A stretch of 64,000 nt of DNA from Macrostomum hystrix (Eukaryota; Animalia; Platyhelminthes). Location of the stretch: the NCBI GenBank assembly GCA_950097015.1, contig CATNEN010000033.1, positions 1,612,001-1,676,000 of the forward strand, written 5' to 3'. The translations under genes and the position numbers were made by a program. The notes under the pieces are model-generated. The model was given only the letters and a program-made list of their open reading frames with translations, was not told the DNA's origin and searched no databases. Numbering within the stretch: position 1 is the first letter of the stretch; each line of letters starts with the position of its first letter. Positions 1-64,000 of this stretch are shown piece after piece.

Positions 1-1303
1 ATGCAGGCCATGTTCACCCGGGGACGGCGGGCCGACAGCCTCGTTGATAGGGCGAGCAAAGCCTTCGGCCGGGCTGCGGGACACGTCAGTTCGGATGATC
101 TGTGGGATGTGTACAGGTGAACTTGATTGTGGGGTCGTAGCTTTTACCATAATCCGGCCATTTACATCTCCAAGATTATCTAAAATGAGATTTCCCATTC
201 CTAAGATTCCCGGCGAATGGGATTCCCACCCCCTAAAATGATCGATTATGGGATTTCCGCTCCCTAAGATTATCTACAATCGGATTTTCTTTCCAAGATG
301 ACCGTCGATTAGATTTTTCAGTCCCTAAGATTATCCCACTCATTAGACTCTCATTAGTCACTAACTTCGTTTAGCGACGATCCCTTGAATCCCCATACTG
401 AACGGTCGCTCATTCCCAATGCCCGCACCAGGCGGCTGGTGCAGCGCCTGTTTGACTCTCAGCAATGGGATCGGCTGGACCGGGCCACCACCTGGGCGCT
501 ATACCATCCCGCCTTCAGCGGCAACCGGCGCCGATGTGAGCAGATCAACCTGCTGGCCCTGACTGCGGCATTCTACACCGGCTCTCTGGACTCTGTGCTG
601 CAGATTGCCAGGGATTTCTGCTGCCGCTACCAGAAGAGCAGCGTGGGCGTCAACATCCTCGGCCTGCTGGCCTGCCTCACCCACTGCAGCGAGCGGGTGC
701 CGCTGCGGATGGCCTCCCGACTGCCCCGCCTCCGCTACCCGCTGCTGCTCCTGACTGCCCAGGGCTTCCTGCTCACCGGCAAGTACCGCCGGGCCCTGCT
801 GGCGCTCACCCACCTGCGCCGGGTGCGGCAGGACGATCCGCTGGTGCCCCTGCTGGCCGCCTCCGCCTTCGCCTCCCTGGCCTGTCAGCGGCATCTGGCC
901 AATCGGCACTTCTTTGTGGCCAACGCCTGCGCCATGCTCACCTGCTATGCCCAGCTGCGGGCTCCGGGGGCCTCCGACTGCCAGGAAGTGGCCTACAACA
1001 CTGCCAGGTGAGCTTGCCCACACCTGCCCATCACCTTTGGCCCCCCGCTCTTTCTTCCGCGCATTTAATCTCTGCTGACCTGATCACTGCCGCAGGTGCC
1101 TGCACCGCCTCGGCCTGTTGCGTCACGCGGCTGCCGGCTACGAGCGGGCCCTGGCCGCCCGGCCCGAAGGCGACACGGCCGAGCAGCGTCGGCGCTATGA
1201 CCTGCGACTGCCGGCGGCGCACAACCTGCTGGTGCTGTACAAGGCTGTGGGCAACGAGGCCATGGTGGCAAGGCTGCTCAGGCAGCACCTGGTCATTGAC
1301 TGA
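1..1303 (+). CDS. GTF3C3: General transcription factor IIIC subunit 3 (TFIIIC102, TPR protein), 3' part; join(<1..116,375..1007,1096..1303)
   Basis: Two GT-AG introns, both phase 2, join the frames. The C-terminus DDPLVPLLAASAFASLACQRHLANRH...QEVAYNTAR|CLHRLGLLRHAAAGYERAL...DLRLPAAHNLLVLYKAVGN matches the recalled GTF3C3 C-terminal TPR region (QESFYNLGRGLHQLGL...DLRRDIAYNLSLIY). The N-terminus lies outside the window. Confidence 0.85.
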
Positions 1304-1749
1304 CTGCCAATCATTTGTCGTGCGAGTTTTTTTAGTTTGATTTTGCTATCGGTTGTTTTTTTTTAAAAATGTTTAACTATGCAGCTAGAATTTGGTCTCA
1401 GTGATCAAGCTACTCAATAGACACACGCCAACTTGTCAATAAAATGGTAACTCAAGCAACGCAACGCATGCCCAGCCGATGCTCGGATCTATTTTATCAG
1501 AATCACCTCAGCGTGTGCAGATAGTGAATCATCGTTTGTAATCGCTTGTTAGCAAAGTTTCTAAATCTCTCATTTTATATTATGTGTAAATAAATCACTG
1601 TAATACTACTCAGTGTGCAATTTATAGCGATGGTATCATATTGCGAAAGAAAGCTATTGTGTGTCTTCGAGCCAATCTCTGTTGCTTTTGAAATGCAATA
1701 CTTCCAGCCACTCACATACACCGGCTATAGCCTCCGCAAAGTATACTCT

Positions 1750-2370
1750 CCTTATCTGCCTCCCCACCCAACCCAATGTACATTCCCGATCTGCCTCCCC
1801 ACCCAACCCAATGTACATTCCCGATCTGCCTCCCCACCCAACCCAATGTACATTCCCGATCTGCCTCCCCACCCAACCCAATGTACGTTCCCGATCTGCC
1901 TCCCCACCCAACCCAATGTACATTCCCGATCTGCCTCCCCACCCAACCCAATGTACATTCCCGATCTGCCTCCCCACCCAACCCAATGTACATTCCCGAT
2001 CTGCCTCCCCACCCAACCCAATGTACATTCCCGATCTGCCTCCCCACCCAACCCAATGTACATTCCCGATCTGCCTCCCCACCCAACCCAATGTACATTC
2101 CCGATCTGCCTCCCCACCCAACCCAATGTACATTCCCGATCTGCCTCCCCACCCAACCCAATGTACATTCCCGATCTGCCTCCCCACCCACCCAAATCTA
2201 CATTCCCGATCTGCCTCCCCACCCACCCAAATCTACATTCCCGATCTGCCTCCCCACCCACCCAAATCTACATTCCCGATCTGCTTCCGCACCCACCCCA
2301 ATGTACATTTTCGATCTGCTCCCGCACCCAATTGTACATTCTCGGTCTGCTTCCGCACCCAACCCAATGT
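1750..2370. repeat. 35-nt tandem repeat (TACATTCCCGATCTGCCTCCCCACCCAACCCAATG), degenerating at the right end
   Basis: Periodicity read directly; lies between the convergent 3' ends of GTF3C3 and the WSC gene. Confidence 0.95.
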
Positions 2371-2565
2371 ACATTCCCTAATATGCCCCTACTTATCCTA
2401 GTGTACACACAGCCTATAATGACACACTTTAAAAGATAGAAAAGATGAAAAATCAAGTAAGCTGAGACGATGTGCAACCATGCCGGACTCTAGTTCTTAT
2501 CTATTTGCTGCTTATCAATTATTGAAGTCAATCGCATTGAGTCTTAGTCGATTCATTGTCTTTGT

Positions 2566-5500
2566 TCAGGTTCGGACATAGAATTTGTCGCCTACTACTC
2601 CAGCCGAGCTCGGGATCAGAGCGAAGCTCAGCAGGTAACATTTAGCCGACGGTTGCTGGGCAAACAGAACCGCCTGGCAACCATCGAGGCGGCTGCTGCA
2701 CACGGTTAGGCATCGCAGGATATTGGCGGCCTGCACCAGCTGGAAGCCTGTCTGAGTGGCAGGCGAGCTGAATGCGATGTAGGCTGGGACCCAGCTTCGC
2801 TTGAATGAATTCTGTTTGGGCCTGGTTACTGCAATTGATGGGGTGCAGTTGTCATTGCCAGCAGATATAGTCTGTGCTTTATTTTCCTCCAGCCAGAGGA
2901 GGAAACTTTTCCTTTATTTCCAATAAAAAACCTACCTTTAGAATCCCCAAATCCCATTCACGCTGCACCCTAGAATCCCCAGATCTCATTTTCATAGGGA
3001 AATCTGCGTTAAAAATTCTGAGTTCTGATTCACTTTAAAATTCGCAGATCCTATTTTCACAGGGAAATCTACCTTTAGAATTCCGGGATACCATTTACCC
3101 ATATAAATATAGGATTCTCTCACCTGTGGAGTAGATTATGGCATAGATGGAGCTGCGACTCTGTCCGCCGCAGTCGGGCGCGGGACCGCCCCCCGGGCAG
3201 GCCTTGTTGCACTCGCTGTCGCTGACGGAGCCCTGCGAGCCGTACGAGTTGGCGCAGAAGCACTCTCGCCCGTTCTGCAAGCCCAGGTAGCGAAACCCGC
3301 CGAGGCCGCAGACGCTGGCGCAGAACCCCAGCGACAGGCTCGAGTCGCTGATTACGCAGCCGTAGCTCTCCACCTGGGTGGGCAGGTTTTTAAGCGAATG
3401 ACCAGTCTTTTGAGTTCCTATCTCACTTCCCTTTAGTACACTCTAATCGCCTCCCCTTTCCCCATTCTCAAAACTCCTCCCCTTTCACCATTCTCAAAGC
3501 TCCTCCCTTTCCCAATTCTCATAATTCCTCCCCTTTCCTCATTCTCAAAGCTCCTCCCCTTTCCCCAATTTCATAACTCCTCCCCTTTCCCCATTCTCAA
3601 AACTCCTCCCCTTTCCCCATTCTCATAACTCCTCCCCTTTCCTCATTCTCAAAGCTCCTCCCCTTTCCCCAATTTCATAACTCCTCCCCTTTCCCCATTC
3701 TCAAAGCTCCTCCCCATTCCCCATTCTCAAAACTCCTCCTCTTTACCCATTCTCAAATCTCCTCCCCATTCCCCATTCTCATAACTCCTCCCCTTTCCTC
3801 ATTCTCATAACTCCTCCCCTTTCCCCATTCTCAAAGCTACTCCCCATTTCCCATTCTCATAACTCCTCCCCTTTCCTCATTCTCAAAGCTCCTCCCCTTT
3901 CCCCAATTTCATAACTCCTCCCCTTTCCCCATTCTCAAAACTCCTCCCCTTTCCCCATTCTCATAACTCCTCCCCTTTCCTCATTCTCAAAGCTCCTCCC
4001 CTTTCCCCAATTTCATAACTCCTCCCCTTTCCCCATTCTCAAAACTCCTCCCCTTTCCACATTCTCATAACTCCTCCCCTTTCCCCATTCTCATAACTCC
4101 TCCCCATTCCCCATTCTCAAAGCTACTCCCCTTTCCCCATTCTCAAAACTCCTCCCCTTTCCCCATTCTTATAACTCCTCCCCATTCCCCAATTTCATAA
4201 CTCCTCCCCTTTCCCCATTCTCAAAACTCCTCCCCATTCCCCATTCTCATAACTCCTCCCCATTCCCCATTCTCAAAGCTACTCCCCTTTCCCCAATTTC
4301 ATAACTCCTCCCCATTCCCCATTCTCAAAACTCCTCCCCTTTCCCCATTCTCAAAACTCCTCCCCTTTCCCCATTCTCATAACTCCTCCCCATTCCCCAT
4401 TCTCAAATCTCCTCCCCATTCCCCATTCTCAAAGCTCCTCCCCTTTCCCCATTCTCATAACTCCTCCCCTTTCCTCATTCTCAAAGCTCCTCCCCTTTCC
4501 TCATTCTCATAACTCCTCCCCTTTCCCCATTCTCATAACTCCTCCCCATTCCCCATTCTCAAAGCTACTCCCCATTCCCCATTCTCAAAGCTCCTCCCCT
4601 TTCCCCATTCTCATAACTCCTCCCCTTTCCCCATTCTTATAACTCCTCCCCTTTCCCCATTCTTATAACTCCTCCCCTTTCCTCATTCTCATAACTCCTC
4701 CCCTTTCCCCATTCTCATAACTCCTCCCCATTCCCCATTCTCAAAGCTACTCCCCTTTCCCCATTCTCATAACTCCTCCCCTTTCCCCATTCTTATAACT
4801 ACTCCCCATTCCCCATTCTCAAAGCTCCTCCCCTTTCCCCATTCTCATAACTCCTCCCCTTTCCCCATTCTTATAACTACTCCCCATTCCCCATTCTCAT
4901 AACTCCTCCCCTTTCCTCATTCTCAAAGCTACTCCCCATTCCCCATTCTCAAAGCTACTCCCCATTCCCCATTCTCATAATTCCTCCCCTTTCCCAATTC
5001 TCATAATTCCTCCCCTTTCCCCATTCTCAAATCTCCTCCCCTTTCCCCAATTTCATAACTCCTCCCCTTTCCCAATTCTCATAATTCCTCCCCTTTCCCC
5101 ATTCTCAAATCTCCTCCCCTTTCCCCATTCTCATAACTCCTCCCCTTTCCCCATTCTCATAACTCCTCCCCTTTCCCCATTCTCATAACTCCTCCCCTTT
5201 CCCCATTCTTATAACTCCTCCCCTTTCCCCATTCTCAAAGCTCCTCCCCATTCCCCATTCTCATAACTCCTCCCCTTTCCCCATTCTCATAACTCCTCCC
5301 CTTTCCCCATTCTCATAACTCCTCCCCTTTCCCCATTCTCATAACTCCTCCCCTTTCCCCATTCTTATAACTCCTCCCCTTTCCCCATTCTCAAAGCTAC
5401 TCCCCTTTCCCCATTCTCATAACTCCTCCCCTTTCCCCATTCTCATAACTCCTCCCCTTTCCCCATTCTCATAACTCCTCCCCTTTCCCCATTCTCATAA

Positions 5501-6427
5501 CTCCTCCCCTTTCCCCATTCTCATAACTCCTCCCCTTTCCCCATTCTTATAACTCCTCCCCATTCCCCATTCTCAAAACTCCTCCCCTTTCCCCATTCTT
5601 ATAACTCCTCCCCATTCCCCAATTTCATAACTCCTCCCCTTTCCCCATTCTCAAAACTCCTCCCCTTTCCCCATTCTCAAAACTCCTCCCCTTTCCCCAT
5701 TCTCATAACTCCTCCCCATTCCCCATTCTCAAATCTCCTCCCCATTCCCCATTCTCAAAGCTCCTCCCCTTTCCCCATTCTCATAACTCCTCCCCTTTCC
5801 CAATTCTTATAACTCCTCCCCTTTCCCCATTCTCATAACTCCTCCCCTTTCCCCATTCTCATAACTCCTCCCCTTTCCCCATTCTCATAACTCCTCCCCT
5901 TTCCCCATTCTCATAACTCCTCCCCTTTCCCCATTCTCATAACTCCTCCCCTTTCCCCATTCTCATAACTCCTCCCCTTTCCCCATTCTCATAACTCCTC
6001 CCCTTTCCCCATTCTCATAACTCCTCCCCTTTCCCCATTCTCATAACTCCTCCCCTTTCCCCATTCTCATAACTCCTCCCCTTTCCCCATTCTCATAACT
6101 ACTCCCCATTCACATCTTCCAATTATATCGCGTTAATTCTACTGAACGTGTATATTTAGTATTTTTATTACATGTTCCACCGCATTTGAGCAATGTGTGG
6201 TGGTTTGAGTAGTGCGATAAGCCAGAGTTCTCAGTGATGTGAGCAGTTCTGCATCCGCACTCTGAGCTCACCAAGTAGCTTCCCAGCTGGCTGATGCCTT
6301 GCAGACCGGTGAGATCCCTCACGCTGCCCTCGAAGTCCCTGTAGCAGCCCAGGTAGGAGTGCTCAGCGAGGCGGCTCTGAGCTCCGCTAACCCAGTGCGC
6401 CGCGATTAGAAGCAGTAGGCTGAGCAT
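2566..6427 (-). CDS. Secreted WSC-domain + PAN/apple-like protein, 222 aa; complement(join(2566..2828,3124..3373,6272..6427))
   Basis: Signal peptide MLSLLLLIAAHWVSG. WSC motif YLGCYRD...RDL...C...C...FRYLGLQNGRECFC.NSYG...C...CPG...CGG..R.SIY is split by a phase-0 intron. A third exon absent from the ORF track (acceptor TTGCAG at 2829, phase 1) encodes RCLTVCSSRLDGCQAVLF...KCYLL, a four-cysteine PAN-like pattern, and ends at TGA 2568-2566. Confidence 0.8.
3450..6110. repeat. 26-nt pyrimidine-rich minisatellite (AACTCCTCCCCTTTCCCCATTCTCAT), about 100 copies, filling WSC-gene intron 1
   Basis: Direct periodicity; bounded by the exon 1 donor (6271) and the exon 2 acceptor (3374). Confidence 0.97.
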
Positions 6428-7345
6428 GCTCGGCCCTGATGGGAGCGGGTGCTCACTTCGAAAAATGTCTATGTTTTATTTTAAACGATTGTTAGCGCCT
6501 GCAGTTTTAGCCGACCGGTTGAGAATGCCGACAGCCAATCAAAGGATCCCATAGCATCTAGTATAATATCTGGGCGTGCTGTGAAAACTCGCATTTGTTC
6601 AGAACAAAATTGCGGCACTAGTATTCAGTAGTAATGTATCGATTTTCCAAAAATTATAGATGAAACTACTCTTTTAGAAAAAGCATTTTACAGGAAAATA
6701 TCAAGTCCTCCTTGATCTCACTAAGAACACTTTATGGCGTCACTTGACTGAAAAAAACACTGCCTGAATATGATGAGACCGAAAAAGACACAATATTTTC
6801 GCATCAATAAACTTCTTTGAAAGTGAAAATATCGATTAAAAAACTGCCTCCGATGCGCATATACAATCTGTAATAACATGCAGTTCCGTGCCGAAAGCTT
6901 AGAGGTTTCATCGTTGGATCAGGAAATTTTGGGATGGTAAAAACGTCTATTAGTTCACACAGTGTTCACAGAATGTTTCCAATTGCAATCCGTGATGCCG
7001 CAAGTGAGTCAGTATAGAGGTATTATATATTTGATAAGAGCCGATATGTCATTGGGTTCATACAACGTGCATCAATATTTGATTGCGGCTCTAGTAGCAT
7101 AAAAATGAAATCTTCACTGCCATTTGACTTGCGGCCTCGCAGAAATCAATAAAGGTGAAATGGACTCCTAATCAAATATTTGCAGCCTTTGGTTTGCCTA
7201 TTTAAAACTCAACAATGCATTCATTAATCATTATATTCTGGTTTTGTGGCATCCTAAAGTGTTGATTTTATGTTTAATATGCAATCTACAACTTCCACTC
7301 CTATAATCCTCAAACGCTTTGTTAGGTGAGTTAAAAGTGTCCCCA

Positions 7346-7524
7346 ATGCTACTATGGTACAGGATTACCAGTCTCAATTCTACCAGTACAGGTTTACCAG
7401 TCTGAATGCTACCAGTACAGGATTACCAGTCGGAATGCTACCAGTACAGGATTACCAGTCGGAATGCAACCAGTACAGGATTACCAGTCGGAATGCTACC
7501 AGTACAGGATTACCAGTCTGAATG
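7346..7524. repeat. Short 29-nt tandem repeat (ACCAGTACAGGATTACCAGTCGGAATGCT)
   Basis: About 5-6 copies seen directly. Confidence 0.85.
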
Positions 7525-10432
7525 GTGCGAATTTAGAAGTCAAATAATACTACACGCAAAATAGTGTTCTTTACCTATTGGTTTACCAATTGGAGATTTA
7601 CCTGCATGAGTTCTACCTGTCGGAGATTTTTCAAGTCGGAGGTTTTTTAGTGACGCTACCAACAAAGTTTTACTATATATACTTATCTTTACTTACTACG
7701 AGCTCGTAGCCAGCTTTCTTGCCATTACTACTCTGAGCAGCAATGAAGTATTTTACCATTCTGCAACTTCTTATAAGTTACGCTCGTACAAGTAAAATCC
7801 AGTAAGCAAAATAAAAAAGTAACAAAGACTGCTAGGCAAGAGGAAGACCACCTTTCATTAAATTTGGCTAATAATTCTAATCCAAAAAAATCCTCCAGCC
7901 ATTCGAAATGAATCGAAAACTCGCACGACGTGAATGGTAGCAAACCCAAAGTGATCTACTTGCAGTAGATCTTTTGGAAGAGAACGCTTCTTTGAATCTG
8001 CACAATGGTTCCCACTTAAAATCAAGAAGTCTATGATTATTATTTGTTACCCAAAGACAAAGCTAGATCTAATTCAAGAACACCTTGAATCGAATGAAAA
8101 CAAACTCAAGTTTGAGCGATAAAATTCACATTCGATATAAAAATAAGTCATGTCACGCTGCCTAAAGTTATAAAACGTCATTGAAATAGCAGCACTCATA
8201 TCTCGCACAGTTAGTTTCTTCTGTCGTGTGAGCATCTTTTTGTCATAATTGTTTTTCTTTTTCCTGTACCTGATGCCAACCACATCATAAACCAAAGACG
8301 CCACCCGTCAGTGACTCGTCAGTTAGGCTCGGCGTTCCGCGTCTTGAGAGTGCGCCGCCTGTTTTTAAAGTCTGCAGTAAGTGCTTCAGAGACTTCGCCG
8401 TCGGGCAGAATGAGTGCTCGGAATGAATCCGATATAGGATCTGATCGACAGCTGACAGCGTAGACAGCACAGCAGGGCCTCGTCCGCAGAGTAGGTCGGG
8501 GTTAGCCGTTAGGCCAGCAAGGTATAATTATTATTATTCCCGCTATCTCCAGCATTTATTTACGCCTACTTAATCGCTATCATTAAATATTTTCTGTGCG
8601 TTCATAACTAGTGAGATTTTGGTCAGTCAATTGTTTTGTTTGCCGAGTTCTAGTCTGTACATGTCAAGGTATAAATTTAATCTCTAGTAAACTTTATTCT
8701 GGACTTTAGTTTTTTATCACTCAGTTAAGCGAGTGAATTAGAACAGTATTCCCTTCTCCAAATTAAATATATTCAAGTTTTTGTGTTTAAATCGTGTTGC
8801 TTTTCTGCATATTGGGACAGAATGTCGCCCATTTACTGACACCTAATATAGTGCGGCAAGACATCTGAGGCGGTTCCTAAATTGACACGTACGTTAACGT
8901 GGGCTGCATAATCGAATTGTTGTTGTTGATGTTTAGAGATTTAGCAAGGCTATCGGTTACTTGTATTGTAGTAAAAGTGAGTAAATTATCCTAAGTTGTC
9001 CCAATTACTATGAGTACGAAAAATGCTCAGCACCACATGTATTCATAGCTTTACTGATAGATAAAATGGAAAACATGGATTGTAAGTATTGTAGCACCAA
9101 AAAAAGAACTATGAGACAACGGGTCATTCTGGATCAAATAATCTAGTTGTGCTTGCATTGAATTATGCAAAACTTTGGTTGTGCCATGGCACCATTGAAG
9201 TCGAAAATGTTTGAGTTTGCTTACAAACCCCTTTAAGGTTTATAGAAAACGGAATAACTGTTTAGTTTAAAGGTTCTTGGGTCCACAGGACAGTTACAAT
9301 CAAACGTAAATGTTTCAGGATTTGAGTATACGGATTTTGTTGCAAACCCGCTAAATGTGCCGGAATGAAGGGTGTATAAATAAGAGAGAAACGTTTTAGC
9401 TAACGAAAAAACGCGGAAAGAAATTTTGACTGACACCAGTGAAAGGCATATCGAATAACACGATTGCGTGGTAGGCCTAGCTGGTAGGTTAAGCAATAAA
9501 AATACATGTAATTACAGGCAGGGTTGAGAATAACGATAATGTGTTAATGTATAGTGCCTAGGCTTTTAGTCCCTTGACAGTTTACGTTTACTCCATGTAT
9601 ATATTTTAAGTTGCAGTTATCAAAAGGGACAATATTAGTGTCTAAGCTAAAGTTATGGATTTTGTGCCTCCCTAGGTTTGTCTAAATGTTCCTTCTCCAG
9701 GCTTAATCCCTATAGATAGTCATTAAAGCAATATAGATCAATTTAAACCTTAAATCATTTTATTTCTATTGTTTGTAGGCCTATAGAAAATTAGGCAAAA
9801 ATAATTTTTTTATGCACCATTTTAATTGAAGTTCTGTTTGTTTCTTTTGAACAAGACTTTGTTCAAAATGGGAGATAAAATGGTGTAATGCTTAACACAA
9901 TCTTATTTGATAACTTTCTTAGCTAGTTACTTATAACTTTTCTATTTGCAAATTGCAAGTATAGGCCTAACACTTGAATAATTTGCTATTGTTTCCATGA
10001 ATGTTTTTATGCATAAGTAGGCACATTCTAAAAATTAAAATAAATAAAAAGAAACTTCTATACATTAAAAAAATAATTTTTTGGAGCACTGAGTTATTAA
10101 ACTTCAATTGATGCTAAAATAAAGTTTTCATTATTTTTGGTTTTAGAATAATGGAATGCGTAATAACTAGCTAGTGCAAATAGGTAAAGTACTATTTTTC
10201 CTAGACAGTTTAATTTTTTCATAGTCCTTGTCTTTGATTTGTTAAACAAATTTAATTTGAATTTAAAATAGTAATAAATTTTTATTGCAATTTAAATTTG
10301 GCTCATTCTTGCTTTGCAGCTCATCCTGCTAGACTTTCACAGGGTCTAAGCTGAGCATACACCAGCTATAATTCTTCAGAAAACACAAGCACTGTTTTAA
10401 GACCTCTGTTTTTTAAAGCTTCTTAAAAAGAC

Positions 10433-13400
10433 ATGCTTCGCGCCAAGACCATAGCCATGGCTCGGGTGCTAAGGGCATTTGAACGGCGTCTATCATCAGT
10501 CACTGCTGAGCCATTCTCGTCTGGCACCTCCTGTGGCTACATTGAGGATATGTATGCTGCCTGGCTCAAGGATCCAAAGTCAGTGCACCAGGTGCGTGCC
10601 ACAAGGATATTGGATTCAGTGACAAGGATATTGGATACAGTGACAGTGACAGAAAGATACAGTGACACACACAGGATGCAGTGACAAGGGTATTGGATAC
10701 AGTGACACATACAGGATACAGTGACAAAGATACAGTGACACATACAGGATACAGTGACAAGGGTATTGGATACAGTGACACATACAGGATACAGTGACAA
10801 GGGTATTGGATACAGTGACACATACAGGATACAGTAACAAGGGTATTGGATACAGTGACACATATGTACCAGGATACAGTGACAAAGATACAGTGACACA
10901 TACAGGATACAGTGACAAGGGTATTGGATACAGTGGCACATACAGGATACAGTGACAAGGGTATTGGATACAGTGACACATACAGGATACAGTGACAAGG
11001 GTATTGGATACAGTGACAATGATATTGGATACACTGACAATGGTATTGGATGGAGCGGCAAAGAGATCAAAAGGATAGAAAGTACGTAAAGTTAAAAATA
11101 GAATCGATTGGTGACAATAAAATACTTTGGTATACAGTGTACAATGTGTAGGGAGTCAGGGAAAGCAGGTTTCTTAGAGTTTGAATGCTTCCAAGAAGCA
11201 AACTTCATTGCTTCCCAACCCCTGCTGGGCACCCTTCAGTCGTGGAATTCCTACTTTAGCCGAGTGGTAGCTGGCGCCAGTCCGGGCCAGGCCTACACGT
11301 CGCCATTCGCCGGCGCCGTTTCATCTTTGCCTCGCGTGGCCACCGCCGTCGCTACTGCTTCCGTGGGCCCCTCTGGCGTTGTCGAACACTTCGGCGACGA
11401 GAAGTCCATTGAGGATCACCTGGCAGTGCAGGCGATTATTCGCTCTTATCAGGTAGGATTTGGACCACTTCTTAGAGCTGTCATTTTGTCATCCGTGTCA
11501 CTGAAAACACAGATAAGAGGATTGAGGAGTGTGACAAGGGGATTATTGAGTGTGACAGGGGAATTATTGAGTGTGACAGGGGAATTATTGAGTGTGACAA
11601 GGGGATTATTGAGTGTGACAGGGGAATTATTGAGTGTGACAGGGGAATTATTGAGTGTGACAGGGGAATTATTGAGTGTGACGGGAATTATGGAGTGTGA
11701 CAAGGGGATTATTGAGTGTGACAGGGGAATTATTGAGTGTGACAGGGGAATTATTGAGTTTGACAAGTGGAATTATTGAGTGTGACAGGGGAATTATTGA
11801 GTTTGACAGGGGAATTATTTAGTATGACAGGGGAATTATTGAGTGTGATAAGGGGATTATTGAGTGTGATAGGGGAATTATTGAGTGTGACAGGGGAATT
11901 ATTGAGTATGACAGGGGAATTATTTAGTATGACAGGGGAATTATTGAGTATGACAGGGGAATTATTGAGTGTGACAGGGGAATTATTGAGTATGACAGGG
12001 GAATTATTGAGTATGACAGGGGAATTATTGAGTATGACAGGGGAATTATTGAGTGTGACAGGGGAATTATTGAGTGTGACGGGAATTATGGAGTGTGACA
12101 AGGGGATTATTGAGTGTGACAGGGGAATTATTGAGTGTGACAGGGGAATTATTGAGTATGACAGGGGAATTATTGAGTATGACAGGGGAATTATTGAGTG
12201 TGACGGGAATTATGGAGTGTGACAAGGGGATTATTGAGTGTGACAGGGGAATTATTGAGTGTGACAGGGGAATTATTGAGTTTGACAAGTGGAATTATTG
12301 AGTGTGACAGGGGAATTATTGAGTATGACAGGGGAATTATTGAGTTTGACAAGTGGAATTATTGAGTATGACAGGGGAATTATTGAGTGTGACAGGGGAA
12401 TTATTGAGTTTGACAAGTGGAATTATTGAGTATGACAGGGGAATTATTGAGTTTGACAAGTGGAATTATTGAGTGTGACAGGGGAATTATTGAGTATGAC
12501 AGGGGAATTATTGAGTGTGACAAGTGGAATTATTTAGTATGACAGGGGAATTATTGAGTGTGACAGGGGAATTATTGAGTTTGACAAGTGGAATTATTTA
12601 GTATGACAGGGGAATTATTGAGTGTGACAGGGGAATTATTGAGTGTGACAGGGGAATTATTGAGTTTGACAAGTGGAATTATTGAGTGTGACAGGGGAAT
12701 TATTGAGAGTGACAGGGGAATTATTGAGTATGACAGGGGAATTATTGAGTATGACAGGGGAATTATTGAGTATGACAGGGGAATTATTGACTTTGACAAG
12801 TGGAATTATTTAGTATGACAGGGGAATTATTGAGTGTGACAGGGGAATTATTGAGTTTGACAAGTGGAATTATTTAGTATGACAGGGGAATTATTGAGTG
12901 TGACAGGGGAATTATTGAGTTTGACAAGTGGAATTATTGAGTATGACAGGGGAATTATTGAGTGTGACAGGGGAATTATTGAGTGTGACAGGGGAATTAA
13001 TGAGTATGACAGGGGAATTATTGAGTATGACAGGGGAATTATTGAGTGTGACAGGGGAATTATTGAGTGTGACAGGGGAATTAATGAGTATGACAGGGGA
13101 ATTATTGAGTATGACAGGGGAATTATTGAGTGTGACAGGGGAATTATTGAGTATGACAGGGGAATTAATGAGTATGACAGGGGAATTATTGAGTATGACA
13201 GGGGAATTATTGAGTGTGACAGGGGAATTATTGAGTGTGACAGGGGAATTAATGAGTATGACAGGGGAATTATTGAGTATGACAGGGGAATTATTGAGTG
13301 TGACAGGGGAATTATTGAGTATGACAGGGGAATTATTGAGTATGACAGGGGAATTATTGAGTTTGACAAGTGGAATTATTTAGTATGACAGGGGAATTAT

Positions 13401-16400
13401 TGAGTGTGACAGGGGAATTATTGAGTTTGACAAGTGGAATTATTGAGTATGACAGGGGAATTATTGAGTGTGACAGGGGAATTATTGAGTGTGACAGGGG
13501 AATTAATGAGTATGACAGGGGAATTATTGAGTATGACAGGGGAATTATTGAGTATGACAGGGGAATTATTGAGTGTGATAAGGGGATTATTGAGTGTGAC
13601 AGGGGAATTATTGAGTGTGACAGGGGAATTAATGAGTATGACAGGGGAATTATTGAGTATGACAGGGGAATTATTGAGTGTGACGGGAATTATGGAGTGT
13701 GACAAGGGGATTATTGAGTGTGACAGGGGAATTATTGAGTGTGACAGGGGAATTATTGAGTTTGACAAGTGGAATTATTGAGTGTGACAGGGGAATTATT
13801 GAGTATGACAGGGGAATTATTGAGTTTGACAAGTGGAATTATTGAGTATGACAGGGGAATTATTGAGTGTGACAGGGGAATTATTGAGTTTGACAAGTGG
13901 AATTATTGAGTATGACAGGGGAATTATTGAGTTTGACAAGTGGAATTATTGAGTGTGACAGGGGAATTATTGAGTATGACAGGGGAATTATTGAGTTTGA
14001 CAAGTGGAATTATTGAGTATGACAGGGGAATTATTGAGTGTGACAGGGGAATTATTGAGTTTGACAAGTGGAATTATTTAGTATGACAGGGGAATTATTG
14101 AGTGTGACAAGTGGAATTATTTAGTATGACAGGGGAATTATTGAGTGTGACAGGGGAATTATTGAGTTTGACAAGTGGAATTATTTAGTATGACAGGGGA
14201 ATTATTGAGTGTGACAGGGGAATTATTGAGTGTGACAGGGGAATTATTGAGTTTGACAAGTGGAATTATTGAGTGTGACAGGGGAATTATTGAGTGTGAC
14301 AGGGGAATTATTGAGTATGACAGGGGAATTATTGAGTATGACAGGGGAATTATTGAGTATGACAGGGGAATTATTGAGTATGACAGGGGAATTAATGAGT
14401 ATGACAGGGGAATTATTGAGTATGACAGGGGAATTATTGAGTATGACAGGGGAATTATTGAGTTTGACAAGTGGAATTATTTAGTATGACAGGGGAATTA
14501 TTGAGTGTGACAGGGGAATTATTGAGTTTGACAAGTGGAATTATTTAGTATGACAGGGGAATTATTGAGTGTGACAGGGGAATTATTGAGTTTGACAAGT
14601 GGAATTATTGAGTATGACAGGGGAATTATTGAGTATGACAGGGGAATTATTGAGTATGACAGGGGAATTATTGAGTGTGATAAGGGGATTATTGAGTGTG
14701 ACAGGGGAATTATTGAGTGTGACAGGGGAATTAATGAGTATGACAGGGGAATTATTTAGTATGACAGGGGAATTATTTAGTATGACAGGGGAATTATTTA
14801 GTATGACAGGGGAATTATTGAGTATGACAGGGGAATTATTGAGTATGACAGGGGAATTATTTAGTATGACAGGGGAATTATTGAGTGTGACCGGGGGACT
14901 AAGGAGGGAGACTAGAGGATAGAGGAATATGACAAGAGGATAGAGGAGTGTGACAATGGGATTGAAGAGTAACCTAGAATTGTTTTTATGGAGTGGGTGG
15001 GTACTAAATTGGTCAGTAATCTGTGTGGCTAGGTTAGCCAGGTGGTTGAATAAATCAGCAGCAGCAGCATTCCTCCTCGCACCCAAGGCCCGCGGTCACA
15101 ACCTGGCCAGACTGGACCCGTTGGACATCACCAGGGGCAGTCTGCAGGTGTCTCAAGGCAGCGCCGCCATACTCAACAAAGATCTCTCAGCCACCGGTTT
15201 GTGCACTCTGGGCAATTAAATTGTGCATTTGTCTGAGTACTTTGAGTCTATTGAATGAATTTGGTTTGGTAATTTCAGACACACAGGCTGCCAGGCAGTT
15301 CCTAGCCGAACACCCCAACATCTGTAAGTTAATGTCGGGTCGAATTTTTACCGAGAATAAATTAATGCAAACTGGGTAAAGGGTTTTTTCTGTGCTTATT
15401 TTTAGGTGTAACGCAATTGATTAATTTAGAAACTAGTCAAAAGACATTTTCTATTGTCTTTTGTATTGTATGCATTCGCTATGTGCGTGCCTATCAGGCT
15501 TTTATCATTTGGTGCCTTATTACTGACTTTTTTTACAACACTAAAGTGCGTTGTAGCCTTGATTTCATGTCATTTTTCGAATTTTAAGTGATTCGAGTTT
15601 AGAATCGATTCCAATTATTTGTACAGTCTTGTCGAAAAATCCTCAAATTCCAAATCACACAATCTCGTACTCCCGATCTTAGAATCCCACTCTCAGAACC
15701 GAAAATTGCCACTCTAATCCCATTAGGAAACTCAGCTTCAAATCTGATTGTGCTCTGAAACTGATCACAGTGTCGAATCCGGGTAACTATTCCTTATTAG
15801 ATGTCACATGACGTAGCTGCTATTCTTGGTCGGCAAAGTGTACTTATGCTTTAATAAATAAAGCCATTGTCAAATTTACTGTCTGTATACGCTTTCAGGT
15901 TTACCCGCATTCTGTCGCGCCGCAATGTACAGTTGGATCTGTAAGCCACCACCCCCCTCACCTGCCTCTCTTTTTCTCTTAAAGCAAAACAGCTAAGCCC
16001 TACTCCTGCTGGGCTCCGTACCCTTATTCAGTCTTTTGTTTTACTATTTTGGTCATTAGATGTCATTTGCACTAGTTGATTAGATATTGAATATGACTCT
16101 TGAATTTTTTTATTTTTTTGCTTAAACTGTCTCTCTTCAAGGACGCTCGACTGACGAAATTGCTGGCCAAATGTTGTTGCATTTATATATTTACGTGCCT
16201 CCTTACCTATGAATTTAGTGACACCTGCCACTACCAACCTTCCTCAATTACAGGTCTAGCCACTATTGCCACTATGCTATGCTTTCTCAGATTGCTAAAA
16301 AGTTTAATAGATTCTTCAGGGGCTCTTTCAGTCAGCATTCCCCATGTTTAGATCCTCAAGTTCATTCGTCATCCCTGAGAGCTTCAGGTTCAGTCGTGAC

Positions 16401-19400
16401 CCTTGAGGCTCTGGTTCAGTCATCCCTCAGAGCTTCAGGTTCAGCCGTGACCCCTCAGAGCTTCAGGTTCAGTCATCCCTCAGAGCTTCAGGTTCAGTCG
16501 TCACCCCCCAGAGCTTCAGGTTCAGTCGTCACCCCCCCAGAGCTTCAGGTTCAGTCGTCACCCCTCAGAGCCTCAAGTTCAGTCGTCACCCCTCAGAGCT
16601 TCAGGTTCAGTCATCCCTCAGAGCTTCAGGTTCAGTCGTCACCCCTCACAGCCTCAGGTTCAGTCATCCCTCAGAGCTTCAGGTTCAGTCGTCACCCCTC
16701 AGAGCCTCAAGTTCAGTCGTCACCCCCCAGAGCTTCAGGTTCAGTCGTCACCCCTCAGAGCCTCAAGTTCAGTCGTCACCCCTCAAAGCCTCAAGTTCAG
16801 TCGTCACCCCTCAGAGCCTCATGTTAGTCGTCACCCCTCAGAGCTTCAGGTTCAGTCATCCCTCAGAGCTTCAGGTTCAGTCATCCCTCAGAGCCTCAGG
16901 TTCAGTCATCCCTCAGAGCTTCAGGTTCAGTTCGATCCTTCGGAGCCTCAGGTTCAGTCGTCACCCCTCAGAGCTTCAGGTTCAGTCATCCCTCAGAGCT
17001 TCAGGTTCAGTCGTCACCCTTCGGAGCCTCAGGTTCAGTCGTCACCCCTCAGAGCTTCAGGTTCAGTCATCCCTCAGAGCCTCAGGTTCAGTCATCCCTA
17101 AGAGCCTCAGGTTCAGTCGTCACCCCTCATAGCCTCAGGTTCAGTCGTCACCCCTCATAGCCTCAGGTTCAGTCGTCACCCCTCATAGCCTCAGGTTCAG
17201 TCGTCACCCCTCAGAGCTTCAGGTTCAGTCATCCCTCAGAGCCTCAGGTTCAGTCATCCCTCAGAGCCTCAGGTTCAGTCGTCACCCCTCATAGCCTCAG
17301 GTTCAGTCGTCACCCTCATAGCCTCAGGTTTAGTCGTCACCCCTCAGAGCTTCAGGTTCAGTCATCCCTCAGAGCCTCAGGTTCAGTCGTCACCCCTCAT
17401 AGCCTCAGGTTCAGTCGTCACCCTCAGAGCTTCAGGTTCAGTCGTCACCCCTCAGAGCCTCAAGTTCAGTCGTCACCCTCAGAGCTTCAGGTTCAGTCGT
17501 CACCCCTCAGAGCCTCAAGTTCAGTCGTCACCCTCAGAGCTTCAGGTTCAGTCGTCACCCCTCACAGCCTCAGGTTCAGTCGTCACCCTCAGAGCTTCAG
17601 GTTCAGTCGTCACCCCTCACAGCTTCAGGTTCAGTCGTCACCCTCAGAGCTTCAGGTTCAGTCGTCACCCCTCACAGCCTCAGGTTCAGTCGTCACCCTC
17701 AGAGCTTCAGGTTCAGTCGTCACCCCTCACAGCTTCAGGTTCAGTCGTCACCCGTCACAGCCTCAGGTTCAGTCGTCACCCACAGAGCTTCAGGTCCAGT
17801 CATCCCTCAGAGCCTCAGGTTCAGACGTAACACTTGGTTTATGTAAAGTATTCCTAAATTGCAAATACAATAACAAGCAACAAGCAATATAAAGAATGTT
17901 TTTTCAATCACGCATGTGCCGCATATCAGCTCCTATCACACTCGTGTTTCATACCTTTGTTATTTTTTATTTTCAGCACAATTATCGCGCTTTTGCCCCA
18001 ACCAGCCTACTAGTTTAAGCAGTCTAAAAGTAGGCGCTCATGCATTGTTGAGCCAAAATATTATCAGTGAATTCATTCAGCAGTTTTCACCTTATCAATG
18101 TTCCTCATATACCATGCGCGTGTTGTAAAATTATATAAATTTTTATTTATCCCTATTTCTTCCCTGTCGATTTCATTTCCTCATCTTCGATTTACTCCCC
18201 CCGCCCTCGCCAAACAGCCAAGGAGGACATGGAGAAGCGATTTCGCCTGCCCCAGACCACTAGGATTGGCGGCGAGGAGGTCGAGCTGCAGCTGAAGGAG
18301 ATCATCAACCGCCTGGAGAATGTCTACTGCAAGTACATCGGCGTGGAGTTCATGTTCATCAACAATCACGAGCAGTGCGAGTGGCTCAGGGAGAAATTTG
18401 AGACGCCCGGCGTTATGACCGTCACAGCCGATGAGAAACGACTGCTGCTGGCTCGACTCATTCGCTCCACCAGGTGAGTCAGCCCGGCACTCTGCCACTA
18501 GGAACCAGGTAGGTCAGACTGACCCACTAAGATAAGAAGTAGGTCAGAGTGACCCACTAAGATAAGAAGTAGGTCAGAGTGACCCACTAAGAAACAGGTA
18601 GGTCAGACTGACCCACCAGGACATAGGTAAGTCAGACTGACCCAGTAGGACATAGGTAGGTCAGACTGACCCACTAGGGAATAGGTAGGTCAGTCTGACC
18701 CACTAAGATGAGAAGTATGTCCGACTGACCCACTAGGATATAAAGGAGGTCAATTTACAATGAAAAATAGACGAGAGTGACCCACTCAAAATTAGATCTG
18801 GTTTCTGTCCGGGATTAAAAAAGGGTGACCCACAGGAATGATGATTCTAGCAGCTGATGGTGACCCACAGGGATGGGAGATGGGTCATGGTGATTCTAGC
18901 AGCTCATGGTGACCCACAGGGATGGGAGATGGGTCATGGTGATTCTAGCAGCTGTGGGTGACCCACAGGGATGGGAGATGGGTCATGGTGATTCTAGCAG
19001 CTCATGGTGACCCACAGGGATGGGAGATGGGTCATGGTGATTCTAGCAGCTGATGGTGACCCACAGGGATGGGAGATGGGTCATGGTGATTCTAGCAGCT
19101 GATGGTGACCCACAGGGATGGGAGATGGGTCATGGTAATTCTAGCAGCTGAGGGTTACCCACAGGGATGGGAGATGGGTCATGGTGATTCTAGCAGCTTA
19201 GCCGTTTCGCTTTGTCCCTCAGATTCGAGGAGTTCCTGGCCCGCAAATGGTCCGCCGAGAAGCGCTTCGGCCTGGAGGGCGCCGAGGTGATGATCCCGGC
19301 CATGAAGACTGTCATTGATGTGTCCTCGGACCTGGGCGTCGAGAGCTTCAACATCGGCATGCCCCACCGCGGCCGGCTGAACGTCCTGGCCAACGTGGCC

Positions 19401-22400
19401 CGCAAGCCGCTGGAGAATCTATTCTGTCAGTTCGACTCAAAGCTGAAGGCCATGGACGAAGGCTCGGGCGATGTGAAATATCACCTGGGCATGTGTCACG
19501 AGAGAATCAACCGGCTCAACAACAAGAAGGTGAAGATCAGCGTGCTGGCCAACCCGTCCCACCTGGAAGCGGTGGACCCGGTCTGCCAGGGCAAGACCTA
19601 CTCCGAGCAGTTCTACCGCGGTGACACGGACGGCAAGAAGGTCATGTCGCTGCTGCTGCATGGCGATGCCGCCTTCTGCGGTCAGGGCGTTGTGCTGGAG
19701 ACGTTTCACCTGTCCGACCTGCCCAACTACTCAACTCACGGAACTATTCACATTGTGGTTAACAATCAGGTGAGCAGAAAATTGCTGCATGCCGGCAAAT
19801 ACTGGCTGAAATGATATATATATTATTTAACCAACATGGATTCGACAAAGATGTTTACACAGACGCAATCTTTATTGTACTTGTCACCAGGGTCTTGTAC
19901 AAAAATCACTGAATATCTGAATGAATGTCTGATTAAGGACGGATTTGAAAGTAAGTTCGTCGTAAAAAGGAGCATTTTGATTCAGAGGCGGACTTTCACG
20001 AAAATCGTTCATTCGGTTCGGGAGCAGCAGTGAAGTCGGCAATGGGCATTTGAAATACCCAGGGGGGGAATTGCGTGGTCTTTCTCCAGTTAAGTGATAT
20101 ATCATCATTCAGGGTTCTTCTATCGTCCTTCAGTGGTCTCCCATCATTATTTAGCCATCTTCCATCTTTTCCCAGTGGCATTCATGGATCTCCCAGTGGC
20201 CTTGAGGGATCTCCCAGTGGCCTGAGGGATCTCCCAGTGGCCTTGAGGGATCTCCCAGTGGCCTTGAGGGATCTCTCTGTGGCCTTGAGGGATCTTCCTG
20301 TGGCCTTGAGGGATCTCCCTGTGGCCTTGAGGGATCTCCCTGTGGCCTTAAGGGATCTCCCTGTGGCCTTGAGGGATCTCCGTCTGGCCTTGAGGGATCT
20401 CCCTGTGGCCTTGAGGGATCTCCCTGTGGCCTTGAGGGATCTCCCTATGGCCTTGAGGGATCTCCGTCTGGCCTTGAGGGATCTCCCTGTGGCATTGAGG
20501 GATCTCCCTGTGGCATTGAGGGATCTCCCTGTGGCATTGAGGGATCTCCGTCTGGCCTTGAGGGATCTCCCTGTGCCTTCGGGATATTCCAGTGGCCTTG
20601 AGGAATCTCTCAGCGGCCTTCATGGATCTCCAAATGGCCTTTAGGGATCTGCCATCATGCTTCAGGCATTTCCCATCATCATTCAGGGATCTGCAACCAT
20701 GCTTTAGGCATCTCCCTTCATCTACCAGCGGCCTTCAGGAATCTCCCATCATACTTCAGAGTAACTCTCCATTCTTCAGGGATGTTTCATCATTCCTCTG
20801 GTGTATTTTTAAACTAGCCTGTGTCCTGTACACTTCGAGAAACAATTGGTTATGAAAGTGATGCATAACGTGCGATCGATCCGAAACAAACCCTCAACAC
20901 AGGTGGGCTTCACAACCGACCCTCGCGTGGCACGCTCCAGTCCCTACTGCACAGACGTGGCCCGTGTCGTGAACGCTCCCATTCTGCACGTGAACGCCGA
21001 CCATCCCGAGGAGGTGATCCACGTGGCCAAGGTGGCCGCCGAGTGGCGGTCCAAGTTCGGCAAAGACGTGGTCATCGATCTGGTCTGCTACAGGCGAAAC
21101 GGTCACAATGAGATGGACGAGCCGATGTTCACCCAGCCGTTGATGTACAAGAAGATCAAGGAGCACAAGAATGTGCTGCAGCTGTACCTTGAAAAGCTGC
21201 TCAGCGTGAGTTTGATAAATGTACTCAGAAACAGAAATAAGAAACTAGTTACGATATTAGAAATCAAACCGCACACTCAGAGATCCCACCGCACACTCAG
21301 AGATCCCACCGCAGAATCAGAGATCCCACCGCACACTCAGAGATCCCACCGCACACTCAGAGATCCCACCGCACACTCAGAGATCCCACCGCAGAATCAG
21401 AGATCCCACCGCACACTCAGAGATCCCACCGCAGAATCAGAGATCCCACCGCACAATCAGAGATCCCATGGCGCACATCCTGAAGATCCCATAGCGCACA
21501 TCCTGAATATCCCATAGCACACATCCTGAATATCCCATAGCGCACATCCTGAAGATCCCATAGCGCACATCCTGAATATCCCATAGCGCACATCCTGAAT
21601 ATCCCATAGCACACATCCTGAATATCCCATAGCGCACATCCTGAATATCCCATAGCGCACATCCTGAAGATCCCATAGCGCACATCCTGAAGATCCCATA
21701 GCGCACATCCTGAATATCCCATAGCGCACATCCTGAATATCCCATAGCGCACATCCTGAAGATCCCATAGCGCACATCCTGAAGATCCCATAGCGCACAT
21801 CCTGAATATCCCATAGCACACATCCTGAATATCCCATAGCGCACATCCTGAAGATCTCATAGCGCACATCCTGAAGATCCCATAGCGCACATCCTGAATA
21901 TCCCATAGCACACATCCTGAATATCCCATAGCGCACATCCTGAAGATCCCATAGCGCGCATCATGAATATCCCATAGCACACATCCTGAATATCCCATAG
22001 CGCACATCCTGAAGATCCCATAGCGCACATCCTGAAGATCCCATAGCGCACATCCTGAATATCCCATAGCGCACATCCTGAAGATCCCATAGCGCACATC
22101 CTGAATATCCCATAGCGCACATCCTGAAGATCCCATAGCGCACATCCTGAATATCCCATAGCGCACATCCTGAATATCCCATAGCGCACATCCTGAAGAT
22201 CCCATAGCGCACATCCTGAATATCCCATAGCGCACATCCTGAATATCCCATAGCACACATCCTGAATATCCCATAGCGCACATCCTGAATATCCCATAGC
22301 ACACATCCTGAATATCCCATAGCGCACATCCTGAAGATCCCATAGCGCACATCCTGAATATCCCATAGCGCACATCCTGAAGATCCCATAGCGCACATCC

Positions 22401-25323
22401 TGAATATCCCATAGCGCACATCCTGAATATCCCATAGCACACATCCTGAAGATCCCATAGCGCACATCCTGAAGATCCCATAGCACACATCCTGAAGATC
22501 CCATAGCGCACATCCTGAATATCCCATAGCGCACATCCTTAATATCCCATAGCACACATCCTGAATATCCCATAACGCACATCCTGAAGATCCCATAGCG
22601 CACATCCTGAAGATCCCATAGCGCACATCCTGAAGATCCCACCAACAACCACTGCTCCAGGAGGGCACGGTCACGCAGGCGGAGTTTGACGAAGAGAGCC
22701 AGCGCTACGAGAAAGTCTGCGAGGATGCCTTCAACAACGCCAAGTCGGTGAAGGGTGTCCGTAACCGCGACTGGCTCGACTCGCCCTGGGTCGGCTTCTT
22801 TGAAGGCCGCGACGCTATGAAGGCGCCGGCCACGGCTGTGGCGCCGGAGCGGCTGAACAAGATCGGCCAGGTGTTTTCCACGGTGCCGCAGGGGTTCAAG
22901 ATTCACGCCGGTCTGAAGCGAACTCTCCGAGGCCGGGCCGAACTATTGGAGAATGAGCAGGCCGACTGGGCCATGGGCGAGGCGTTCGCCTTCGGCAGTC
23001 TGCTCACTGAGGGCTATCATGTCCGACTGTCCGGTCAAGATGTCGAGCGCGGCACCTTCTCGCACCGGCATCACGTGCTGCACGATCAGGAGAGAGACTT
23101 GGCCACCTATGTTCCCCTCAATAATATTGAGCAGGGTGAGTAGCGGAGTTTAATTGAGAATCCATAGATTCACAGTAATCCCATATATTCACAGTAATCC
23201 CATAGATTCACAGTAATCCCATAGATTCACAGTAATCCCATAGAATCACAGTAATCCCATAGATTCACAGTAATCCCATAGAATCACAGTAATCCCATAG
23301 ATTCACAGCTATCCCATAGAATCACAGTAATCCCATAGATTCACAGCTATCCCATAGAATCACAGTAATCTCATGGATTTACAGTAATCCCAACGGTTAT
23401 CGTTAACTTTTTGATTTCAGAAAGCTAGAAATCGCATAAGTTCTTATTAATTCTCAAGACTCAATTATCCCATTGGCTGCGAGTTTAGTTCACTCCATTA
23501 AGTTTTTATTATATCGGTAAAATTGCAAATATCTCATTATTCTACTATCAGTAGACAACCGAGTTTATGCTTGTCTCCACTCCGCAGGCCAGGCCGCTTA
23601 CACTGTGTGCAACAGCAGCCTGTCTGAGTACGCCGTAATGGGATTCGAACTAGGCTACTCGCTAAACGATCCCAACGCCCTGATCATGTGGGAGGCCCAG
23701 TTCGGCGACTTCAACAACACCGCCCAGTGCATCATCGACCAGTTCGTGAGCTCCGGCCAGCAGAAGTGGGTCAGGCAGTCAGGCCTGGTGCTGCTGCTGC
23801 CCCACGGCTATGAGGGCATGGGCCCCGAGCACAGCTCCGCCCGCCTCGAGCGCTTCCTCCAGATGTCCAGCGACGACGCCGATCACATCCCCGTGCTTGA
23901 CGACGACTTCATGATGCAGCAGCTGCACGACATCAACTGGTTCGTGTGCAACGTCACCACTCCTGCCAACTATTTCCACCTGATGCGCCGCCAGGTGCTG
24001 CTGCCGTTCCGCAAGCCGCTGATTCTGCTGACGCCAAAGTCTCTACTGCGCCTGCCTGAGGCGCGCAGCTCGTTTTCTGAGATGACCGGCAACAGCGCCT
24101 TCCAGCGGCTCATTCCCGACCAGGTAGGCGGCTTCTTAGTGTCTTATTCGTGTGCCCTTCGCTCCCATCGATTGCAGACATCCCAACTGAAGTTTTCCCA
24201 TCGAGCTCACTGACCAATCCCAAAATCTCTCACATCTCATAGTCTGTCAAAAATCCCATAGTCTGTCACCAATCCCATAGTCTGTCACAAATCCCATAGT
24301 CTGTCACAAATCTCATAGTCTGTCACCAATCCCATAATCTGTCACAAATCCCATAGTCTGTCACAAATCCCATAGTCTGTCACAAATCTCATAGTCTGTC
24401 ACCAATCCCATAATCTGTCACAAATCCCATAGTCTGTCACAAATCTGTCACCAATCCCATAGTCTGTCACAAATCTCATAGTTTGTCACAAATCCCACAG
24501 TCTGTCACAAAACCCATAGTCTATCAGATCCCATTGTCTAGAATTCCAGGTGCTATCACAGATTTTCCGTGATTCTTATCTGTCATCACAGGGCCCGCCG
24601 TCAAAGGCCGACCCTAAGGAGGTGGTGAAGCTGATTCTGTGCAGCGGCAAGGTCTACTATGAGCTAGTGAAGGAGCGAGAGCGAACCGGACACAATGACA
24701 CCATCGCCATCAGCCGGGTGGAACAGATCAGCCCATTCCCATATGACCTTGTCTGTGAGTGCTGCTTTGTTTCTTCGGTCGATTCTTTGAATGACATTTT
24801 AGAACCGTCCTTTTTTGACACGAAGATATTTTAAAGCCATCGATTTTTTGGGGAGGAGATTTTGAAGTCGCGGATTATTCTGTGGGTGAGAATTTGAAGC
24901 CATGGGTTCTCTGCGGGTGAGATTTTGAAGTCGCGGATTATTCTGTGGGTGAGAATTTGAAGCCATGGGTTCTCTGCGGGTGAGATTTTGAAGTCGCGGA
25001 TTCTCAGGGTGAGATTTTGAAGTCGCGGATACCCTGAGTGTGAGATTTCGAAGCCGTACTTCTCCCACCTTGCAGTGCAGGAGCTGAACAAGTACCCATT
25101 CGCCAGGGTGCAGTGGGTGCAGGAGGAGCACAAGAACATGGGCAGCTGGTTCTACGTGCAGCCCCGCGTGAACAACCTGATCCGCACCCAATGCCCTGAC
25201 CGGACCCACCGGCACGTATCCTACGCCGGCAGGCCGCCTTCCGCCTCGGCTGCCGCCGGCAACAAGCAGCTCCACCTGATGGAGATCGCCCAGTTCCTCA
25301 AGGATGCCATGAGCCCAGTCTAA
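10433..25323 (+). CDS. OGDH: 2-oxoglutarate dehydrogenase E1, mitochondrial; join(10433..10591,11240..11452,15088..15196,[15279..15323 or 15899..15940],18218..18473,19223..19769,20903..21205,22661..23135,23588..24123,24592..24754,25076..25323), about 1017 aa
   Basis: Hallmarks [40 protein letters not shown], ThDP-binding [47 protein letters not shown] and QEEHKNMG. Every junction is GT-AG with a compatible phase. Confidence 0.97.
10600..11050. repeat. 40-nt tandem repeat in OGDH intron 1 (GACAAGGGTATTGGATACAGTGACACATACAGGATACAGT)
   Basis: Period of 40 read directly (e.g. 10741 and 10781). Confidence 0.92.
11525..14895. repeat. 21-nt minisatellite (GACAGGGGAATTATTGAGTGT and variants), about 160 copies, OGDH intron 2
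   Basis: Direct periodicity; source of the [14 protein letters not shown] and NNSPVTL ORFs. Confidence 0.97.
15279..15323 (+). CDS. OGDH: OGDH alternative micro-exon 4a (45 nt, phase 1/1; [15 protein letters not shown])
   Basis: AATTTCAG acceptor and ATCT|GTAAGT donor; keeps the frame between the exon ending at 15196 and the exon starting at 18218. Confidence 0.75.
15899..15940 (+). CDS. OGDH: OGDH alternative micro-exon 4b (42 nt, phase 1/1; [14 protein letters not shown])
   Basis: GCTTTCAG acceptor and ATCT|GTAAGC donor; same phase and same last four nucleotides as 4a. Confidence 0.65.
16355..17825. repeat. 25-28-nt minisatellite (CAGAGCTTCAGGTTCAGTCGTCACCCCT) in the OGDH intron before exon 5
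   Basis: Direct periodicity with short and long unit variants. Confidence 0.95.
18500..19200. repeat. Two adjacent tandem repeats in OGDH intron 5: about 29-nt AGGTAGGTCAGACTGACCCACT-type (18500-18740) and 49-nt GGTGACCCACAGGGATGGGAGATGGGTCATGGTGATTCTAGCAGCTGAT (18850-19200)
   Basis: Direct periodicity; both units contain TGACCCAC. Confidence 0.9.
20180..20640. repeat. 21-nt tandem repeat (GGCCTTGAGGGATCTCCCTGT) in OGDH intron 6
   Basis: Direct periodicity; source of the ALRDLPV ORF. Confidence 0.93.
21270..22640. repeat. Compound satellite in OGDH intron 7: 20-nt CAGAGATCCCACCGCACACT (21270-21470), then 23-nt GAAGATCCCATAGCGCACATCCT (21470-22640)
   Basis: Direct periodicity; the two units are related (GATCCCA..CGCACA). 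Confidence 0.95.
23160..23390. repeat. 19-nt tandem repeat (AATCCCATAGATTCACAGT) in OGDH intron 8
   Basis: Direct periodicity. Confidence 0.92.
24240..24530. repeat. 19-nt tandem repeat (AATCCCATAGTCTGTCACA) in OGDH intron 9
   Basis: Direct periodicity. Confidence 0.92.
24840..25050. repeat. 63-nt repeat built from two related subunits of about 31 nt (GAGATTTTGAAGTCGCGGAT... and GAGAATTTGAAGCCATGGGT...) in OGDH intron 10
   Basis: Direct periodicity. Confidence 0.85.
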
Positions 25324-26866
25324 AACCAGCCAGAGCCGGCTATTGGCTAGCCCTACCATTATTTCAGGCAAATTATTCAGAAACTGACTACCGCTCTATC
25401 ATCTTCACTTCTATGGCTACTTATGAGTAGTGCGTTATGCAGAGCCTCTGTTTCTTAATCAGAAACACCTAGAAAATAAAATTATAACAAATTATTGATA
25501 CGTTTAAAAGTGTGTAGCTAGTTTAGTGGATAGAAAAGCCTAAAACGCATGCAACAAGCACGACTTGCAACTAAATACTGTTTTTAAACCTCTTGTTTTC
25601 GTGTAAATTGCGGCTAAATTTTCGATTGATAAAAATTTGAATTCGATAAAAAAATAACTTCGCTCCCTTCTTTGGGTCGAGGCGCCATCCTCGGGTTTTG
25701 TTTGTCTTTGTGTTTCGTTTCATAACTATTTATTTGTTTATTTTTGTCAGGCAAAATCGCGTTTTGAAAACTGATTTGACCAGATTGAGAACCGTGGAAC
25801 TCTTTTATTTTACTCCTCTCCAAGATTCGCCCAGCGCTTCTGACGCAGTTGTATTTCTGCACTTCTTCAACAAAAAAAGCACAAAAACACATCATGGTGA
25901 GTGGATGCGCTCTCTCTCTACTGTTGATGAGTAGTATTTCACCTTAATTAACTTTTTTGGCTTTGCTTTTAGCGTGCTGCTGATGTGTTTGCTGTTTTAT
26001 TTTTCGAATATTTGGTGCGCGACAACGCCAGCATGTTTTTGGGGGATTTCGATTTGTCAGCGAGTTGGCTCGCTTTGACTAGAGAGTCGAGCGAGCAATC
26101 GCTGGTATTGAGCGGCCCTGCTCAAGGCAGATTCGAGAGCTCGACAGACTAATTGCACTTTGATATGCGTGTGCTCCTATTCTGCTTACAACTTTCTCCT
26201 TGGCCCTCTGTTTTTTGCTTTCCTGATGCTAGAAATGCGGCACTAACTGGTAGTTTTTGGTGAGTGACTGGACGCCTATTGCTCCCCGCAGGCCCAGACC
26301 CCAAATCGCCACCTTCAGTTTTGCAAACAATTCAAAGTTTTAACTTACTTTAGAGGCCATCTCATCTTGACGAACTCTCGACTTTGCAAGAAAAAGGCCA
26401 ATCAGTCTTTGTTTAGTTTTGCCGCTTCTTTTGCTTTAGAAGTTAGAACTACTAGTAATTATATAGAGCAAGAAAAAATAAACACATACACACGCCTAAA
26501 TGGCATTCATTTTATTTAGAGAATAAAACGAAAGAAAAGCCGCAGACTTTTGTTTGTTTCTTGCTTGCTATCCTGAGTCATTATTGTGCTTTTTGTCCAG
26601 TCGTGCTTCTTACCTATTAATATTGCTGAAGCCCATAAACATGATATAAGCATTCACAGAGTGCGTGCATAAAGGTCATTCTTGCTCATTGGCTAGAAAC
26701 TGTCCGTGAAGAGTTTTCTATCCAGTGTTCTAAAAATACAATATGGCAATTCCCTTGCTAAGCGCTGACTAGAAGCCAGACTGTGTGGACAAGCCTTAAA
26801 CACATTCCACCCACCAGTGAACACTGAGGAGCATTGCTATTATTACTACTCTCTTCTGTCTGTTTG

Positions 26867-27020
26867 TTTACGCTCGCGCACTCTTAATGCACTTTCTCCT
26901 TCTCCCTCTATCAGTCTATCTGTTCAAATTATTAGCTAGAATTCACTTCTCTTTCCTCACCCTCGTCTCTGATTGGCTAGCTCATCGTCTCTTTTTCTTC
27001 ACCCCTCTCATACCCTCTGG
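26867..27020 (+). repeat. Dispersed repeat, copy A (homologous to the inverted copy at 44940-45087)
   Basis: Shared blocks TTTACGCTCGCGC, ACTTTCTCCT, CTCCCTCTATC, TGTTCAA and CCCTCGTCTCTGATTGGCTAGCT in the same order. Confidence 0.7.
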
Positions 27021-27419
27021 CCCATCCTTACTCGTATTGCCCTTCGGCCCCTCCTTTTGCTTAATATTTAATTCTCGGCCTAAACTGCCCTTATCGATCC
27101 TGCCGCTTTTCAATCAGTGCCGTTAAGACGGTCTCTTGCTCAATTTATTGCATGAAATCATCGTTACTAATCTCCAAATATTGATTTGCCAAAAAATACA
27201 AAAGCTATACACTTAACTCTGATTGGCTGGCTCTACCGACCACCCCAAAGTCACCCTACAGCCTAAGCTAAACCCCTCACAATTCATCCTGGAATGTAAT
27301 GCAAGTCTCTTTGTAAACCATTGGTAACATCTTTTAGTGTCGTTTTTACGAGTATTTAACAAGTGACTTTAAATGAACACCTGTTCGGCCGTGAATAGAC
27401 AATTAACAGAACTGAAAGC

Positions 27420-27990
27420 GTCCAGTTGTTGTAAATCATCATTGGTCTGACAGTCCAGTTGTTCTAAATCATCATTGGTCTCACAGTCCAGTTGTTGTAA
27501 ATCATCATTGGTCTGACAGTCCAGTTGTTATAAATCATCATTGGTCTGACAGTCCAGTTGTTATAAATCATGATTGGTCTGATAGTCCAGTTGTTGTAAA
27601 TCATCATTGGTCTCACAGTCCAGTTGTTTTAAATCATCATTGGTCTCACAGTCCAGTTGTTGTAAATCATCATTGGTCTGACAGTCCAGTTGTTGTAAAT
27701 CATCATTGGTCTCACAGTCCAGTTGTTTTAAATCATCATTGGTCTGATAGTCCAGTTGTTATAAATCATCATTGGTCTGACAGTCCAGTTGTTATAAATC
27801 ATCATTGGTCTCACAGTCCAGTTGTTTTAAATCATCATTGGTCTGACAGTCCAGTTGTTATAAATCATCATTGGTCTCACAGTCCAGTTGTTATAAATCA
27901 TCATTGGTCTCACAGTCCAGTTGTTATAAATCATCATTGGTCTCACAGTCCAGTTGTTGTAAATCATCATTGGTCTCACAGTCCAGCTTT
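27420..27990. repeat. 33-nt tandem repeat (CAGTCCAGTTGTTGTAAATCATCATTGGTCTGA), about 17 copies
   Basis: Direct periodicity. Confidence 0.95.
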
Positions 27991-29120
27991 TATATAGTTC
28001 AACAGATACAATTTGCACTAGTTTTCACAGGCAAGTCGTTATGCTTATTACACATATTTAATACAAATTTAAATGAGATGAACGGAGCGCCAAACTATTC
28101 TCATCCGAAATAACCTGCTGTACTGAGGTGCGAACTTATGTACTCTAGTGTACATTCTGAGCACACTTTAGCAAAAAATTTTCCGTAGAAGTATAATAGA
28201 TGATACAGTTAGTACCTTCTAACTGTATCTGTCTGCCATAAACCAGTTGGGAATTAAATATGCACCAAAGTTGTTAGCATTCCTCGTGATATTTTTCCGA
28301 AACCAGAAGATCGCTCTGCGTCGCTTTGTGCGTTTCGTGAACAACAGACACTTGCAACAGTCACTGTGATGTCCGTGAGTGGCAGTATTTCCTTACATCA
28401 GTTTAGAAATTACCAATGCAGATGCCCCGTAATATAAAATGGCTACAATAACTCATTATTCTAGGACGACAATGCATCGTTAAATGACGGAGAAGATCGC
28501 CAGCTACTCCCAAACCGCGAGGTATGTGGCCAGTGAGAGTGACAGATCATGATGGTTTGTGATCTCCGCATAAATTCACTCTGATATTGTGTCCCGAGTC
28601 AAAGGCCGATTGACTTTCCATGTCTGTAATTGCTAATCTGTCTTTAACTTTGAGGCATAGCACAGATCCTATTTACACAGATCCTATATTACACTGAATA
28701 CTACATGTATAACTGGATCACCAAAAGTTACTTTTTTAGTCCCAGCCATAGAGAGGCACCACTTATTTCACTTATTTCCACTTAAATAAAGCTTTGCAGC
28801 CTGTGCAACTGCTATTTGTCTATGTGTGAAAGTACGAACTTCTGAGCTTCTTGTGATGCTGGTGCTTGTCTATGGCTGGGATAAAAAAAGATAAATCCAT
28901 AATTAATTGACGCTCAGCCTAAATGATCGCTTCAAACTGTCTATGGGTAAGAATTGAAAAGCATTCAATGCCAGTACGACATCATTCTGTCACCCTCGCT
29001 TTCAGAGCCAAGAAGAGGCAGTTGCCGAATCGGCTGAACTGGGAACCCTCAGTAAGATTGCCGGAATTGCTGTTGTTCTTCTGCTGGTCTCATTTGCGTT
29101 CGTTGTGGAGCTAAGAGCTT

Positions 29121-29268
29121 CACAGTGCTCATGGGAAGTCAAAATGACACAAAAAATTGCCCAAGAAAATGATTTTGTAAACCATATACCAGAGCACCTC
29201 GTATACCCAGAACAGGTTTTTTTTTAATCGTAAGTGCTTGTCCTAGCGTACAACAGACTTTTTATTTT
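29121..29268 (+). repeat. Left terminal inverted repeat (CACAGTGCTCATGGGAAGTCAAAATGACAC...)
   Basis: Reverse complement of 33124-33271, differing only around the T/A run; weaker similarity continues about 40 nt inward. Confidence 0.95.
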
Positions 29269-29420
29269 GTTCGGCCAAAACAGGCTCTTAATTGCGACGT
29301 TGCTATGGGAAAAAACTTATTAAAATTGAATTAGTAAAAGCTTATGCATAGTAGTCTGTTTTAACAGCGTATTTTTTCAGAAAAAAATTGTCACTTATAA
29401 CCTTAAAACATAAATGTGAG

Positions 29421-31418
29421 CTACACATGAAAGCCATTGTAAGCAACAACAGCTCGGAGCAGTTCGTTTGGGAAAGTGCTGTGCTGCATGGGCACAGCAT
29501 ATCGCTGCCATGTTAGAGCGAAATCCCGGTGCAAGCTCTCGAAGGCTTGCTCGCTAAACGTGCCTAGTGGTCTCCCAGTGACGGCGCAGAATGTTCCCAC
29601 GTGGTGCAACAGCACATGCACTTTTGGGGAAATTGGCAAACCGAGCAGCTCGTATGTGGCCTTGAACTGCGCGATTCGGTCCTGGAAATCCGCGTGCAGT
29701 TCGGAGCCAAAGCAGCTGCTGACTACTGCATCAAAGCTCACCAGACAGGAGCCGTAGTGCTTCAGTTGCCGCGGCAGGCAACTCTGAAGCTCGGCAGATC
29801 GTCGAAGCAGAGTGCGACACGCGTTTCCCTCCATGCTGCCGCCGCGGTATCCTACACGCACAATGCTACGATCATGCGCCCACTGATAAGCGCAGTTGTC
29901 ACCCCACGCCGTGTTCAAAGCATCGAAAATGCGATTTGTGATGCCAAGCATCAGGTGCAGCTCTGGTGGAGGCAGAATGAAGAGAATTTCTGCGTCATCA
30001 TCTGCCTGAAGCAGAGGAGCCTCGACGCAGTTGAAGAAATCCTTTGCAGTGTTTCGCACCTTGCCACTGCTGGCGAAATCCAGCGCCAGCTGCCGAATTC
30101 TGCCGATTGTCCGCACTGGACCGCAAGTGTCTAGCGGAACTGGAGTCTCGCAGTAGCAGCATGAATGCCTGGACGCATGCGATTGCAGTCCACAGATGAG
30201 ATTGGCAACTTTCATATCGGCGGCTACTGCATTCACTGTGATGCCTCCAAGGCTCAAGAGCTGGAAGAGTGCCTTTATATTGTCGTAAGACTCGGCCATG
30301 TCGGGCACAGCAGCAAGCAGCAGCAGCTTCTTGACTCCAGAATCGGCAAAAAATTTGTGCTTGGTCGACTGATTTGGTTCGCTCTCACTTCGAGGTAGTA
30401 AGCTGACACAGATCTTGAAGAACTCGCCACCTCCGTCAAGTCCAAGCTTCACATCGATATTGTCGTGACCTCTTTCAAAAGCAACCTTTTCGATTAAGCC
30501 TTGAACATCATTGCAAACGACAGCAATTTTTGAACCTTCGCTATCCACTTTCAGCAGACTGTGCACAAAAAAATCTTCCAGATGCCGACTTCTTACTGCG
30601 AGACTCGCTCCCAAGTTCGATTGTACAGCCTTTACTGTGCCGGCTCCCATCCGCAAGATGCTAGCCGCTCGTAGAGTTTGCCTGTTGCTCAGATTGAGTG
30701 CGACTTTCAGTTGAAGCATCGTGGCTGTGGTCGCTTGAGCCAATTGTCCTGAGCTGCTGGCTGCTTCCACACAGTGACCCACAGTGACAGCCAGAGGCCT
30801 GCCTCCATGTGGTCTTTTCAAAGTCACTGTGCTAGATCCGGCTGCTTGCAGCTTGGCAGCGATTGCGGTGCTGGCCACTTGCTCTGTCGTTCCAGGGCTC
30901 AGCTGGGTGCTCAAGTTAATCAGCCGCGTCGCCTTGTTGCAGCGATGAGTCTTTCCTTTACCAATGGGCGAGTGGCAGCCAGAACACAGCCGTTCAGGAG
31001 TCTGAGGTGCATCGCCGCAAGATGATGGTCGGCCCCTCGTACAGTTTGGCGAACTAGTTGCATAGATACTGCATGGATCTGAGTTTTTGTGCAGGTTGCT
31101 GCGAGCAATCCTGCAGATCTCACATGGGCAGTCGGGCTGTGATCTTCTGCTGACTGGGATGCTGCTCAAGTCTTTAAGCATTTGCTCGTAGAGAAGTCTT
31201 GGCGGCAAAGGACGAGGCGATGGGCCAGCTAGCGAAGACACGATTCGGCGACAGCCCTCACACACTCCAGCAGGAAGAAAATGCTGCACAGATGAGAAGT
31301 TTGGCAGGATGTAGTGCTCAATCGCTGCTGCATCGTTTACACAGCGCTCAGCCTTGCGTAGGCAAAGCAGGCACACACTACGAAGGCACTCATCGTGGCT
31401 CTTTGGGCTGTTGGGCAT
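29421..31418 (-). CDS. DDE transposase, 665 aa from MPNSPK (open frame extends to 31469), RAG1/Transib/Chapaev-like
   Basis: Candidate triad KLGLDGGG (D at 30437), AADMKV (D at 30218) and SEQAFESLH (E at 29540). Zinc ligands CCYC and HVLLHH (H-x4-H), LHLMLG motif, and N-terminal H..CLR..C..C...P..C..C and C.C..C...RGRP motifs. Confidence 0.88.
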   Translation of the reverse strand: MPNSPKSHDECLRSVCLLCLRKAERCVNDAAAIEHYILPNFSSVQHFLPAGVCEGCRRIVSSLAGPSPRPLPPRLLYEQMLKDLSSIPVSRRSQPDCPCEICRIARSNLHKNSDPCSIYATSSPNCTRGRPSSCGDAPQTPERLCSGCHSPIGKGKTHRCNKATRLINLSTQLSPGTTEQVASTAIAAKLQAAGSSTVTLKRPHGGRPLAVTVGHCVEAASSSGQLAQATTATMLQLKVALNLSNRQTLRAASILRMGAGTVKAVQSNLGASLAVRSRHLEDFFVHSLLKVDSEGSKIAVVCNDVQGLIEKVAFERGHDNIDVKLGLDGGGEFFKICVSLLPRSESEPNQSTKHKFFADSGVKKLLLLAAVPDMAESYDNIKALFQLLSLGGITVNAVAADMKVANLICGLQSHASRHSCCYCETPVPLDTCGPVRTIGRIRQLALDFASSGKVRNTAKDFFNCVEAPLLQADDDAEILFILPPPELHLMLGITNRIFDALNTAWGDNCAYQWAHDRSIVRVGYRGGSMEGNACRTLLRRSAELQSCLPRQLKHYGSCLVSFDAVVSSCFGSELHADFQDRIAQFKATYELLGLPISPKVHVLLHHVGTFCAVTGRPLGTFSEQAFESLHRDFALTWQRYAVPMQHSTFPNELLRAVVAYNGFHV

Positions 31419-31682
31419 TTTTCTGAATTCGAATAGAACGTTTGAGCTATGCATAGATGCAAGGAACAATTTATGTCACAGGACAGACAATATCAGACTT
31501 TATTTTCAAGTGAGGTGACTAGCCGCATATGTACAGTGCTTTCTACAACTTGTACACTGCCATATCACATCTGTGATGCATCACACAAAAGTCATGATAC
31601 AATCTCAGCAGTCAATATTTATTGTACTTTTTCCTGCCGTCCCTAATCAAAACTAAATACTCTGTGCATTGCAGGATCAGCA

Positions 31683-33050
31683 TCTTCTAATATACTAAAA
31701 ATGAAAATCTTGTTTGTATGTTTGCAATCGACTAGCTCCCGAACGGCTCAACCGATTTTCGCAATTCCTTCGCCAAAAGATCACAAATGGGCCGGAATCG
31801 GTACACGTATTTTTATTAAGCTTAATTTCATTGCCAAGGGGATTAAATATTCGAAAAACTGTTTTAAATAGGCTTTTCTAATGCATTCTTGTTTTCAGCT
31901 TGTGCACAGTGAGGCTCCAGTGCCAAATTTAATGATTGCATCAGAGCCAGTTTTGATAACGCACGCGCGTACTGATAAGAACTCACAGGGAGGCTACCCA
32001 GAGGGTAGCGAAGGCAGCTAGTCTAATATACTAAAAATGAAAATCTTGTTTGTATGTTTGTATGTTTGTATGTTTGCAATCGACTAGCTCCCGAACGGCT
32101 CAACCGATTTTCAAAATTCTTTCACTAAAAGATCGCAATTGGGCCGGAATCGGTACACGTATTTTTATTAAGCTTAATTCCATTGCCAAGGGGATTAAAT
32201 ATTCGAAAAACTGTTTTAAATAGGCTTTTCTAATGCATTCTTGTTTTCAGCTTGTGCACAGTGAGGCTCCAGTGCCAACTTTAATGATTGCATCAGAGCC
32301 AGTTTTGATAACGAACTGATAAGAACTCCAGTGAGGCTACCCAGAGGGTAGCGAAGGCAGCTAGTCTAATATACTAAAAATGAAAATCTTGTATGTTTGT
32401 ATGTTTGTATGTATGTTTGCAATCGACTAGCTCCCGAACGGCTCAACCGATTTTCGCAATTCCTTCGCCAAAAGATCACAAATGGGCCCGAATCGGTACA
32501 CGTATTTTTATTAAGCTTAATTCCATTGCCAAGGGGATTAAATATTCGAAAAACAGTTTTAAATAGGCTTTTCTAATGCATTCTTGTTTTCAGCTTGTGC
32601 GCAGTGAGGCTCCAGTGCCAATTTTAATGATTGCATCGGAGCCAATTTTGATAACGCACTGATAAGAACTCCAGTGAGGCTACCCAGAGGGTAGCGAAGG
32701 CAGCTAGTCTAATATACTAAAAATGAAAATCTTGTTTGTATGTTTGTATGTTTGTATGTTTGCAATCGACTAGCTCCCGAACGGCTCAACCGATTTTCAA
32801 AATTCTTTCACTAAAAGATCGCAATTGGGCCGGAATCGGTACACGTATTTTTATTAAGCTTAATTCCATTGCCAAGGGGATTAAATATTCGAAAAACTGT
32901 TTTAAATAGGCTTTTCTAATGCATTCTTGTTTTCAGCTTGTGCACAGTGAGGCTCCAGTGCCAACTTTAATGATTGCATCAGAGCCAGTTTTGATAACGA
33001 ACTGATAAGAACTCCAGTGAGGCTACCCAGAGGGTAGCGAAGGCAGCTAG
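31683..33050 (+). mobile_element. Head-to-tail tetramer of a non-autonomous Helitron of about 340 nt (units about 31686-32021, 32022-32364, 32365-32707, 32708-33050)
   Basis: Each unit starts TC(TAATATACT) and ends GCAGCTAG, with a GCTACC-CAGAG-GGTAGC hairpin just before the CTAG. Internal GTTT/GTAT microsatellite and GGCTCAACCGATTTT block. The array sits between A and T. Confidence 0.85.
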
Positions 33051-33123
33051 TAAAATACTAAAAAGATGGGAATGCTTCATTTTTCGTTGCAACTTCACAA
33101 TAAAGGACCTGTTTAAGCTGAAT

Positions 33124-33271
33124 AAAATAAAAAGTCTGTTGTACGCTAGGACAAGCACTTACGATTTAAAAAAAACCTGTTCTGGGTATACGAGGTGCTC
33201 TGGTATATGGTTTACAAAATCATTTTCTTGGGCAATTTTTTGTGTCATTTTGACTTCCCATGAGCACTGTG
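33124..33271 (-). repeat. Right terminal inverted repeat (...GACTTCCCATGAGCACTGTG)
   Basis: Reverse complement of 29121-29268. Confidence 0.95.
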
Positions 33272-34852
33272 CACACGGCATAGACAGGTCTGGGACTTGT
33301 GCCTAGCATCCAGATGCATCCTTGTTTCGTTGTCCCTGGTGGCCACTGTGGCGCTAGAGCTGCTCACGCTGAGACCCAGAGAAGTGCCACTGGCCAGGAT
33401 AGGCAATGTCATGATTCGGCAGTTTCAGTCCTGCATCGATGCCCCACATCAGCTTTGCAGCAAACTATCAGGCCTGTTTGTCCTCACACTGGTGATCTTC
33501 GGCATTCCAAGCTGCCTGTCGATGGTGACGGAGATCGCCTGCGAGATAATTGAACGCAAGGAGAAGTCCGAGTGGGAGACTCACTCTACAGTAATGATCA
33601 TTTGGCGAGCCCTAACTTTCTGTCTTATAATTCTACAGATTCGATTGGGCTTCAAGTACAGAAACAAGTCGATTCAGCTGAGGCTTAGTCTTGCGTGGAT
33701 CATGCTCTCAGTCATCATGGCAGTCAATATCGCAATCTGGTTTTCAACAGTCGGTCTGGAAGTCCAGGGCCTCAACGGGCAGAGAAAGTGATTCCGAAAG
33801 GCTCCTACTGCGAGAAGAATTCGATCGGCTACTTCAACGATTTGCTGTACCCATTTCAAATTGAGTTCTGCGTCATGACGTCCCTCCTGGCTTACACGCT
33901 GATGCATAACATGGGTCGGTTGGGAGAGTCTTTACAGAGCTCGGACACCAGCAGCGGTGGCAACGATGCTGTTGGAGCGAGAGGCAACGCTTTCGTGGAA
34001 CTTTCAGCAATGAGGAACTACGCGTTCTGGTCACTTGCCTCTCTGCTGTTTTTTATTGGCACCCTGGCCGGTGCCACCTTTATCCACTTCGATGACCCGA
34101 ACGACGTCCATCGCGGCCTGGCGTTTGACTGCGCGCTGCTCATTCAGCATGCGTGCGGCATTCTGTGCATCAGTCTTCTAATCTGCTACGCCAGAGTGGA
34201 CAGAGAGAGACGCACAGGTGCGGGTCACTTTGCGGACCGGCTGCTCCTGTGGGTGGGCGCGGCTGCCATTGTGTTGAATTGCTTGTACAGAATCTGGGAA
34301 TACTTCATCATCGCCACGCAGGAGCTGCAGGATATCTCGAATGCGATAGGAATGAATTCCACTGCCCACCCTACACCTAAGTTGGAGCTGTCCCAAGTGA
34401 AGCGAGCTAGGGAGCTAATTCAGGTGATCAGTCGGTTTCTAAACATCTTTCAGTGCATGAGTCAAGTCGCTCTGCTGGAATGGGCTCTGGTCAGCAGGTT
34501 CTCCAACACCAACAGGCTGTTTCAGTGTCAGATCGGAAATGCGCAGTCTGGAAGCTCAGACCAGCCACAGGTGAACGAGAATCCTGACGACAAGCTTTCT
34601 GACAAGATTCGCGTGATGCTTAATCTTCTGCTCACAATCAACGGATCCGAGTGGCTTCTCAGCGCCGTGTGCTTCAACTACTTCTTTACTGGTGATCAGA
34701 AGGACGCCCTCTCTTTGCTTCTGCTGCCGCTGCATGTGTTTTTCAGGTTCCACTCGGCAGTGTGCTGTCACGACTTCAAGAAGCACATGAGGATGGAGAC
34801 AGTCCAGGCTGATGACAACACCGGCTCCGTGCAAGCAGAGTTCGCCAATTCG

Positions 34853-35595
34853 AGTTTGACACATCAAGTTTGACACATCAAGTTTGACACATCAAGTTTG
34901 ACACATCAAGTTTGACCCATCAAATTTGACACATCAAGTTTGACACATCAAGTTTGACCCATCAAGTTTAGCACATCAAGTTTAACGCATCAAGTTTAAC
35001 ACATCAAGTTTAACACATCAAGTTTAACACATTAAGTTTAACACATCAAGTTTAACACATCAAGTTTAACACATCAAGTTTAACACATCAAGTTTGACAC
35101 ATCAATTTTAACGCATCAAGTTTAACGCATCAAGTTTAACACATAAAGTTTAACACATCAAGTTTAACACATCAAGTTTAACACATTAAGTTTAACACAT
35201 CAAGTTTAACACATCAAGTTTAACACATCAAGTTTAACGCATCAAGTTTAACACATCAAGTTTAACACATCAAGTTTAACACATCAAGTTTAACGCATCA
35301 AGTTTAACACATAAAGTTTAACACATCAAGTTTAACACATCAAGTTTAACACATCAATTTTAACGCATCAAGTTTAACACATCAAGTTTAACACATCAAG
35401 TTTAACACATCAAGTTTAACACATTAAGTTTAACACATTAAGTTTAACACATCAAGTTTAACACATCAAGTTTAACACATCAATTTTAACGCATCAAGTT
35501 TAACACATCAAGTTTAACACATCAAGTTTAACACATCAAGTTTAACACATCAAGTTTAACGCATCAAGTTTAACACATCAAGTTTAACGCATCAA
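34853..35595. repeat. 14-nt tandem repeat (CAAGTTTAACACAT), about 53 copies, starting inside the last codons of otopetrin gene 1
   Basis: Direct periodicity; the stop TGA at 34871-34873 lies inside the array. Confidence 0.95.
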
Positions 35596-36409
35596 TGAAA
35601 AATGAAAGTTTCATGGAAGGATAGAGAATGAATTTCAAACTTGCTTTTTAGACGCAACTGGGAAGTCGATCTTTGAATCCCTTACCGAATTGGAAAGTCT
35701 CAGCCTGGCTCTTAATTACTCAATGAGACAGGAATCACAGAATTGCCTGAAATTATCTGATTATAGACTCCCACAGAATAGTTGTTTATCCAGCCGAGAG
35801 TCAAAACTGCGCTCTCACAGGATTACATTTTATCACAATTTTTTACAAACCATCTTGTGTCACTAGCCCGGTAACCTATCTGTAAGCCTTAAAATGGTAT
35901 CTGCGGGGTCTAGTTGAGTAACATTACCTGTCACTGCATTGTGTACAGCATCAACCTATGTATGTATGCTGTCACAAGGCTACAAGTATACAGACTAAAT
36001 AACATTCTCTTATAAGCACTGTACGTAGTACCTTATTCGTTTGTCATAAGCTTGAATCCGAACGTTGTCTGCTCCTTCAAATAAAATTACAGACAGTTTT
36101 TAAGAAATCTTCGAATACGATAAATACATTGCATGACGAAAACTCCTATTTAAACCTTGTCTATAGCGTTGACTTTTAATTAAAAAACGGTTTTTAAGAA
36201 TGCAATTTTTTGGCATGCAAGAAGCAAGAAAAAAGTTGCAACATTTTCTATAAATGGTTAATACGAGTATTTTCCGGCATTTTAGCAAAAAATTGTTTCT
36301 TTCAAGTGGCGGCTGATGGTTTATATTGCTTTGTCATCAGATTTTCATTATGAATAAATCATTAAAATAAATTATAATCGTACGTTCAGGCTTGGTTTGA
36401 TGGCCATGT

Positions 36410-36711
36410 CTACGAGCCCTTTGCAGTGACAAATGCCAGGTGTGGATCTCGCTATCGCCTCAGATCTAGTGAAATATGTGACTCCTGAGCACACACTCAC
36501 ACAGGCGTGTACATCTGCCCTGAATTTGTCATCATCAGGCAGTGTACACTTTCACTGTGCCTTGAAGATTGGCCCTCAAATTGCACGACAAGCCCCCCAG
36601 GCCTTCTCTCTGCGGCTGCGCACCTGATGAATGTGCCTGGCCTCGCCGCGGAATCGAACTCAGTGGCAATGGTGCGAGAGCCAAATCAAAAAAACCGTTG
36701 CGTCACTCACC
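36410..36711 (-). mobile_element. Probable tRNA-derived SINE, copy 1
   Basis: B-box GTTCGATTC (complement 36651-36659). Colinear similarity to 37607-37895 (GTGAGTGAC, CTCTCGCACCA, GAGGCCA, GCCGCAGAGAGAAG, TGCAATTT, CTTCAAG, AGTGTACACTGC). The left boundary is approximate. Confidence 0.65.
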
Positions 36712-37606
36712 CTTAAAGAACGAGTTTCTCTACTTTAATTAATAGGATACAGTATAGAATTTTAATTTCCTAGTAGGTCGTTAGGGGCAGTGTTGTGTGT
36801 CTCATTTCTTATTTCACTGCCAGCGACATGTTCATTTTCTACAGGGCTACCAACTAAAAAACTAATAAATGTGAAATTAAATTTCTTTACCTGATCTCAG
36901 TAACAAATATGACAGCCAAGGCCGTGCTGTCCTACAGCTAAATATAAGTCTGTCTGGAATGCATTAGCAGGCAGGCGGGCCCTTCGTGCTATTGTTGCTA
37001 ACAGTGCTTTTACTGTCATCAAAATAGCTTTCGCATTTCAAGAAACAAAACTCCAAAAACTGTCTGAGACATTCAACAGCAGCCGTGGACAATGGATGTT
37101 TCGATAAAGGTCTACAGCCTACCTACCCTACCTGCCTAATGAGTCTGGCAGGTTGGGGTAGGCCGGATTGATATGCAACAAAGAGCTTTGAAAACTGAAT
37201 CCAGCAGCAGCCAGCCGCCTGTCTGTCAAAATGTCCTTTTCTTAGCTGGCTAAGAGTGCCGAAAAACAAATCTGGCGAGCATAAATAGACAGGCAGCCTC
37301 AGCTACACTTTGGTACCTTATTAAACTCCTAGAGTAACTGGGAACCTTTTATTAAAAACTATTGATTGCACTGCACTCGAACCTAAGCTTCAGAGACAGT
37401 AGATGTCTGAAGAAACTGTAAGTGCAAATCTTTTATAACTATAAAAATCAAGGGTAGTTTTTTTTTACCAAAATAGAGGGGTACTATTGGGATTATTAAC
37501 AAAACTCGGTACCAAATGCTTTTTTTTTCATGGCATTTCTAAGCAAAATCCTTTGATTATTTGATAACTAACATTTTTAATCACATCTCATGGAGTACCT
37601 AAGGGC

Positions 37607-37895
37607 GTGAGTGACAGTGGTCTATAGCGCGTTTGCCTCTCGCACCAAGGTCCCAGATTCGGCGGTGAGGCCACATCTCTCTGCCGCAGAGAGAAGACTA
37701 AAGAGCTTGTCCTGCAATTTAGGAGGGCCATCCTTCAAGTCAAAGTCCGAGCGTAATAGTGTACACTGCGTGACGATGAGAAGCTCAAAGGCACAGGTGT
37801 CTGTGTTCGTGCGCTCAACAGGACTCAGTGAATGGACAGTTGCTGCCTCCGTCAACTGTCAACAAAGTTGCCTCTGTTGATTGTGGGTCGACTAT
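37607..37895 (+). mobile_element. Probable tRNA-derived SINE, copy 2
   Basis: A-box-like GTGGTCTATAGCG with a degenerate B box; diverged homolog of the copy at 36410-36711. Confidence 0.6.
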
Positions 37896-38348
37896 GGAGC
37901 CCCTAAGCCTTTTTGTCAAAATTATTGTTCACGATATTAATACACCAATATTGGACCCATAAATTTTAATCATGAGACGCTGATCCATAGCAGCTAGGTT
38001 AATGAACGCTACACATGATCACAATGTCAACTTTATACGGTTTTTCTAAATACTGCTTGTGAGTAAACTTTGAGTAGTAGATGCATAAAAAAGCAGATTT
38101 TTTTGGAAAAGGTACCGAATTTTTTTCATATGTAAAATTCAACATCTATTTAGATGTATTATCTAAATAAAAGCGACATGCTTGATTAAATTTCTCTCAA
38201 TAATAACACATTTTTTCAAGCAGATCAAGGTCACTGATACGCAATAGTACAGCACATAGCACATTATCCCACAAGCAATTGGGCATGCTTTTCTTGCAAT
38301 TCTCTTTTCTTACTCTTTTAGGTTGGTCTTTTAGGACCCACCCGAGAG

Positions 38349-43617
<5,269 letters not shown>

Positions 43618-44457
43618 GCCAGGTACACGACAGACGAACAGCATGGTAACGAGATAACTGAACTCACATGATCTAGTAGATTTAGATTTGTAGATTTTAG
43701 ATTTTGCAGTGAGTGATTAGCTACTTTAATACTCTCGCTGTTAAATGTACATTGGTACACTCGCTGCTAAATGTAGTTTAACACACTTTTTGTTATTTGT
43801 GCATGCACTTTAACACCCAAAAAATGTACTTTAACACTGGCTGTACTGATCTCCCTCGCTAAAATGCCGTTTTTATGAAACTCAGTGCCGGATTTTTGAC
43901 AGGACACAAAAGTGCCACTAATTTAAAATTGCTAGATCGTGACTGTTAATATTATCTTCAACATCTATTTTTAATGCTAAAAAATGTGAACTTTTTAATT
44001 TGTGAGAATTGCATAATCTTTGCCCCAAGGACTACTTAATCGAGGATTGATTAAGTAGTCTTTGTTTTCACCCATGACTCGCGCCTGCTCTATGGACTTT
44101 ATTAGCTTTGAAATTTTTGCAGACTCTTGATCCGACGTAGCAAGTTTTTCAACTATTTTACCTCGCTTGTTTTAGTTCGTATTAAAGGACCACCGGTCGA
44201 AAACAATAGGAAATAAAACTCGCATGTTAAAGTACGAACAGCAGAGAAGGTCTTCTAATAATTTCCCTCGGGTCGCAAGTACAACGTCCTTCGACTACCA
44301 GTGGTCCTTGCGCTTATGATGCTTCGCTGCCTTGACAAGAATTTTCAATATTTTAACTCATTCCCGTCACTGCACTCCCGAAGTAGCTATTAGAATTGAA
44401 TTATAGTTATTAAATAACATGATCTTGTGTTCGTAATTACTTTTTAAACAGTTAAAA

Positions 44458-44735
44458 TGAACAGTGGAGACTGAACAGTGGAGACTGAACAGTGGAGACT
44501 GAACAGCGGAGACTGAACAGTGGAGACTGAACAGTGGAGACTGAACAGTGGAGACTGAACAGTGGAGACTGAACAGTGGAGACTGAACAGTGGAGACTGA
44601 ACAGTGGAGACTGAACAGTGGAGACTGAACAGTGGAGACTGAACAGTGAAGACTGAACAGTGGAGACTGAACAGTGGAGACTGAACAGTGGAGACTGAAC
44701 AGTGGAGACTGAACAGTGGAGACTGAACAGTGGAG
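44458..44735. repeat. 14-nt tandem repeat (GAACAGTGGAGACT)
   Basis: About 20 copies read directly. Confidence 0.95.
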
Positions 44736-44939
44736 CCTGTTAATCTAATGAGGGCTCAAACGTAATCTCAAAATCTTATAAATGCGAGCGTAAAGAGTTT
44801 TACTCGTATGCAGCAATTTTTAGCTAAACGGTAGACTAGTATAGAAATACGTCTGTTCAATTTCTCACACCCTTTTTATGCACAAAGCTGTAGAAGATAA
44901 CTGAATAACTTTTTGTAAGAAAACTAACAAAACTAACCG

Positions 44940-45087
44940 GCCAGAGGAGACGAAGCCAGAGGAGAGGGTAAGATTTAAAAAGAAGGGGGTGAGGAAGGAC
45001 AGACAAACAGCTAGCCAATCAGAGACGAGGGTTGAACAGATAGAGGGAGAGAGGAGAAAGTACAATAAAAGGGCGCGCGAGCGTAAA
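44940..45087 (-). repeat. Dispersed repeat, copy B (inverted homolog of 26867-27020)
   Basis: Same ordered shared blocks as copy A. Confidence 0.7.
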
Positions 45088-45116
45088 TAACCAGCTTGTC
45101 TTGTAATAACAAGACT

Positions 45117-45312
45117 TACATCTATTGGATAACACATCCAGTGTACATCTATTGGATAACACATCCAGTGTACATCTATTGGATAACACATCCAGTGTAC
45201 ATCTATTGGATAACACATCCAGTGTACATCTATTGGATAACACATCCAGTGTACATCTAGTGGATAACACATCCAGTGTACATCTAGTGGATAACACATC
45301 CAGTGTACATCT
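45117..45312. repeat. 27-nt tandem repeat (TACATCTATTGGATAACACATCCAGTG)
   Basis: About 7 copies. Confidence 0.95.
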
Positions 45313-45665
45313 GGCTAATTCTGAGTGCTAAGCACGGCTATAATTTCAGCTAAAGCTTGCTATTTTTAGCAACGGAAATGCCAGGGAAATCCCGAAGATG
45401 ATTTTTCTGCGAACTAAAAGTTTGTCAGTGACTTCATGACCGACATGAAAAGAGACGATGTAAAATTTTAAAGGCTTGTATGAGATTAAATCGATTCACT
45501 GGCTAAGTAGCCATGCTATGCATTATAATATTTCCCATACACCAGCAAACGCGCAGTAGTTAGAATACTATGGACAACAAATCAATCAGATACAAGAAAA
45601 GATGAGAAAAATTGCACTAAATATAGATAAGCGAAAATGCAAGCCAATGGAATACATTTGCAAAT

Positions 45666-46858
45666 CAGGTAGGTCAAGCAGGTAGGTCAAGCAGGTGGGT
45701 CAAGCAGGTGGGTCAATTAGGTCAGTCAAGCAGGTAGGTCAATTAGGTCAGTCAAGCAGGTAGGTCAATTAGGTCAGTCAAGCAGGTAGGTCAATTAGGT
45801 CAGTCAAGCAGGTAGGTCAATTAGGTCAGTCAAGCAGGTAGGTCAATTAGGTCAGTCAAGCAGGTAGGTCAATTAGGTCAGTCAAGCAGGTAGGTCAATT
45901 AGGTCATTCAAGCAGGTGGGTCAGGTGGGTCAATTAGGTCAGTCAAGCAGGTGGGTCAATTAGGTCATTCAAGCAGGTAGGACAATTAGGTCATTCAAGC
46001 AGGTAGGACAATTAGGTCAGTCAAGCAGGTGGGTCAATTAGGTCAGTCAAGCAGGTGGGTCAATTAGGTCAGTCAAGCAGGTAGGACAATTAGGTCAGTC
46101 AAGCAGGTGGGTAAATTAGGTCAGTCAAGCAGGTAGGTCAATTAGGTCAGCCAAGCAGGTAGGACAATTAGGTCAGTCAAGCAGGTGGGTCAATTAGGTC
46201 AGTCAAGCAGGTAGGACAATTAGGTCATTCAAGCAGGTAGGACAATTAGGTCATTCAAGCAGGTAGGACAATTAGGTCATTCAAGCAGGTAGGACAATTA
46301 GGTCAGTCAAGCAGGTGGGTCAATTAGGTCAGTCAAGCAGGTAGGACAATTAGGTCAGTCAAGCAGGTGGGTCAATTAGGTCAGCCAAGCAGGTAGGACA
46401 ATTAGGTCAGTCAAGCAGGTGGGTCAATTAGGTCAGCCAAGCAGGTAGGTCAATTAGGTCATTCAAGCAGGTAGGACAATTAGGTCAGTCAAGCAGGTGG
46501 GTCAATTAGGTCAGTCAAGCAGGTAGGACAATTAGGTCAGTCAAGCAGGTGGGTCAATTAGGTCAGCCAAGCAGGTAGGACAATTAGGTCAGTCAAGCAG
46601 GTGGGTCAATTAGGTCAGCCAAGCAGGTAGGTCAATTAGGTCAGTCAAGCAGGTGGGTCAATTAGGTCAGCCAAGCAGGTAGGACAATTAGGTCAGTCAA
46701 GCAGGTGGGTCAATTAGGTCAGTCAAGCAGGTAGGACAATTAGGTCAGTCAAGCAGGTAGGACAATTAGGTCAGTCAAGCAGGTGGGTCAAGCAGGTGGG
46801 TCAATTAGGTGGGTCAAGCAGGTCAGTCAAGCAGGTGGGTCAAGCAGGTGGGTCAAGA
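45666..46858. repeat. 26-nt minisatellite (GGTCAATTAGGTCAGTCAAGCAGGTA) ending a few nt past the LRR1 stop codon
   Basis: Direct periodicity. Confidence 0.95.
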
Positions 46859-46866
46859 CACAAAAG

Positions 46867-48458
46867 TCAACAGCAAAAGTAGCGGCAGATCTCGAGCCGG
46901 CGCTCAAAGCAGATCGCTGAGCAGAAGTGCAGCATGACCGGCACGGTGGTGACGCCGCTTACATCACCATCCTGACCTTCACCAGCGCTGGGCAGCTCGT
47001 AGCAGGAGGCCAGGTGGCGCGGGTGCATTGGCAGGGGGCAAGAGGCAACTCGGGGGTCGCAGTGTCGCCTGCAGGCGGCGCAGGCGGGCATGGCGGCCAG
47101 AGTGTCCAGCAGGTGCCAGGGCAGCACCGGCGACAGCCTCGAGCCTGGCGCCGCTGCGGTTGAGCGAAGATCAACAAAGCGACGGACCGCGGCTAGGCTA
47201 AGCGAGACGAGATCTGGCACGGGGAGGCGGCTGGCTGCGCCTCCGGAGTCGCGGCAGCTGAAAGCCTGCCCGACGCCGAGCGACAGCCGGTCCAGGCGGA
47301 CGGCCGGGCGAGGCAGCAGACGGAGACGGTTGCCGTCGAGCGCCAGCGACCGCAGCTGCGGCATGGCGGGCAGGCAGTCGGGCAGGCGGCTGAGCAGGTT
47401 GCCGCAGAGGTCCAGGCTGCGGAGCCGGCCTAGCCGGCCGAGTTCTGCGCTCAGCCATTCCAGTCGGTTGTCGCGCAGGTCCAGCACGGCAAGGCAGCTG
47501 GCCAGGGCACCGGAGTACCGGAGTTCGAATCCTGGAAAGGTTGCCAACCGGTTGCCGGGCAAGCTCAGCTCTGTCAGGGGCAGGGCATTGATTGCGTCCG
47601 GCAGTGAGTCGAGCTGGTTGCCATGGATACGAAGGACGCTGAGCTGGCTGAGTCGGCATAGCCGGGTGTCGAAGCGTCGCAGGCCGACGGGGCCCACGCT
47701 GAGCTGCACCAGGTGCGGCGGGAAGTCGCCGTTAGACGGGTAGGCCTCACGGCTGGCCACCTGGCAGGAGTCATTGAATCTCGCTTGTATTTTAGAAATG
47801 GCTAATTTTTTCGAACTGTCACAGCGAGGTACTTAGTTCGAATCTACGCAGATGAAAATCCAATTGGAAATTAAATAGTTACATTACTCGCTAAAGTCTA
47901 TATATACACATCTAAATTTTTTAAATATTTTTTTTAATTTTTATCAGGAAATTCGCTAACTATCTACTAATAGTAGGGTCAATTCAGCAAATTCTGAAAG
48001 TAAAAAATTCCTAGCCGCACCGTCAGCTGAGTCTGGGTGCGCGCCCGCAGCCGCCGCTTATCCAGCGCTGTGGGCGAAGCATTCTCCAGACCGGAGCTGC
48101 TTAGTAGCAGGCGACGATCAACGCCGCGACCGTCGGCTACGTCACCGATGAGGCGCGCCAAGCAGGCCAGCTGGCGAGGCTCGGCACCGCTGATGAACAG
48201 CTGGACTGGCGGCCCGCAGAGGCTGACGGTCAGGCGGCCCTCGGACAGGAAGCGGCTGTGCAGTCGCTCGACGTTGGAGGCGGATAGGGGCCAGGCCTGG
48301 CAGCCGTTGCCGCTGCCGCTGCCGCCCCACTGGCAGGCCAGGCGGTAGCGACCGTCTCGACCGCAAAGGCTCAACAGGGCGCGACGGGCGCGCGGTGGCG
48401 GGCCGCCGCTGCAGCCGCTGGCATTGAGCAGCACAGCCAGCTGACAGTCGATTCTCAT
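46867..48458 (-). CDS. LRR1: Leucine-rich repeat protein 1 (CRL2 substrate receptor), 443 aa; complement(join(46867..47760,48021..48458))
   Basis: N-terminal MRIDCQLAV...RALLSLC...RFLSEGRLTVSL..PPVQLFIS matches the recalled LRR1 PH-like domain. It is followed by YP...FP..L..L....GL.R.D.R, LRRs (LDLRDNRL, LDLCGNLL) and a C-terminal LP.HL...L...C..C...HFCS..C region. One phase-0 intron. Confidence 0.88.
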
Positions 48459-48867
48459 GTCTGCTGTAAAGTACAAAAGTAAGCCTCATCTAATCACTCG
48501 CCATCTAATTAGCTATCGTTTGCACTTTTATTTTGCGAAATTTAGAATAAAACAACAAAGTCTTCAGCTTAGCGCACCGCATTCGGTGGTATAACTTTGG
48601 TGGCTGCTCTAAAAATTCCAGCAATTCATAACTTATCTTTCGTAAAAAAGTCTCACTTGTAGTTTGTTACAGCAACACTGCAATGCACCCATTTACGTAG
48701 CTCTACCACAGGAGATGGTGTTGATTCGATAGGCATTACATTGGAACTGTTATTGGTTTTCAAGTTTAGCAATTCAAGAGCACTTTGAAAAAGAAAAATA
48801 TTTTTAGAGAATAAAATAAATACAAGAGGGGAGAGTGAGGGAGGAGAAAGCTTGCGGTAGAGGGGGG

Positions 48868-49235
48868 AGTGACAGATGGGAAATGTTGTGGGAGAGGGGC
48901 AGTGACAGATGGGAAAGGTTGTGGGAGAGGGGGTGTGACAGATGGGAAATGTTGTGGGAGAGGGGCAGTGACAGATGGGAAAGGTTGTGGGAGAGGGGCA
49001 GTGACAGATGGGAAAGGTTGTGGGAGAGGGGCAGTGACAGATGGGAAAGGTTGTGGGAGAGGGGCAGTGACAGATGGGAAAGGTTGTGGGAGAGGGGCAG
49101 TGACAGATGGGAAAGGTTGTGGGAGAGGGGCAGTGACAGATGGGAAATGTTGTGGGAGAGGGGCAGTGACAGATGGGAAAGGTTGTGGGAGAGGGGCAGT
49201 GACAGATGGGAAAGGTTGTGGGAGAGGGGGCAGTG
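48868..49235. repeat. 33-nt tandem repeat (GTGACAGATGGGAAAGGTTGTGGGAGAGGGGCA)
   Basis: About 11 copies. Confidence 0.95.
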
Positions 49236-50113
49236 AGGAAGGAAGTTTGAGTGAGATGGGAGAGTATCAGAGGACAGACAATAAGCAAGTTGCAAAGCAG
49301 GCATGGCTCAATAGTTCAAACTTCTTGTAGAGCTGTACAGTTACCATTAAAAATCTGATTTGTGAATAGCACACAGACCTCCAAACAGGACAATCATTGA
49401 AGCGATAAAAACTCACCAATTCTCAATAAATATAGCATGCACAAACTGCAAAGCGGATAGTTAAAGCAAAATGTGATCGGTAATCGAACAGAAAGCAATT
49501 TCTTAAAAATTGAATCTAAAAACCCAAACAAAACAAATAGACAAAAGTTTCAACTGAAAAGACAGCAGGGTTAACAAAAACACAAACAAGAGTGGGTACG
49601 CATTTAGTTACCGAATACGCTGGAACTTAGCGGGCTATAAAGTTGGCAGTAACAAAGTTATTGATATAACATATGCTAATGCGCCTACTGTTAGTAGACA
49701 ACAGCGGAAGGCATTGAAGTGAGAAATTTATTTTTAACGACATAAAACACAATAATAGCAACTATTACTGTTAACTATAAAAAAAGATAAAAAAACGTGT
49801 TAGAATTTTGTCGTTAAATTGAATCAACAACGAAAATACTGACGAATGTCTCATTAAGTCAAAATGAAAAGACACGAAAGTGCACATGGATGATGCTGTA
49901 TGTACAAAAAACTCCCTATTTGCAACTGAACTGTGCTTTCATAAACACAGCACCGACATGCACGTTAACAAAAGGTTCAGTAAGTAATGAAGAAACTAAG
50001 TGCGAACACCGTTGAACTGCTGCAAACTGTCAGCAGTGGGAATTAAACAGAAAAAAACAAAGGAAAGGAAAGATTTCCTGGAAATAAATCACTTTCAAAA
50101 TCAGTTGCACAAG

Positions 50114-51364
50114 GAGCTGGTGAGGATCTGTGATTGCTAAACTCAGTTATCCCCAAGAGCTGGTGAGGATCTGTGATTGCTAAACTCAGTCATCCCCAAG
50201 AGCTGGTGAGGATCTGTGATTGCTAAACTCAGTTATCCCCAAGAGCTGGTGAGGATCTGTGATTGCTAAACTCAGTTATCCCCAAGAGCGAGTGAGGATC
50301 TGTGATTGCTAAACTCAGTTATCCCCAAGAGCTGGTGAGGATCTGTGATTGCTAAACTCAGTTATCCCCAAGAGCTGGTGAGGATCTGTGATTGCTAAAC
50401 TCAGTTATCCCCAAGAGCTGGTGAGGATCTGTGATTGCTAAACTCAGTTATCCCCAAGAGCTGGTGAGGATCTGTGATTGGTAAACTCAGTTATCCCCAA
50501 GAGCTGGTGAGGATCTGTGATTGCTAAACTCAGTTATCCTCAAGAGCTGGTGAGGATCTGTGATTGCTAAACTCAGTTATCCCCAAGAGCGAGTGAGGAT
50601 CTGTGATTGCTAAACTCAGTTATCCCCAAGAGCTGGTGAGGATCTGTGATTGCTAAACTCAGTTATCCCAAGAGCTGGTGAGGATCTGTGATTGCTAAAC
50701 TCAGTTATCCCCAAGAGCTGGTGAGGATCTGTGATTGCTAAACTCAGTTATCCCCAAGAGCTGGTGAGGATCTGTGATTGCTAAACTCAGTTATCCCCAA
50801 GAGCGAGTGAGGATCTGTGATTGCTAAACTCAGTTATCCCCAAGAGCTGGTGAGGATCTGTGATTGCTAAACTCAGTTATCCCCAAGAGCTGGTGAGGAT
50901 CTGTGATTGCTAAACTCAGTTATCCCCAAGAGCGAGTGAGGATCTGTGATTGCTAAACTCAGTTATCCCCAAGAGCTGGTGAGGATCTGTGATTGCTAAA
51001 CTCAGTTATCCTCAAGAGCTGGTGAGGATCTGTGATTGCTAAACTCAGTTATCCCCAAGAGCTGGTGAGGATCTGTGATTGCTAAACTCAGTTATCCCCA
51101 AGAGCTGGTGAGGATCTGTGATTGCTAAACTCAGTTATCCCCAAGAGCTGGTGAGGATCTGTGATTGCTAAACTCAGTTATCCCCAAGAGCTGGTGAGGA
51201 TCTGTGATTGCTAAACTCAGTCATCCCCAAGAGCTGGTGAGGATCTGTGATTGCTAAACTCAGTTATCCTCAAGAGCTGGTGAGGATCTGTGATTGCTAA
51301 ACTCAGTTATCCCCAAGAGCTGGTGAGGATCTGTGATTGCTAAACTCAGTTATCCCCAAGAGCT
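50114..51364. repeat. 43-nt tandem repeat (GAGCTGGTGAGGATCTGTGATTGCTAAACTCAGTTATCCCCAA), about 29 highly homogeneous copies just 3' of the RhoGAP stop
   Basis: Period of 43 (50114, 50157); no spacers. Confidence 0.97.
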
Positions 51365-51426
51365 ACAAGCCGTCAATTGATAATTCGATAATAGATCATA
51401 ACAGATAATAGAGCAGCGATGATGTG

Positions 51427-54400
51427 TCAATCAGCAAACAGGAACTCAGTCTCCAGCAGGAGGTACTCAACCACCTGGTTCTGGAACATCAGGTTGGTGG
51501 TGAGGCACAGGCCGCCGTCGCCCTCGCCGCTGGCCGGCCAGACCAGGTTGGGCCCCATCATGAGAGCCACATTCTGAGAGCTCATTTGGTTGCGCTCGGA
51601 GTTGTCCACAACGCGGGTGAGGTGGTGGAACAGCAGGCGCAGGGTGTTGTAGTGCGACGGCGGCAGGGTGCGCAGAACCTGACGGATCGAATCCCGCTTG
51701 GCGCTGGGCTTGGCACTGGACTGGTAGTGCTCAGTGATCACCTGGATGGGCGGGTTCGATTCAGGATTGATTCAGGCTGGTTGGAGTGAGTCAGGATTGA
51801 TTCAGGCTGGTTGGAGTGAGTCAGGATTGATTCAGGCTGGTTGGAGTGAGGCAGGATTGATTCAGGCTGGTTGGAGTGAGTCAGGATTGATTCAGGCTGG
51901 TTCGAGTGTGTCAGGATTGATTCAGGCTGGTTGGAGTGAGTCAGGATTGATTCAGGCTGGTTGGATTGATTCAGGCTGGTTGGAGTGAGTCAGGATTGAT
52001 TCAGGCTGGTTGAGTATTTTCAGAGGCCACCCACCTGAAACGTAGCGGACGGAATCAGCGGCTCGCGCAGCTCGCGCAGGAAGGTCTTAAGAGCCGAGGT
52101 GAGCACAAAGATATCCCAGCCAGTGTTTAGGTCATAGTTGTCGCTCTGGTCCACCTGCAGGCGCAGTTTCTGCACCGTGGCAGCGTTGCCCCCGAGTCGA
52201 TAAACTCCTTCAGTCTCCAGGCCGTGGGACTCGATGGCCTCGATGCACCTGGTCAGGAAGTGCGGTACCTCAGAGCGCTCGTGGGCGCAGATCTGGCGCA
52301 GGGTGGAGCCGAACACGGGTTCGTTGCGCACAATGCCCTTGCGCTCCAGCTCGTCTAGTGCCGGCCGGCGGCGGAAGAAATCGTTCAGGCGTTGCGCAAT
52401 CGACACCCGCTGCTTGCCGGAGTCACGCGGCTGCGGCTGCGGCTGCGCCTGTTTGCCGGAGTGAGAGGAGGCCGACTGCTGCGGAGTCTGCTGCGTTGGC
52501 TGGTACATCCGCTTGGTTACCAGGTCCTTGGCGTACCTGCGGAGTGCCCAGCTTGCGTTAGGGATATTCAAGGATTCTGACTCTACTCAACTCACACTAC
52601 CCCACTCCCACATTGCACCCTACCCCACTCCCACATTGCACCTTACCCCACTCCCACATTGCACCTTACCCCACTCCCACATTGCACCCTACCCCACTCC
52701 CACATTGCACCCTACCCCACTCCCACATTGCACCTTACCCCACTCCCACATTGCACCCTACCCCACTCCCACATTGCACCCTACCCCACTCCCACATTGC
52801 ACCTTACCCTATATCCAAGCCTATCTAAATCCCACATCCAAAACTTATCCAAATCCTTCATCCCAGCCCACCTAAATCCTACATCCCTGCCCACCCCACT
52901 CCGCATCTAGTCTCTACTCCATCAAGAACCCGCAGCAGTCAGGCCAAGTCACTAACTCGAGCGCCAGGCTCCACTCCTTGCGGCCGTTGGGCTCGTCCCA
53001 GAACAGCAGCATCTCGCAGTCGCCGGTTGGATACAAGTCGGCGTGCCGCCCCAGCGAGGACGAGTCGAAAGCCTCGCTGCCGGCGCCGCCACCCCCGCCG
53101 CCAGCCAAGCATCGAATCCTTAATGGCGCAATCGCCGGATCGTCCGATGGCAGTGGCGGAGGCGCGGGCGGCCCACCCGCCGGGTCGGTTTCTATGGACG
53201 CCACGCTGAGAGCCAGCTCGGGCCGCTTATCGGAGCGGGCCCGGTAGAACAGCAGGTCCGGGCCGGTCAGCACCAGGTGATAGGACTGCCGCTTAGCGCT
53301 GGGAGATTTGGCCGAGGACTTCTTGGAATCCTGCGCGCAATTTGAGCAAGTTTATGCATTTTTTACCCCATTCGACTTGAGAAAATGAGGGACATTGCAG
53401 TGAAGGGAGGGCCAGATTGCCCAGGTGCTGCAGTGAAGGGAGGGCCAGATTGCCCAGGTGCTGCAGTGAAGGGAGGGCCAGATTGCCCAGGTGCTGCAGT
53501 GAAGGGAGGGCCAGATTGCCCAGGTGCTGCAGTGAAGGGAGGGCCAGATTGCCCAGGTGCTGCAGTGACAAACCTTTCCATTCGACGCTGAGAGTCGCAG
53601 GGCCTTCACTGGTCCCTCTTTGCGAGTCTCCTGCAGCCGCCCGCCAACTGGCAGAGAAATCTCCAACTGGCGCTTCTGCGTCGGGGTCTGCTGCTCGGCC
53701 TGCTCCAGCTGGGCAATAACGGTAGCCGACTTGGCCACGGACGGCTGCGAGTGCGACTGCTGACCTTGGGTAGCCAGGAAACCCATGCTCAGGGAGGGCT
53801 CGCCGAGAAGGAACTTCCTGGGCTCACCGGCCGGGCCATCCTCCACTCGCCAGCCCGGCAGGCCGGGGGGCAGCGTGGCCGACGAGGTGGCGGGAATCTG
53901 TAAAAGTACATTGCGTAAAGTACATTTCACTATGCATATCGCCCAAAAAATATTATCTGGATTCTGTATAAACTTGGAAATTTAAAATGTATGTATTGAA
54001 ATTTTTCAATCGCAATCGAGATGCTAGATAAAAAATTCGCGGTGCAAGTAGTGACTAGAGTGCATATTGACGAACACTAACCAAAAATTTATTTAGCTTG
54101 CTGATCATCGCATACTACAACAGTTTAGCGATCCGATATTTTCAGCTTTAAGATTCAAATTTAACTCCCAATAACAGAGTCTGGATCAGTTGGCAACTAG
54201 TCAATCAGCTCTGAATAGTTACTTTGACCAAACACATCAAATTTGTTTATCACCAGTACACACACTAGCATTGGAATCTGGCTGCTGACCTGGCCTGCTT
54301 ACTGCAGACTAATGTAAACTACTGAAGCCAGAACTGTCAGCCACTGCCCTTACCCAGCCTGCCTGTCTCATCAGCCACTGCCCTCACCCAGCCTGCCTGT

Positions 54401-55634
54401 CTCATCAGCCACTGCCCTCACCCAGCCTGCCTGTCTCATCAGCCACTGCCCTCACCCAGCCTGCCTGTCTCATCAGCCACTGCCCTCACCCAGCCTGCCT
54501 GTCTCATCAGCCACTGCCCTCACCCAGCCTGCCTGTCTCATCAGCCACTGCCCTCACCCAGCCAGCCTGTCTCATCAGCCACTGCCCTCACCCAGCCTGT
54601 CTGCTGGCATAATAGACATGCAAACACGCAACAATATCTGAGACCACGCAAGACAACGGATTTGATTAACAATTCTAGGAAACACCTTTCATACGGACAG
54701 TGAGCATTTGGCAATTGTGAAAGCCGACATTCCAAAAGGTGCAAATCAAATAAGCAAATAGGCAATTACCGCGCATCTGAGTGAAGGCTGCCAGCCTGGG
54801 TCGGACTTTATCAACTGGGACTTTCTATTGCCCTGCAATGTGTGCAATGAGTCGTTAGGAGACAAGGTCAGTCTGCTGCTATTAGAGACTTGCTACAACT
54901 AGCACATATAGAAGGACATCAAGCAGTCAAAAAGGTAAGAAACTAATTAACAATATAGTCAGCCACAGAATGGTGAATCGTTGAAAGAAACTACAGGCCT
55001 AAACTTGGATTTCGTTAAATATTCCGCTTTAAAAAAACTGGCCAAGATTGCGCTACAAGGAAGGCTGTTTACAAGGAAGGAGGTCCAGTGTTCAAATCTC
55101 AACCATATAGGAAAAATTTCTCTAATTGAGCAACACAGTTAATTACCCATTTCATCAGACCACCCAGCTGAAAAATATGTAGCAACAGCGCTAGGGTATG
55201 GCGCCCTCTCCCAGTCCATGGACTGAACAGCTGCTATCCAGATTCAGGCTCTCCGCCCAGCAGACACTCACCTCAGGGCCGCGCGGACTCTTGAAGGAAT
55301 TCTCGAGCTGGCGCAGAAAGCCGCTATCCATGGAGGCGCCGCTGCCAACGGTCTGGTGCAGGCTGACCCGCTTGGACACTGGCGGCTGCTTGGAGCCGTC
55401 CGGCTGCTGCTTCCTTGGAGCCGGCCTCGGCCGGGGCGGCTGCGGGCCCACGCCGTCCTCGCCAGCTGGTGAATCGTCGGGACCGCCGTCATCCAGATCG
55501 ATGGCAACAACGCCAGCTACTGGAGCTTTGCGCTCCTCGAATATGTGCGTCAGGCGGCCGACGGAGCCGGCCGGAGCTGCCGACGGTCGGGCTCGAGGAG
55601 TCGGCGTGGACTTCTCAGCTGCCGGGGTGGACAT
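51427..55634 (-). CDS. PH + RhoGAP protein of the ARHGAP9/12/15/27 type; complement(join(51427..51741,52035..52536,52957..53330,53574..53897,55272..55634)), 625 aa; N-terminus uncertain
   Basis: Family signature RLNDFFRRRPALDELERKGIVRNEPVFG; GAP motifs GLETEGVYRLGG, SALKTFLRELREPL and NQMSSQNVALMMGPNL; PH start YHLVLTGPDLLFYR; degenerate WW-like LPPGLPGW. Splice phases 0,0,2,0 are consistent. Confidence 0.85.
51760..52012. repeat. 30-nt tandem repeat (TCAGGATTGATTCAGGCTGGTTGGAGTGAG) filling the last RhoGAP intron
   Basis: Direct periodicity. Confidence 0.93.
52598..52810. repeat. 23-nt tandem repeat (CCCCACTCCCACATTGCACCCTA) in a RhoGAP intron
   Basis: Direct periodicity. Confidence 0.92.
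53397..53567. repeat. 33-nt tandem repeat (GCAGTGAAGGGAGGGCCAGATTGCCCAGGTGCT) in a RhoGAP intron
   Basis: About 5 copies. Confidence 0.93.
54337..54600. repeat. 34-nt tandem repeat (CAGCCACTGCCCTCACCCAGCCTGCCTGTCTCAT) in a RhoGAP intron
   Basis: About 8 copies. Confidence 0.93.
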
Positions 55635-56207
55635 CTGGCCAGACTTTTCGGGAGGCTATTTCAGACACGGGTCAATGCGAATGCCTGACAACGAGTGAAT
55701 GGCGCAGCAGGAGAGGAGCCTCTCGTCCTTCCGTTTAAATAAAAGAGCAGCTCGGCAGGAAGATTGTAGAAAACAGGAAACTGGCTTAGCAACCAGCGAA
55801 AACAACTGCAGCTGGGGAGGCTGGCATGCTCAAATGGGGGGCTGGAAATTGTACACTCGAGCCATTGAGTACTTGTTTATGCACCTGCCATAGACACAAG
55901 TGGCTACTTGGAGACTGCAGTCTCACAAGAATGTTTTTATTGAATCCTAAATTAACAAAAAAGGCACTTCAGATTTGGCCGGCGACTGGAGAGTTTTAAG
56001 TAATATCAAGTTTTAATTAAGGGGCATTCATAATAAGGTATACATCTTTAAGGTAAAAAAAACATTTTAAATTATATACATTTGAATTAACTTTCTATTT
56101 TCAGAATGTGTTTTATATGCCAAAAATTATAATTGCAAAACTGATACCTTAAAAAATACTTCAAAAAAGACAGACAAGGATCTAAGGATATAATAAGTTG
56201 TTGTTTG

Positions 56208-56490
56208 AAAACTTTATATTTTATTATACTTATTACCCTATATTGCTAATTCATATCATTAATCTCTAAATACATACAATTTTACTTATTTTGCACAGTT
56301 AAAAACTTTATATTTTATTATACTTATTACCCTATATTGCTAATTCATATCATTAATCTCTAAATACATACAATTTTACTTATTTTGCACAGTTAAAAAC
56401 TTTATATTTTATTATACTTATTACCCTATATTGCAAATTCATATCATTAATCTCTAAATACATACAATTTTACTTATATTGCACAGTTAA
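56208..56490. repeat. 94-nt AT-rich unit, 3 tandem copies
   Basis: ACTTTATATT recurs at 56211, 56305 and 56399. Confidence 0.92.
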
Positions 56491-59400
56491 GTGATACATT
56501 TTCCACAAAATTGTATTAACTTGCACTATTTTATTCTTAAAATTTGTGATATGCCTATGTAATATGATATATTGTATTGTATATTCTGATATTTAAGTAT
56601 TAAAATGTTTTGGCACTAGCACACCAGGCACCAAAACTATGACCACTGAAAAGGTTAATGTCTATCTATACACATTTAGAGACTTAGCATATAGCCATAC
56701 TATATTGACAAGTGCTAGTCACTTCATCATATACTATATTGTCATGTTCGATTATGAACTGACCAATTTAGATGGATGCCCTGAAATGAAATGAAATGAA
56801 ATGAGCTTAGTTAGTTATAATCTGCTTATGTACATATAACCATTGCAACTGCATAAGTTTATCATGCTACACCCCATGAATAACTGTTTATTTGGCTTTA
56901 GCCATTTTGCTAACTATGTGTAATATACATTCTGAACATGTTAAATAAGATTGGTAAGGGTACTACTCTGAACAATGAGTACCTGCAGCCTTTTAAGCTA
57001 CTATAGACATTTATTCATGCTACATTAGTGTAGAAATGTTGTGTTGTGTTGTAATAAACTAAAACAAACAAGATAGTTGCTAGACCTAGTATGTGTGAAA
57101 CAGTTATTTATTTACTTGTTATATATTTCTATGATTTATAAATATAGAAGAATTCAATTTCAGCAAAAAATAATTTGATGAATGATTCTATAGGATTGCA
57201 ACTCTGGCCTATTGGTAGTAACTCATTTTTTGCAGGGCTTTCATTACTATATGTTAAAGTGACCAAAGGTAAAATATTTAGGCAAAATTTAATTTTACAA
57301 AAAATTATATGAGAGTGACTAGGCCTATTTATATACATATTGACATATATGGCCCATATAAGACTGTGTTAAGTTCTGCTTTTATCAACTTTTTGGCAAT
57401 GAGCAGATTAGTGACACTAATAGCTCGTACTATAGTCTCTAACTAATTGCAAGCCATTTTTGTTCAAATCCTATGCAAGGACTCCATTGGGCTCAAAAAG
57501 TTAGAAATCGTACACAAAAGCTGATGACCATAGTAATTTTGTTGTAGTCAACATTTTCTACTGACCAATAACATAATTTGTTAACATGTAACTTAGCAGA
57601 GACAGAAACAGAAACATTCCTAGCTAGACTCTAGTATGCAAGGTATTTAAATGTAGAACAGAACAATTGGTTCAAGTTTAAATATAATTTTTTAAATAAT
57701 AAAAAACTTAGGTTTTCCCATCGTTTAAATACATCACCCACAGACCCATGGCACTGGCTTTTTTTACTTACATATGGATAAAGGGTCATGGTTGCGATTT
57801 TCGAAAAAGCTGAAATTTGGCAGCTTATGAATTCAAATGCATTTCCTATACCTTCCTTTATTTATTACTTAAGCAAAATTTAATCACCTCGAATATGTAA
57901 CCCTTCGGAATCTACACCTTGCGTTTCAACACAAATCCTATGTCAACTTAATTCAATATAAGTCTATCTCCACTGCTCTCAAAGTATATACAGTTATAAA
58001 TTTGCGAAAGAGCATAAGTTAAACCATACTAGAAAGCCATTTAGTGTTTTTAACAAACTAGATTTAGTGACGTGCCATGTTAAGTATTATTAAAGTTTTA
58101 CTTTGACTATTATTGGACATTTTCCGTTTTTTTCTGTATTTTTAATTGAATTAGGGAAATATATCATTGTAAATATCATTCTCTCTTCGTGATTCCTTTC
58201 GTCTACTTTTTTTATGACTGATAAGAAGTTCATGATTTAAGTCATTGTGAAAACACTTTCTATAAAAATATCTTATTGAAATTTTAGACCTAGTTATATC
58301 GAAAATGTGCCGGGAGTATGATCATTATTATGTTGGAATTGTGCTGGAAATCTGCAGACAATTGCTCAAGAATCTTTAGGGCCCAATTAATAATGACACC
58401 GACATCCTTTACTTCGAAGTAACACAAATCAATGGCGCTAGTCAGAGCTACAGGGGCGACAGTCTCAACTGTAGGGGCGACAGTCTCTGCTCCAGGGGCG
58501 CCGGTCTCTCAACTGCAGGTGCATGGGCACAAATTTATGCAGAATAATTTTTCCAGCGCTGGAGCCAGAAAGATACTGATTAATTTTGACATACCGCGAA
58601 GCACTTTGCTCGAGTAGCCCCACGGGGTACATCTCTGTTCCCCCCGTAGCTGCCCCCAATTGCTTTAGACAATAGAGTCTGAAGCGTGAAGTTATAATTT
58701 CAAAGTACGCTAACAATAGTATATACTAATTGTTCGTCGTTCAGAATATTATTTCTTATTGAAGCAATTCTACATACTATCAATTCTCACCACTTAGCTA
58801 CTCTGGGATTTGGAAACTGACAGTTTTACCTGTCACTCAACTCTTGCTTGGTTTATGCGTAAAAATATGCATGCATGTGGTCCAAGAACTGCAAGCATGC
58901 AGTCGGCAGCTAAAGCCCAAAAATCCGAGACCATACTTCGTATATAAGCTATAAGCGACTGCAAGCCCCCAAAGTGTGACTTGTGGCAGCCTCAGCATGA
59001 CTGAATTCAATACAATTAGAACTGCAGCCAGGGGGCGGGAAATACAATTAATGTGTCAGATTTGACTGACCGATAGCTATGTATATGTGATGTGCAACGT
59101 AAATATGTTATATGGCGAGAAATTAAGTTTTGAAGCATTGAGCAACTGCTATTCTGCATTTTCAAAGAAAGCGTCCATTATTTTATTGAATTGCTTTGTA
59201 TACCTAGATACCCTAATTTTACATGTGTAGTTCGATGAAATGGAATTATACTATGCGTCAGTTTTACAGTGGGAAAATAGAAAGAATTTGCTTAAACGTT
59301 TTTAACGAAATAAAACGAGCGTACAAGAAAAGTATAATAGATTAGTTTATTGAGTCAGCGGGGTTGCCTTGTAAATTTAATTATCACAACTTTTTTAGAA

Positions 59401-59918
59401 GCGAGAAAGATAAGGAAAGAAACAATATCCAAGTATAAACTGGTCCGCAGAAGCAATTGTTCTGCACCTAACAATTATGAGACCAAGATTTCACTCGACC
59501 GCCCCCCATGGGGAAAGGTGAAAGCGAAAGTGTGTAGCGAGGACAGTCTGCCATGCCAGCTGTTGCTGAGGCGGGGAAGGACGCCACTGCCTGGGGAGGG
59601 ACAAAGGCAAGCGCCTTTATAACCATTTTTCTCTTGCTTCACTCTGCCTCCTGCAGACGTCCTTCTGCATATAAGCACTGCAGGGCGAGCCAACCCACGC
59701 AACGAGGATAAGAGGGAGGGAGGGAGGGGAGTCGCAGAGGCGAGAAGAGAACCCAGGCGCGCCTATTTGGAAGCATATATCCAAGTCCCGGCCAGTCCGT
59801 CACCCACCCGCCAGGGACGGAGGCCCCGAAGAACTCCTGCTGTGCTGGCAACATGGCGGAGATGCTCTGAGCAAATTGAGCAAATTTGTGAAAAGGAATC
59901 GGCGGTCATTCCCAGCGA

Positions 59919-60506
59919 ATGGAGCGTCCAAGAGACTCGGCAGCAGAATCAGCCGCAGCCGCAAGCAGCAGCAGCAGAACGCCAGTCCTGACCCCCATGG
60001 AGGCGCTGGCGGTGCTGGAGAGGCGAGTCTCCGGCAGCGCCCAGCTGCACGACGCCTACGCCAACCCGTGCTCCATCAGACAGCGGATTCGCCAGCTGGC
60101 CAGGTGCCAGAGCCGCGGCCAATACGAGGCCTGGGAGCGGGACGGTCTCGCACAGGAAGCCGGCAGCGGCAGCCAGGCAACAGAGCAGCCGCCGGCTGTT
60201 GTTGTTGTCATGGCAACCTCATTGACACCGACTGGGACGAGTCCGGACGACAAGAGCGACGCAGCTTCTAGCATTGCAACCGGCGTCGGCGCCTTGACTG
60301 AGCAGATGCAGCAGCAGCAGCAACTTCAAAAACTCAACAGCGGGAGCAGCATCAGCAGCAGCAGGCAGAGGTTGGTGAGACCCGCAACGCGGACTTTTTG
60401 CATCCCACTGCTTAGGGATCAACCTCAGCAGCAGCAGCAGCAACAGCAACAGCAGCCGCATCAACAGCAACAGCAGCAGGGAATAGGATGGTCCAACGGG
60501 TTCTAG
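59919..60506 (+). CDS. Uncharacterised 195-aa protein with a C-terminal polyQ tract
   Basis: GC-rich ATG-initiated ORF in an AT-rich background. One ordered-looking segment (PMEALAVLERRV...YANPCSIRQRIRQLARCQ) is followed by low-complexity S/A/Q. No family recognised. Confidence 0.5.
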   Translation: MERPRDSAAESAAAASSSSRTPVLTPMEALAVLERRVSGSAQLHDAYANPCSIRQRIRQLARCQSRGQYEAWERDGLAQEAGSGSQATEQPPAVVVVMATSLTPTGTSPDDKSDAASSIATGVGALTEQMQQQQQLQKLNSGSSISSSRQRLVRPATRTFCIPLLRDQPQQQQQQQQQQPHQQQQQQGIGWSNGF

Positions 60507-61010
60507 CTGTTTATAAACTTGCAGTTTAATGCTGTGGTGTGTCTTATACTCTCACAGCTGTCTCCAGATTGACAATCAAAGAATCAAGGGCCAGGTCTTG
60601 CACTTTTACTTAAAACATATTTGATGCTTGCAGTTTTCATTTAAGTTCAAGATGAAATGAATAGCGTGTTTTGTTTGCCTTTTTAGTGAGATATTAAGTT
60701 TTAGCATTGCGTACCTGAAAACTCCGCAATGTTTTATTTTGAATTCAAATTATACAATATAATATCAAACCCGCGTGTACTTTTGTCGGGCACAGTCGAT
60801 TCAAATAAAAAAGATTTACGAGTAGTAAAACTTTCAGATCTGTCGGATCTGTACAAGCAAGAAGGTGTCAGAAGGTGCTGACTCTGGCAGTCTGTCAGTC
60901 TGCGTTGACCCCAGCTGACGTGTCCACAAAATCTGAAAAGAAATTTAATTCATGCTTTACAAGATTGATTCCTCTTTTAATAGCGAAAGCTCGTATGCTG
61001 TGTGACAGTA

Positions 61011-63159
61011 TCACAGACCTTCCTCTGGGGGACAGTCAGAGTCTGCAGTCTTGGCCGCGCCTCCGCTGTCGCTGCACAGTTCGGAAATGACATTCTCCTT
61101 GACCAGGTAGTGCAGAAGGCATTTGTACACGAATGCCAGCTGATTCTGAGAATGAAAAGCGTGGTTTACTGAGCTTCATGCGCGCATCTGGCTACTCATA
61201 CGGAGTAGCAGTAGCGGAGTAGCATGATGAGTACCAATGAAGACCGATTTTGCAGCGAAGCAACAGAGTGAGCCGCTTAACTGAGTTTAAAAATTATGGC
61301 CCACTCACAGCCAAACAGGGGCTGGAGATCGCTTAGAGAGGGTTTTCCAGGTCAGCTTGGGGACAGTTGGAATGTGAAAGCCAAACTAGGCACCAGCGGC
61401 CTCACCATGGAATAAAAGCTGAGGGGCGATAATTGCTTGACATTGGCTGCCGCCTCCAGAGGCCGGAGGTCCTGGGCCAAAATGTGAAAGCCCTGGAACT
61501 TTAATTATCGTCAAATGGGGATCTTCATCTCGGTATTCCCAGTGGTGTGACATCAAGCACTGCCCTACCCGCCATCAAAGTGCCACTCAATGTGGTTAAA
61601 TACTTTAAACAGTGCACGATGGCGCTAGCATACAATGCAGTGCAGTGTGCTGCACGAGAGAATCGGATCAACTGTCTATGGCTAGAATCCATCGAGGCAG
61701 ATAATCGGATCAACTGTCTATGGCTAGAATCCATCGAGGCAGGTAATCGGATCAACTGTCTATGGCTAGAATCCATCGAGGCAGATAATCGGATCAACTG
61801 TCTATGGCTAGAATCCATCGAGGCAGATAATCGGATCAACTGTCTATGGCTAGAATCCATCGAGGCAGATAATCGGATCAACTGTCTATGGCTAGAATCC
61901 ATCGAGGCAGATAATCGGATCAACTGTCTATGGCTAGAATCCATCGAGGCAGGTAATCGGATCAACTGTCTATGGCTAGAATCGATCGAGGCAGATAATT
62001 GGATCAACTGTCTATGGCTAGAATCCATCGAGACAGATAATCGGATCAACTATCTATGGCTAGAATCCATCGAGGCAGATAATCGGATCAACTGTCTATG
62101 GCTAGAATCCATCGAGGCAGGTAATCGGATCAACTGTCTATGGCTAGAATCCATCGAGGCAGATAATCGGATACATTATAAAAAACCCACCCTGCTGTGC
62201 ACCATGCCGGGGCGGCTGAGCCGCAAGGCGATGACTGCTGCGGGCACGTCGACCTGCTGGCTGGCGCGAACCGATTCGGCGCTGAAGGACAGAAGGCAAA
62301 GTAGGACGCCGGTGCGGCCGACGCCGCTGTCGCAGTGCACCAAGGTCGGGCAGTCCGGTCGGGCGGAGTCGCTAACCTCGGCAGCGAAGGCGCAGAAGTC
62401 CGCTGGTTCCAGGCCCGACCAGTCGCCGGTCATGGGGAGGCCCAAGTACTGCAGGTGTCTGAGGCGACGCGTCTCAGAAGAGCCTGCAGAGGACAAAGTT
62501 AGCTCCCGACGAATCAGTTGGCCGCCGTCAAGCGCTTCCTCCGTCTCCATGGCAACAGAGTACTGCCCGTAGCAAACTGTGGAGCCAATGTGCTCTGGCC
62601 AGTACTTGGCGCAGGCACTGCGACCCTGCTCGACGCAGTTGGTAACCATGGCAACGAGTCTAACGCCGGTCTCCCAGATCATCTGCCAGTGCTGTACGAG
62701 GGTCTCCGGCAGGGGTCCCTGACTGGCGATGAACTGTCGATTGGCCAGACGCAGCGGGCTCGCGTTAATATAGTCGGAGGGCGCTCGTGTCAGCCGCATC
62801 AGCGTGTCATCGCAGCCACCTCCCTCAGCGCTATCTGAGTCTCCATCATCGAGAGCGTCAGCGTCGTCGTCGGCAGACTTGGCGCTCTTTGGCACGGAGA
62901 GTGTAACCCGGTTGGAGTCGTACGGCAGCACATTTGTGTAGCGGTTCTTCAGCGTGTTGCGCAGGCTCTGGCCGCACTCGACGCTGAAAATAAGCCGCTC
63001 GCAGTTCGACCCGATGAGGTTGAGCCGCTCCAGCTGCTTGTCCAGCTCCTCTTCGCCTTCCTTGGTCTGCAGCAGCCGGTTAGCGTGAATGGCGAAGCCG
63101 CTCAGCCGGATGGAGGTTCGACTGCGGATGATTCGGAGGCTGTTGGCTTTTAGCGGCTC
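61011..63159 (-). CDS. Protein tyrosine phosphatase domain protein, 3' exons complement(join(61011..61145,62191..63159)); upstream exons outside the window; closest recalled resemblance is the non-receptor PTPN14/21 or PTPN3/4 type
   Basis: KNRYTNVLPYD..RV.L, DYINAS, FIASQGPL, WQMIWE, AMVT, KYWP and HCDSGVGRTG. The last exon (not in the ORF track) reads NQLAFVYKCLLHYL and joins in phase 0. Confidence 0.88.
61661..62172. repeat. 42-nt tandem repeat (AATCGGATCAACTGTCTATGGCTAGAATCCATCGAGGCAGAT) in the last PTP intron
   Basis: About 12 copies. Confidence 0.95.
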
Positions 63160-63162
63160 CTG

Positions 63163-64000
63163 CTCTAGTGGAACTTATCTCCTGGTCTAGTGGAGTTTAT
63201 CTCCTGGTCTAGCGGAGTTATCTCCTGGTCTAGTGGAGCTTATCTCCTGGTCTAGTGGAGTTTATCTCCTGGTCTAGTGGAGTTTATCTCCTGGTCTAGT
63301 GGAGTTTATCTCCTGGTCTAGTGGAGCTTATCTCCTGGTCTAGTGGAGCTTATCTCCTGGTCTAGTGGAGCTTATCTCCTGGTCTAGTGGAGCTTATCTC
63401 CTGGTCTAGTGGAGCTTATCTCCTGGTCTAGCGGAGCTTAGATGGTGGTCTAGTGGAGCTTATCTCCTGGTCTAGTGGAGCTTATCTCCTGGTCTAGTGG
63501 AGTTTATCTCCTGGTCTAGCGGAGCTTATCTCCTGGTCTAGTGGAGCTTATCTCCTGGTCTAGTGGAGCTTATCTCCTGGTCTAGTGGAGTTTATCTCCT
63601 GGTCTAGCGGAGCTTATCTCCTGGTCTAGTGGAGCTTATATCCTGGTCTAGTGGAGCTTAGATGGTGGTCTAGTGGAGCTTATCTCCTGGTCTAGTGGAG
63701 CTTATCTCCTGGTCTAGTGGAGCTTAGATGGTGGTCTAGTGGAGCTTATCTCCTGGTCTAGCGAAGCTTATCTACTGGTCTAGTGGAGCTTAGATGGTGG
63801 TCTAGTGGAGCTTATCTCCTGGTCTAGTGGAGCTTATCTCCTGGTCTAGTGGAGCTTATCTCCTGGTCTAGTGGAGCTTAGATGGTGGTCTAGTGGAGCT
63901 TATCTCCTGGTCTAGCGAAGCTTATCTCCTGGTCTAGTGGAGCTTATCTCCTGGTCTAGTGGAGCTTATCTCCTGGTCTAGTGGAGCTTATCTCCTGGTC
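63163..64000. repeat. 22-nt minisatellite (TAGTGGAGCTTATCTCCTGGTC) in the PTP intron, running off the window
   Basis: Direct periodicity. Confidence 0.96.

Follow-up and report, generated by a model that had tools for sequence, protein, structure and literature searches.

Chapaev transposons, reportedly introduced by Kapitonov and Jurka in 2007, are placed in the CMC superfamily, which is said to go back to Yuan and Wessler in 2011, or, in another scheme, in a broad Transib superfamily. Their published hallmarks are target site duplications (TSDs) of 3-4 bp, CAC..GTG termini and, in the transposase, the motifs C(2)C, LH and H(4)H (PMC4079192). The Chapaev3 elements Merrow, Garfield and Conan make 3-bp TWA duplications between A and T, and their transposases of about 556 aa often contain an intron (PMC4079192). 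The Chapa domain has been described (PMC4411706), and a 2026 preprint gives the pattern and spacing of its type I and of the RAG1 NZD, naming as a limitation that no experiments validating Chapaev systems or the function of the Chapa domain have been reported (bioRxiv 10.64898/2026.01.24.700457).

The element studied here lies in a 64-kb window of Macrostomum hystrix DNA, the whole stretch of 64,000 nucleotides that was analysed. We consider it highly probable that it is an autonomous cut-and-paste transposon of the Chapaev group with a RAG1/Transib-like core, belonging to a young multi-copy family and recently inserted in a non-standard manner into an otopetrin exon (Table 1). The group, assigned by published hallmarks and not by a tree with named Chapaev sequences, is a known one, and the element is most probably neither a Transib nor a RAG1L. 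Repeat search and pairwise alignment confirmed the near-identical 148-bp terminal inverted repeats (TIRs) described in an earlier note on this DNA: 147 of the first 148 nt match, with a single mismatch, and both arms start with CACAGTG, identical to the RSS consensus heptamer (PMC1131882). The window contains the terminal 30-mer exactly two times; 100 shuffles give an expectation of none. Because read-set contigs from other insertion sites break precisely at 29121 and 33271, the boundaries are independently confirmed. The canonical form of the element, which has no satellite array, measures about 2.78 kb.

Table 1. Features of the element and its insertion site (positions in the window).
Feature	Position	Strand	Details
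Left part, interrupted otopetrin coding exon	28997..29118	+	open frame across joint
Two extra bases TT	29119..29120	+	in neither empty site nor element
Whole element	29121..33271	- (transposase gene strand)	4151 bp; TIR pair and contig breaks at both ends
Left TIR	29121..29312	+	192 nt, 93% complementary to right arm
Terminal heptamer CACAGTG	29121..29127	+	mirror copy 33265-33271
Conserved subterminal block AAAAAATTGCCCAAGAAAATGA	29151..29172	+	TIR positions 31-52; nonamer-like; mirror copy 33220-33241
Transposase ORF	29424..31418	-	665 aa, single exon; stop codon 29421-29423
RAG1/Transib-fold catalytic core (predicted)	29424..30743	-	residues 226-665; Foldseek, VIA-align, profile alignment
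Third zinc site, CCHC	30939..30986	-	C145-x2-C148-x9-H158-x-C160; conservation counts
N-terminal Chapa/NZD-like double zinc finger	31089..31418	-	residues 1-110; conserved ligands
Satellite array	31683..33050		about four 343-bp units of very high-copy repeat
Right TIR	33080..33271	-	192-nt partner of left arm
Right part, interrupted otopetrin exon	33272..33791	+	starts CACACGG, abuts element end

The open frame of the transposase extends over 29421-31469 on the minus strand, or 682 aa when counted from an upstream TTG. Since the start of most full-length relatives aligns with query residue 18, the ATG at 31416-31418 is taken as the real start. These relatives are mostly 650-710 aa long, and the homologue family comprises 3155 representative clusters at E ≤ 1e-3; no database match bore a family name. 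The protein carries D328 in a DGGG motif, D401 in a DMK motif and E627, together with C420-x2-C423 and H601-x4-H606. Among 51 homologues, D328, D401, K403, C420, C423, H488, E627 and H630 are invariant, as are, entirely or nearly so, eight N-terminal zinc ligands; the residues of C420-x2-C423, L487-H488 and H601-x4-H606, like D328, D401 and E627, are all either invariant or conserved to 96% or more. The reading frame and this conservation bear out the uninterrupted transposase of about 665 aa with D-D-E, CxxC and H-x4-H that had been read from the sequence.

The N-terminal zinc ligands are H8, followed eight residues on by C16-x2-C19, then C53-x2-C56 and C97-x-C99-x2-C102. Their order and spacing logic equal those of RAG1 H102, C110, C113, C175, C178, H206, C210 and C213, and match the pattern and spacing of the RAG1 NZD and the type-I Chapa domain (bioRxiv 10.64898/2026.01.24.700457). 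At the level of fold the likeness is weak: a search with residues 1-225 returned nothing above Z 3.0, with four ZAD structures at Z 2.3-2.8 and neither the RAG1 NBD nor the RAG1 NZD among the matches. The third zinc site found no match in the same structure search. Ahead of it, at residues 129-131, lies a GRP motif common among homologues; RAG1 has a GGRPR motif. The guess that this motif and the helices at 162-193 form an NBD-like nonamer binder was left unsupported, the RAG1 NBD not being matched in the fold search.

In this genome the family is young and is represented by multiple copies. Contigs of the element body in read sets X1 and X2 show 1-2 differences per 440-1760 bp, other copies being about 99% identical or better, and the ratio of body to flank contig depth is about 5 in X1. 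The description of the element as young and possibly active fits this identity, the near-identical TIRs and an empty insertion site in three runs. The satellite array (TRF: period 343, 3.9 copies, 94% matches) occupies 1.37 kb (1368 bp) between the region upstream of the ORF and the right TIR, 264 bp upstream of the ATG. It is missing from most family copies: contigs in X1 and X9 contain a 31682->33051 joint that skips the 1368 bp, with a depth of 318 in X1. In X1 contigs the array itself reaches a depth of 1e4-1e5 versus 78 for the flank. The 343-bp repeat matched no tRNA or Rfam family, and no further copy lies elsewhere in the 64-kb window.

Compared with the form found in all four runs, the studied copy has three private substitutions, L629 for V, S546 for N and S419 for P, the last adjoining zinc ligand C420 at a position that is P in 47 of 51 homologues. 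Having acquired the array and these three changes, it may not be the active master copy. There is a sizeable, if less than even, chance that it is a dead passenger, immobile and non-functional, once mobilised by others, whose open ORF is merely a mark of youth. The private changes, the array so close upstream of the ATG and the lack of any RNA run in which the element was found would all agree with this. However, the ORF is fully open with every catalytic and zinc residue retained, both TIRs are complete to the final base, and S419 occurs in one other family member. The term 'intact' used in the earlier note needs qualifying for this copy, given P419S beside C420, the array and the missing TSD.

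The autonomous transposon that we favour interrupts a host gene. A single open frame spans the 29118|33272 joint, and the downstream ORFs match the Pfam family Otopetrin below its curated cut-off (E ~1e-3, 18-19 bits vs 27.8). In runs X1, X2 and X8, contigs contain the empty site in frame, joining 29118 to 33272 and skipping 4153 bp, that is, the 4151 bp of the element plus two. The studied copy has no TSD, so that the defining mark of integration is absent from it: its flanks read ..GCTT and CACA.., and the empty site shows no duplication. Hidden TSDs of 2, 3 or 4 bp (CACA, GCCA, CCAC) with shifted boundaries were considered, and none can be reconciled with the empty site and the two junctions alike. 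The insertion is recent; either it is not fixed, or the gene exists in two identical copies of which only one carries it.

All flank-covering contigs in X1, X2 and X8 carry the empty joint and, among the contigs listed, none joins flank to element or TIR at this locus, the filled form being seen in the assembly only. It is nevertheless very improbable that the insertion is an assembly artefact over a locus that is truly empty: misassembly seldom yields an insert that comprises an entire element, precise at both termini, together with two bases, and minor variants are lost from contig sets, which also break at repeats.

We see a similarly slim chance that the TSD-less junctions are no accident, the transposase having cut at a cryptic signal and the ends having then been joined, in place of ordinary transposition. 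One junction, where the element end meets a cryptic heptamer of the genome head-to-head (CACTGTG|CACACGG), would then resemble a V(D)J signal joint, and the other, with its two added bases, a processed hybrid joint. Excised signal-end fragments can be reinserted by RAG. No A-rich sequence follows the cryptic heptamer at a distance of 12 or 23 bp in the right flank. If true, this reading would reveal V(D)J-like recombination chemistry operating in the germ line of an invertebrate. Under the preferred reading of a recent, non-standard transposon insertion, the studied copy disrupts one otopetrin coding exon of its host.

The AlphaFold2 model of the core (pLDDT 88.7) has an RNase-H-like strand order with D328 and D401 at strand ends; the other key residues are E627, the zinc site C420, C423, H601 and H606, and H488. 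Foldseek returned 49 matches at E ≤ 1e-3, every one of them RAG1, BbRAGL or HzTransib. In VIA-align comparisons the fold predicted for the stretch between the DDBD and the C-terminal domain, both included, reached Z 25.3 with mouse RAG1 460-996, 23.3 with HzTransib (PDB 6pqx/6pqn; 371 residues aligned) and 22.0 with BbRAGL, far more than with other DDE transposases (13.6 for the P element and 8.9 for Hermes). Single-protein searches of Pfam and PDB sequences gave no match; only a profile of 51 sequences reached RAG1, with RAG1L and RAG1 alone below E 0.4 among PDB entries (E 0.022-0.11) and HzTransib unmatched. This profile alignment pairs D401 with RAG1 D708, C420/C423 with C727/C730, H488 with H795, H601/H606 with H937/H942 and E627 with E962. 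The sequence similarity of the transposase to RAG1/RAG1L is marginal, its E of 0.02-0.04 falling below usual significance. The only RAG1-named Pfam match was the N-terminal family RAG1_imp_bd, in one family member (E 0.033), and the 51 relatives otherwise matched DUF1280 (12/51) and zf-AD (8/51), and no transposase family.

Motifs and predicted core fold support the reading as a DDE transposon of RAG1/Transib/Chapaev type. The further proposal of a lineage near the RAG1 ancestor is not supported: the sequence similarity is marginal, RAG1, BbRAGL and HzTransib are matched equally well in fold, and the family is very large. Nothing places the element specially close to the RAG1 ancestor.

The earlier leaning towards Chapaev is backed by termini in CAC, by the presence of C(2)C, LH and H(4)H, by an N-terminal zinc pattern of Chapa type and by relatives that make 4-bp TSDs. 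The element has CAC...GTG termini, and the ends of relatives read CACGGTT, CACGGGT, CACGGTG and CACACTG. In M. lignano a relative (49% identity) has five copies whose transposases are identical; they have CAC termini and are flanked by 4-bp TSDs, of which four are perfect and one matches at 3/4 positions. Relative L028 has the TSD GACT and that of L042 matches at 3/4; L039, a multi-copy element in a short-read metagenome whose contig may be chimeric, has flanks without a matching TSD. The element shares with Chapaev, besides these hallmarks and the DDE triad, a single-ORF organisation of about 2.8 kb. It differs in that the studied copy has no TSD and holds a satellite array, and in that its protein has only a CCHC knuckle and no RING finger after the Chapa domain. 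Chapaev3 elements have the same three motifs and CAC termini (CACTGTG in Merrow), but their transposases are shorter, and the relatives of our element make 4-bp TSDs with no TWA preference. CACTA/EnSpm and Mirage, marked by CACTA termini, TSDs of 2-3 bp and a transposase domain of EnSpm type, do not fit, given termini in CACAG, 4-bp TSDs in relatives and no Pfam transposase family.

Direct reading of the TIRs confirmed an A-rich stretch, ACAAAAAAT at 29149-29157, 21 nt past the heptamer, and the symmetry of the two ends. In an ungapped alignment with M. lignano and L028, positions 31-36, 38-43, 46-48 and 51-52 are invariant and the spacer is variable, and the TIRs of L039 and L042 hold the same register. 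All five lineages have CAC first, then a spacer of variable sequence and, at 31-43, an A-run with a TGCCCA block, which is the layout of the Transib/RSS23 consensus (PMC1131882). In keeping with an RSS-like TIR, positions 1-3 and 31-36 are conserved and the spacer of about 23 bp varies; positions 30-38 agree with AAAAAAATC at 7/9 sites in the studied element and 8/9 in L028. The layout is seen in the closer subgroup only, being unclear in L006, L040 and L041 (34-36% identity) or cut off by contigs that end within the TIR. The A-run plus TGCCCA block at 31-43 has no mention in the Chapaev papers that were consulted. AAAAAATTGCCCAAGAAAATGA is probably a transposase-binding site. A resemblance of the block to the ORF start (AAAAATGCCCAA, coding Met-Pro-Asn) is weak in other lineages and a probable coincidence.

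It is very improbable that the element is a Transib or ProtoRAG/RAG1L type, a direct relative of the RAG1 ancestor, and not a Chapaev: the predicted fold, the exact RSS heptamer, the Transib-like layout (a heptamer and an A-rich nonamer separated by 22-23 variable bp, with both ends of '23' type as in most Transib families) and the best PDB sequence matches, RAG1L and RAG1, would suit it, but neither the protein nor its 51 relatives match the RAG1 core Pfam families at E ≤ 0.1, the best profile E is merely 0.022 with no detectable match to Transib, relatives make 4-bp and not 5-bp TSDs, canonical Transib has no Chapa domain, and there is no second, RAG2-like ORF. The transposase is the only long ORF with homologues between the TIRs, the remaining ORFs overlapping it on the opposite strand. 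With RAG1 and BbRAG1L (ProtoRAG) this Chapaev-group element shares the D-D-E triad and C2H2 zinc site, aligned residue by residue, the NZD-like zinc pattern and the heptamer. It differs from them in having no RAG2 partner gene, RING finger, detectable NBD fold or 12/23 asymmetry, and identity in the structural alignment is about 13-14%.

We propose a three-part protein in which a Chapa double zinc finger, similar to the RAG1 NZD, is followed at the N-terminal side by a CCHC knuckle and then by the predicted RAG1/Transib-like core. The transposase would bind each end twice, at the terminal CAC heptamer with its active site and at the A-run/TGCCCA block about 23 bp inside. It would nick at the heptamer border and release the element by means of D328, D401 and E627, probably via flank hairpins, and normal reinsertion would produce a 4-bp TSD. 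The studied copy, with two filler bases and no TSD, would have entered or been repaired in a non-standard way. We infer the biochemical steps, the hairpin and the two-part end binding, by homology to RAG1 and HzTransib.

Because the subterminal block is conserved at the same ungapped distance in five lineages, the heptamer-spacer-nonamer layout is perhaps common to Chapaev and Transib, and would then be older than the RAG lineage. In this family the ORF is open, the ends pair the exact RSS heptamer with a second block of Transib type, and the RAG1-like model is of high confidence. Young and multi-copy, the family would offer a practical system for studying the origin of RAG-like two-part signal recognition and the role of the NZD/Chapa domain.

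Both TIR arms of the element begin with CACAGTG and differ at a single base across their first 148 nt, matching the near-identical repeats described in the earlier note. Within the window there are exactly two occurrences of the terminal 30-mer, and 100 shuffles gave none. Contigs from other insertion sites stop exactly at positions 29121 (in X8, one of four read sets compared with the locus) and 33271 (in X2, another), which fixes the ends of the element at these two positions. An A-rich sequence, ACAAAAAAT, lies 21 nt past the heptamer, as previously remarked. Most full-length relatives start at the point corresponding to residue 18 of the called minus-strand ORF. We therefore take the transposase to be the 665-aa protein beginning at the ATG at 31416-31418, in agreement with the length first estimated.

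Features of the element, its surroundings and two complete metagenomic relatives
Feature	Position	Strand or orientation	Details
TIR pair of element	29121-29312 and 33080-33271	inverted	192 nt, 93%
Transposase ORF	29421-31469	minus	called as 682 aa, starting at TTG
GRP motif (residues 129-131)	31026-31034	minus
343-bp satellite array	31683-33050		about four units
Host exon, split by element	28997-29118 and 33272-33791		Pfam Otopetrin below curated cut-off
ORFs resembling OGDH exons	23605-25323
Tandem repeat	27464-28113		about 33 bp
Inverted repeat	28731-28890		31 nt (87%), arms 98 nt apart
L039 complete element	L039:54-3058		39% identity, CACGGTG terminus
L042 complete element	L042:89-4134		39% identity, CACACTG terminus

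The transposase belongs to a very large family without a name, comprising 3155 representative clusters at E <= 1e-3, in which most full-length members are 650-710 aa long. Its best named relative is a hypothetical protein of Macrostomum lignano (49% identity). A Pfam search with the 665-aa protein itself returned no match; among 51 relatives, DUF1280 was found in 12 and zf-AD in eight. In our alignment of 51 full-length homologues (A2), the invariant or nearly invariant residues are H8, C16, C19, C53, C56, C97, C99 and C102 at the N-terminus, C145, C148, H158 and C160 in a CCHC arrangement, and D328, G330, D401, K403, C420, C423, L487, H488, H601, H606, Q624, E627 and H630 in the core. These include the D-D-E, CxxC and H-x4-H motifs noticed at first reading, now placed at D328 (DGGG), D401 (DMK) and E627, at C420-x2-C423 and at H601-x4-H606.

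We compared the A2 profile against all PDB sequences, a search against RAG1 having been proposed in the earlier note. Below E 0.4 the only matches are RAG1L (6b40, E 0.022) and RAG1 (E 0.034-0.11), followed by a ZAD domain on the N-terminus. The E-values to RAG1L and RAG1 are marginal; at the key positions the profile alignment to RAG1 is exact. With the chain offset chosen so that RAG1 C727 and C730 fall on the CTLC motif, D401 aligns with D708, C420/C423 with C727/C730, H488 with H795, H601/H606 with H937/H942 and E627 with E962. With A2 as input, AlphaFold2 gave a confident model (pLDDT 88.7) in which the strands follow the RNase-H order, D328 ending the first strand and D401 lying just past the fourth. 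All 49 Foldseek matches to this model at E <= 1e-3 are RAG1, BbRAGL or HzTransib, and the next is the P element (E 0.014). Aligned structurally with VIA-align, residues 227-665 of the model superpose on mouse RAG1 460-996 with a Z of 25.3 (rmsd 3.5 Å over 409 residues), while Z is 23.3 for HzTransib, 22.0 for BbRAGL, 13.6 for the P element and 8.9 for Hermes. Taken together, the Foldseek and VIA-align results lead us to predict a RAG1/Transib fold for the transposase core, no closer to any one of the three solved relatives than to the others.

In the N-terminal zinc domain of RAG1 (NZD), the ligands are H102, then C110, C113, C175 and C178 for ZFa and H206, C210 and C213 for ZFb; the type-I Chapa domain lacks helix H2 and draws its ZFb ligands from one N-terminal and three C-terminal residues (bioRxiv 10.64898/2026.01.24.700457). 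In the transposase, H8 stands eight residues ahead of C16-x2-C19, as RAG1 H102 does before C110, and is followed by C53-x2-C56 and then C97-x-C99-x2-C102, an order of putative ligands that is the type-I Chapa pattern. Fold searches with a model of residues 1-225 (pLDDT 87.8) placed four different ZAD structures weakly on residues 6-70 (Z 2.3-2.8). These matches agree with the link between ZFa and ZAD made in the preprint, but alone they are not strong evidence. No NBD-like fold was found in the searches with residues 1-225. A GRP motif lies ahead of the CCHC knuckle; of the 51 homologues, 37 have the G, 34 the R and 42 the P. This motif recalls GGRPR, which opens the nonamer-binding domain of RAG1.

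The M. lignano relative is present in five copies with identical transposases and ends starting CACGGTTGGG; four of them have 4-bp target-site duplications (TSDs; ATCT, TTGC, AACC and CTCG), and in one copy three of the four bases match. The metagenomic relative L028 has the TSD GACT. No TSD was seen in the flanks of L039, a contig that is possibly chimeric, and three of four bases match in those of L042. In an ungapped alignment, both CAC (positions 1-3) and a block spanning 31-52 are common to the TIRs of the present element, M. lignano and L028, with 31-36, 38-43, 46-48 and 51-52 invariant and 8-30 variable. The TIRs of L039 (CACGGTG, with TGCCCA at 38-43) and L042 (CACACTG, with an A-run at 33-37, T at 38 and CTCCA at 39-43) fall in the same register. 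The Transib TIR consists of CACAATG and AAAAAAATC, separated by a variable spacer of about 23 bp, and the essential RSS positions are 1-3 together with nonamer positions 5-6 (Kapitonov and Jurka, PMC1131882). Positions 30-38 of the element TIR read CAAAAAATT, matching at seven of nine bases (eight of nine in L028); all five essential positions are retained, and each end belongs to the '23' type. The ORF start AAAAATGCCCAAC (Met-Pro-Asn; 31405-31425, minus) is similar to the TIR block AAAAAATTGCCCAAG (29151-29165), and many relatives of the transposase also start with MPN. This likeness is probably a coincidence, since the DNA resemblance is weaker in other lineages.

The published hallmarks of Chapaev are a 3-4-bp TSD, CAC..GTG termini and C(2)C, LH and H(4)H motifs (PMC4079192), to which the Chapa domain has been added (PMC4411706). 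All of them are found between the transposase and the insertions of its relatives, supporting the initial lean towards Chapaev. We ruled out Transib because of the TSD length, a check suggested at the outset that gave 4 bp in M. lignano and L028, together with the Chapa domain, the lack of a Pfam RAG1 core match and the marginal sequence score. The absence of a second gene from the element rules out ProtoRAG.

To describe the insertion site, we compared Logan contigs from four runs over 28800-33600. In X1, X2 and X8 (the last labelled as another species), a contig runs straight from 29118 into 33272, with flanks free of differences; this joint is the empty site. A single open frame crosses it (...FVVELRATRHRQVW..., no codon missing), and the element thus interrupts a coding exon. 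The downstream part has a weak Pfam match to Otopetrin (E about 1e-3; 18-19 bits, below the curated cut-off of 27.8), and the interrupted exon probably belongs to an otopetrin gene. Just upstream of this exon, ORFs on both strands repeating MMIYNNWTVRP... indicate a tandem DNA repeat. An inverted repeat nearby is possibly a MITE or other high-copy repeat; the stretch adjoining it has very high X1 contig depth (1536 at 28800-28960). Further upstream, ORFs resemble exons of 2-oxoglutarate dehydrogenase (OGDH).

Relative to the empty form, the filled form has gained TT and the element, with no base duplicated, and comparison of the two reveals no TSD for the present copy. The missing TSD and the two filler bases suggest that an excised element was captured by end joining or that repair after strand transfer was aberrant. 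The right flank begins CACACGG, abutting the element end CACTGTG. A cryptic-heptamer origin of the junction is possible but unlikely, and concerns a single event; the chance that a flank begins with CAC is roughly 1.6% for each end, and the CAC seen here is not followed by a nonamer.

In X1, contigs of the element body are about five times as deep as the flank contig, a rough guide only, and differ from the window by 1-2 bases per 440-1480 bp; in X8 the difference is about 1%. All four runs carry C at 29534, T at 29782 and G at 30164, and L629 (V in the others), S546 (N) and S419 (P) are therefore private to the present copy. P419 is found in 47 of the 51 homologues, immediately ahead of the zinc ligand C420. 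A joint from 31682 to 33051, at depth 318 in X1 and also present in X9, shows that the 1368-bp array of 343-bp units is absent from most copies. Because this joint skips the array, the canonical element is about 2783 bp long. The 343-bp unit is among the most abundant sequences in X1 (contig depth 1e4-1e5 versus 78 for the single-copy flank); it matches no tRNA or Rfam family and occurs nowhere else within the window. The unit also holds a short TGTTTGTA microsatellite.

The anatomy, the conserved catalytic and zinc residues, the two-part end, the 4-bp TSDs of the relatives and presence or absence at the site are observed, and the RAG1-like core fold is predicted from the model. By analogy with RAG1 and HzTransib, the transposase would nick at the heptamer border, leaving hairpins on the flanks and blunt element ends, and integration would be staggered; its N-terminal part may bind the 31-43 block of the TIR. 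New in the present analysis are the structural figures, the residue-level mapping onto RAG1, the type-I Chapa ligand pattern and the ungapped TIR register across five lineages, as well as the empty form of the site, the junction lacking a TSD, the capture of the satellite and the private substitutions of the present copy.
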